Shown: positions 1 to 64,000, counted from the first letter of the stretch. The stretch: 64,000 nt of DNA from Octopus vulgaris (GCA_951406725.2 OX597820.1:9300001-9364000); one strand, 5' to 3'. Made by a program: numbers and translations. Notes: a model not told the origin generated them from the sequence alone.

Positions 1-443
1 ATGTGTGTGTGTGTATGTGTGTGTGTGTGCCTGCGTTTTTGTGTTTGTGTCTCATTACTGCTTTATAACCGGTGCTCGTTTGTTTATGTCCTCGTAACCT
101 TGTTGTTTAGCAAAGGAGATTCGATAGGATAAGTACTAGACTTAAAAATGAAAGAAAGAAAAAAAGTACTGAAGTCTCTTTGGTCGACTAAAACCCCACG
201 AGTAGTGCCCCAGCTTGGCCGCAGTCCATTGACTGAGTCAAAGAAAATGACGAAAGGAAATATTTCTTCTGTGATATTTGAAGCTGGTGAATTCAATATT
301 TCCTGTCCCTGGCGCGGTGCCGTGTAAAACTAGTGAATAGTGAAGAAATCAATCGACCAGGATATCTCTTCCATGGTCCTTTTATATGACATGACAGGAA
401 ACGTTGTCAGTGATATCATATCTATGTTGGCACTCCGTCGGTT

Positions 444-1083
444 GTGGAGGCGCAATGGCGAAGTGGTTACTCTTTCTTCCTGTTTCTGTTGTACCTGTAT
501 TTCAAATGGCCAGCCTTGTCACAGTCTGTGTCACGCTGAATCTCACCCCAGCAAACTATGTTAAGGGGTACGCGTGTCTGTGGAGTGCTCAGCCACTTAC
601 ACGTGAATTTCACGAGCAGGCTGTTCCGTTCGTCGGATCAACTGGAACCTTCGTCGTCGTAACCGACGAAGTGCCACGATATATACATACATATGTGGAG
701 GGGCAATGGTTCATTGGTTAGGGCAGCAGACTCGTGGTCGTGGGTTTGCGGTTTCGATTCCCAGACCGGGCGTTTTGAGTGCTTATTGAGCGAAAACGCC
801 TAAAGCTCTACAGGACTCCGACAGAGGGTGGTGGCGAACCCTGATGTACTCCTTCACCACAAATTTCTCCCACTCTTTCTTCCAGTTTCTGTTATACCTA
901 TATTTCAAAGGGGCCAGCCTTGTCACACTCTGTGTCACGCTGAATCTCACCCTCGAGAACTACGTTAAGGGGTGCACGTGTCTGTGGAGTGCTCAGCCAC
1001 TTGCACGTTAATTTCACGAGCAGGCTGTTCCGTTGATCGGATCAACAGGAACCCTCGTCGTCGTAAGTGACGGAGTGCCACAA
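444..1083 (+). mobile_element. Two copies of a tRNA-derived SINE (family A; head gtggaggcgcaatgg, tail cgtaaccgacggagtgc)
   Basis: A-box/B-box head (ggtttcgattccc) and the same body and tail as 6097-6480. The first copy is internally deleted. Confidence 0.8.
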
Positions 1084-1087
1084 CGAC

Positions 1088-1385
1088 GACTCCGTCGGTT
1101 ACAACAAGAAGGGTTCGAGTTGATCCGCTCAACGGAACAGCCTGCTCGTGAAATTAACGTGCAAGTGGCTGAGCACTCCACAGTCACATGGTTCTCTGTG
1201 GGAGACTCAGTGTGACGATGAAGGTGACAAAACTGGCCCTTTGAAATGCAGGTACAACTCATTTTTGCCAGGTGAGTGGAATTGAGCAATGTGAAATAGA
1301 GTGTCTTGCTCAAGAGCACAATATACCGTTAGGGAATTGAACTCACGACCGTAAGCCGAATATCCGAACCGCTAAGCCACGCGCT
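1088..1385 (-). mobile_element. SINE with family A tail, tail-to-tail with the preceding copy
   Basis: Reverse complement of the family A tail, plus a B-box-like gagttcaattccc near 1331-1345. Confidence 0.7.
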
Positions 1386-1654
1386 GTGATATCATGATAA
1401 TCCAATGCGTCCCAATCTTTTATCCCTTATATTTTACCTGTTTCAGTCTGATGAAGAGCAATTACCCTGGAACTAGTCCCTGAGTGCTGGCTTTGTTGGG
1501 TAGAGGTGCTTATCTGCCCCGTTTGAAAACCTAAGGACACGGAACGCATGTGTCGCGTAGCCAGCTAGAAGCGGTGTTTCTCGGGGCTAAATAGCAGTAG
1601 CATTCTTCCCTTTCCTGGGACTGTAGCATTAAGTTGGCAACAAACCATCACCTT

Positions 1655-2642
<988 letters not shown>

Positions 2643-2773
2643 GATGGTTTGTTGCCAACTTAATGTCGCAGTCTATTATACTATAATGGAGAACGCTACT
2701 TATTTATTAGTTATGTAACAATTACTAAAAGCACTTAAAGAAAGCAATTATTTAAGGGTTGACCATCTGGAAA

Positions 2774-3167
2774 TCTATATATATAAAACTGTAGTTGTGT
2801 GAGTGTCTGTCCCCTTCGATTTAGATTCCTAAATACTCCCACATTTTGCAGTGCAGTTTCACCAAAAGCGGGTATCTTATAGTCGTGATTCATATCGAGC
2901 CCTTCTGGGTATTAGCGCGCGTGTACGATGAGTCTACGATTTTAAAAATAATTTACCATCATTTTTTTCCATTTTCATGAATATTTTTTTAAAGGGAAGT
3001 AACTCTCTAAAAATGTCTACGAAGAGTCAACGATTTAAAAAAAAATTTACCATCATATTTTTTCCATTTTTAATGCATTTTTTTGCTATCTTTTGGTTAT
3101 AACTCTCTAAAAATGCTGTATAGTTATTTCCCTTACAAACCCGAGCAACGCCGTGCGATACTGCTAG
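2774..3167 (+). mobile_element. Non-autonomous Helitron-like element
   Basis: 5' TC, 3' CTAG preceded by a GC hairpin (cccgagcaacgccgtg), A|T insertion site. Second copy at 39309-39702. Confidence 0.75.
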
Positions 3168-3587
3168 TATTTTTATAAATTCATGTTCTAAGAAATTTCC
3201 TATAATTTTGATTTCTCAAGTTAATTGAATTTTTTAACTCTAATTTCTCGCAAATTTAAATATTTACGGCGTCCAATTCATCACAAATTTAAATATTCAT
3301 TGCATTTACTATGGAGTATTTCATTTTCATTTGAAAAGCCTCTCGCTTTCTCTTTTAAGTTTTAATTCGCTATTAATGTATATCTAATGTAAAAGCATTA
3401 TTTATTGAATTAAATTTTTTTTAAATACCCGTATAATTTTTGAACGCTGGATAGCTGCGAGAAGAGCCTAGAAAGTTGGGTAATTTCTATTAGAAGACGA
3501 GGAGAAAATGAAAGAAAACAAACAGTTACCGACAAGTACTCGAAACTTGCACCGTATTCACTGTTTCCAAACACAACTTCAACAGTG

Positions 3588-3618
<31 letters not shown>

Positions 3619-3686
3619 CACACCACTACACACTCGTGCACGCTCATAGATACACATACACACAAATGGAAGGCAATGAATGTGTA

Positions 3687-3739
<53 letters not shown>

Positions 3740-3781
3740 CTCACTGACAAAACTTCGTGCCGCATCACTTTTGTGAAGTTT

Positions 3782-3829
3782 TGTCAGTGAACAGGTCGCG
3801 GTTTCAAAGCGACGGAAATATTTTGACAC
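3782..3829 (+). ncRNA. Second copy of the G3:C8 hammerhead-like motif (GAAA changed to GGAA)
   Basis: uguca-GUGAACA-g-gucgc-gguuucaaa-gcgac-GGAAAUAUUU-ugaca. Confidence 0.45.
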
Positions 3830-4129
3830 AAATGAAATTTAAATGTTGAAATGAAACTAAGGGTTTTTGTGTGTTCTTGGATGGCTTACAAACATCTTCC
3901 ACGCACCAATTGTTTTTGTTTCAGCACACGATCTCAGATCAGGTCACTTCCTATGCAAGTACATCTCCGTAATTTTTTAAAAATCACTGCGGATAGGTGC
4001 CAGCAATGACCTTCTCAGGCTCTCCAATATTTTAATTTCTAAACAGAAACAATTGCAAAAAATTCATAATTTCTCATATTTTCCTTTTTTTTTATATAGC
4101 ATACAAATGTATTTATGGGGGGGGGGATC

Positions 4130-4917
4130 TATTCTATTCTAGGCACAAGGCCTGAAAATTTTGGGGATGGGGACCAGTATAGATCGACCCCAGTATACAA
4201 CTAGTACTTAATTTATCGACCCCGAAAGAATGAAAAGTAAAGTCGACCTCGGCGGAATTTGAACTCAGAACGTATCGGCAGACAAAATACCTATTTCTTT
4301 ATTACCCACAAGGGGCTAAACACAGAGGGGACAAACAAGGACAGACATAGGTATTAAGTCGATTATATCGACCCCAGTACGTAACTGGTACTTAATTTAT
4401 CGACCCCGAAAGGATGAAAGGCAAAGTCGACCTCGGCGGAATTTGAACTCAGAACGTAACGGCAGACAAAATACCGCTAAGCATTCCGCGCGGCGTGCTA
4501 ACGTTTCTGCCAGTTTGCATAAGCTGTAAATATTCTCTTCTACTCTAGGTACAAGGTCCGAAATTTTGGGGGAGGGAGCCAGTCGATTAGATCGACCCCA
4601 GTACATAACTGGTACTTAATCTATTGACTCGAAAGGATGAAAGGTAAAGTCGACCTCGGCGGAATTTGAAATCAGAACGTAGCGGCAGACGAAATACCTA
4701 TTTCTTTACTGACCACAGGGGGCTAAACACAGAGAGGACAAACAGATTAAGTCGATTATATCGACCCCAGTGCGTAACTGGTACTTATTTCATCGACCCC
4801 TAAAGGATGAAGGGCAAAGTCGACCTCTGTGGAATTTGAACTCAGAACGTATCGGCAAACGAAATACTGCTAAGCATTTTGCCCAGCGTGTTAACGGTTG
4901 TGCCAGCTCGCCGCCTT
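4130..4917 (-). mobile_element. Two Nin-domain SINE (family C) tandem arrays
   Basis: Repeated gcctttcatcctttcggggtcgataaattaagtaccag (Nin-like domain) with tRNA-like head ggcggcgagctggcag. Confidence 0.8.
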
Positions 4918-5283
4918 ATTATCCTTTCTCTCCGTATATATGTACTAGCAGCTAAGCCTGGTTTCACCCGGTCTGTTCGGATGATGTGGCTGTGATCGTT
5001 TTCGGCTAGGCATAATCTATAAGAGCGTTTCTCAACCTTATCATTTCGGGTCCCCTGTTTCTGTTAGAGCTTCCAGCTGTATGAAAATTTCCTGACCCCC
5101 GCCCCACTGTCAGAAAAATAGCTTCAGGAGTTGTGAAGAACGAATTTGTACGTAGTCTGTTTCTGAAAGCTATTCTGTTGAACCTCTGTCTAATCATTAA
5201 AACATTGGGCGATCTTTCGATATGGGAACACACGACTTTCACTTACAAACCACTTATAAATCACGTGTGTTTGTTGGTGGAAG

Positions 5284-5536
5284 CACTCCGTCGGTTACGA
5301 CGACGAGGGTTCCGGTTGATCCGATCAACGGAACAGCCTGCTCGTGGAATTAACGTGTAAGTGGCTGAGCACTCCACAGACACGTGTACCCTTAATGTAG
5401 TTCTCGGGGATATTCAGCGTGACACCGAGAGTGACAAGGCCGGCCCTTTGAAATACAGGTACAACAGAAACAGGAAGTAAGAGTGAGAGAAAGTTGTGGT
5501 AAAAGAGTACAGCAGGGATCACCACCATCCCCTGCC
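5284..5536 (-). mobile_element. SINE family A, 5'-truncated
   Basis: Near-exact reverse complement of 6225-6480. Confidence 0.8.
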
Positions 5537-6096
5537 ACGTGTGTCTAATTACATTTTTGAAGATGATCATCGGTTTCTGTAAAAAAAAATTTTTAATATG
5601 GGGTTGGGTGGAAATGGGATCTTTTGAAGTCGGCGTGAAAGCGAAAGAGACAGAGAGAGCGCCATTGTATGAGTAAAGTCCTTTTGAAGTTGGCGTGAAG
5701 CGGAAGAATTGATATGAGTGCGCGCGTGTGAGTGTGTGTGTTTGATGGGGGGTGTTTGTTGGGGGGGGGGGTGCGAGACAGAATGTGTGGTGTGTATGTG
5801 AATTGTTTTTGTTAGTGTGTGTGAAGAGACAGAGAAGGTAATGTTGCTGTGTGTGTGTGTGTGTGTGTATGTGTGTGTGAGAGAGAAAGAGAGAAAGAGA
5901 CGTTATGTATGTATGTATAAATGGCTTCAGTGACACACACACACACACACGCACACACACGCACGCACGCACGCACGCACGCAGGTTGTTATGTATGTAT
6001 GGCTTTGGCTGACTGTCATCCTGTACTCCCCTTGCTGCTAACGAAATGGTATATGCCGGCTGTGTGAGCAACTGGTTGTTTTCATAGCGGAACATT

Positions 6097-6480
6097 GTGG
6101 AGGCGCAATGGCCCAGTGGTTAGGGCAGCGGACTCGCGGTCATAGGATCGCGGTTTCGATTCCCAGACCGGGCGTTGTGAGTGTTTATTGAGCGAAAACA
6201 CCTAAAGCTCCATGAGTCTCCGGCAGGGATGGTGGTGATCCCTGCTGTACTCTTTCACCACAACTTTCTCTCACTCTTTCTTCCTGTTTCTGTTGTACCT
6301 GTATTTCAAAGGGCCAGCCTTGTCACTCTCGGTGTCACGCTGAATATCCCCGAGAACTACGTTAAGGGTACACGTGTCTGTGGAGTGCTCAGCCACTTAC
6401 ACATTAATTTCATGAGCAGGCTGTTCCGTTGATTCGGATCAACCGGAACCCTCGTCGTCGTAACCGACGGAGTGCTTCCA
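6097..6480 (+). mobile_element. SINE family A, full length, with TSD-like catagcggaaca on both sides
   Basis: tRNA-like head and full tail. catagcggaaca occurs at about 6083-6094 and 6489-6500. Confidence 0.85.
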
Positions 6481-6735
6481 CCATCCATCATAGCGGAACA
6501 AACAGGGGAATTTCATTAGAAAAAAGTTTTCATCGATTTTCCCAGTAACTATGGGGGTTAGGAAAAAAATACAAACCGCATTGCAATCTATGCACCCGTC
6601 TCCACTTATGTGCCGCTTTTCATGCGAATCCACCCAGCCGTTTGGCTGTGAACCTCAAGACAAGGAAGAATACAACGATCGCCCATGTCCAATTTATATT
6701 ATAGAATATTGAGCGAATATGTCATTCATTTTAAG

Positions 6736-7098
6736 CAGGAGTTCTTAACCACTTTTAAAAAAATCTCTGGACCCCTTTGATTGCTGTTCTGTTTTGGTGG
6801 ACCCCCATAGTCATTCGATGCTTATAAACTAGTTTATAAGATATTGCTTTCGAAATTCCTATTTTGTTTTTCTCACATTGACTTGTGCAGATTGAACTCT
6901 TTTCTCTTTCTCTCTTTTACTTGTTTCAGTCATTTGACTGCGGCCATGCTGGAGCACCGCCTTCAGTCGAGCAAATCGACCCCGGGAACCACTCCTTGTA
7001 AGCCCAGTACTTATTCTATCGGTCTCTTTTGCCGAACCGCTAAGTGACGGGGACGTAAACACACCAGTATCGGTTGTCAAGCAATGCTAGGGGGACAA

Positions 7099-7129
<31 letters not shown>

Positions 7130-7506
7130 TACATATATATATATACATATATACGAGAGGCTTCTTTCAGTTTCCGTCTACCAAATCCACTCACAAGGCA
7201 TTGATCGGCCCGGGGCTATAGCAGAAGACACTTGCCCAAGATGCCATGCAGTGGGACTGAACCCGGAACCTTGTGGTTAGTTAGCAAGCTACTTACCACA
7301 CAGCCACTCCTGCGCCTATGTAAAATATTAGAGAAACAAACTCAGCTGTTTCTTGCAATAAATCTAAAGTCAAATGTTTTCATGGGACCTTAAAATACTA
7401 TTTGGGAATCCCCAATTTACTTTATTGTTGCGTGCCCCCCCCCCCCATCGACCAAAATCTTATATGGACCATCAAGGGCAATACAGTGCCAGGTTGAAAA
7501 CCACTG
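6736..7506. mobile_element. hAT (Charlie-like) MITE
   Basis: TIRs caggagttcttaacc / ggttgaaaaccactg and an imperfect 8-bp TSD attttaag / atctaaag. Confidence 0.65.
6897..7317 (-). mobile_element. tRNA/CORE-like SINE (family B) nested in a hAT MITE
   Basis: Head aggagtggctgtgtggtaag...gggttcagtccc, CORE-like tcttgggcaagtgtctt, internal TA/CA microsatellite, tail gaaacaagtaaaagag. Confidence 0.85.
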
Positions 7507-7551
7507 ATCTAAAGATTACTACAAGGTGCGCAACTCTTCTTCCCTTTAAAC

Positions 7552-8243
7552 CAGTGATTCTCAACTGGGGTCGAAATGACCCAGGGGCGGGGGCACCTGA
7601 CCATTGACGGGGCGGGGGTGGGGGGGGATTTAAGATTTTGCTGTTAAAATTTATGAGCAATAAATTGGTTATATAAAATATTTTTTATACAATGCCTTAT
7701 GATATTTTGATATAAAAATGATAGGGCTTTGAAACCTCAAATGGCTATGGGGGTGGAGTCCACTCGAGTAAAATATAAATCTAAGGCAGTGACGGACTGG
7801 CCGGGTTGCCAGGTTGCCCGATGGCAAGTGGGCCCCTGCGCCATTAGAATCCATATATAGGGGCCAATGTTAGTATCTAAGGGGCCTATCCCTTCAAGTC
7901 TGAGAATTTTTTATTCACTCCTGGAAGAATGTATTAATTATTTCAGCCTGGCTGTGTTTGTAGACAGTTGAAAAGAATACTTAACAAAAAAAATTAATAA
8001 ATTGTAATTGCGGGTGGACCCTTTTTGCAGTTGCGGGTGGGCTCCCTTGTAGTTGCCGGTGGGCCCCCTTGTAGTTGCGGGTGGGCTACCTTGTAGTTGC
8101 GGGTGGGCTACCTTGTAGTTGCGGGTGGGCCACCTTGTAGTTGCGGGTGGGCTCCCTTAGTCTCTTGGCAACCAATATTTTCAGACACAGTCCGCTACTG
8201 ATCTGAGGGGTCCTTAGACCAAAAAAATGGTTAAGAACCACTG
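7552..8243. mobile_element. hAT (Charlie-like) MITE with an internal ~19-20 bp minisatellite
   Basis: TIRs cagtgattctcaac / gttaagaaccactg, TSD ctttaaac / cttgaaac, and (ccttgtagttgcgggtggg)n at ~8005-8155. Confidence 0.75.
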
Positions 8244-8324
8244 CTTGAAACAAAGTTATCGAGCAAGAACAAAGATTAAACAACAAAGATTAAATGAAGC
8301 AACCAATGGTTTTCTTTCTGATCA

Positions 8325-8330
8325 TTTATT
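8325..8330 (-). terminator. Possible polyadenylation signal for the ETS gene (would imply a ~3 kb 3'UTR)
   Basis: AATAAA on the minus strand followed by GU/U-rich sequence. Nearer ATTAAA alternatives exist, so this is weak. Confidence 0.25.
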
Positions 8331-9897
8331 AAAGTAGAAGGTAATGGTAGCTTGAGGGTGAATGGGAAGGAAGAACATTTCCTCTGGGTAGCATGCTGGA
8401 TCGAATTCTCAAAATGTGTGAGTCTCATCTGGCAGTGATGTAGTATAAAAGACGAGGAAGTGTAATAAAATATAAAATGTAATCAAAATACCATGTAAAA
8501 AATATAACTAAAAAAATATATATATTTAAAAGATGTTTAAAAAATATATATATTATATAAGAAAAATATATAAACAATATTATGTAAGTAAAATAAATCT
8601 AAAAAAAGTAAACAACATTAAGTAAAATATATATAAAACATGCAAAAAAATATACAATTAAACAAATAACGCACGATATTATCTAAAAAAATGAAAAATA
8701 TTTTGGAATATTCTTCTGGTTCCAACATTTTTGACGGAAGACATTGTTTTCAGTTCATAAGATTTTTGTATAACAAATGTACTCAATACACGTGTCATTA
8801 TTTGTTTAATTAGTGTAATAAATTTAAAAAATAAGAGTAAAATGTGAATATTCTACACAAACACACACGCATATGCATGCACCGCACACATACACACACA
8901 TACACACACACACACACACACGCATCATTATCAGAACTTAAAGAAACGTCCAAATGGCAGCTCGACCAACAAGGAATTGCCAGCAATTTTTCCTCAAATT
9001 GTGCCTCCCGTACAAACACGTCTCTCAACACGTGTTAATGCAATCGAAGAATGACAGAAGCTACCCCTACTTCAAAAAATATGTACGGAGTGCGCTAAAA
9101 CCTCTACATAGAAAAATGATTTATAAAGTCGGTACATTTCGGTTATCTTACCTCCATTAAAAAAATTGGGTTATCTCCCCCCGTTTTACGAGAAATAACG
9201 GTAAATATGAAAACTAAAAGAAAAAAAAACAAAAAATAATGAACATGAAAAGTGAAAAGATTAAACATCTTATCTGAATCTGATAACATTTTTATAACAA
9301 ATCCTACCATTCCTATTGAGGAAGCCAGACGTCAACAATGTGTTTAAGTATTGAATCAAAAGGATTTAAAATCTTTTAATCCAATCTCTTGTCGCCATAT
9401 TATCTCGATTTTTTAGTGGGGAGATAACCCAGTTTTTTAATGGCAATTTTTTTAATGGGGGTGAGATTGCCAAAAAGTACCATAAAGTCTACAAAATACT
9501 CACATGGACTCTACCAAACAACATTTACAAATATTCCAGAAAAACAACATACGACTTACAAGTACAAAAAACTCAAAACAGAAACATCTACAATAGAACC
9601 AGGAAGAATGTTATCATCCTTTGCAACTTTACAAGTCTGTACAGAATAAATTGAACAAGTAAACGTAGCTTATTAAAAAATAAACTATGCAAATATGATA
9701 TAGAAACTTGAAAAATTCACGGACGGCATTCGAAACATCTTTATAAGTAACTAAAGGTTTTTTTTTATCATTACTCATAACATTTATGCAGCAATGTTTT
9801 AGGAAATATCTTTAATATTAGAACACCGGAAAACTCACCGTTCTAAACTACTCTCAAAATGGGGCCGACGGACCCTTTCACAACAATGGTGGTCTTA

Positions 9898-10131
9898 TAT
9901 ATTTCTTTATTGCCCACGAGGGGCTAAACATAGAGGGGACAAACAAGGACAGACAAACGGATTAAGTCGATTATATCGACCCCAGTGCGTAACTGGTACT
10001 TATTTAATCGACCCCCGAAAGGATGAAAGGCAAAGTCGACCTCGGCGGAATTTGAACTCAGAACGTAACGGCAGACGAAATACGGCTACGCATTTCGCCC
10101 GGCGTGCTAACGTTTCTGCCAGCTCGCCGCC
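9898..10131 (-). mobile_element. Nin-domain SINE, single full-length copy between ~92 bp direct repeats
   Basis: Complete head, Nin domain and tail. Flanks 9806-9898 and 10136-10230 are imperfect direct repeats. Confidence 0.85.
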
Positions 10132-10815
10132 ATAGATATCTTTAATACTAGAACACCGGAAAACTCACCAGTCTAAACTACTCTCAAAATGGGGCCGACA
10201 GACGACCCTTTTGCAACAATGATGGTCTTATAGGGTACGCAAACACTTGCGCTCAACGCAAATGATACAGAGAATGACACTAAAAGTGCTGGATGAAAAT
10301 AATACAAGCCACTATAACTCTTCTCTTGTCATCAACTTCTGCTCCTCACAAACATATTCAGAGCAATTCCTAGTTCTATATTTTGTTAAAAACAACAACA
10401 AAGACAATACTGTATAAACAATACAATAAATTATTTATGGATTATGCCGGACCAGCCTAGGCTCCAGTTTCTCTATCAAACTACAATAAACTACAAAGAA
10501 ACCCAAAAAAGATAAACAGCGCCCTGCGCTTTCGCTGTGGGTTATACACAGACACCCCACCCCACCACGTACTACTAACAAAACAAAACAAAACAAAAAA
10601 AAGACTGAAAACGAAAGACTACTGGGTATAGGAAGGGATCAGGTTTGTGACCGCAGCCACTTCATGTCCCGCAATTTCTGTTACCACGTGAACCCCACCC
10701 CTCCAAATACCCGGGTACGGACACCACGTTCCAGACACTAGTACAAAATTAAAACAAACAAAAACACTCTCTCCCCGACACTGCATAGGGAATACACACA
10801 TACGCACACACACAC

Positions 10816-10890
<75 letters not shown>

Positions 10891-11444
10891 TAGTTGCAGC
10901 ATCAATAATTCTCCTGATATGAACACTGTGTTAGGATGCACAGCATCAACACTGTGCGTGGAAAGAAACAGCAACTGTCCAGCTCTGACCAGTCTACACT
11001 TCCCGCCTCTTTTGTGGCCAGCACTATAACATATGGGCGTACATAAATAGGGCAGACTGTAGAGAGAGTGCTATGTTTCTAAACTTCCATGCTGCACGTC
11101 TTGCTGTAGGATGCAGCATGGCTCTTGGCTAGATAACGATGTTATGTAACGGGAAGACGGATTTCTAGATCATACCTCATCGTTCGACCAACGACCTGCG
11201 TGTTATAAGGCTGTTCGATTAGGACTGACATTTACTATTAAACAATAACAATATAAAATATATTTCCTGAAAAATAGGATACCAAACCACTCGCTTTTTT
11301 TTTTTTTTCGATGGCCTTCCTCATCGGAATATCCATCTAGCAAATGGGAAAATATAAATACATATATATATTATATTACTATATATATACATATCAGACA
11401 ATGAAGTCATAACTTGACTTGTGTTTATGAATGATTGTGAAGTT

Positions 11445-12273
11445 CTATGCATTGTTTAGGAACTGTAGCTCTTTGTGGAGATCTTCGAGGAGAGATTGGA
11501 AATTAGAGCTCATGTCAACATCGTAAGACCCATTCTCCTCGCTGTAATCGAAGCGAACAGACGGAAAATGATTCGAGTCGGGGGATAAATCCTTGTAACT
11601 TTGTAACCCTGTGTCAGGCACAATGTATTGATCGTGCCAGTCGTCATTGAGGAGATCTGTAACCTTCTGAGGGTTTGAGAAATCGCTGTCACTGAAAGTG
11701 ATATTCTGAGCTGTTTCGGGACAGTATCGCTTATTCGGCAGAGAATCAGGCAGACATATTTCAGAACTGGAACGTTTTAGTTTCAAACTAAAATCCGAAG
11801 TGTCTGACAGCAAGGAGTCATTGGGCGACAAAGAGCTACAGTTGTCTGAAGCCGATGAACTATTAAAATTTTCTAAGATGGGAATGTCAATATTCGAACT
11901 GTATATGCTATCCGAGCTGTTTACGTTGACCAATTTTTTATAAATTGTCTTATCACAATACCACGATTCAAACGATTTCGAACCCGTTGCTTCAGGGATT
12001 TCGTGTTGAGTGCAACATACATCATAATTGATCGACTCACTACCAACGAAAACCGGTGGGGGATTAAAGATGTCCCCGCTGCGTGTGCTCTCATCGATGA
12101 TGCTCAAAGGGGAGTTTCCGTCGCTGTTGAAAGTTTCTCTATATTTACTTGGGTATTCAAACGATGATTGGTGATGACTGCTCGACTTCATGAATTTGCT
12201 ATCTTTAAAATCTGTGGTAAACTTATAGAGATGTCTGTCAACTTTCAACAATTTGCCTTTGTCGATGTAATAC
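11445..12273 (-). CDS. ETS-domain protein, last coding exon (end of ETS domain YYIDKGKLLKVDRHLYKF plus Ser/Asp-rich C-terminal region)
   Basis: This is the only long non-repetitive ORF in the window (track 11445..12251). Extending it 7 codons upstream reaches a pyrimidine-rich acceptor (ttctcttctgcag|G at 12274/12273). Phase 2 matches the upstream exon and gives ...KLRRAL-G-YYIDKGKLLKVDRHLYKF, which aligns with the ETS consensus KLSRALRYYY...L.YKF. Confidence 0.9.
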
Positions 12274-13205
12274 CTGCAGAAGAGAAATATATAATATTAC
12301 TATTATTGTTTTTGTCGTTGAAAAGAAGTGAATATACTTCAAGGATAAAACTCTCGGAGAATACGTGCAAACAAGGAAAGTAATTGCGAGTCAACGAGGG
12401 AAGCCTGTACATGGTTTCTCGAACTGCTAGGAACAACAGCAAAATCTCCCTCAAGTTACACCTTATCATCATAAAAAAAGGAAGAGCATATTGGGGTATG
12501 TAGACCTAGAGATATGCCCGAAAATATAATCACTTGCTCAGGTGCTGCGCTGTGGGAATGAACTCAAAACCACATGGTTACAAAGTAAGCTTCTTAACCA
12601 CACAGCCATGCGTGCGTCTGCGCATGTAAAGTAATGTAAAGATCAAAGGCGGCGAGCTGGCAGAAATGTTAGCACACCGGGCGAAATGCTTAGCAGTTAT
12701 TTCGTCTGCCGTTACGTTCTGAGTAATATAGCGCAGGTAGCAAGATACACAACGTTGGAAAACCGGTACCCACCCGATACAACTGGCTGCAATCGTCAAT
12801 AACCTGACTTAAGTTTCTTGTGGTATACGTCACTTTTGCTCTTAGGAACACCTAAACCTCATCCAAGCTCTTTGCCTGCCTTTTCTTTTTTTTATTTTTA
12901 ATGTGAGGTATTGTGCTTATATAGCAAATCATATACAAATAACGAAAATCAAAGAGACATCAATTATTTAATATCATTAGTTTGACAGAATCGTTAGCAA
13001 TGTTTCTTCTAGCTTTACGTTCTAAGTGCAAATCCCGCCGAGGTCAACTTTGCCTTATATCCTTTCGGGGTCGATAAAATAAATACCAGTTGTGTACTGG
13101 GGTTGATGCATTCGACTAACCCCCTCCCACAAAATTTCAGGCTTTGTATTTATAGCACAGACGGTTATTATGTTGATACTCAAAAAAGGAAAAAATAGAA
13201 AAAAA

Positions 13206-13240
13206 GTATAACGTTTCAGACATAGTCATTCGTCAGATAT
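13206..13240 (-). ncRNA. Minimal hammerhead-like motif (CUGACGA), sense in an ETS intron
   Basis: auau-CUGACGA-au-gac-uau-guc-u-GAAAC-GUU-auac. Confidence 0.5.
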
Positions 13241-13395
13241 TAGAAGACAGTCCAAGGGGAGATAAGAAAGAGAGGAAAGGAAACGAAACTGAAAGGAGAG
13301 AGTCAACAAAAAACAAACGGGTTAAGTTCACATAATCTAAATTTACAAAAGAAATTGATTAACAAGTAATGAGATTAACAATAAGCACAACTCAC

Positions 13396-13597
13396 CCTAA
13401 AGCCCTTCTTAATTTGTTATGATCCATGCTGAAGTTGTTCTTTTCTCTGCCCCATAAAGTAGCGAGAGTGCTTAAGCAACAAATACGGAACAGTCCTTCA
13501 CTGCGGTTCTCCCATCTGATTATCGCGTTGTTGTCTCTATTATTATCAAGGAGATGCAAGAGAAAGTGAAAGAGTCGCTTCCCATGGCCAGAACCAC
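13396..13597 (-). CDS. ETS-domain protein, exon encoding the core ETS domain (ELF/ESE-like, divergent)
   Basis: Translates to GSGHGKRLFHFLLHLLDNNRDNNAIIRWENRSEGLFRICCLSTLATLWGREKNNFSMDHNKLRRAL, matching the ETS pattern LWxFLLxLL...I.W.....G.F......A.LWG..K....M.Y.KLSRAL. Acceptor is tttttgtttttag|GT and donor is GG|gtgagt. Length is 202 nt, phase 1 to phase 2. Confidence 0.92.
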
Positions 13598-13942
13598 CTA
13601 AAAACAAAAAAAAAACAAAAAAAAAAACCCCGATTATATGGATTGATGTGGTTTTGGTCAACACTGTTTCTGGGCATGTGTGTGTAATTATGAGGAATTA
13701 TGATAAACACGCGGGTGTGTGATTTGTTCTCTGCGTACGTTTCACCATTGTGGATGCTGAGCCACAACGGATCATTAGGGGAGCACTTTGCTGCATTATG
13801 TTATACAGATCTAACGCACTGTGTTACAACGATCATAATTTCTTCTAGAGGAAGCAAAGTGGACGGAAAAAACATTGTATGGAATTCTAAACTGATTAGT
13901 AGCAGTCGTACATCTAACTATACACACAAGATACACTATGAT

Positions 13943-13999
<57 letters not shown>

Positions 14000-14019
14000 C
14001 ATATATATATATATATATG

Positions 14020-14202
<183 letters not shown>

Positions 14203-14372
14203 TTGGACTCTGGTCAACTGAGGATGCGCATTTTATGCAAGCTGTTCTTGGAGCATATTAATACAATATTGCATGTAATCTATGCAGCATTCAGCAATTA
14301 AGAGATGAGAATGATGCGTTGAAACAATTGCAGTATATACATATATACATACACACACACACACATGTATAT

Positions 14373-14409
<37 letters not shown>

Positions 14410-14697
14410 CACACACATATATATACATAATGCCGAACAATAAGAATGAGTGCTCAGCACTGCATTGGTGAAAAGTCAAACCCAAGGGAAGTAATCACTC
14501 AAACGGTGCCATCTAAGAGTACTGCCCCTTGATCTATTGTTTTCTTTACGCGACTTTGTGAATTCTCGAAATTTTTCTCGAGATATTTCGTGTTTTCATC
14601 CAAAATGGTGACGAACACAATTCCTCCATTCGATCGGCTTGAAAAATGGTTAATATATTTAGGTATTTTTTTTAACATGAAACCAATGGTGGCCTTA

Positions 14698-14729
<32 letters not shown>

Positions 14730-15043
14730 CGATTGTGTTGCTAATTATGTAATTATTAAAATACGGAAAGGGTTAAGTAATGAGATAACTTACTAGTTTC
14801 ATAATCTGAAATGGCCGTGGACATTAGGCAATCATTATGATCATTGTTATTCTCAAGTAAAAGAGACAATTCTGGGATAGCGACTTCACGTCTGCTATTT
14901 TCTTCCTCTTGTTCTTCCCGCTTTTCAACTGTAAAGACAAAGAGTTCATGCTTATTTCTTAAAGTGTACCTTTGTATAGCTCTATAGAACTATAAAGATC
15001 TAGAGTGAAAGAGAGGGAGAGTGAGAAAGGTAGAGAGAGAGAG

Positions 15044-15143
<100 letters not shown>

Positions 15144-16329
15144 GTAGAAGAAAAGAGAGAGAAAGTTGTGACGTTCATGATTTTTCTAAATGGACAAACT
15201 TTTAACTTTCGAAATGACTTATTCTTAAATTTGTATGAGATTCTGGAAAATGACCAAAATCCTTCCTGTTTTTTTTCTTCCCCAAATGAAGGCGCATGTA
15301 TGGCTGTGTGGTTAAGAAGCCCGTTTTGAAACCATGTGGTTTCAGGTTCAATCCCACTGTGCGGCACCTTGAGCAAGTGTCTCCCACTATAACATAAGGC
15401 TGAATAATGCCTTGTTGGAAACTATGTGGAAACCCGTGGTATATGAGTGTGTGCATGTGTATTTTTGTATGTGTATTTAAGTGCCTTTGCTTGACAACCG
15501 TTGTTGGTTGTAATCTAATGGTTCGGCAAATTAATCCGATGGAATAGTACTACACTTAGAAAGAAAATACTAGGTGGTGCTCTAGCATGGCCGTAATCCA
15601 ATGACTGAAACAAGTAAACGAAAAGATAAAAGATATGATTTAGAATTAAGGCCAAACTTCCAATCCTAACACCAGGATATGGATTTAATATGCATTTCGT
15701 CTCTAGCACAGTTCTCTCCCCTTGTTTAGCACACTTCCTATCATGTCCATTTATACGCCATGTTTTCTTTTGCACCAGCGTTCACATTTTGCCACAAATT
15801 ATGCGTTTAAAAACTTTTTTTGAAACCAGGTATTTATTTCAGCTCACTATATAAACTACCGCATTGATTTATGACATAAATATCGTCGGTGACCCCCAAA
15901 GAAGGCAAAGTGTTAAATACTTATAAACTCTTTCACGTTCGTTAATAGGTGATGCGTTTACTGAGGTACAATCTGAATATTTTGATAGCGTAAAGTACTG
16001 ATTCTCGATTTTGTGAGTATGTGTAAGGAATGTACCACATTTTTCATTGCTACGTGAAAAATAATAAGACATTTGAGATCCACTAAAGTTTCTTTGGGAA
16101 AGGAAGCATACACAATTTTATTTGCTAGTCGGGTGATAAAATTGTCAGTATATTCATATTTCATTCTCTGTTTAAATGTTGAATATTACAATAATTTATT
16201 ACTATTTTGCACTTATCCTCATGGCTACCTCATGCTGTCGAGAATGATTGTCTCCCCTGCTCAGCTGTGTATTCGTTGATAGAATAACGCAGATATTTCC
16301 ATAATGAACGTAAATAGTGGTTAGTATTA

Positions 16330-17697
16330 GACAACGAGCACCAGTATCACTTTCTTTCGCTTGATTTCTTTCAAGATGTTCAGGTCTTTCTTATTCACAG
16401 TTTCAGCTCCTTGATACACAAATAGTTTTTCCCTTAAAGGTCCGCTACTGGCAGTTTTTCCCATTTTATCAAGGTTCTGTTTCATCAGATCCGGAAAGCG
16501 TTTTTTTTCTTTTCTAGCTTTGATAATTTTTCTTCTATCAGCTGAAAGTAGAAGACTTGTTTTGGAAGCGCTTATAACCACCTGGAAGAGAGGACCAGTA
16601 CATCTGAGTTGGATTTTTTAAAAATGACAATTACTTCACAGCTGATCGTTTTTGTTTCACTGAGGACATTGAAGTTTGTTCGATAGTCCTTCCAACTAAT
16701 TTCAAGAAGGTTTTGAAGTCCAGTGCTGGAGAAAATATTTCAAGCTTTCAATAAGTAGTCCATCTTTCAGATCTGTAGAGAAGAACTGGCACAACTACGG
16801 AACAGATTACAACTCGACGTTTCTGAAATCTCGAAAGCAACCGAAAGCTGCACCAGCACAGAGAAGTGTGCACTGGATCCATGTTAACATTAAAAGACAA
16901 TTCATTTACGAGATATAAGAAATGGTAAACGTTTTTGAGAACCTTTTCATATAGTTCGAATAGGGGGACTTGAAAGTTGATGTGGCGAGGAGAAGATTGG
17001 AAACAATCTGTGTCTTCTTCAAACTGATGTTTAGTACAAAGTAGGTATCCGCGCGATTAATTACTTAGATGTTGGTTTGTAGGTTCCTCTCTGCGCTCGT
17101 TTATGAAGCAATATTAATATTCGTATATCGAAAGTCTAGCAGTGAGATTGTAGCCATATTCTTGAATTTGAATCTGCAGAAGTTGAAGAGATTTTCACCG
17201 ACTCGGTAGACAATATCTATGCAATAAGAACTTGGCCCTGGTGAGATGCATGATTGCGGGGGATGAATGAATAGAACAAAGAGGCTTGGTGCAAGGATGG
17301 TCTCTGCGATACTCCGTTACTGCCATTACCAAGTCTCGAAATTTTGAATTTCTTTGCACAACCAACCGTTTTAAGAATGCAGCAGAAAAGACCGCGAATG
17401 ACAATATTGAATCCCTCCGTGACATCAACAATGATCAACTACTATGGATATTACTGTTTTTGAATTTGTATAAATGCCGTCTATCTTCACAGCCATTGGA
17501 TTGCAATGCTTACCTTCTTCCGCCCATTTCACCATTGAAGTCCTGGTTCATGGATCGTACTTAGTCTGGAACCTCCCCCACAACCTTTCCGCCATGGGTG
17601 ACCCTGCCAGGAACATGAAGCTCCCTGCGGCATAGCTTGTGAGGTCATTGGAACACGCAAGCCCTCTCACCACGACAAGGTGACGATCCGAGAGGGT
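16330..17697 (-). mobile_element. Degenerate, internally deleted RTE/BovB-type LINE
   Basis: BovB-like 5' end (cggatcgtcaccttgtcgtggtgagagggcttgcg...cagggtcacccatggcgg) followed by RT fragments IVDVTEGFNIVIRG...GCAKKF, IVYRVGENLFNFCRFK, LNISLKKT, VVVPVLLYRSERWTTY, EISWKD and KRFPDLMK, with stops and frameshifts. Confidence 0.8.
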
Positions 17698-18192
17698 ACC
17701 CTGCACTTACTGATTATCGTATTTGATGGCATAAAAGACACATAGACATATTAGATGCAACGCTATTTCAACAGCGCATATTCAGGAAAAATTTTAAGTG
17801 TATTAAAGCTTAAGGGAAATACAATTCAGGGTAGGACTCAGGGTAATTTTTAAAAAACATTTTTTGAAGAAGTGTGTCGTACATACCATAAAAAGCGATA
17901 ATTATAATTAAAATAGAAATCAATCACACAGAATTTCTCCGAAGGACGAAAAATTCAACGCAAGTCAATCGGAAGTTAGTTCTATTATCACCCAACTTAA
18001 TTTTTTAAATCACCCAAAATTTAAAGAATCATTTGCCATGTATTATTGTGAACTATTTTCAACAGCTGTTTCATCAAGAATAAACAGCATTCGTAATTTA
18101 TGGAAAATGTTAGTGTAGGATCTGGAGAAATAAAATCCTATGTGCTACTATATTCAATACAACAATCACTGCATACACAGATATCTACTCAC

Positions 18193-18226
18193 CAAAACAA
18201 TCCCAGGGAAAAGCAAAATCCTCCAT
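18193..18226 (-). CDS. ETS-domain protein, first coding exon (MEDFAFPWDCF-G); full exon 18245-18193
   Basis: Acceptor tctctcaacag|G at 18246/18245 and donor TTG|gtgagt at 18193/18192. ATG is in a strong context (atcATGG). The 34 coding nt give phase 1, matching the ETS exon. Total CDS is 1065 nt, or 354 aa. Confidence 0.75.
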
Positions 18227-18283
18227 GATATTGTTTAAACCAAACCTGTTGAGAGATGAATAAAGAGTAATTATTGTATTTGC

Positions 18284-18370
<87 letters not shown>

Positions 18371-18605
18371 AATTAGAGATAAAACCACTATTATGCAATT
18401 CAAACAGTGATAGATATAAACCAAAACATAAATAACAAATAATATATCTTTTTATAAAACATATAACTTATAACAAGCGGTAATTAAGAGTTCAATTTTG
18501 TAATTAAGATACGTAATATAAATGTATTTCACTTAAATAAATACACACACACATCTATACACGTAGACATACATACATACATACATACATACATACATAC
18601 ATACA

Positions 18606-18641
<36 letters not shown>

Positions 18642-18837
18642 TAATATATATATATAAATATATATATGCGTATATACATATATACGTCCGATCCGTACTA
18701 CAAAGACACGGACACACTCGAACGCTTAGATTTTAGATCATACAGTCAATCCCTAATTAAAAGGAGCATCCTATTTAATATGACAAGACGTATATAATCA
18801 ATGGTTACGGACACAAAAAGACGAGAGAGGGAAAGGA

Positions 18838-18874
<37 letters not shown>

Positions 18875-19183
18875 GAGAGAGAGGGGGGGAGAGATGACGG
18901 GTAGAATTAAAAATATATGCCTTCAGAAACAAAAATATTCGAAAAACAATAAATCATGGCATAATCAAGGCTAATTAGATCCCAATCTCTGTCTGACTTA
19001 GAAACTCTCACAAGGAGGCGAAAAACGAAAGTCAAAATATAAATATTCCATTTGTAGTCAACCATAATTCTAGAGACCGTAGCATCACATGTTTGGCTAA
19101 CCGATATCTTCCAATCCTAAACCCGTCATCAAATCTCAGAAAAATAATTAAAGAATCACAAATTAATAACAGCCGAAGACAAC

Positions 19184-19947
19184 CAGCTGAATTCAAAAAG
19201 CGAGATATTCCGCATTTGCCTCCCTGATCGGAAATTCATTTTGACAACGTGGTCGTCATCTTTATCGGGCCAGTGACCGACGGTTAGGGTTTGTGTGATT
19301 GATTTCTATTTCAATTATAATTATCGTTTTTTATGGCATTTACGACACACTTCTTTCTTCATAAAATGTTTCAAAAACGACACTTAACAAAGAGTAAATT
19401 CACATCAAAAGGAGACAGAATGTGTATAACAAAAAGCGGAGACCTTCGTTGAGGGACATTTGACATAATTGAACAAACAAAACCAACGTACTGGAGAACT
19501 GGAAGGAATTGAAGCATAATGATAATATTGATTGCACACAAAAAATCTCATTTACAGCATTATATATCTTCGTAGTATTATTGGCTATGGTATATAACTG
19601 GTCAGTAAGTTACCAACAGTTTCGCATCGACTATTGTGCTTGGCAAGTTTACTGACTCTTCAGACATGCAAGCCAGAAGCGCATAACCTATTTTATGGGG
19701 TAGGTATATAAATATTTCAAATTGGTGGTGGTAGAAAGAGGACAGAAAATATGGCAACAAGTGTAACATTTTTTGCTAGGAAAAGAAGGATTGCCTCCCA
19801 TGGCTCGATGCAATCGGTCGACGTCAGCTATGTGCGTGTATGTGTGCCCGTCGGTCACTGGCCTGATAAAGATGACGACCACGTTGTCAAAATGAATTTC
19901 CTATCAGGGAGGCAAAAGCGGAATATCTCGCTTTTTGAATTCAGGTG
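19184..19947. mobile_element. MITE / non-autonomous DNA transposon with ~100 bp TIRs (in an ETS intron)
   Basis: 19184-19283 is the near-exact reverse complement of 19848-19947. No TSD was resolved. Confidence 0.75.
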
Positions 19948-20349
19948 AGCACCCGGCTTGAGTGTATTTTTAGAACGATTCGCTTGTCGGCTAAACAAGG
20001 CTTGCAATAACTACTTTCACTCAGATATGGCCAACATCGTCCAAGCAGTTTCCAATTGCTTTTTTACGGTGGTGATTCCATTTTTAATAGCTGGTTAACG
20101 TTGTAACATAGTTAAAAGAGAATCTGTGATTACTTAGCCTGGCCGTTGTCTCATAAAATCTCTGTGTCTTTTACCCCGTTGTTGTTGGACGGCACAACCT
20201 GTTTCGTTGACCAGTGACTATGCTGCATTGACTGTTAACTGGGCACTCACTGTTAACCCAAAATATGAATTCCGCTTTTTAAGGGGGCTTTAGGGGTATT
20301 CACCAATGTTTCTTAATAACAGATGCACAGCTGAAGTAGACCATACATA

Positions 20350-20396
<47 letters not shown>

Positions 20397-21916
20397 CTGA
20401 ATGCGCGCGCGTTTGACTAGAAACGCTAAAGAAGCTCTCCATTGAGCAAAGCCACTCATCGTCAATGGCGTCTCTGATGCGGACCGGAAGCAGCTGTTCG
20501 ACCTAGAATTTGGCACTACTTATGACACCCACCACTGAGTCCACAATGTCAACCTTCCCTCTTCTAGAAATTTTAGCACTCAGTACTGATGCTGACTAAT
20601 ATTGTTTGTTTTCTCTAGAACAATACAGAAAAACATTTTAAAGGATTGCTCAGCCTAATTTTGTTGTCTCACACATCTCTTTCAAGCTTTCAAACCTCCG
20701 CTTCCCACTAAATTTGAACAAATTTTGAAGATACATATATTTTCCTTTCAAACTTCCGCTTCCGCAAAGGTGAATAACTCCTACACGAATGAGGAGAAAT
20801 TATCTCACTTCAACTATTAAGAAAGAGTTTTTGCTGATGGGTTAAGACGGGTCCCTATCTTACAAGTATATTTTCTGGGAAACAAAACAAATCTAATATG
20901 TTTCATTATACACTATTTCAAAGTGGCTTTGTGGTTTTGTAGGGGGCAATGTATGATCGTCTGCATGTAAATACAAAACTGTGACAATAAACTGGAATAA
21001 AATACGAAACTAAAGATTAATTTATATATAAACTACATTATACGGCTGGCTACAGTATTTCAATTTTATCTTCTTTCACATCAACTGTATATTTGTATAT
21101 AATTTGATGGATAGAATTGCCATACAAAACATAAAACTTGTATTCCTGGTTGTGATGCGTTGTGTTACTGCGATCCACTGCCAGGGTCGCTCACCACTGC
21201 TATGGTTTTGTTATCATCCACTCATTACAAATGGCTGACAGGTGGATGAAAGTTTGTTAACATTTCTTTCATTATTCTAGGAGAATTTTAAAGAATATTT
21301 TTGTGATTAGAAAACTGTTTCTTAAAGGTATTATTGCTATTAAATAATTTAATACACATATCAAGTGTGTGTTATGTATGATGGGGGTAGGATGTAGAAA
21401 GAGAGGTATAAAGAAATGATGGGACTTCTCCACATAACTTTCGGCGTACCGTAAGCGATCTTCTGCAAGTCTGTGCTAGTGGTCTGTGATGTTTTGGATT
21501 GTTTTCAATATTTTATTATTAGTAATCATATTTGTGCCTATCGATCTTATGCTTATCCGACTCCCTCCCTACGATATCCAGTCTCCAGTCCACAATACGG
21601 CCACATGAGACTTAGGGCAATTTTTTGATACATTTAGAAATGGAGCAAAACACCATCTTATAAACCGGCAAATACTGTAGTTAAATATCACAGCAAGACA
21701 ATGCATGATGTGGGATTAATACGTCTGGGCGTAAGGAGGAGGATGGGGAGAAAAGATCACAAGGAAGATGAACTGTGCATTTCAAGAAAGCAGTTAGATG
21801 GATAAGAGAAAGTAGGAGGTAGGTAGAGGGAAGAGGTTAAGAATGGAAGTATCCAAGGGAGGTAATTCTAAACATTTGTACTGCAATAATACTATATATG
21901 ATCTTGAGTTCGTAAG

Positions 21917-21958
<42 letters not shown>

Positions 21959-22050
21959 AATAAGGGTAGAAATTGATTGATATTAATCAATTAAAACCGG
22001 TGGCTTAGGATATTTAAAAAATCCGAAGATTAAAAATTGTATGTAACACA

Positions 22051-22138
<88 letters not shown>

Positions 22139-22352
22139 GTGAAATAGAAAGATGAATAATCTTGTAGCAGATTAATCAAAAGTTTAACCGATACCTTGGT
22201 AGCAAAAATCACAGCAGAAGACAGTACGGTTGGAGGTACTATATATATATGTAGGGAGAGTTTACGAAAAAAACAAAACAACAAAAGACGAAGACAGGTG
22301 ATGTAGAAAAAAAAACAGATGTATTAGTATAACGCTCAGGAATAGTAAAAGT

Positions 22353-22388
22353 CTTTTACGTTTCGAGCCTACGCTCTTCTACAGAAAG
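22353..22388 (-). ncRNA. Minimal hammerhead-like motif (A6U core variant)
   Basis: cuuu-CUGUAGA-a-gagc-guag-gcuc-GAAAC-GUA-aaag. Confidence 0.5.
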
Positions 22389-22458
22389 GGAGACAGAAAA
22401 AACAAGGAGAGAAAAAAATGTGTGTAGTGGCTAACGATCTACCTACCTACCTACCTAC

Positions 22459-22518
<60 letters not shown>

Positions 22519-22537
22519 ATAGTGTAGTGGCCAACGA

Positions 22538-22717
<180 letters not shown>

Positions 22718-23092
22718 TTGAGAGAGTATCGAGACGAATTTATAGTATTCGCGTAATGACGTAATAGCTAAGGACGACAGAACGATTACACTTTATTTCA
22801 AATCCAGCCAAATAATTTCTCTGAACAAATCGTCAAATCACAAAGTCCGTCTCTTATGGCAGCAATCAAAATAACTGTCACGGCTCACCATAGATCTTTG
22901 CTGGTCTTCTGAGCATGCGCACTAGAGTGCTTATGTGAAAATTTGAATACATCATCTATCCACACATAACCACACACATTCGAACATACACCCATGCGCA
23001 CGCACACTCACACACACACACGTACACACACAATATTTTATGTGTAAAAGACCTACTTGGAATTTATGCTGAGAGGAAGATATATGACTTAC

Positions 23093-23282
23093 CTTATGTT
23101 GTAATCGCTACCTATTTTGACAATCTTCAGAGTTGTCCAGATAATATCTACCAGTGGTATTCTTTGAGCTTATTGTAAGAGGAAAACCTTATTGAACAGT
23201 GAATTTTTCTTTGTCATGGAAGGGCTGGTACATCAAACTAGCAAGTTACTCCCCTTGAATAATCAACGGTTCACATTACAAC
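23093..23282 (-). other. Probable non-coding 5'UTR exon of the ETS gene
   Basis: Unique sequence bounded by tttatttcag|G and AAG|gtaagt. All three frames are closed, there is an in-frame stop upstream of the main ATG, and it contains short uORFs. Confidence 0.55.
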
Positions 23283-24125
23283 CTGAAATAAACACAATTA
23301 TTTAACAGAATAAGTATTTTGCAGGCGTATTACACTGTGTTGTATTTGCGTACAGGTTTACACTTGTATTTGGTGGGTGTGTTTTTGTGTGTGGTGAGGA
23401 TATCTACGTAAATTGGTTTTAAGGGATGTTACTTAGCTGGTGTGCTAACAATTGCTCGTATATTGAAGTGCAGAAGTGTGCATTATTAATAGTTCACAAA
23501 TGCATTGGATACTGTATTTGTTGTATCAGTCAACAAACGAATGGTACAAAGTATTTGTGCTGGAAGTGAGGAGAGAGGAATATGCGAGGAAAGTATGTGT
23601 TTGTAGTGAGTGGTTTGACAGAAATTACGGTGTGGAAATTTATTGCGGTTTGATGTGGGAATAGTGTTATTGTTTATTGTTCAGTCAGGCGAGCAAGTAC
23701 AGGTATAAACAGTTGTGTAAAAATCCGGTGACGAGATTCTTTGTATTAAATGGGTCACTAAAGAATGCTTATAGATAAATCAGTTGGTCTTACAATATAG
23801 ACCAGACTAAGGTTCAAATAGCGTTTGTGTTATTAGATTACTATGAAGAAATTCTAAACTGCATATTTGGGGAAGTTTAATTTTGAAGATACTTCTATAG
23901 ATACGTATTACGTTTATCCAGTGAGCTTCTAGCCTGGTGAATTGTTTTTATCTTATATTATTGCAGACAGATATATAAATATATATATATATATCGGTTC
24001 GGCAAAAGAGACCGATAGAATAAGTACTGGGCTTACAAAGAATAAGTCCCGGGGTCGATTTGCCCAACTAAAGGCGGTGCTCCAGCATGACCGCGGGCAA
24101 ATGACTGAAACAAGTAAGAGTAAGA

Positions 24126-24172
<47 letters not shown>

Positions 24173-24513
24173 AATTCAACAACAATTGAGGAACGGCCCC
24201 AATAGGCCATTCGACCCACTAGAAAGAGCAGCCAGGACTCAAACCGCTAAGTAGTAGTAATTCAGAAATTAAAGGAAAATATATATGTATATATATATGT
24301 ATATATATATATATAGAAATTCGGGGTGAGTACTTGATAATTATAAGCACCTGTGTATACCGTTTGGTGGTGTAGGTGGTGGAGTAAATTTATCATATGT
24401 ATATATATATATATGTATTCAGCGTATATATGATATATGATATGTATATGTATAATATATATATGTATATGTATATATATATATGTTTTTATTTTTATGT
24501 ATATGTTATATAT

Positions 24514-24610
<97 letters not shown>

Positions 24611-24947
24611 CATATGTTCGTGGGAAAACTCATTTAAATAAAAGGGGTCCTTGGTAGTGAAAAGGTTGGTAACCACTGATTTAAGGCAATTTGATGATTG
24701 GAGTTATTTCCCTTGCAACGTTATACATTACGCACACACGCACTCGATATCTGTTGTATATTTTTTGTTTAACCTTTTTATAGTAACATATTTACACGTA
24801 CATATATGTAGTTACGATCATTATATCTTTTTTCTGTATAATCTATCTCTATTGCTCTAAATATCATCACACTGTCTATATGGAAACAACATGTTCAGAG
24901 TGAGTAATTGATATTCCGTTCGTTAAGACAATCAAACATTTTCATTA

Positions 24948-25086
<139 letters not shown>

Positions 25087-25099
25087 AAAAAAAAAAAAT

Positions 25100-25663
25100 C
25101 AAATCAAATCAAAACAAATCAAAATAGATGAACATAAATGGAATTTGTATCTTTGTGGTACCAGTGCCGGTGGCACACAAGAAAATCATCTCGTGGCCGT
25201 AGCCAGTACCGCATAGACTGGCCTCCGTGCTTTGGGGACGTAACAAACACCATCCGATCGTGGCCGTCCGCCAGCCTCATCTGGCACCTGTGTCGGTGGC
25301 ACATAAAAACACCATCCGAGCGTGGCCGTCTGCCAGCCTCGTCTGGCATATAGCCTCATCTGGCACCTGTGTCGGTGGCACATAAAAACACCATCCGAGC
25401 GTGGCCGTCTGCCAGCCTCGTCTGGCACCTGTGTCGGTGGCACATAAAAACACCATCCGAGCGTGGCCGTTCGCCATATGTGTCGGTGGCACATATCACC
25501 CACTACACTCTCGGAGTGGTTGGCGTTAGGAAGGGCATCCAGCTGTAGAAACACTGCCAGATCTGACTGGCCTGGTGCAGCCTTCGGGCTCCCAGACCCC
25601 AGTTGAACCGTCCAACCCATGCTAGCATGGAAAACGGACGCTAAATGATGATGATGATGATGA
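25100..25663 (+). mobile_element. Retroposon with ~62 bp internal tandem repeats and a Meta-domain-like 3' part
   Basis: Repeats of cctcgtctggcacctgtgtcggtggcacataaaaacaccatccgagcgtggccgtc, then gtggttggcgttaggaagggcatccagctgtag and a (tga)n tail. Confidence 0.6.
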
Positions 25664-25784
25664 TATATGTATGTATGTACCGGAGTAAACACATAAATGT
25701 GAAACAAGGTGGAAAAAAGAGTACTCAAATACCAGTGGTAGAGTAATATGCTTTATTTAAAGCAGCAGAAAATTCAACAAAACC

Positions 25785-25820
25785 TGTTACTCTGAGTTTC
25801 CCGTTGCCGTTCATCGGACA
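25785..25820 (-). ncRNA. Minimal hammerhead-like motif (U4C variant)
   Basis: ugu-CCGAUGA-acg-gcaa-cgg-GAAACUC-a-GA-GUA-aca. Confidence 0.45.
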
Positions 25821-26635
25821 TTTTTTTCTAGCAAAAACTGTCCGATGAACACAGCTGTTTCTGCCGCAAATATGCCGTGGACTCATAGTTGGGTGCCCGA
25901 GTAACACCTTATTAGCTTCATCGGAGCCTCGAATATCAAGTGCAATTTAATTACAATTACATTGCAGGTATGAACTAATGGAGTTCATAAAATAATCTTT
26001 TATTCGCTTGTCGTCTCATTTTCTTCTTCTTCTACACACACACACAATTAGATAGATAGTAAAAAAAATGGCATTTTTTCTTTCAATCATTGCAAACGTT
26101 TCGATAAATTTTTACACCTGCAGTTCATTAGTGAGATGTATAATTACTATCATTCCACCAAGGTGTAAAATGCGCCTCCTCAGATGATTGCTTCAATAAG
26201 TCCTTCATTCCATCCTATCGTCAGTGTGAAAAAGCATAACCACAGTGAGGAGGCGCATTTTCAGCAGTTTATAGACAAACCTAAATCCATAGATACAATG
26301 ACAGTCAGGTAGCCAATAACTGCGGACGAGCTTTGCATAGCATTCTACAGGGTTTTTTCTCACCGAATCATATTCAACTAAATAATATAATATTTAGAGT
26401 AGATGAAATCATGGCGACTGAAGAAGGGTTTTTTTCCTTGTGTTATTTGTCCTGTACTCTATTTTTTTTTTGTTCTTTAAGAAAAATGTCCAGTTCCTTG
26501 GGTTTGTGTCTATGTTTTCATTTCTCATTGTGTTCGACGTTTTTTTGGTGTCCTGTACTCATATATGCGTGTATATATACATGTAGAGGTAGGTACGTAC
26601 ATATATGTATATATATATGCATATGTTTTATTTAT

Positions 26636-26718
<83 letters not shown>

Positions 26719-28103
26719 AATACATGCATACATGTTTGTAGTTGTGTGTGTGTGTGGTTGTGTGTGTTTGTGTGTGTTTGTTTGTTTGTGTATGTGTGTG
26801 TGTGTGTGTGTGTGACATGTGCATGTTAGCAACACTCATTATACTCAAATTTGCCTTGTCAGCGTAAGGAAAGAATAGTTTTATGCCAGAATAGTTTTTA
26901 TGAGTTACGGCAGTGACAAACAAACAATAGAAAACCAGATGAATGGTTGATAAAATTCTCTTTTGACCTATAACGCTCTTTAGAGCGTTTCTTTAGTGCT
27001 GTTTTAAATGTAACCATATAATCGATATTGTTCGACTATGAAATACACATTCGTATCTTTCCACCACCCAAGGAAAATCCTAACCTACAACATGTCTACA
27101 TTTAATCAAAAGAAATCTGCTATTTATGATTTAAAAAATGAACGTAGGGCGGCGAAATGGCAGAATCGTTAGCACAGCGGACAAAATGCTTAGCGGTGTG
27201 TCATCCATCTTTATGTTCTGAGTTCAAAATCCGCCGAGATCGACTTTGCCTTTCTGGCTCAATAAAATAAATAACCAGTTGAACACTGGGTCGGTGTATT
27301 CGATTTACATCCTCCCCCGAAATTGCTGGCTTTGTGCCAAAATTTGATACCGATATATAATAAATGAATAATATATAATAAATGAATAATCGGTCAGCTT
27401 TTTCCGACTGGGGTTTTCTGAAACCCAAGGCTTCAACGACAGCTCGCTAGGATTTCCCGAGAAATATAAATACATAGACGAATAATAAGAAAATAAATTT
27501 TAAAGTCGTTTTTATCTTTAACCCAAGGTTCGTGATTTTTTTTTATCAAAGCGATCCTTCTTCTCTATGGAGGCGAAACTTGGGCCCTGAAGAAAGAGCT
27601 TCAAGTCCACTTTCATGGCATGTACAACAGGCTTTTCATGGCAGCTCAAAATATCACATGGCGTTAACATAAGAATAACAAGGAGATTTATGGATATATT
27701 TCTCCCCTATTTAATATTGTTGCCTTACGTACAGTAGTCTTTCCTGGCCACAACTATCGTGTCGAATTATAGACCATGTCAGATGTCATATTTTGAAGCG
27801 CTCCATACCTTAACAGAGAACGAACATCGCTGAGCTATTATTTTGAGAGACTCATATCATGATACCTCATACACAAAAGCTAATGGACAGCAAATTCCTA
27901 GCACGGCGTAGTGAAACTCATCTCGATGGCAGCCGTTCTAATGATTCTGGCACCACAAGATGTTAAGTATTGTAGAAGCGACTCGTCGATTACATCGAGC
28001 TCCGTGATCATCTAGTACTTATTTTATCGACCCCGAAAGGACGAAAGGTAAAGTCGGCCATTGCGGCATTTCAACTCAGAATATAAAGACGACGACGACG
28101 ACG

Positions 28104-28177
<74 letters not shown>

Positions 28178-28542
28178 TAATAATAGTTTCAAAATTTGCC
28201 ACAAAGGCAGCCTTTTTGATGGAAGGGATAAGTCGTTTACGTTGACCTCAGTATTTCACTGGTACTTAATTTATTGACCCCCGAAAGGACAAAAGGTAAA
28301 GTCAACCTCGGCGGAATTTGAACTCAGAAAGTCAGTAGAAACGCCGCAAGGCATTTTGTCCGGCATTCTTACTATTCTGCCAGCTAGCCGCCTAAAAACG
28401 ATAACAATGACTCTTTTTTACTATAGGCAACAAGACCTCAAATTTGTGGGGTCGGGACTAGTGGATTACATCGACCCCAGTATTTCACTGGTACTTAATT
28501 TATCGACCTCGATAGTATAAAAAGTAAAGTCGACCTCGGCAG

Positions 28543-28621
<79 letters not shown>

Positions 28622-28728
28622 GGAGGGTATTGTAGTTCGCTTGAAGCATTATGTATTGTTTGTAAAATATAAAGTTTCTTGAATGGCCCAACTATGTAGA
28701 GCAGTGACTCAAGATCAATTCCTAGCAA

Positions 28729-28766
28729 CATCTGAAGAAGGAATTTTTGTGTTCCGAAATATTATT
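28729..28766 (+). ncRNA. Minimal hammerhead-like motif (CUGAAGA)
   Basis: cau-CUGAAGA-a-ggaa-uuuuugug-uucc-GAAAU-AUU-auu. Confidence 0.5.
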
Positions 28767-28844
28767 ATTTTATCAGACTTTGGATGATAAAATTATAACA
28801 GCTATTATAGTCCACTCTGCATTGTCGTGACATTCAAGACACGT

Positions 28845-28964
<120 letters not shown>

Positions 28965-29286
28965 GCCGTGTGTTGAATGGAATTCTTAGAGGTTTGGATA
29001 ATTCGCCTTTGGAAACATGGGTGGTTCGTTCAACATCCTTAAACAATCCTTATTCAGGGACCTTTTGAGCGGGATGGGCTACTCGACCAGAAGAAAATTC
29101 TAACTGGGCCCCACCCGCAAGTTCATGTGCTGTTTAATCTTGATATGAGATATTCATGTCGCGCACATATGGTTGTGATGCATGTGCCTGGTGTACCCTT
29201 ATCAGACGGGTAGTCATGATGGGTATACCGGGCTTCGTATATTTTACCCCAGTGTCACTTTGATGGCATGCACTGCTCTCTCACTC

Positions 29287-29321
<35 letters not shown>

Positions 29322-29605
29322 TAATAATTTGTATTTGTACAAGTTGACTCCAAGTTTCACCCAGAGACCTTAAGAGACAGCAAGTTAGAAGCTAAAGTTA
29401 GTGTTATGCCTAGGGTGCCATATCTTTGGTTTTGTACAGGGTATTGTTCTAGAGAATGTCTGTCAAAACCTAAGTAAATTAGAAGTTTGTTTTAAAAGTG
29501 ATTGTTTTAAAAGTGATTGTTTTAAAAGTGATTGTTTTAAAAGTGATAGCCTGAAATGATAATAATAATAATAATAATAATCACAGTAATAGTAAATGAA
29601 CTTAC

Positions 29606-29762
29606 GCGACGACTTAATTTTCGCCGAAGCAGAAGAAATCGTTTTGCCGTAATTTTTCTTTTTGGTGTCTCGTTATTGGCATTCACTTCGTTACGTCCTG
29701 ACATTCAGACAACAGAGCTCCAGCAACACTTGTGGTTTAGTAGAGTTGCAGGCCGGTTATGT
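29606..29762 (-). other. Probable first (5'UTR) exon of the ETS gene
   Basis: CpG-containing unique segment running from an Inr-like TCACAT (A at 29762) to the donor CGC|gtaagt (29606/29605). Confidence 0.5.
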
Positions 29763-29870
29763 GAGTTGAAACGTCGCGCACATTTATTTATAGACTCTCG
29801 TTGCAGCCGATTCAGGAAGTTAAAGGCGATGCAAATTTCCGGCGACTTCAATTATTTCTTATCCTGTACA
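29758..29870 (-). promoter_or_regulatory. Candidate core and proximal promoter: Inr, TATA box, ETS sites, octamer
   Basis: TATAAATA at 29792-29785 starts exactly 30 nt upstream of the Inr-like A at 29762. Also present are CAGGAAGT 29813-29820, ATGCAAAT 29829-29836, CCGGAAAT (minus) 29842-29835 and ACAGGATAA (minus) near 29867-29859. Confidence 0.55.
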
Positions 29871-30296
29871 AAGCTCTGATACGTTTTTAGATTCATTATG
29901 AAGAGACCCGACTCATCGAAGGGACTCACACGTAGCCGTTTGATTCGCTAGAAACAGAAGTCAAATTTCTCTCCGACCTAAATAAAAAGGGGACGTTATT
30001 TTGCTCGAGGCCCCAACATAGATATCTGATAAAGACAAGAATAAAACAAGATGTCTAAATTATTAATATCTTTTTTTTGTTGCTAGATTAGGAGTGACCG
30101 AGGCTTAAATAACAACTTCAAAAGATATGTGAACACATTTCACTCTTTGCCGACTAGTCCCATCCGACATTACTTGGCAGGGAGTAGTGGAACGAAAGGG
30201 AGGAAAAGAGGGCCCAACAAAAATGGGGTTGATTTAATCGACTAACCCAATCCTTCAAAATTTCAGGCCATGTGCCCATAGTAGAAAGGATTATTA

Positions 30297-30467
<171 letters not shown>

Positions 30468-30468
30468 G

Positions 30469-31023
30469 AGGCGGCGAGCTGGCAGAATCGTTAGCACGCC
30501 GGGCGAAATGCTTAGCGGTATTTCGTCTGTCGTTAAGTTGTGAGTTCAAATTCCGCCGAGGTCGACTTTGCCTTTCATCCTTTCGGGGTCGATTAAATAA
30601 GTACCAGTTATCACTGGGGTCGATATAATCGACTTAATCCCTTTAACTGTCCTTGTTTGTCCCCTCTGTGTTTAGCCCCTTGTGGGTAATAAAGAAATAG
30701 GTATTCCGTCTGCCGCTACGTTCTGAGTTCAAATTCCGCCGAGGTCGACTTTGCCTTTCATCCTTTCGGGGTCTATTAAATAAGTACCAGTTACGCACTG
30801 GGGTCGATGTAATCGACTTAATCCATGTGTCTGTCCTTGTTTGTCCCCTCTGTGTTTAGCCCCTTGTGGGAAATAAAGAAATAGGTATTTCGTCTGCCGC
30901 TACGTTCTGAGTTCAGATTCAACCAAGGTCGACTTTGCCTTTCATCCTTTCGGGGTCGATAAATTAAGTACCAGTGCCCTTACCTACAAATTTTCGTGCC
31001 TTGTGCCTATAGTAGAAAGGATT
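30469..31023 (+). mobile_element. Nin-domain SINE tandem array (head plus 3 units)
   Basis: ~183 bp units joined at aaagaaata|ggtatt. Confidence 0.85.
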
Positions 31024-31348
31024 CATGGAAGTTGGGTGCGTGTGGCGAGGATGGCCCGTGTAAATGGGCTTATTTTGAACTTTCGTTTGTAAATCGGAGG
31101 TGTAGAGAAGGAGAGAGGCACCTACAAGGTGCATCTGGCGGTCGGGTTAACCAGAATGTGTAGGGTTCCTCGGTTGTCCTTGTCAGGAACTTCCCCACTT
31201 TTGGGGCAATTTTATTGTTTAATTGTATTGTTAATTGTTATTGTTGTTTTATTGTTTATCCAGTTTTTGTATTAAACCCCACGTGTCCCCAGTGTTGTAC
31301 TGTCCCTATTTGTTTTGGGTTCGGCCCTTGTGGCCAATAAAGAAAAGA

Positions 31349-31876
<528 letters not shown>

Positions 31877-32092
31877 GAGGCACAAGGCTTGGATTGAAAG
31901 CAGCGAGCTGGCAGAATTGTTAGCCGGGTGAAATACTAAGCGGTATTTCGCCTTCAAATTTCGCCGAGGTCGATTTTGTCTTTCCTCCTTTCGGGGTCGA
32001 TAAATTAAGTACCAGTGAAACACTGGGGTCGATGTAATCGATTAGTCCCCTCCCCTCCAATTTTCAGGCCTCGTGCCTATAGTAGAAAGGAC

Positions 32093-32138
<46 letters not shown>

Positions 32139-32357
32139 GAGTGAGAGAGCAGTTCATGCCATCAAAGTGACACTGGGATACAAATATACGAAGCCCAATA
32201 TACCCATCATGACTACCCGTCTGATAAGGGTACACCAGGCACATGCATCACAACCATATGTGCGCGACATGGTGATTTCATATCAAGATAAACAGCACAT
32301 GACCTTGCAGGTGGGGCCCAGTTAGAATTTTCTTCTGGTCAAGTAACCCATCACCGA

Positions 32358-32426
<69 letters not shown>

Positions 32427-33263
32427 GGCGGTGAGCTGGCAGAATCGTTAACACAGGGCGAAATGCTTAGCATTATTTCATCTGCCGGTGTCAACTTGGC
32501 ATTGTACCAGGTTTTGAAACCATTGCACATAAGGTATTCTGAGACTTTCTGAGCAGTATGGCTGCATGCTTAAGAAGTTCGCGTCGTAAGAATTAGGTCC
32601 CGGTTTCAATATCACTGCGTGCTACATAAGCTGGTATCATTTTCTATAGCCTCGGGTTGTCACATACCATGTGAGTGAAACTGGGCAAGAGGAATCTGTA
32701 GAGAAGCCCAACAAGTGGATTGAACCTGTAACTAATAACGATTTCAAAATTTTACACTAGATCAGCGATTCCAGGGGAGAGGGGTCAGTCGATTACAACG
32801 GCCCCAGTACACTACTGGTACTTATTTTATCGACTCCCGAAGTGACGAATGGAACTTCTAATTGATAATAATGATAATCCTTTCTACTAAGGGTCAGAGG
32901 GATCTAATGGATTACATCGGCCCCAGTGTTCAACTGGTACTTAATTTATCGATCTCCAAAGGATGAAACGCAAGGTCAGCCTCGGTGGAATTTGAACTCA
33001 GAACGTAAAGTCAAACGAAATGCCGCTAGGCATTTTACGTGTGTGGTAACGATTCTGTCAGCTCGCCGCATTACTTCTGTGGAATACTCAGGCACTTATG
33101 TTAATTCAGGAGAAGGTAATTCCTTTCAGTGAACAACTGAATCCACCACCACCACCACCACCACCACCACCTAGTAGTTATTCTGACGATCTGCTTTTGA
33201 CTAATCTCTAAGTTACGAGCACGTAAAAATAACCTGCACCTACATACACACAATATATAATAT

Positions 33264-33327
<64 letters not shown>

Positions 33328-33390
33328 TATATATAATATATATATATATATATGTATGTATCTATCTGTCTATCTATCTATCTATATGTA

Positions 33391-33504
<114 letters not shown>

Positions 33505-33572
33505 AACGCGTGTGTACCGTGTGCGATTTTTTTCCCTCTGTCTTCCCTTCTCTGGATCTTTCCTTCTCCTAT

Positions 33573-33607
33573 GTTTCCGACGAAGAGCTCCGCTCGAAAC
33601 GTCACAC
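33573..33607 (+). ncRNA. Minimal hammerhead-like motif (CCGACGA)
   Basis: guuu-CCGACGA-a-gagc-ucc-gcuc-GAAAC-GUC-acac; same element family as 51265-51299. Confidence 0.5.
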
Positions 33608-33696
33608 CCTCCTTCTTCCCTTAGCGTTCAATAATACTTTATTTGTTCCACGTCCTCGCGTTGTTGTGTTTTCTCTTTGTGTTTTCATGTTTGGAT

Positions 33697-33760
<64 letters not shown>

Positions 33761-33962
33761 TACATAGATAGAGATAGAGAGATAGAGAGAGAGGGGGAGA
33801 GGGAGAGAGAGAAGGTTGGGTTTAGTTCACTGGTGATCTAAACGAATAGATACGCTGAGTAAGTGCTACAATTGGTCATCCATTAGGTTCCAAGTTCACA
33901 GCTGAGGCTGGAGCTGGGGATCCGTATTAGGCTTCCGTGTAGGCAGGTATATCTTTATATGC

Positions 33963-34031
<69 letters not shown>

Positions 34032-34069
34032 ATATGTATATATATATACATATGTATATGTATTTATAC

Positions 34070-34118
<49 letters not shown>

Positions 34119-34279
34119 ATGTATATATATATATATATTTGTATGTATGTATATATATATATATATATGAGTGTGTGTATATATATCAAATTAAAAATGG
34201 CTGACGTCAAGCCTACTCAGAGTATCGAGTAGGCTCGATACTCTCTGTGCGTGTGTGTGTGTGTGTGCGCGTGTGTGTA

Positions 34280-34328
<49 letters not shown>

Positions 34329-34354
34329 CTACATTGTATATGTATATATGTATG

Positions 34355-34406
<52 letters not shown>

Positions 34407-34913
34407 GTACATGCATATAAATATAAATATATATATGTAATAGATGTTCAGCTCCACTGCACTGCCCACCCCCACCCCGGGTGTTTTCTGCTATAGCTTC
34501 GGGCTGACTAAGCCGTGTGAGTGAATTTAGTTCATGGAAATTGCCGGAAGACACGTGCTGATGACGTCGACGTCCATACATTTGCATATGACAAATGAAG
34601 TTTGTCTTTTATTTTTTCGATGGAATAATTACCAAAGTCGTCAAAACGATTTTAAGCTGGTAAAATCTTTAGCACGCAGGGCAAAAAACTTAGTGGTATG
34701 TTGTTAGTCATTACGTTCTGAGTTCAAATTCCGCCGAGGTCGATTTTGCTTTCATTCTTTGGAGGTCGATAGAATAAGTACTAGTTAAGCACCGGGGTCG
34801 ATCTAATCGACTAGCCGCTCCCTTTAAATTGCTGGCATTGTGCTAAATTTTGAAACCTATACAGTAGAAACTTGAGATAAGCTATCGTTAGAACTATTAA
34901 TAAAAGGAGCTAA

Positions 34914-35512
34914 GGCGACGAGCTGGCAGAAGCGTTAGCACGCCGGGCGAAATATGTTGCCGTATTTCGTCTGCCGTTACGTTCTGAGTTCAAATTCCGC
35001 CGAGGTCGACTTTGCCTTTCATCCTTTCGGGGTCGATTAAATAAGTACCAGTTACTCACTGGGGTCGATGTAATCGACTTAATCCGTTTGTCTGTCCTTG
35101 TTTATCCTCTCTGCGTTTAGCCCCTTGTGGGTAATAAAGAAATAGAAATAGGTATTTTGTCTGCTGCTACGTTCTGAGTTCAAATTCCGCCGAGGTCGAC
35201 TTTGCCTTTCATCCTTTCGGGATCGATTAAATAAGTACCAGTTACGCACTGGGATCGATATAATCGACTTAATCCGTTTGTCTGTCCTTGTTTTTCCCCT
35301 CTGTGTTTAGCCCCTTGTGGGTAGTCAAGAAATAGAAATATGTATTTCGTCTGCCGCTACGTTCTGAGTTCAAATTCCGCCGAGATCGACTTTGCCTTTC
35401 ATCCTTTCGGGGTCGATAAATTATGTACCAGTTGCGTATTGGGGTCGATTAGATCGACCTCAGTACGCAACTGGTACTTAATTTCGGACCTTGTGCCTAG
35501 AGCAGAAAAGAA
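34914..35512 (+). mobile_element. Nin-domain SINE tandem array (head plus 3 units)
   Basis: Same units and junction as 30469-31023. Confidence 0.85.
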
Positions 35513-35999
35513 TAAAAGGAGCTGTTTTGATTTCACTTAATCGCTCCTTCAAGTATCGACCGTTAGTTGGAGGAGAAAAAATTTTACTCCAATTTTTTTC
35601 TTTGTTCCTTATTACAATTCCATTCACTTCTACGCTTGTATTATAGAAATATTAAAACGATCCCAGCACTTGATTGGTTTTTAAAATGTTATTGATCTGG
35701 GAAGGATGAAAAGTAAAGGGGACATTAGAAAGTTCATCGCGTTGGAATAAGACACCTGGGCGCTGCTGTTTAGGTGCTGGCAACTTGGCGTGGCAGAGTG
35801 GCCATTCGACCTGTTCTGGCAAAAGTACTTTTTAGCACCGGAAGCAAATACACACAGGCACACACACATACACAGACATGCAGGCGTGTGTAAAAATGGT
35901 TTGAGAGTGAAAGAGAGAGAGAGAGAGGGGGGGGAGAACGAAAGAGGATGGTGCTTTACATATACATATAAACAAAAGTAAATGCTCACACACATTCAG

Positions 36000-36450
36000 A
36001 AGGACAGAGAGAAGAGAGAGAGGGGGGGAGAGGAAAGAGAGAGAGGGAGGGAGAGGAAAGGAGCTAAATAAATACATGGAGAAAGAGAGAAGAGAAAGAG
36101 AGAGAGAGGGAGAAAAAGAGAGAGAGAAAGAAAGAGAGAGAGTGGAAGAAAGAAAGAGAGAGGGAGAGAGAGAAAGAAAGGGGGAAAGAGAGAGAGAGAG
36201 AGAGAGAAAGATAGAGAGAGTGAGAGAGAGAAAAATAGAGAGAGTGAGAGAGAGAAAGAAAGAGGGAAAGAGAGAGACAGAAACAAAGAGAGAGAGAAAG
36301 AGAAAGAAAGATAGAGAGAGTGAAAGAGAGAAAGAGAGAAAGAAAGAGAGAGAGAAAGAGAAAGAAAGATAGAGAGAGTGAGAGAGAGAGAGGGAGAGAG
36401 AAAGAAAGATAGAGAGAGGGAGAGAGAGAGATAAAGAGAGAGAGAGAGAG
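36000..36450. repeat. Polypurine (GA)-rich tract
   Basis: Directly visible. Confidence 0.95.
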
Positions 36451-37934
36451 AACACCAGTTCGTTTGCTGTTGTTCTTATTCTCCTTGATAGAGTTTCTAA
36501 CATTAATTGATCCTGTTTTGATGGTTTAAGCTGCAACCCCGGCTCTTATTTGTCTCGTTTCTAGAAATACTACTCTAATCGTTGTTCTCTCGAACTTTCT
36601 TCTCTTCTGCATCATTTTAAAATTCCCAATCAAGTGATCCGTTTTCCTCATCCTTTCACTCTTGTTTCCTCTCTCCTGCATGAAATAGTTCCACTCCAGT
36701 TCAGAAGTTCCTTTCTTCGAACATCTGTCATATAAATTCTCTTCCTTCTTGTTTCAGGGGGCGCTGCAAACTTCCTGATAGTTACGTCCCTTTATGCTCT
36801 GAGTTTACACCATGTAGAGTTCACCTTGGTTCGGTGCTTCTCCAAAGTCGATAAAATAAACAAGTCCAAAAGTGGCAGGGGGTGTTGGTGACCCCTGTTG
36901 TACTCTTTCGCCTCAACTTTCTCTCACTCTTTCTTCCTGTTTCTTGAGTAACGCTGCGATGGACTGGCGTCCCGTCCAGCTGGGAGGAACACTTACGCCA
37001 TAGAAACCGCGAAACCGAGCCTGGCTAGGCTTGGAAAGGGCGAAAGAAGAAGATATATATATATATGTGTATATATTCTTTTATTCTTTATTTTGTTTCA
37101 GTCAGTTGACCGCGTTCAAGCTGGAGCACCGCCTTTAGACGAAGAAATCGAACCCAGGACTTATTCTTTGTAAGCCTAGTACTTATCCTATCGGTCTCTT
37201 TTTCCGAACCGCTAAGTTACGGGGACATAAACACACCAACTTCAATAGTCAAGCAATGATGGCGGAGACAAATACACACACACAAACAAGCACACATGCA
37301 CGCTCGCACGCACGCACACACACGATGGGCTTCTTTCAGTTTCTATCTACCAACTATACTCACAAAGCTTTGGTCGGCTCGAAGCTATAGTAGAAGACAC
37401 TTGCCCAAGATGGCACGCAGTGGGACTGAACCCGGGATCATGTGCTTGCTAAGCAAGCTACTTACCACACAGCCACTCCTGATATGTATATCTTTTGTCA
37501 AAAGGATATATATATATCTCTTATTATAAAAGGCAGATTTTATCTGCCTCCCTTTGGGAGTTATACAAATCTACAATATAGGATTTCTTCAATTACAATT
37601 TACCTTGCATTTTTAAGAGTACAATGCATCGCGTCATGCCAGGTCCAGTTTTTAAAATTTAAACTCCAGTTAAGCAAAATTTACAGAAAACTCACATTCT
37701 GGTGTGTGTGTCAAATGCTTTTCTTAGTCTGGTTTACAGCACACGCAAACGCACACACACAGTGGGCGACGAATAAAATGAAAGTAATTGACTTACTGTA
37801 GTGAGTGATTCTTTCACTCTGCCTCCCACTTCCTCTTTCCACACAGACACGCAAATATATAAATAAAATTGTAAGCTAACGTGCGTGTGTGTGAGTGGGT
37901 GTGTGTGGGTGTGCGCGTGTGTGTGTGTGTGAGG

Positions 37935-37970
<36 letters not shown>

Positions 37971-38038
37971 ATGTGCGTGAGTGTGTGACAGGAAAGTTTT
38001 TTACGACGAATATAACACCTATATCCAAGTAGCAGAAA

Positions 38039-38518
38039 GATAAGACAGTAAGGTGTGATTTGAGGGAGATTTGGCTGCTATTTCTACCATGTCTAGCTGC
38101 CATGTAGGGGTCTCCCTCATAGGCTCATACATACATATATACATAGATAAGACAGTAAGGTGTGATTTGGGGGAAATTTGGCTGCTATTTCTACCAGGTC
38201 TAGCTGCCATGTAGGGGTCTCCCTCATAGGCTCATACATACATATATACATAGATAAGACAGTAAGGTGTGATTTGGGGGAAATTTGGCTGCTATTTCTA
38301 CCAGGTCTAGCTGCCATGTAGGGGTCTCCCTCATAGGCTCATACATACATATATACATAGATAAGACAGTAAGGTGTGATTTGGGGGAAATTTGGCTGCT
38401 ATTTCTACCAGGTCTAGCTACCATGTAGAGGTCCCCCTCATTGGCTCATATATATATACATACATAAGACAGTAAGGTGTGATTTGAGGGAGATTTGGCT
38501 GCTGTTTCTACCAGGTCT
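38039..38518. repeat. 107-bp tandem repeat, ~4.5 copies
   Basis: Near-identical units starting agataagacagtaaggtgtgatttg; track ORFs repeat at 107-nt offsets (38210, 38317, 38424). Confidence 0.9.
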
Positions 38519-38963
38519 GTTAGGCCTTCTCATGTAAACTCAAGCTTTCTCATGCCTTCAACATATGACCAAAGCAGAGAATGTATTCTTTTATTCTTCT
38601 GCTTTTTCCAGCCATTGGTCTGTGGCCATGCTGGGGCAATGCCTTGAAGAATTGTAGTTTAATGAATCAACTCCAGTTTTATTTTTGTAAGCATTGTACT
38701 TATTCTATCTGTTTCCTTTGTCAAACCACTAGGTGACAGGGATGTAAACAAACCAACATTCGTTGTCAAGCAGTGGTGGAGGACAATCACAAGCACAGAC
38801 ACGCACACACACACACATACATGCATACACATATACACACATACATACATACATACATATATATATATATGTGTGTATATATATATTGCAGCGTGGAAGG
38901 TGTTTGTAAGCCATTTAAGAAACACACAAAAACCGTTACATTCACTTCAACATTTAAATTTAA

Positions 38964-39014
38964 TTTGCCAAAATATTTTCGTCGCTTTCAGACCGCGACC
39001 TGTTCACTGACAAA
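38964..39014 (-). ncRNA. Hammerhead-like motif with swapped G3:C8 core
   Basis: uuuguca-GUGAACA-g-gucgc-ggucugaaa-gcgac-GAAAAUA-UUU-uggcaaa: 7-bp stem I, 5-bp stem II, palindromic stem III AAUAUU. Confidence 0.55.
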
Positions 39015-39308
39015 AATATCGTGCTAACAGGTCGTGGTCTCAAAGCGACGAAAATATTTTCACAAATTAAATTTAAATGTTGAAGTGAATCTAACGGTTT
39101 TTGTGTGTTTCTTAAATGGCTTATAAACACCTTCAACGCTGCAACTGTTTTCGTTCCAGCACACGATCTCAGATCAAGTCACTTGCTATGCAAGTACATC
39201 TCTGTAACTATATATATATTTATATATATATATATATATGTATATTGGTAAAAACAGTAAGATAACAAAAGAAAGAAAGAGACCTCAATATTATGTAAAT
39301 AGAGGAAA

Positions 39309-39702
39309 TCTTTATATATAAAAGTGAGGTTGTGTGTCTGTCTCCTACGATTTAGATTCCTAACTACTCCCACATTTTGCGGTGCAGTTTAACCAAAACC
39401 GGGTATCTTATAGTCGTGATTCATATCGAGACCGTCTGGGTATTAGCGCGCGTCTACGATGAGTCTACGATTTAAAAAAAAATTTACCATCAATTTTTCC
39501 CATTTTTAATCCATTTTTGACATATATAAGGGAAGTAACTCTCTAAAATTTATTATTAAATCTCAGAACGTAAAAAGCTACAGTAACACCCCTCCCCTTT
39601 GTGGTTAGCCATATTGAGATGGCTATTATACTTTACATCTCTAAAAATGCTTATATAATTATTTCCCTTACAAACCCGAGCAACGCCGGGCGATACTGCT
39701 AG
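39309..39702 (+). mobile_element. Non-autonomous Helitron-like element
   Basis: TC...cccgagcaacgccgggcgatactgCTAG between A and T; homologous to 2774-3167. Confidence 0.75.
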
Positions 39703-39874
39703 TATATATATATATATATATATATATATGTGGCAAGTAGCTTGTTCACCAACCATATGGTTCCGGGTTCAGTCCCACTGCGTAGCACCTTGGGCAAGTG
39801 CCTTCTACTATAGCTTCGGGTCGACCAAAGCCTTGTGAGTGGATTTGGTAGGTGGAAACTGAATGAAGCCCATC

Positions 39875-39925
<51 letters not shown>

Positions 39926-40124
39926 TTTGTGCCTGTGTTTGTTCCCCCAATATCGCTTGACAACCGATGCTGGTGTGTTTACGTCCCCGTAACTTAGCGG
40001 TTCGGCTAAAATGACCGATAGAATAAGTACTAGGCTTACAAAGAATAAGTCTTGGAGTCGATTTCTTAGACTAAAGGCTGTGCTCCAGCATGCCTGCAGT
40101 CAAATGGCTGAAACAAGCAAATAA

Positions 40125-40232
<108 letters not shown>

Positions 40233-40489
40233 GGGAATATCTCAACTCAAAATCTGTAAACAAGAGTAAAATCGATAATGTGTATTGTAAAATTAATGAT
40301 AATCTTTCTGAACTGCATTTCGATTCTTTAAGCAAAAGTAATTCCGATTCTGATAATACAGGTAAGCTAACACCTGGTTTTAATAGTAATTATAAAAATA
40401 ATAATCCTGCCTTAACACGTCATTCTTAGAGGAGAACTAGTAGGAATTCTTTTAACCATGAGTACTAAATACAAGTGAATAAATTCCTG

Positions 40490-40912
40490 TGTAATTGTAA
40501 AAACAACATTGTTTGCCTTATAGAAAATGTGTGACTAAGGAAAATTATAGTCTATCAATGCAAGGTAACAACAGGGGATCATAAGTATTACGACACAGCT
40601 TCATCTGCTACAATTTGGAAACCTAAATTTCATAATCATTCTCATTCATTTCAGTATAGAAGAAGAGGTAATTCTCCAAATCTTAGTAAATGTATTTGGG
40701 ATTTAAAAGATAGGAACGTCAAGTATGATTTTTGGTGGTCCAACATTAGTCACGCACCATCGTACAATATTGGCAATTTTACATGCGATCTTTATCTTGA
40801 AGAAATGTATTACATAAGTAATTCTAAATTAATCTTATTAAATTTCAGTGGGTATTTTACAATGAAATGTCGTCATGAATTTCGGAAGGCATTTAAATAT
40901 TTCAATTCTTAA
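40490..40912 (+). pseudogene. Penelope-like element GIY-YIG endonuclease relic
   Basis: CNCKNNIVCL..IIVYQCKV..KYY..KFHNHSHSF..LSKCIWDLK..W..PSY..CDLYLEE..LLN..KCRH matches the C-terminal Penelope endonuclease pattern. About 120 stop-free codons run from 40544; the track misses them because there is no early start codon. Confidence 0.8.
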
Positions 40913-41170
40913 TTATAATTGCTTTTCGTATATTATATAATAACTCTCTTTACTCTTTACTCTTTTACTTGTTTCAGTCATTTGACTGCGGCCATGCTGG
41001 AGCACCGCCTTTAGTCGAGCAAATCGACCCCGGGACTTATTCTTTGTAAGCCGAGTACTTATTCTTTCGGTCTCTTTTGCCGAACCGCTAAGTGACGGGG
41101 ACATAAACACACCAGCATAGGTTGTCAAGCAATGCTAGGGGGACAAACACAGACACACAAACACACACAC

Positions 41171-41260
<90 letters not shown>

Positions 41261-42593
41261 GACAGGCTTCTTTCAGTTTCCGTCTACCAAATCCACTCAC
41301 AAGGCATTGGTCGGCCCGGGGCTATAGCAGAAGACACTTGTGGTTGGTTAGCAAGCTACTTACCACACAGCCACTCCAGCGCCTTTTCTAAAAAAGTTTA
41401 CTTGTGATATAGAATCTTTGTTTCCAACTGTCGAAACATAGAATTCTTTTGTTTATTTTTTTATTCATATAAAAGTATAACAAAAATATTTTAAATCTGG
41501 AAAACGTTAACGGACATGGTCACATAGTTAAGAAATTCTCTTTGCAGTCGTGTCATGTCCAATCCCACCATACAATACCCTGGGAAATTATCTTCTGTAC
41601 CGTTGTTTTCAGTTAAGCAGTACGTGGGAGAATCTGATAGGGGAAAACTGCGAACAATACTGATGTTCGTTTAGCTACATAACTAGCAAGCTAGCTACCT
41701 ACTTACAAGCCTACATAGCAGTGTCCTGCTATGTACAACTACATTCACATGTAAATACAAATGTACGGTGTTGGATGGGCTTGGAGCCAAATCCGGCCTT
41801 TGATAGGTTTTGTCTTTTTTCGTCTCACAAAGTATATAAAAAACCCCGTTCTCACCGAGCAAGTTTGGTGGAGTTGTTGGTTCGGTCGGTGACGGCCTGA
41901 TCATATCCATTTTGCGCTGGTTTACATGTTTACTAATGGCCTATTTCTGGTCTTTATATATTGGTTGTTAAAGCCCGTGGTCTAGCGATTAGAGTTTCGG
42001 GTTGACGATCGATAGGTTATGGGTTCGATTCCCAGACCGGGCGGTGCGTTAAGTCCCTGATCAAGGTACTTCAGTTTATGTTGCTCTATTATACTCATCA
42101 GAAAATGAGCCCCAGTGGCACCTGGTGCTTAGTTTTGTGATAGACTGTGCAACCCCATCTCTGTTCAAGCGGCGAGTCTTGTACTGTCACCCTCAAACGC
42201 CTTGAAAAATGTCCGGATATAAATGTTTCTTAACGTAGTCTTCCACTGGTTTCAGTCCTTGAGCTGCAGCCATACTGGAGCTCTGCATTTAGGGATTCAG
42301 CTGATCATATCAACCTCTATATTTATTGCAGTCTGGTACATATTGTTGTATTCATTTCTATTTGACCAGCAGCTAAGTTACAGGACAAATACAACATCCT
42401 TTATGCGCTGTAACTTAACGGTCGACAAATGTTAGATTCCTGCCATTCTACCGCCGTTGCCAGACATTCTTAGCACTATACTTCTATCCAAGATGCTTTC
42501 TTGAGACGAACATAACAGTTTTCTGGCTTTCTACAGTATATTCACATTAAGTAAGACTTACACGCTTATTACAATTATTATTGTAATTATTAC

Positions 42594-43092
42594 AAATGCT
42601 TAGTGGTATTTCGTCTGCCGTTACGTTCTGAGTTCAAATTCCGCCGAGGTCGACTTTGCCTTTCATCCTTTCGGAGTCGATTAAATAAGTACCAGTTACG
42701 CACTGGGGTCGATATAATCGACTTAATCCGTTTGTCTGTCCTTGTTTGTCCTCTCTGTGTTTAGCCCTTTGTGGGTTGTAAAGAAATAGGTATTTCGTCT
42801 GTCTTTATGTTCTGAGTTCAAATTCCGCTGAAGTTGGCTTTGCCTTTAATCCTTTCGGGATCGATAAATTAAGTACCAGTTACGCACTGGGGTCGATATA
42901 ATCGACTTAATCCGTTTGTAATAGATATTTCGTCTGTCTTTACGTTCTGAGTTCAAATTCCGCCGTGGTTGGATTTGCCTTTCATCCTTTCGGAGTCGAT
43001 AAATTAAGTACCAGTTGCGTGCCGGGGTCGATCCAATCGACTGCCCCCCCCCCCAATAATTTCGTACCTTGTGCCTAGAGTAGGAAAGAATA
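42594..43092 (+). mobile_element. Nin-domain SINE tandem array
   Basis: Three Nin units with the same junction. Confidence 0.8.
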
Positions 43093-43229
43093 TCTTTATT
43101 TTGTTGACAATAACAATATCTGGTTTTCGTGGTTCAATTACTTAATCCCACCCAGTGTTGAAGTTGCCCATAACTTAACACCATCATCGTCTGTCATGCA
43201 TTAGATTGAGGTTCATACCATTTCTCATA

Positions 43230-43522
43230 CCAGGTTCATGGGCCCGGTTTTCTGGTTTCTATGGCGTATATGGCGTATGTGTTTCCCCCAGCAGGACGGG
43301 ACGCCAGTCCATCGCAGCGTTACTCAAGAAGCAGGAAGAGAGAGTGAGAGAAAGTAGTGGCGAAAGAGTACAACAGGGGTCGCCACCACCCCCTGCCGGG
43401 GCCTCGTGGAGCTTTTAGGTGTTTTCGCTCAATAAACACACACAATGCCCGGTCTGGGAATCGAAACCGCGATCCTCCGACCGCGAGTTTGCTGCCCTAA
43501 CCACTGGGTCATTGCGCCTCCA
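43230..43522 (-). mobile_element. SINE family A head with an alternative tail (ctgcgatggactggcgtcccgtcc); related partial copy at ~36870-37045 (+)
   Basis: Head nearly identical to the 6097 copy, but a different 3' module shared with the 36950-37040 region. Confidence 0.75.
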
Positions 43523-43779
43523 GGTCAAATTATAGTCTTTACATAATTTATGGTGGACAATACGTGCAACAATGTCATACATCCTTTTGTGCAAGTTTAC
43601 AGCATCAGGTTCTATGCCATTTTGTTTTTACCTATGGACTCCTTTGATTCCTCTTTTAATCTATAGGATTTCTATAGCCATTCGATGTATATATTTTCGT
43701 ATTCGTATTCGTATTTATTGTCAAGGTAGTAGTAGGATTTATCGAAGAAGTTTCGTGGGAATATTGAATTCACCAGCGG

Positions 43780-44010
43780 TCCCCGACATCCCGCATGCAT
43801 ATCCCGAGTGACGGGACGCCCTGTTTGCCGCGGAGTCTCCACAGACGCAGGGACAGAACGACCTCGAAGCCGCCAGTTGCCGATCAGACGTCTCTTGGAA
43901 GTTTTACCAGAGCCCCGTTGGCCAGGCTGCGGCCCTAATACCGCTCGGTGCCAGACCAATCCGCCTTGGGTGGCCCTACCAGGAACCGAAGTTCCTGACG
44001 TCATAGCTCT
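43780..44010 (-). mobile_element. Fragment of an RTE-type 5' end
   Basis: agagctatgacgtcaggaac...ctggtagggccacccaaggcgg resembles the 17590-17640 RTE 5' motif. Confidence 0.5.
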
Positions 44011-44698
44011 GACACTGCCCGTTTACACCACCCTTCCGCTTTGAGGAGGGGTTGGACTTTTAGGTTCGTGATGCCGTTAGGACCAGAGAAGAAGCCGGCT
44101 CAACTCGCCATGGGTGAACACCCTCACAAGTACAAGTAAGTAAGATGTATGTGTATTCTTTTTTAAAAATTCTTTTGTTCTTTTACTTGTTTCAGTCATT
44201 TGACTGCGACCATACTGGAGCACCGCCTTCACTCGAACAAATCGACCCCAGAATTTATTCTTTGTAAGCTTAGTACTTATTCTACCGGTCTCTTTGTGCC
44301 GAACCGCTAAGTTACGGGGACGCAAACACACCAATACCAGTTTTCAAGCGAAGGCGGCAGACAAACACAGACACCAAATAAATACACATACACACACGCG
44401 CGCGTTCGCACGTACGCGCTCATATAGATATGGTCAATTCAAGGATGTTCGATCCACATTAGGGATTATATAATCCCTAAAAATTCCACTGGTTAATCAC
44501 TATTTTGTAAGGAGAAAGTCTCGACTACATGTTAGGGCTTATTGTAGTAATACATATTATTAATATTGAAGGGAAGAAAATGGAGAAAGATGGATGTTTA
44601 AATAATTTATTTGTATGATATAAAGATGTTGAAATTTTTTATATAATAACAAAACAAATAAATTATAAGTTGTAAGCTCTAAAAGAAATGGCAGATGC

Positions 44699-44820
44699 GA
44701 AAAGCCTACATATATGTTTCGGTTCATGCCCCTAGCTGATACGTAATTCTGAGCATTTAGTTATATGCTAAGAATTGGCATAATTTTCAACTATATGGGG
44801 CAGGATCTCATCAGGGTTTC
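44699..44820 (-). ncRNA. Type I hammerhead ribozyme-like motif, canonical core, long stem II
   Basis: gaaacc-CUGAUGA-gaucc-ugcccc...ggggca-ugaacc-GAAAC-auauau-GUA-ggcuuuuc; palindromic stem III ACAUAUAUGU. Confidence 0.65.
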
Positions 44821-45387
44821 ATGAGCTTATAGAGGGAATGGTTAACGTATTTCTTGAAAGGATGCATACAAAATAGCAATAAGTTTAAGAAGTTAGATCC
44901 TATATGCAATGTTAATGTGTCTAGCTAGTGAGTTATAGATATTAGTAAATATACGATAAAGAAAATAAAGTAAATAAAAATAGCATAAAAATAAGGGCAA
45001 AGAAAGAAGATAAGAAGGATAAAAATATAAATATATGTAATATATATATTGTAAAAAGAAAAGAATAATACTTAGATATGCAAGGGAATAATAAAATAAA
45101 TGAAGGATAAGTTAGATCGTAAAAAAATTATTTGTCAACCGCCATAGATAAATTATTTCCAACCGTCTTAGATAAATTATTATTGGTTTGGTAATAGATG
45201 CAGTTCAGGAAAACTATAGATGAGTAGCGCTCGCGTTGTTATGTGTCGTATTGAAAATCAAGTATTGATAAAAGGTTGAAGAATTGACCTTTAAGATATG
45301 TATCTTGTAAGCCTTACTTATAAACCGTTAGTCATCGATATATAAAATGTATATATTCAAATTAACGTGTTTACACATTGGCACATG

Positions 45388-45440
<53 letters not shown>

Positions 45441-45650
45441 TAAGCAATAAATGGTTTAGCAACGAATTGCCTTACCACATACCGAATTTAGAAATAGCAG
45501 TCAAAGAGTTATAGCTATTTCTTCTACTAAAAAGGGAGATCTCAGTAAAAAACACAGCAATTGGAAGGCAGACACAAACAGGTAAGAGAGAATGAATTGA
45601 CGGCAATCTATCATACAATTTTAAGTTATATATATATATATATATACTTA

Positions 45651-45687
<37 letters not shown>

Positions 45688-45697
45688 GCGTTTTATG

Positions 45698-45728
<31 letters not shown>

Positions 45729-45918
45729 CGTTTTATCTATTATTTTGCATATTAATTAATCTTTGGTATAATATTGTTATTTTATATTTAATATTTCTAT
45801 TATATGTAATTTTCTAGATGGTGTAATTTGATTGTTCATTTTGAATTGATAAAAGGTGTTTTTTTTCTAATTTATATATATATATATATATATATACATA
45901 CACACACACACACATACA

Positions 45919-46479
45919 CAGGGTGTTCAAAAAGCCTCTCCGCAGTGAATTTTTCATCCTGCGCATGCGCAACTTAGCTTTCACTGCGTGGGCGGCCGGA
46001 TGTCAGCTGAAAGTGAAATTAAAAATGCATACTTTCACCAAGATGGAGCTACAGCACAAACTTCGCGCATCACCGTGACACTGTTTCAAGAGATTTTTTT
46101 CGGTGAATGGATTATTTGGAAGGGACTTTGGCCACCAAGATCACCTGATTTAATGCCGCCAAACATTTTTTTTTCTGGGGATCAAGTAAAGGATCAGCGT
46201 ACTAGAATCGCCCGAAAACCATTAAAAAGCTAAAAGAGGCAATCATAACCTTCATACGGTCCATATTGCGTCAGACTCTCCAAGATGTATTTCAAAACAA
46301 GTGTAGAAGAGTCAACTTATGTTTTGAAAATGAAGGACGACACTTTTAACACTTCTTATAAGGTTTTTAAAGTCTTGTTCTTGAAAAATCTAATATATTC
46401 TTTTGTAGTCTTATACCACCTCATAAATATTTATTTAGCAATAAAATACTAACTGCGGAGAGACTTTTTGAACACCCTG
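45919..46479 (+). mobile_element. Internally deleted Tc1/mariner element
   Basis: 28-bp TIR cagggtgttcaaaaag(c/t)ctctccgcagt, TA on the right flank, and transposase fragment YFHQDGATA...WPPRSPDLMPPNIFF (ORF 45988-46233). Confidence 0.9.
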
Positions 46480-46879
46480 TATTATATATGTGTGCGTATG
46501 TGTGTGTATGTATATATATATATGTATGAGTATATATATATATATATCACGTGATCACGTGACCGACCAGACCATCAGATGTTGTTACACATCGCTGGTC
46601 ACAATGCGTTCGCATTGTTTTAGCCTTCGAATGACGCCATCCCGCTAGCTAAGCGAGCAGGCCAATATATATATATATACTCATACATATATATATATAC
46701 GCATACATATATACGTACGCACACAGACATATATATATATATATACGACGGGCTTCTTTCAGTTTCCATCTACCAAATCCACTCACAAGTCATTGGTCGG
46801 CCCGTAGTAGGAGGCACTTGCCCAAGGTGCCACACAGTGGAACTAAACCCAGAACCACATGTGGTTGGGAAGCAAGCTT

Positions 46880-47293
46880 CTTATTTCTTATTTCTGACCA
46901 CAAGGGGCTACACACAGAGGGGACAAACAAGGACAGACAAATGGATTAAGTTGATTATATCGATCCCAGTGCGTAACTGGTACTTATTTAATCGACCCCG
47001 AAAGGATGAAAGGCAAAGTCGACCTCGGCAGAATTTGAACTCAGAACGTAACCGCAGACGAAATACCTATTTCTTTACCACCCACAAGGGACTAAACATA
47101 GAGGGGACAAACAAGGACAGACAAACGGATTAAGTCGATTATATCGACTCCAGTGCGTAACTGGCACTTATTTAATCAACCCCGAAAGGATGAAAGGCAA
47201 AGTCGAATTCAGCGGAATTTGAACTCAGAACGTAGCGGCAGACGAAATACCGCTAAGCATTCCACCCGGTAGGCTAACATTTCTGCCAGCTCG
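46880..47293 (-). mobile_element. Nin-domain SINE dimer inserted in a family B SINE
   Basis: Two units. The host SINE is interrupted near gcaagcttctta, present at ~46871 and ~47293. Confidence 0.8.
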
Positions 47294-48411
47294 CAAGCTT
47301 CTTAGCACACAGCCACTCCTGCGCCTAAAAAGATAAGACGAAATGCCGTTAAGTATTTTGTCCAGTGCGATAAGGATTCTGTCAGCTAAAAGTCCTACTG
47401 TGTTTTCACTATTAAATATCAATAAGAATGGTATAAAAGTTTTAAAAATTATTTTGTGTGGTGTAGAAATAAATATAAGCAATTTATTTCACATAAATTT
47501 TAACAGTAAACACTTATATAAGCATAGGAGTGGCTGTGTGGTAAGTAGCTTGCTTACGAACCATATGGTTCCGGGTTCAGTCCCACTGTGTGACACCTTG
47601 GGCAAGGGTCTTCTACTATAGCTTCGGGTGGACCAAAGCCTTGTGAGTGGATTTGGTAGACGGAAACTGAATGAAACCCGTCGTATATATGTATATGTCT
47701 GCGTGTCTGTTTGTCCCCGTAACTTAGCGGTTCAGCAAAAAATGACCGATAGAATAAGTAGTAGGCTTACAAAGAATTTGGGGCCGATGTGCTCGACTAA
47801 ACGCGGTGCTCCAGCATGGCCACAGTCGCATGACTGAAAGAAGTAAAAAAGAGAGTATGGGCGCCCAAGCGTCATATGGACCCCCAGTTAAGAACCACTG
47901 GTCAACATAGAAATGAATCATCGTTGTGATTGGCAGGATGTTCCAATGTGTGCCATCGAAGTGCACACATATCGAGATACGCGATGAGGGTTATCAAGGA
48001 GAGAGAGAGACTTTCTCTAGTATCGTAAAATTCATAGTTCTGCTGATTGTAGAAAGCCGTTTGGTAATATTTTCACACATTCCACCAAGTCATCCTTTTA
48101 TAATAGAAATTACCATTGCCGCCTTGCAGTTCTAAAACCTTTAAAGCCCCGCTTCGGATCCTTATACTTAGTCTGTCGACTCATTTCCTTTCAGTTGCTT
48201 TCTCTTGTATAACGATATGGAAATCCAAATGAATTGTTCCTTGCTCCTCTGGATTTTCTCGATTGTCTGATAAATCTCAACATTTTTCGTTGGCCTATGT
48301 TCACACCACTTTTATGGATCTTATCGTCTGTGCGTTTTGCATGGTCACCATTGAACAGGGTAAGTAGTCCTGCCGTGTCTCCAGCCATTTTAAAGAACGC
48401 CAATTATCAAT

Positions 48412-48438
48412 TGCTACTACTACCACCACCACAACCAT

Positions 48439-48535
<97 letters not shown>

Positions 48536-48630
48536 ACCACCATCACCACCACCACAACTACTACTACTACTACTACTACTACTGTTGCTGCTGCTGCTGG
48601 TGATGATGATGATGATATTGCTGCTGCTGT

Positions 48631-48713
<83 letters not shown>

Positions 48714-48830
48714 TTACTACTACCACCATCACAACCACCACTACTACTACTGCTGCTGCTGCTGCTACGACTACTACTATTACTACTACCACCATCACAA
48801 CCACCACTACTACTAATGCTGCTGCTGCTG

Positions 48831-48891
<61 letters not shown>

Positions 48892-48907
48892 CACCACCAC
48901 CAACACC
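48412..48907. repeat. Compound (CTA)n/(CTG)n/(CCA)n tract
   Basis: Directly visible. Confidence 0.95.
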
Positions 48908-49303
48908 AGCTGGCGGAAACGTTAGCACGCCGGGCGAAATGCATAGCGGTATTTCGTCTGTCGTTACGTTCTGAGTTCAAATTCCACCGAGGTCGACTTT
49001 GCCTTTCATCCTTTCGGGGTCAATAAATTAAGTACTAGTTACGCACTGGGGTCGATGCAATCGACTTAATCCGTTTGTCTGTCCTTGTTTGTCCCCTCTG
49101 TGTGTAGCCCCTTGTGGGTAGTAAAGAAATAGCTGTTTCGTCCGCCTTTACGTTCTGAGTTCAAATCCCGCAGAAGTCCACTTTCCCTTTCATCTTTTCG
49201 GGGTCGATAAATTAAGTACCAGCCAAGTACTAGGGCCGATGTAATTGACTAGTCCCTCCCCCCACTAAATTTTAGGCCTTGTGCCTTTAGTAGAAATGAT
49301 TAT
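48907..49303 (+). mobile_element. Nin-domain SINE dimer
   Basis: Head plus 2 units. Confidence 0.8.
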
Positions 49304-49656
49304 GATTATTACTAGTTTACGTCTGTCGCTACGCTGCCGGATAAAAATATTTCTAAATCATGAACATCCTTTCATATATTGTGCAAATAATGTGCAGATT
49401 GGTTTTCTTGGTGAACATGAAAAGCTTGAATACCGTTGAGCAATAAAATTTATTTCAAACACTTTTTGACAGACTTACACTTAGAGTTCCTGTGTTTCTA
49501 ATCAAAACTTGTTAGTTACAATGGTGACAACAATACCTAACTATCTATCCTTCACACTCAATAGCAACCATTTCTCCCCGCTTCCTTTATTCAAAGCGAA
49601 ATTCTTTTTTAAAATCTGTATTGTGTTCGCTATAAGCTATAAGTTGAAAGAAACAG

Positions 49657-49744
<88 letters not shown>

Positions 49745-50082
49745 ATATACTCACTCATACAACCCCGAAAATAATTATATATCTTTCAAAACTTGTTAGT
49801 TCCGATGGTAACAACACTACGGATCTATCTTTCACACACACACACACACACAAACACACTCTGTCTGTCTGACTGTCTCTTTCTCTCCCCCACGCACACA
49901 CACACACACACACACACAATTTCTCTTTCTCACACGCACACATTTATTTCTCTCTCAAAAACTTTTTCTCCCCACCCCCACTTCTAAAAATACATTGTCA
50001 CGTATATTTTGATTCTTCCCCTTCTTTACGATCCTCATATAAATGTTTTGCACGGACAAACACGGAGATCCGCTTGTCCTTA

Positions 50083-50141
<59 letters not shown>

Positions 50142-50144
50142 TAC

Positions 50145-50212
<68 letters not shown>

Positions 50213-51084
50213 GTAACCCTCAAAGCACCAAGACGTTTTTCCCTCTCTCTTCGAGACACGATTTATTCAAGCATTTACCAGATGATATTTTCTTTGAGGT
50301 GCTTGGAATATAATTATCAAAGAAAAGCCTACCCTCAGTACCCGGGGGGGCAGACAAAAAGAAAGCAAAATTTTGAAATTCCTAAAATTCATTTAGTTAC
50401 ATATATAAAACATTTGCATGCAAAATGGCTGTCGAGCATTCACATGTCACGTGATTGATCCTAAAAAAGCAGACAGAGAGGAAACAACGCTCCACATGCT
50501 CAAAAACAAAAAAAAAAAAAAAACTAGTTCAATGGAGACTTAGAAGATAAAAATACAAATGTTTCAGATGTTCGTATAAGTAGTTTCGAAAATGGCAATG
50601 AAAGTAGATAAACAATAGGAGTGCCGTCTCTTATGCGAAACACTGTTTCGTTTATAAAATAGTGTGTCAAGTGAAGCTTTCCTGATCACATACTCTTTAC
50701 TCTTTCTCTTTTACTCTTTTACTTGTTTCAGTCATTTTGACAGCAGCCATGCTGGAGCATCGCCTTTTAGTCGAGCAAAATCGACCCCAGGACTTGTTCT
50801 TTGTAAGCCTAGTACTTATTCTATTGGTCTCTTTTGCCGAACCGCTAGGTTACGGGGACCTAAACACACCAGCATCGGTTGTCAAGCGATGTTGGGGGAG
50901 GGGACAAACACAGCCACACAAACACACTCACATACATACATACATACATACATACATACATACATACATACATACATACATACATAGATACATACATACA
51001 TATAACATATATATATATATGGTGGTGCTATTAAGTTAGACATGGCCTGGGCCAATAATGGCTGAAATCTATCAAAGTATCAAA

Positions 51085-51141
<57 letters not shown>

Positions 51142-51264
51142 CCAAACAAGAAAACACAGAAAAAACACAGAAAAAAAAGAGAAAAAAAAAGAGAAAAAAA
51201 CACAGCAACGCAGGACGTGGAACAATTAAAGTATTATTGACGCTCAGGAAAGAAGGGAAGGAGG

Positions 51265-51299
51265 GTTTAACGTTTCGAGCGGAGCTCTTCGTCGGAAAC
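51265..51299 (-). ncRNA. Minimal hammerhead-like motif (CCGACGA)
   Basis: guuu-CCGACGA-a-gagc-ucc-gcuc-GAAAC-GUU-aaac; stems I and II pair fully. Confidence 0.55.
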
Positions 51300-51455
51300 A
51301 AGGAGAAGGAAAGATCCCAAGGAGGGAAGAGCTGGTGGTGCTTAAGAGATCACATATATATATATAAAACATAGTAAATAGGGTAATAAAAATAAATTAC
51401 TATTACCAGTAACCTAGCACAAAAGACGAATTAGTCATTAGACTATATGTTATTC

Positions 51456-51587
51456 ATATATAAATACATTAAAAGGCCTCTAAATAAAGAAGCGAGTGCT
51501 AGATACACAAAAAGGGGATAAATTCATTGAATTTATCCCCTTTTTGTGTGTCTAGCACTCGCTTCTTTATTTAGAGGTCTTTTAATG

Positions 51588-51598
<11 letters not shown>
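51456..51598. repeat. Near-perfect palindrome with 71-bp arms
   Basis: Centre at 51527 (ggggataaattca-t-tgaatttatcccc). Confidence 0.9.
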
Positions 51599-51631
<33 letters not shown>

Positions 51632-51724
51632 TTCAGCAAAATTTAGATTCAGATGAATATGGTACTTAAGTTAAAGGCACCAGCATTTTGTATGGTATTA
51701 TCCATATAAATCAAATGGGGTGAA

Positions 51725-51810
51725 TATAATCAAAAATAGCAACAAGGATATCCCAGGTAGTGTAGTACAATTGTACTACACTACCTGGGATATCCTTGTT
51801 GCTTATTTTG

Positions 51811-51817
<7 letters not shown>
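51725..51817. repeat. Palindrome with perfect 33-bp core arms
   Basis: agcaacaaggatatcccaggtagtgtagtacaa|ttgtactacactacctgggatatccttgttgct. Confidence 0.9.
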
Positions 51818-51853
<36 letters not shown>

Positions 51854-51912
51854 GTACTACACTACCTAGGATATCCTTGTTGCTATTTATATATACACAT
51901 ATAAATAAATAA

Positions 51913-51954
<42 letters not shown>

Positions 51955-52186
51955 TGAATTTAACAACACAACACATCACATGCTCTTAATCCCTTTGGAT
52001 CTTAACACCTCAAGGTAATTTTTTGGTAAACAACCATAAAACTCAAGATACACAACGAACTCACAATGTATCGGAGAACTTATTTTTTAATTTTTGTACA
52101 TTTTTATCATTATTCTTTTACAAAAAACAATGCAATTTTCTTTTTTTCCCCTTTCTAATTTTTAAAAAAACTTCTTAAAACATAAA

Positions 52187-52227
52187 TATTCTTGACAAGT
52201 CATACAATGACGAAAACCGGTTGAATA
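52187..52227 (+). ncRNA. Hammerhead-like motif with U3:A8 core
   Basis: uauuc-UUGACAA-gucau-aca-augac-GAAA-ACCG-GUU-gaaua: 5-bp stems I and II, palindromic stem III ACCGGU. Confidence 0.5.
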
Positions 52228-52365
52228 AATATATATTTATATATTTTATCATTTTCTCATTTTATTAAAATTTTCTTTCATTTGAGCATTCTGCATTTTT
52301 AAAAAAAATTTTTCCTTACTTATCATTTCTCCACGTGCGGTCAACACAACCCCACCATTTATTGA

Positions 52366-52405
<40 letters not shown>

Positions 52406-52489
52406 CACACATATATACACACACACACACATTTTAAAAAATTTTATCTTGTTTCAGCTCACGAGCTGTGGCCATGCTGGAGCACCGCC

Positions 52490-52552
<63 letters not shown>

Positions 52553-52896
52553 TACGACGGGCTTCTTTTAGTTTCCGTCTACCAAATCCACTCACAAGGC
52601 TTTGGTCGGCCCGAGGCTATAGTAGAAGACACTTGCCCAAGGTGCCACACAGTGGTACCGAACCCGGAACCATGTGGTTCGTAAGCAAGCTACTTACCAC
52701 ACAGCCACTCCTGCGCCTGAACAAACAGAACTTTTAGATATATAACATTACAGGGGAGGTGGAGGCAAAAAAAAAAAAAACATTGTTGGGAGAATTTCGT
52801 AAAACCGTACAGCATAGGAGCTGATCTAAGAAAAAGCAAAGAGAATAATTATACACCCCTGTTTATGAAAGGGCTGAAATAAATTAAATATCAAAA

Positions 52897-53295
52897 GCGC
52901 AGGAGTGGCTGTGTGGTAAGTAGCTTGCTAACCAACCACATGGTTCCGGGTTCAGTCCCACTGCGTGGCATCTTGGGCAAGTGTCTTCTGCTATAGCCCC
53001 GGGCCGACCAATGCCTTGTCAGTGGATTCGGTAGACGGAAACTGAAAGAAGCCTGTCGTATATATGTATATATATATATGTATGTGTGTGTTTGTCCCCC
53101 TAGCATTGCTTGACAACCGATGCTGGTGTGTTTACGTCCCCGTCACGTAGCGGTTCGGCAAAAGAGACCGATAGAATAAGTACTGGGCTTACTAAAAGAA
53201 TAAGTCCCGGGGTCGATTTGCTCGACTAAAGGCGGTGCCCCAGCATGGCCGCAGTCAAATGACTGAAACAAGTAAAAGAGTAAAAGAGTAAAGAG
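52897..53295 (+). mobile_element. SINE family B, full length (other copies ~1-260, 15290-15635, 23995-24125, 37075-37480, 38580-38790, 39735-40120, 40945-41380, 44165-44400, 47525-47850, 50690-50930, 52445-52717, 53780-54305)
   Basis: The same ~400 bp head-core-microsatellite-tail sequence recurs more than 12 times on both strands, ending in (taaaagag)n. Confidence 0.85.
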
Positions 53296-53931
53296 GCCTT
53301 AGGGCAAATAATTACAAGCTCTTCAGGGCATATCGGAAGAAATCATTTCAGCTTGAAAAAGGAGAAGCTATAGTATCAATTGCTGTACTTTTAGGCGTCA
53401 AGACCCCCCAAAACACATAGGCTGAAACTGTCAAACACATCCCCTTCTATACATTTGTTCCCTTGTACATGAATCACAGAAGCGTAAGAGCAACGATAAA
53501 CGATATCGAAAACAAAGTAGGTCTGTGTCTAGTCGCCATTTTGTATTGCAGTATGTGGGAGTGGTGGGAGGTGATATATTGTTAAGGAGGTTCAAATGGA
53601 TTTTCAAGTCTTAATGACCCCGGTAAGCCACGAAGCCATACCGGAACTGTGCCCAGTTATAAGGTAATGAGACAAAGGGTCCGGGATTGATAATAGGGTG
53701 AGAAAAGTCTACTTGTTACATTTGTCGTAGTAAGAGCCATTTCAGAGTCGACTGCGCGGAAGAACTGGAAAGGAAGTAGTCGGTGTGTGATAAGAAGCTT
53801 TTTTCTCAACCACATGGTTCTGAGTTCAGTCCCACTGCGTGGCACTATGGGCAAGTGTCTTCTACTATAGCCTCGGGTTGACCAAAGTCTTGCGAGTGGA
53901 TTTGGTGGACGGAAACTGAAAGAAACCCGTC

Positions 53932-53968
<37 letters not shown>

Positions 53969-55037
53969 CACAGACACACACACACACACACACACACACA
54001 TAAACGGCAAAATGTCTGTCTGCGTGTCCTTTATACAAATCCACAATTTTTCAGTTAGAGGGCTCGCACTTTCTATGGTCATTCAAAACCGTTCAAGGGT
54101 GGTCGTGCACATCTTTATATTTCCCGAGTCACCCAGCAAAGCCATTAAAAAAATCAATAGAAGTGACATTTTTGTGAATTTTTTTCCCCATAAGTACTAG
54201 GCTTAAAAATGAGTCCTGGGGTCGATTCGTTCGACTAAAGCATTTCAAAGCGGTGCTCCAGCATGATCGCAGTCAAATGACTGAAACAAGTGAAATAATA
54301 AAAGAATAAAAACAAGAACGACCAAAATAATGATCAAACAAGACTGTAAAAAAAAAGACCAATAAACAAACCGCAGTTTCCAGAGCGAAAAGAAAAAGAA
54401 AAAAGAGTGACAACCAACAGTACAATTTCCTTATCGGACGATGAAGAAAAAAAGAATAAAATCCAATTGTTGCTGATAAAATTTACAAACTGTTGGAGAA
54501 AATACGAAAGGGTGAAAAAGAAAGAAAATGTTTGAAAAAAATAAATATCCCAGAAGATTAAACATAAACCTGACAAAAATGTTGTAGAGAGAAATCTCTA
54601 TACATAAATGTGTAATGGTATCTGTCTGTGTGTGCGTTTGGGGTTCCTCTAACTCCTCCCACACACTCCAACTGATTTTAATGGTTTTTGGCACATAGGT
54701 AGATCACATGCTCTGAAGTTCAAATAAGGCTGGAATTTTTTTCGAAGACTCGATAATGCTCAGTTGGCATCGATTTTTGTGAGCTCAATCGGGCGTTGGA
54801 ATGAAAATTCCCATAACGGTGTTATTTTTACCTGCAGCTTTTGCATCTTTTGTCCGATTTTGATGAAAACCAATGAGTGAGCGAGGCTCATGGTAGTGAG
54901 TTGATGTCAGTATATGCCGTTGGCAAAAAATCGATAATTACGCTTGAGCAATGGTTTTATAAAAGCAATAGGCTTTTGCGTACAAATACTCATAGGGATT
55001 TTATTTTTGACCGTAACTTTTATATTTTTATATAAAT

Positions 55038-55642
55038 TAGGCGTCGGCAACCTAAACCAGGCCGCGGGCCACTAGGCCACGTCTAGGCCACCTCGCGGGC
55101 CGCACCCTCTCCCAACCGGAAAAAATAACAAGCACACAAAACAATGATAATAAATGTAAATTGAACCTTTTTTAAGACTTGCAGTAATCACAATGTGAAA
55201 CGATTACTGCGAAGGCTGGTGATTCTTTGAAACTGATAGAGAGTCAATGTCCGGCTTGATGGACGAGGAGACAAGGAGGAGAACGTCTTGAAGAGGAGCG
55301 TCTTGTTCTTCATCAGCTCCATGCGGCTGAACAGCTGCTCGCAAGATATTTATAACCAAGTCAATTGGAGTAGAAGCGAAAAATAACTACAGTATCGGAG
55401 AAAAGGACGATTTTCTCTTTCTCTCTAAGTCTATCAGAATTCTTCTTCAAAGTTACGTTTATTCAGTGTCAGTATCATGAAAGTAGTACGCTGTTCTGGC
55501 TGGGGAGAAGACGGCCGCTGATTGGCTCTGTTAAATTTGCCGTCAGTTCTAACAACCCCACTGGGTCGCGGGAAATGTCTCATAGGCTGCACCTAATGGA
55601 AATCCGGACAAGGCGCCGCGGGCTGCAGGTTGCCGACGCAAT
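55038..55642 (-). mobile_element. Internally deleted hAT transposon with a transposase C-terminal remnant
   Basis: TIRs gcgtcggcaacct / aggttgccgacgc. Minus-strand SCEQLFSRMELMKNK (~55300-55347) matches the hAT dimerisation motif of Charlie/SPIN-type transposases. Confidence 0.7.
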
Positions 55643-56780
55643 GTAAATGGTCACATGGATTCTATTGTATGAGATAACCTTAATACTTTTCTTCGGATTT
55701 TGCTGAGATTGGACACGCTGATCAATTTTGTACAGAGGGTGTTGTTAAGGGGAGAGAAATAAACAAATATCACTCTCAGCGGGTCGAGGTACACCTAAAA
55801 ATTTGACTGCGATTTCAGACGGTCCAGTATGTAGGAGTATGTCGAAAGCGTTAACCGAGTAAAATTCCTGCCGAACCAGATAGAACATCTTAATGGGTAA
55901 TAGTTGGCACGGGGAACGTAGAAGATTTCAATACAAGGTTAGAGGTGGGCTTAACTTCAACACGCAAAACACCAGCTAATAATGATATAAACCTGCTCAG
56001 GAAAATGACATAGAAAAATATAAAAGACGAAGAATAAGCTTCATTGTCCGTTGGAAAACCAAACAAATGATTAATAGATAAAATGATGTATCTGTTGTCA
56101 CACGGATTTCCTGAAGAAGTTAGCATGACACAGGAAAAAAAAAACAATCAGATTCAGAATATAAACAATATGAAAAAGACAGATTGTTAGTAAAAATAAA
56201 AGCATGGCATTACTCGAAACTTAAAGAAGCATATCCTAAAGATTTAAGAGTTTCTCAACATCAAAATTCTTACAGGGTCATTTGACTCCATTCATAGCCA
56301 TTTCGAGAAATGGCTGATGGAAAAGGGGTGAGAAGTACCCAAAAACCCAACTTGTCTATGTTTTCATGTTTTATTTGCTTTAAATTACATATTTTTTTTT
56401 ATTGTTTTACTTCTCAGAGCGGTCGGTCTTGTTTCCTCTGGTTGATTCTGTGAAAGTGGACAGCAACCTGTCGTCAGAGGTCTCACTGGGTCTACTTCCG
56501 CTAAAAAAAAGCTGCCTACTCCAACCTCTCCTCCCTATTTAGGATTACACATTGTTGATTTCTTTCTCTTTTTTTTTGTTTACACGCAAAACCCTCACAA
56601 CGACACACACACACACATACACACACACATTCTTTGTTTTGTCCTGTGCTGTCCACAATGCTTTTCTTAATGTAAGGCCTTGTGTTAGTAATATAGAAGT
56701 TATCATCATCGTCGTCGTCGTCGTCGTCGTCGTTGTTGTTGTTATTATTACTATTATTATTATCATTATTATTATTACTA

Positions 56781-56844
<64 letters not shown>

Positions 56845-56847
56845 TAC

Positions 56848-56878
<31 letters not shown>

Positions 56879-56885
56879 ATATTAC

Positions 56886-56940
<55 letters not shown>

Positions 56941-57595
56941 ATAATTATTATTAATAATAATAACAATAGTAATAATAATAATAATAACTTCTTTTTTCAA
57001 TTTTGTTTCCATTTCTTGCCGAGTGTCTTCCCAACACTTAGGATAAAGAAACTCACCGCATACATTGGCAGGCCATCAAAATAAACACATTTGGTCATTT
57101 TCAAAGTCATGTGATAGAAAAAAAAGGGGAGAAAATCAGAAGAAAGAAGAAGAAAAAAGAAAATAAGAAAAAATGAAAGAAAAAGAAAATAAAGAAAATA
57201 AGGGGGAAGAGGAAAGAGAATTCACAGCGGCAATGCTCCTCTCAATAGGTGGGACGTACCAGTTAAGGCATACGCTAGTGCATGCTAATTTTATCTTGAT
57301 ATTCGGTGACAACAAGTCTCAATTTTCAAGAATCTTCCTTAGAATTCGTACAGAATATAGTATGATACTTTTCGACAATGGAAATTGCAGTCCCAATCTC
57401 TTTCAGTCTTTTAGGCAGTATTTTGGGTGCTGTACCAATGCACTGATTACTACGGGATAATTGCTTCGTGGCCTTTCATAGTTTCCTCAGCTCTCTGACT
57501 AGATCCTGATATTTCTCAATTTAAAAAATTTCTTTCGTATCGATTCTGTTATCAAAAGGAATTTCAAAAGCTATTTTCTGTTTCTCGTTTTAAGT

Positions 57596-57980
57596 TATTT
57601 CTTTACTACCCACAAGGGGCTAAACACAGCAAGGACAAACAAGGACAGACAAACGGATTAAGTCGATTACATCGACCCCAGTGCGTAACTGGTACTTATT
57701 TAATCGACCCCGAAAGGATGAAAGGTAAAGTCGACCCCGGCGGAATTTGAACTCAGAGCGTAATGCCAGACGAAATACCTATTTCTTTACTGCCCACAAG
57801 GGGCTAAACACAGAGAGGACAAACAAGGACAGACAAACGGATTAAGCCGATTATATCGACCCCAGTGCGTAACTGTTACTTAATTTATCGACCCCGAAAG
57901 GATGAAAGGTAAAGTCGACCTCGGCGGAATTTGAACTCAGAACGGAAATATGCACGAAATACCTATTTCTTTACTACCCA
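57596..57980 (-). mobile_element. Nin-domain SINE array
   Basis: Two units plus the tail of a third, with the same junction. Confidence 0.8.
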
Positions 57981-58681
57981 CTGGAACGAGACCTCAGCTG
58001 CATCCAATTGCCATGCGCAAGATCACAACGAGGCTCGCGATGGAAAACTCTATATAAAGGGAAAACCCGATTCAAATCTGTCTCTTTTTGGCGCCACTTT
58101 GTGAAGACCACCACTGGCTGGATCTATCTGTAGGTTGTATCTCCAGAGGCAATGCGCCCGCTCTAACGCTCACAGCTAAAGATGGTAGCTGAGAGCAGCA
58201 CACTTCACTTATCCTGTGAATCCTGTAAATAAACTACACGAAGAACAAAAAGATGATGGAAGAAGACGATATCCTTCCGATATCGTAAACCTCTCCTTCC
58301 ATTATATCTCCTACCGCTTCGGCCACCTTTAGGATGTCTCTTGCTGCTGATAGCATTCTGCATAGCATAATTTTTTCAGATTCAGTATAGCAGCATTAAC
58401 CGTATCTTCTGCGTTTAGTAATCTTTTGCCACCTCTCTTCTTTAGTAGGTAGAGTCAGTCAGTATTGCTTTTAGGGCGGAGTGCGTTGTGCATTGTGAGC
58501 GGCTTTCTAGCACTACCCAAGTTCTGCAGCTCGGCCTTCGTTCATTTCAGAAAGAGAACAGAGTACCCCAATATCGGTATAATAATGTTCCCTCCATTTA
58601 ATTCTCCTCTTGTACTCTCTTAGAGTCTTTCTCTCATTATTTCTCCTTCTATCATTGTCTTACGGCACTCCTAGATATTTG

Positions 58682-59265
58682 TGTTGTAGTGGAAATGGTA
58701 CACCCTTCTCACGGGACAAGCGGTATGATCCAGCCACTATAAAGTGAGACAACGTCTACCAGTACAGGAAGTCGTGTGTCAGTCGTTGTAGAGTCGTTGT
58801 ACGAGTTCTCAGTTGGAGCTAAGTATCAGTTACATGTTATAGTCGAGTTCGAGTTACAGTCAAGTTCATAGTCGCTGTCTTGCAGAGCTATCAGCGATAA
58901 CACGACAGACGAAGCGTTGTATTACCATCCCGGTATAGAAGAGATACACTGTATCTATTATTTACATTATTTACTTTTGACGGGTACCTTAAGAATGAGA
59001 ACCCAAGTTCGAAATTTCCCCATGACACCCGAAGAAGGCTGGAGGGTATATCAGCCAAAACGTTGTGTTAACAACAAACAAGATGAGGACAAATATCCGT
59101 TGAATGTAAATAATGTAAATAATGTAAATAATTCCTCATCTCTTAAATATAGAACTGTATACACTATCCGATACCAAGAAAATATCGTGGCTACTAGAGT
59201 AGATACAATAGACTCAGTCACAACAGTGGCCACACATTATAGCTGGAAAACACCACATCATAACA
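58682..59265. mobile_element. Solo LTR with a nested hammerhead-bearing element
   Basis: Starts TGTTGT and ends ATAACA, with a perfect 5-bp TSD ATTTG (58677-58681 and 59266-59270). Confidence 0.65.
59025..59068 (+). ncRNA. Degenerate hammerhead-like motif
   Basis: acac-CCGAAGA-a-ggcug...cagcc-AAAAC-GUU-gugu; G12 is mutated. Confidence 0.4.
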
Positions 59266-59950
59266 ATTTGTACACGTCATTATTCCACAGAGGCCAAATG
59301 GTGATACCCTGCGGTAATTTTATGCCATCAGAGTTTACCTCCTGACCTCTCTTTATAATTGGGTACTAAGCACTTATTTACCGCAATTTACATTCCAATA
59401 TCTTTTGTTGAATACTCTCATTGTTTGGATCAAGGAGTTGGCTCTGTCTCCTTTTCTGTACCCAACTTGACGTCATCCATAATAAAGTAGGTGATTTATT
59501 CTCATCCTGGATTCGGTAAACTCATAAGAATTCCCTCGACATACTTGTCAGAGGAATTAGCGCAAGGACGAAGAGTAATGGAGAGAGAGCGTGTTTCCCT
59601 GCGAAACGCCTCTACGTGTTTCCACGCTGTCTCGTGATTCACTTGCACATGTCAGATCTACATCCCACTCTCTCTTTGCTTTCTCCAAAAAGTTATCCTC
59701 TCATTGACTCCCAGTCTCTTCAAATACTCCAACAGCCAGCTGCGCGATACATTGTCGTTAAGCCTTTCTGTTATCTATACATCCTACAGCAAAACTCTTC
59801 GTCCTTATAATGAATATTCTAGTATAGCAGATCAACAGTTCCCTTTGATTTTTTTCTCACATCCTTTTCGTTCTTTTGGGAATAGATTCTCCTTTTCCAA
59901 GGAAGAGTATATACTTCATCTGTTATGAGGCCACTTATTAGTTTCTAGAC

Positions 59951-60031
59951 AATGATAATAATAATAATCATAATAATAATAATGATAATAATAATGATAA
60001 TAATGATAATAATGATAACAACAACAACAAC

Positions 60032-60082
<51 letters not shown>

Positions 60083-60154
60083 GATAATGATGATGATAAT
60101 AATAACAATAATAATAATAATAATAATACTAATACTAATACTAATAAAAATAAA

Positions 60155-60210
<56 letters not shown>

Positions 60211-60321
60211 TAATAATGATAATAATAATAATGATAACAACAACAACAACAATAATAATAATGATAATAATGATAATAACAACAACAACAACAACAATAA
60301 TAATAATAATAATACTAATAC

Positions 60322-60385
<64 letters not shown>
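59951..60385. repeat. (AAT)n/(AAC)n tract
   Basis: Directly visible. Confidence 0.95.
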
Positions 60386-60386
<1 letters not shown>

Positions 60387-60898
60387 GATCTTAACTGATT
60401 GGAAGTGTTATCATGTACGTTGTTTTGTCATGGTATAAAAGATGGGCTACAGCAAATATTCTGCTCAATACCACAGATTTGCTTGTTAGTTGTTTGACCG
60501 TAACCAGTTGAGCATGTCCCTTAGTGGCTGACAATATGTGCATCTCTGATCATGAGCAGAAGTAGTGGGGGAGCATCATAGCCATGTGTGTTGAAGGGGA
60601 TTCTTGGAGGTTTGAATAATTCACCTTTGGAAACATGGGTGGTTCGTTCAACATCCTTAAACAATCCTTATTCAGGGACCTTTTGAGCGGGATGGGCTAC
60701 TCGACCTGAAGAAAATTCTAACTGGGCCCCACCTACAAGTTCATGTGCTGTTTATCTTGATATGAGATATTCATGTGGCGCACATATGGTTGTGATGCAT
60801 GTGCCTAGTGTACCCTTATCAGAAGGGTAGTCATGATGGACTTCGTATATTTTACCCAAGTATCACTTTGATGGCATGCACTACTCTCTCACTCAATA

Positions 60899-60946
<48 letters not shown>

Positions 60947-60967
60947 GTAATAATAATAATAATAAAA

Positions 60968-61390
60968 ACAGCGACATTGCAAAATCCTGTGGGATGCAAT
61001 GACCCAGTGCGACCACCTGATCAGATATCGGAAACCGGACATTGTTGTGGTGAGTAAAAAACGAAAGAACGTGTGTGATAATCGACATAGTATATCCCAG
61101 TGACGACAGGATCGATGAAAAAGAAGAAGAAAAAATTAAACAGCTGGGAAATACGAAAGTTGTGGTCAGTGAGGAGAGTAGTCATTGGTGCACTTGGAAG
61201 TATCAGCACTCAACTACCAACACGGCTGAAAAAGATTGGTGCAAGTGTAAATCAGCATTGCTTCGACCTGCAAGAATTCTTTGCAGAGTTCTTGAAGCAT
61301 GACCAGTAAACAAGTGTCATCTTAGCCTGCAGGCTGTGGACAGCTGACACTTTCCATCATTCCCTGCAAAATAAGGTATGAGGTTTCATT
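60968..61390 (+). mobile_element. R4/Dong-type LINE 3' fragment (restriction-like endonuclease region)
   Basis: KILWDAMTQCDHLIRYRKPDIVVV, IIDIVYPSDDRIDEKEEEKI, VVIGALG and ARILCRVL, with frameshifts; sits in (TAA)n. Confidence 0.8.
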
Positions 61391-61479
61391 AAAAAAAAAA
61401 AAATAGTAATAATAACAATAATAATAATAATTATTATTATAATTATAATAATAATTATTATAATTATAATTATTATTAT

Positions 61480-61833
61480 TCTATGTTTGACTTTTGCTTT
61501 ACATTTGCACAAGCTGGCTCCAAGTCTCACCCAGAGACATCAAGAGACAACAAGTCGGAAGTTCGTGTTGGTGTTATGCCTAGGGTGCCATATATTTGGT
61601 TTTGTACTTAGTGTTGTACTAGTAAATGTCTAAAAAACCATACGAAAACTATGTTTTAAAACTTGAGATTGCATAGAAAGTATTTTGCGTAGGATATGAG
61701 CAGTTCCCATGAGCACTATCGTTTGAATTTCTGCCATTTTGGGGTTTCCTGGTATCTGAGTTAGGTAGCAATCAGCCCCTTTTGTTATAATTCCCAGGGC
61801 ACCTATGACAACAGGTATTGTTTTAGTCTTCAT
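61480..61833 (-). mobile_element. R4/Dong-type LINE 3' end and 3'UTR (3'UTR homologue also at ~29325-29555)
   Basis: MKTKTIPVVIGALGII...IQTIVLMGTAHILRKILS, flanked by TAA tracts. Confidence 0.8.
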
Positions 61834-61879
61834 TATTATTATAATTATAATTATTATTATTATTATTATTATTATTATT

Positions 61880-62410
61880 GAGTGAGAGAGCAGTGCATGC
61901 CATCAATGTGACACTGGGGTAAAATATACGAAGCCCATCTGATAAAGTACACCAGGCACATGCATCACAACCATATGTGCGCGACATGGTGATCTCATAT
62001 CAAGATAAACAGCACATGACCTTGCAGGTAGGGTCCAGGTAGAATTTTCTTCAGGTCGAGTAGTCCATCCTGCTCAAAAGGTCCCTGAATAAGGATTGTT
62101 TAAGGATGTTGAACGAACCACCCATGTTTCCAAAGGTGAATTATTCAAACCCCAAAGAATCCCTCTCAACACACGGCTATGATGCTCCCCCACTACTTCT
62201 GCTCGTGATTAGAGATGCACATATCGTCAGCCACTAAGGGACATGCTCAACTGGTTAAGGTCAAACAACTGACAAGCAAATCTGTGGTATTGAGCAGAAT
62301 ATTTGCTGTAACCCATCTTGTGTACCAAGACAACACAATGTGCATGATAACACTTCCAATCAGTTAAGATCAGGAGCCATGAGAGCCACTGTCTGGTACT
62401 GCATCAGGGC
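61880..62410 (-). mobile_element. (TAA)n-embedded non-coding retroelement, longest copy (others 28965-29286 +, 32139-32357 -, 60387-60894 +)
   Basis: Four copies share the 3' end ...ctctctcactc(AAT)n and have variable 5' ends. Confidence 0.75.
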
Positions 62411-62475
62411 ATTTATTATTATTATTATTGTTGTTGTTGCTGCTGTTGTTGTTGTTGTTACTGTTGTTGTTGTTG

Positions 62476-62553
<78 letters not shown>

Positions 62554-62899
62554 GAGGGTTTGAAGTGGTGAGTTGGCCGAATCGTTAGCACGTTAGAGAG
62601 AATCGTTAAACGTTCTGTGTTCAAATTTCGCCCAGGTTTTACTTTGCCTTTCATCTTTTCGTGGCCAATAAAATAAGTACCAGTTATGTTCCCCAAATTT
62701 ATGCCATGTGCCTTAAGTAGAAAGGATTATTATCATAGGGTTTGTAGATTAGCCGAATCAGTAGAGCGGTGGTGTTGATCCGGCACATATGTGGGTAACA
62801 TTCGGACAGCATTTCACCGAAGCATTGGATGGAGGTCGGAATTAGCGACGGTGAACTTTGCGATATGAAACTGATAACAGTGATTGATATATAGGTAAT

Positions 62900-63320
62900 A
62901 TATTTCTTTACTACCCACAAGGGGCTAAACACAGAGGGGACAAACAAGGACAGACAAAGGTATTAAGTCGATTACATCGATCCCAGTGCGTAACTGGTAC
63001 TTATTTAATCGACCCCGAAAGGATGAAAGGCAAAGTTGACCTCGGCGGAAGTTGAACTCAGAACGTAGCGGCAGACGAAATACCTATTTCTATTTCTTTA
63101 CTACCCACAAGGGGATAAACACAGAGAGGACAAACAAGGACAGACAAAGGTATTAAGTCGATTACATCGATCCCAGTGCGTAACTGGTACTTATTTAATC
63201 GACCCCGAAAGGATGAAAGGCAAAGTCGACCTAGGCGGAATTTGAACTCAGAACGTAACGGCAGACGAAATACGGCTACGCATTTCGTCCGGTGTGCTAA
63301 CGTTTCTGCCAGCTCGCCGC
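62900..63320 (-). mobile_element. Nin-domain SINE dimer with TSD-like attgatatataggtaata
   Basis: Head plus 2 units. attgatatataggtaata occurs on both sides (~62883 and ~63327). Confidence 0.85.
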
Positions 63321-63761
63321 TTTCAATTGATATATAGGTAATACTGTGAGACTGCACTAACGACGGGTTTCCCTAACTTGAAGATTTGCAAATTCATCTG
63401 TCTTGAAACGGGGTTTCCTATTATGCGAGCAGAGACGTGATATAATTACTGAAAAAGAATGTAAACAAGACACTGGTAAGTATATAAGGCGTTGGTCAAC
63501 CGGAAGGTGTGGTAGAGAACGTCGTCTCAAGGTTCCACCAAGTGGGATGAAACTCAAGACCACGCACACCAAGCCGGACAAACGGCTTGATACCATTCGC
63601 TGTTTAATAAGATTAGTATCTGCTGTGAATGTTTAGAGCTCTGAGAGTGTTCCTACTTGAACGGGACAACGAAGGAGCGGTTCACAAGTTGACATTATTT
63701 ATGCAGATGACGCAGGAGGAGCGAGCACTTAAATTTCGATATTGATATAAATGATAACAAA

Positions 63762-63816
<55 letters not shown>

Positions 63817-64000
63817 ATTCAAGAATTTGGACCTGGAGAACTCCATTTCCAGCGACTTCGAGGGCCACCTCCCAGTGGTGTCGGGCGTCAACGAAGAGCC
63901 CTCCACTACAACAAGACGACCAATTTTCCCCCCAGGTCTGGGGTCTCCCGCCCCTAAGCCCTAGACCATCCCCTAATCACCCTTACCCGTCTTGCTGGTT

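What the first reader, a model, noticed from the sequence alone, without database searches (positions are those of the whole stretch)
11445..18226. Divergent ETS factor lacking an invariant DNA-contacting arginine (possible pseudo-ETS or altered specificity)
Seen: three phase-compatible exons give an intact 354-aa ORF with an N-terminal ETS domain. The recognition helix reads MDHNKLRRALGYYI versus the consensus M(N/T)YEKLSRA(L/M)RYYY, and LWEF has become LFHF. The Gly codon (GG|G) spans the exon junction, so it is invisible in the ORF track. Established: in ETS1 the two arginines R391 and R394 read the GGA core and are essentially invariant. Here the second is Gly, and a new Arg replaces the Ser just before the first. 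WENRSEG and WGREKNN resemble the ELF/ESE subfamily, but there is no PNT domain. Inference: this is a lineage-specific ETS protein with changed or lost GGAA binding, possibly a decoy or cofactor.
Basis: partly seen in the sequence, partly recalled or inferred. Interest (0 to 1): 0.75.

Follow-up and report, generated by a model that had tools for sequence, protein, structure and literature searches.

The report
Octopus ETS factor missing key arginine
Common octopuses transcribe a fast-evolving gene-regulator gene (ETS family) in which one of the two DNA-reading arginines is replaced by glycine, while the California two-spot octopus keeps the arginine, so the common-octopus protein has likely lost normal DNA recognition fairly recently.

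Summary
The junction 13396>12273 (GG|G, Gly) is the only frame-compatible one nearby and is seen in RNA-like contigs of two studies. Gly is also in the O. sinensis RefSeq protein and a third organism's contig, so it is not an assembly error. The O. bimaculoides orthologue keeps Arg, so Arg>Gly is one A>G change dated to about 34-2.5 Mya. The other oddities (DHN, the new Arg, YYI) are older. Arg stands there in 147 of 147 other ETS proteins and 14 of 14 paralogues. The same Arg>Ala cuts ETV1 binding about 1000-fold. Best reading: a PNT-less, ESE/EHF-like paralogue, probably still DNA-binding in the ancestor, was recently crippled and is under relaxed selection. A working decoy, or rescue by the neighbouring new Arg, is not excluded. 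A 2023 survey filed this gene as an octopus-only ERF; sequence scores favour ESE, but the tree cannot settle it. No binding or dN/dS data. The scan's earlier notes held nothing on it.

The parts
18193..18226 (-). First coding exon part (ATG at 18226; exon acceptor at 18245), 11 codons plus 1 base
   Evidence: 4-exon model equals P0001/CAI9725215.1; same start in O. sinensis X1 and O. bimaculoides proteins
17514..17535 (-). Alternative first coding exon (7 codons plus 1 base), as in O. sinensis isoform X2
   Evidence: tblastn of P0003; joined to the next exon it matches the start of P0003 at 29 of 30 residues
14794..14928 (-).
   Evidence: X5 contig runs 136 letters past 13597, which fits this exon plus one shared base before alternative first exons (inference, table 8)
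13396..13597 (-). ETS exon: helix 1 to the recognition helix, ending in GG of the Gly codon
   Evidence: PF00178 positions 1-59; covered by contigs in X1, X5, X17
13396..13397 (-). First two bases (GG) of Gly124, the R394-equivalent; paralogues have AG or CG here
   Evidence: no other letter in X1, X5, X17
13407..13409 (-). AGA, Arg120: new Arg at the S390-equivalent, shared with O. bimaculoides
   Evidence: Arg in 0 of 147 other ETS domains
12274..13395 (-). 1122-nt phase-2 GT-AG intron inside the Gly/Arg codon
   Evidence: same intron position in 6 of 14 other ETS loci of the genome (L009-L014)
11445..12273 (-). Last coding exon: end of ETS domain (YYI, wing) and a 257-aa acidic, Ser-rich tail; stop at 11447-11445
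   Evidence: single copy in the genome
23092..29704 (-). Two further upstream exons (about 29704-29606 and 23160-23092) used by the longer annotated isoform CAI9725214.1 (464 aa)
   Evidence: tblastn of P0005; exact borders were not recovered

Best explanation
This is a spliced, likely transcribed, PNT-less ETS gene most like the ESE/EHF group, in which the second DNA-reading arginine is glycine in O. vulgaris and O. sinensis but arginine in O. bimaculoides; the change likely cripples GGAA recognition, and the gene is likely under relaxed selection in the common-octopus lineage. Steps: (1) inferred: it arose by duplication of an ESE gene, perhaps the PNT-ETS neighbour 64 kb away, lost PNT and diverged fast. 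(2) Shown: O. bimaculoides keeps the R-R-Y base-reading triad and 10 of 12 listed DNA-contact positions; inferred: the ancestor still bound DNA, perhaps with altered flanks. (3) Shown by sequence: one A>G change gives Gly; dated by published splits to about 34-2.5 Mya. (4) Predicted: the domain still folds, enters the nucleus and keeps its phosphate contacts, but binds GGAA roughly 1000-fold more weakly, so it no longer acts as a sequence-specific ETS regulator.
For: Gly in O. vulgaris and O. sinensis proteins, Arg in O. bimaculoides. Junction and codon seen in contigs from three organisms. Arg in 147 of 147 other ETS domains. ETV1 R394A binds 1021-fold (table) or 1300-fold (text) more weakly (PMC4447949). 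Contact positions W375, K379, K388, R391, Y395, Y396, K399, K404, R409 are kept in both species; Y386>H and Y397>I are lost in both; R394 is lost only in O. vulgaris/sinensis (mapping by alignment). With unnamed protein P0002 as outgroup the tail has 22 changes on the O. vulgaris branch and 8 on the O. bimaculoides branch (p = 0.016). The O. sinensis RefSeq model stops at 179 aa, which a one-base shift of the window's frame reproduces. EHF and ETV6 double Arg>Ala mutants still bind importin-9 (PMC13142979). ESE likeness: ELF5 63.9, EHF 58.7, ELF3 54.0 bits against ERF 33.2; ESE profile 81.2 bits against 62-70 for four other profiles.
Against: No binding assay and no dN/dS. The O. vulgaris frame is intact, the ETS domain is identical in O. 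vulgaris and O. sinensis, and the only difference seen in the ETS exon among three organisms is synonymous; the time span is short, so this has little power. The 22:8 asymmetry rests on one unnamed outgroup with no genome-wide rate control, and could be a lineage effect or positive selection. The O. sinensis truncation may be an assembly error; it was not checked by reads. The ETS domain is more conserved than the rest (72 of 79 against 267 of 320), but not significantly (Fisher p = 0.11). The tree does not fix the subfamily (p-AU 0.64). The AlphaFold fold is driven by the alignment of canonical ETS proteins.
Confidence: 0.5

Rival explanations
1. Working pseudo-ETS: base reading is dispensable, and the protein is kept for its fold and acidic tail, acting as a tethered cofactor or a competitor of canonical ETS factors, as HOPX does among homeodomains.
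For: The frame has stayed open in O. vulgaris, O. bimaculoides and P0002 (tail 160 of 242 identical to P0002); in a substitution-only neutral simulation the last exon stayed open in 0.8-1.5% of 1000 runs at the divergence that gives 61-70% identity. Core residues and fold are kept (pLDDT 87-97 per block over residues 61-140). Long stem (3.04) but short path between the two species (0.12) suggests a burst and then stasis. A C-terminal amphipathic acidic segment is shared by the three tails.
Against: The open-frame argument mostly covers time before the Gly change. Retention of most DNA-contact residues in O. bimaculoides fits DNA binding rather than a long-standing decoy. Tail conservation is not significantly clustered (p = 0.11). 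If real, the O. sinensis truncation removes the tail. No partner is known.
Confidence: 0.2
2. Arginine shift: the older new Arg120 (S390-equivalent, one helical turn before position 394) reaches the same part of the major groove, made R394 dispensable, and gives a non-GGAA or relaxed motif.
For: Arg120 occurs in 0 of 147 other ETS domains yet is shared by both species, so it came before the Gly. In ETV1, S390 and R394 coordinate the same water network at bases -2 and -1 (PMC4447949). Backbone contacts, which that paper finds dominate affinity, are mostly kept.
Against: No protein-DNA model or assay could be run. Gly in mid-helix is expected to be destabilising (general knowledge). Y397>I and Y386>H would weaken binding further; Y397F gave no measurable binding in ETV1.
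Confidence: 0.2
3. It is the octopus ERF/ETV3L orthologue, as filed in a survey of mollusc ETS genes, with a role in neuron differentiation.
For: PMC10664356 supplement lists XP_014787929.1 as ERF and XP_029639090.1 and XP_036360379.1 as ETV3L. The AU test does not reject grouping with class I ETS proteins; that tree even scored 2.94 lnL higher than the free quick tree. No ERF sequence was in my trees.
Against: ERF ranks 55th of the 60 PDB sequences shown, at 33.2 bits against 63.9 for ELF5. All 8 named clusters among 10 top hits looked up lack an ERF name, and 7 carry EHF or ELF5 names. The longer strand-1 loop is shared with ESE/ELF and not class I. The mixture-model tree puts it in the ESE group at SH-aLRT 94. 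The branch is very long, so misplacement in any tree is likely.
Confidence: 0.06
4. Artefact: wrong junction, assembly error or private allele.
For: None found. The runs are only guessed to be RNA, and contigs hide rare variants.
Against: Unique frame-compatible junction; junction in two studies and GG in three organisms; independent O. sinensis model with Gly.
Confidence: 0.02

Closest known systems
ESE subfamily of ETS factors (human ELF5, EHF, ELF3)
   Same: Best sequence matches among solved structures (63.9, 58.7, 54.0 bits); longer strand-1 loop; short wing as in ELF5; best of five profiles; PNT-less mollusc ESE genes are common (PMC10664356, Discussion read).
   Different: No PNT; ETS domain near the N-terminus with a 257-aa acidic tail; W>F, Y>H, S>R, Y>I in both species and R>G in O. 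vulgaris/sinensis; only 36-39% identical to the genome's own ESE paralogues.
Engineered ETV1 R394A (PMC4447949; passages and section 22 read)
   Same: Same column lost; the fold is kept while specific binding falls about 1000-fold.
   Different: Here the change is to Gly, natural and shared by at least two species, in a domain with a new Arg four residues earlier; binding was not measured.
HOPX, a homeodomain without DNA binding (PMC6997107, PMC9179269; search listing and abstract start only)
   Same: A DNA-binding fold that lacks conserved DNA-contact residues and could act through partners.
   Different: HOPX is an established, conserved cofactor; here the loss is recent, no partner is known, and signs of relaxed selection exist.
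'Octopus-only ERF/ETV3L' genes of PMC10664356 (passages, Discussion, supplement rows read)
   Same: Three of the six listed sequences are this gene's O. bimaculoides and O. sinensis proteins.
   Different: That paper does not discuss the arginine ('arginine' occurs 0 times in its main text); my sequence scores favour ESE over ERF.

Membership tests
ETS-domain family | PF00178 above the curated cut-off | tested here: met
   69.9 bits against cut-off 26.9, profile positions 1-80 of 81
ETS-domain family | Winged helix-turn-helix fold | tested here: met
   Model with three main helices and four strands, high pLDDT over 61-140; all Foldseek rows shown are ETS domains; alignment-driven, single-sequence model failed
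ETS-domain family | Two invariant Arg plus Tyr on the recognition helix | tested here: not met
   R121 and Y125 kept, second Arg is Gly in O. vulgaris and O. sinensis; met in O. bimaculoides
ETS-domain family | Binds GGA(A/T) | not testable with these tools
   Needs EMSA or SELEX; predicted lost from ETV1 R394A
ESE subfamily | ETS domain closest to ELF3/ELF5/EHF by sequence | tested here: met
ESE subfamily | Groups with ESE in a tree | tested here: inconclusive
   Inside the ESE group at SH-aLRT 94 in a quick tree, on a very long branch; the alternative is not rejected, p-AU 0.64
ESE subfamily | N-terminal PNT domain | tested here: not met
   No SAM_PNT in three isoforms or orthologues nor in the window or 30 kb upstream of it; PNT loss is frequent in mollusc ESE genes (PMC10664356)
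ERF/ETV3 subfamily | ETS domain closest to ERF by sequence | tested here: not met
   ERF 33.2 bits, 55th of 60 shown
ERF/ETV3 subfamily | Groups with ERF/ETV3 in a tree | not tested
   No ERF sequence among the stored proteins (motif search)
Pseudo-transcription factor (HOPX type) | No DNA binding, with function through partners | not testable with these tools
   No assay; no partner known
Pseudo-transcription factor (HOPX type) | Loss of contact residues conserved across orthologues | tested here: not met
   O. bimaculoides keeps the Arg

The most novel reading that the evidence does not exclude
A natural ETS protein that has left the family's universal GGA code: an earlier Ser>Arg gain one turn up the recognition helix let the invariant second Arg be lost, giving the common-octopus protein a new DNA motif or a decoy role, with the O. 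bimaculoides orthologue (both Args) as a living intermediate.
Probability: 0.25. Interest if true: 0.75.

Novelty: new variant of a known kind. Interest (0 to 1): 0.4.

Why it matters
All ETS proteins are described as reading GGA through two arginines. A natural, species-wide loss of one, with a close orthologue that keeps it, is a ready two-protein experiment on how an invariant DNA contact can be lost: by decay, by conversion to a decoy, or by compensation from a neighbouring new arginine. It also bears on a published suggestion that octopuses alone among molluscs have ERF genes linked to their brains, since half of the sequences listed there are this divergent gene. If it is simple decay of a duplicate, the value is modest.

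Tried and rejected
Alternative splice sites restoring Arg: none in the ranges scanned. More cephalopod orthologues with the ETS domain: three word-index searches, one full HMMER search of 50% representatives and one metagenome scan gave only O. vulgaris, O. sinensis, O. bimaculoides and the tail-only unnamed P0002. This is weak evidence for absence in squid or cuttlefish. No run was on record as RNA; X16 laid nothing. RNA-editing origin (AGG>GGG is an A-to-I-type change, and edited A is more often replaced by G in cephalopods; PMC7703385, abstract only): no unusual duplex at the site (best -24.0 kcal/mol, within 28 controls of -16.7 to -30.7), no ETS names in the one supplement searched (PMC8382921), and a third paper was not held. 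It stays an untested lead. Intron position as a subfamily marker: not used, because I recall (no call) the same intron in vertebrate ERF and ETS1. The careful tree did not finish; quick trees only. Second ETS halves of paralogues L010 and L011 were not found within about 50 and 59 kb. The ESM Atlas tail search gave one hit at 0.77, below the useful range. Single-sequence fold failed (pLDDT 39). dN/dS could not be computed: no O. bimaculoides DNA was available. Print: searches listed no paper that, by title or abstract start, describes this substitution or a natural ETS lacking this Arg; the library lacks most subscription journals and bioRxiv supplements were not seen. No complex prediction was run.

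Full report
Setting. The window is G000:C7:9300001-9364000 of a 2.8-Gb genome. The protein encoded on the minus strand is identical to the annotated O. vulgaris protein CAI9725215.1, 'ETS homologous factor isoform X3'.

Observation. The annotated protein has 399 aa, because a 135-nt exon at 14928-14794 lies between the first two; the 4-exon model equals it exactly and all three introns are GT-AG. The O. sinensis and O. bimaculoides models also hold this exon. An alternative first exon at 17535-17514 matches O. sinensis isoform X2. For the decisive junction, only donor 13396 with acceptor 12273 keeps the frame among all candidate sites scanned. Contigs from runs X1 and X5 (guessed RNA, two studies, two organisms) cover the ETS exon with 0 and 1 other letters and go on with the first bases of the last exon. 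A contig from X17 (a third organism) crosses the donor with GG unchanged; X16 laid nothing. The single other letter, at 13493, is synonymous. The same phase-2 intron splits this codon in 6 of the 14 other ETS loci found in the genome, where it reads AG or CG. The Gly is therefore real and differs from an AG-type Arg codon by one A>G change.

How unusual. A HMMER search of 1.84 billion representatives gave 2340 hits; the best 150 were listed. After dropping two without an ETS domain and the gene's own orthogroup, 147 domains remained. All 147 have Arg at the R394 column and 146 at R391. All 14 paralogues have both. Of 19 columns at least 90% conserved, the O. vulgaris domain departs at 4 (W>F, Y>H, R>G, Y>I) and the O. 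bimaculoides domain at 3; 11 of 157 other domains depart at 3 or more, so the overall divergence is high but not unique.

When it arose. O. sinensis (XP_029639090, XP_036360379) has Gly; O. bimaculoides (XP_014787929) has Arg and shares the DHN, new Arg120 and YYI changes. Published splits are about 34 Mya for O. bimaculoides and 2.5 Mya for O. sinensis (bioRxiv 10.1101/2023.05.16.540928, passages). The Gly is thus a recent change in an already odd domain, not the defining mark of the gene.

Family. Pfam, a structure model and Foldseek all say ETS; the model rests on an alignment of 81 canonical relatives, and the single-sequence fold failed. The closest solved sequences are ELF5, EHF and ELF3 (63.9, 58.7, 54.0 bits) against ERF at 33.2. 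An ESE profile scores 81.2 bits against 62-70 for four others. A quick mixture-model tree of 74 of 162 near-full rows puts it in the ESE group at SH-aLRT 94 on a stem of 3.04, but an AU test on 47 rows does not reject grouping with class I (p 0.64). A canonical PNT-plus-ETS ESE gene lies 64 kb away on the same strand, which fits tandem duplication, but domain identity to it (39%) is no higher than to other paralogues (32-39%). PMC10664356 (passages, Discussion and supplement rows read) files this gene as ERF/ETV3L, found only in Octopus, and speculates on a neural role. Sequence scores argue against that label; my trees held no ERF, so this is not settled.

Likely effect. R394A binds about 1000- to 1300-fold more weakly, R391A 44- to 50-fold, and K379A, K404A and Y397F show no measurable binding (PMC4447949, passages and section 22). 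By alignment, of 12 contact positions (W375, K379, Y386, K388, R391, R394, Y395, Y396, Y397, K399, K404, R409) O. bimaculoides keeps 10 and O. vulgaris 9. Keeping so many exposed basic residues across about 60% divergence suggests the ancestor bound DNA (inference). I recall, without a call, that PU.1 tolerates a non-Tyr at 397, so Y397>I need not be fatal. Double Arg>Ala mutants of EHF and ETV6 still bind importin-9 (PMC13142979, passages), so nuclear entry is probably kept. The tail is acidic and Ser-rich (41 D+E, 19 K+R, 49 S in 257 aa) with no Pfam match at the cut-off.

Selection. O. vulgaris against O. bimaculoides: N-terminus 53 of 63, ETS 72 of 79, tail 214 of 257 identical (ETS against rest p = 0.11). 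The frame is open in three lineages down to 66% identity, which a neutral simulation seldom allows (about 1%), so the gene has long been kept as a protein. With P0002 as outgroup, tail changes are 22 on the O. vulgaris branch and 8 on the O. bimaculoides branch (p = 0.016, no genome-wide control). The O. sinensis model ends at 179 aa, as a one-base shift would give (all); this may be an assembly error. Against decay: the O. vulgaris frame is intact and its ETS domain is identical to that of O. sinensis.

Verdict. Best explanation (0.5): recent crippling of GGAA recognition in a divergent ESE-like duplicate now under relaxed selection. Rivals: working decoy or cofactor (0.2), compensation by Arg120 with a changed motif (0.2), ERF orthologue (0.06), artefact (0.02). 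The splice, the Gly and its species spread are shown; loss of binding, nuclear entry, origin by tandem duplication and relaxed selection are inferred. Literature searches listed no description of this substitution by title or abstract start. The scan's earlier notes held nothing on it. Novelty: new variant of a known kind. Interest 0.4.

Noticed in passing
L017-L018 (G000:C7 about 9,248,950-9,259,600, minus strand): Canonical ESE/EHF-like gene with a PNT exon (43.3 bits SAM_PNT) and an ETS exon, 64 kb from the finding on the same strand; its last ETS exon was not found within about 59 kb.
   Followed up: partly
L009-L015 (contig C7) and L010 (contig C5): The genome holds six ESE-like ETS loci (L010-L015), five on C7. 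L012, L013 and L014 form one starred group; L014 is also divergent (W>Y in helix 1) but keeps both arginines.
   Followed up: partly
window about 12125-12105 (minus strand): The O. sinensis RefSeq proteins end at 175 and 179 aa in a way that a one-base shift of this frame reproduces: a real truncation or an assembly error.
   Followed up: partly
L001-L003 (contig C30): Three near-identical ERG/FEV-type ETS domains lie on one contig, two of them about 470 kb apart.
   Followed up: no
L020 (G000:C7 about 9,276,100-9,277,800, minus strand): ORFs that look by eye like a Helitron or PIF1-type helicase lie between the two ETS genes; not searched against any library.
   Followed up: no
P0148 (unnamed; its cluster holds VVC32118.1): Another natural ETS domain lacks the first arginine (R391>A) while keeping the second; 1 of 147.
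   Followed up: no
window 13397: AGG>GGG two bases before a splice donor is the kind of change A-to-I editing makes; no supporting duplex was found.
   Followed up: partly
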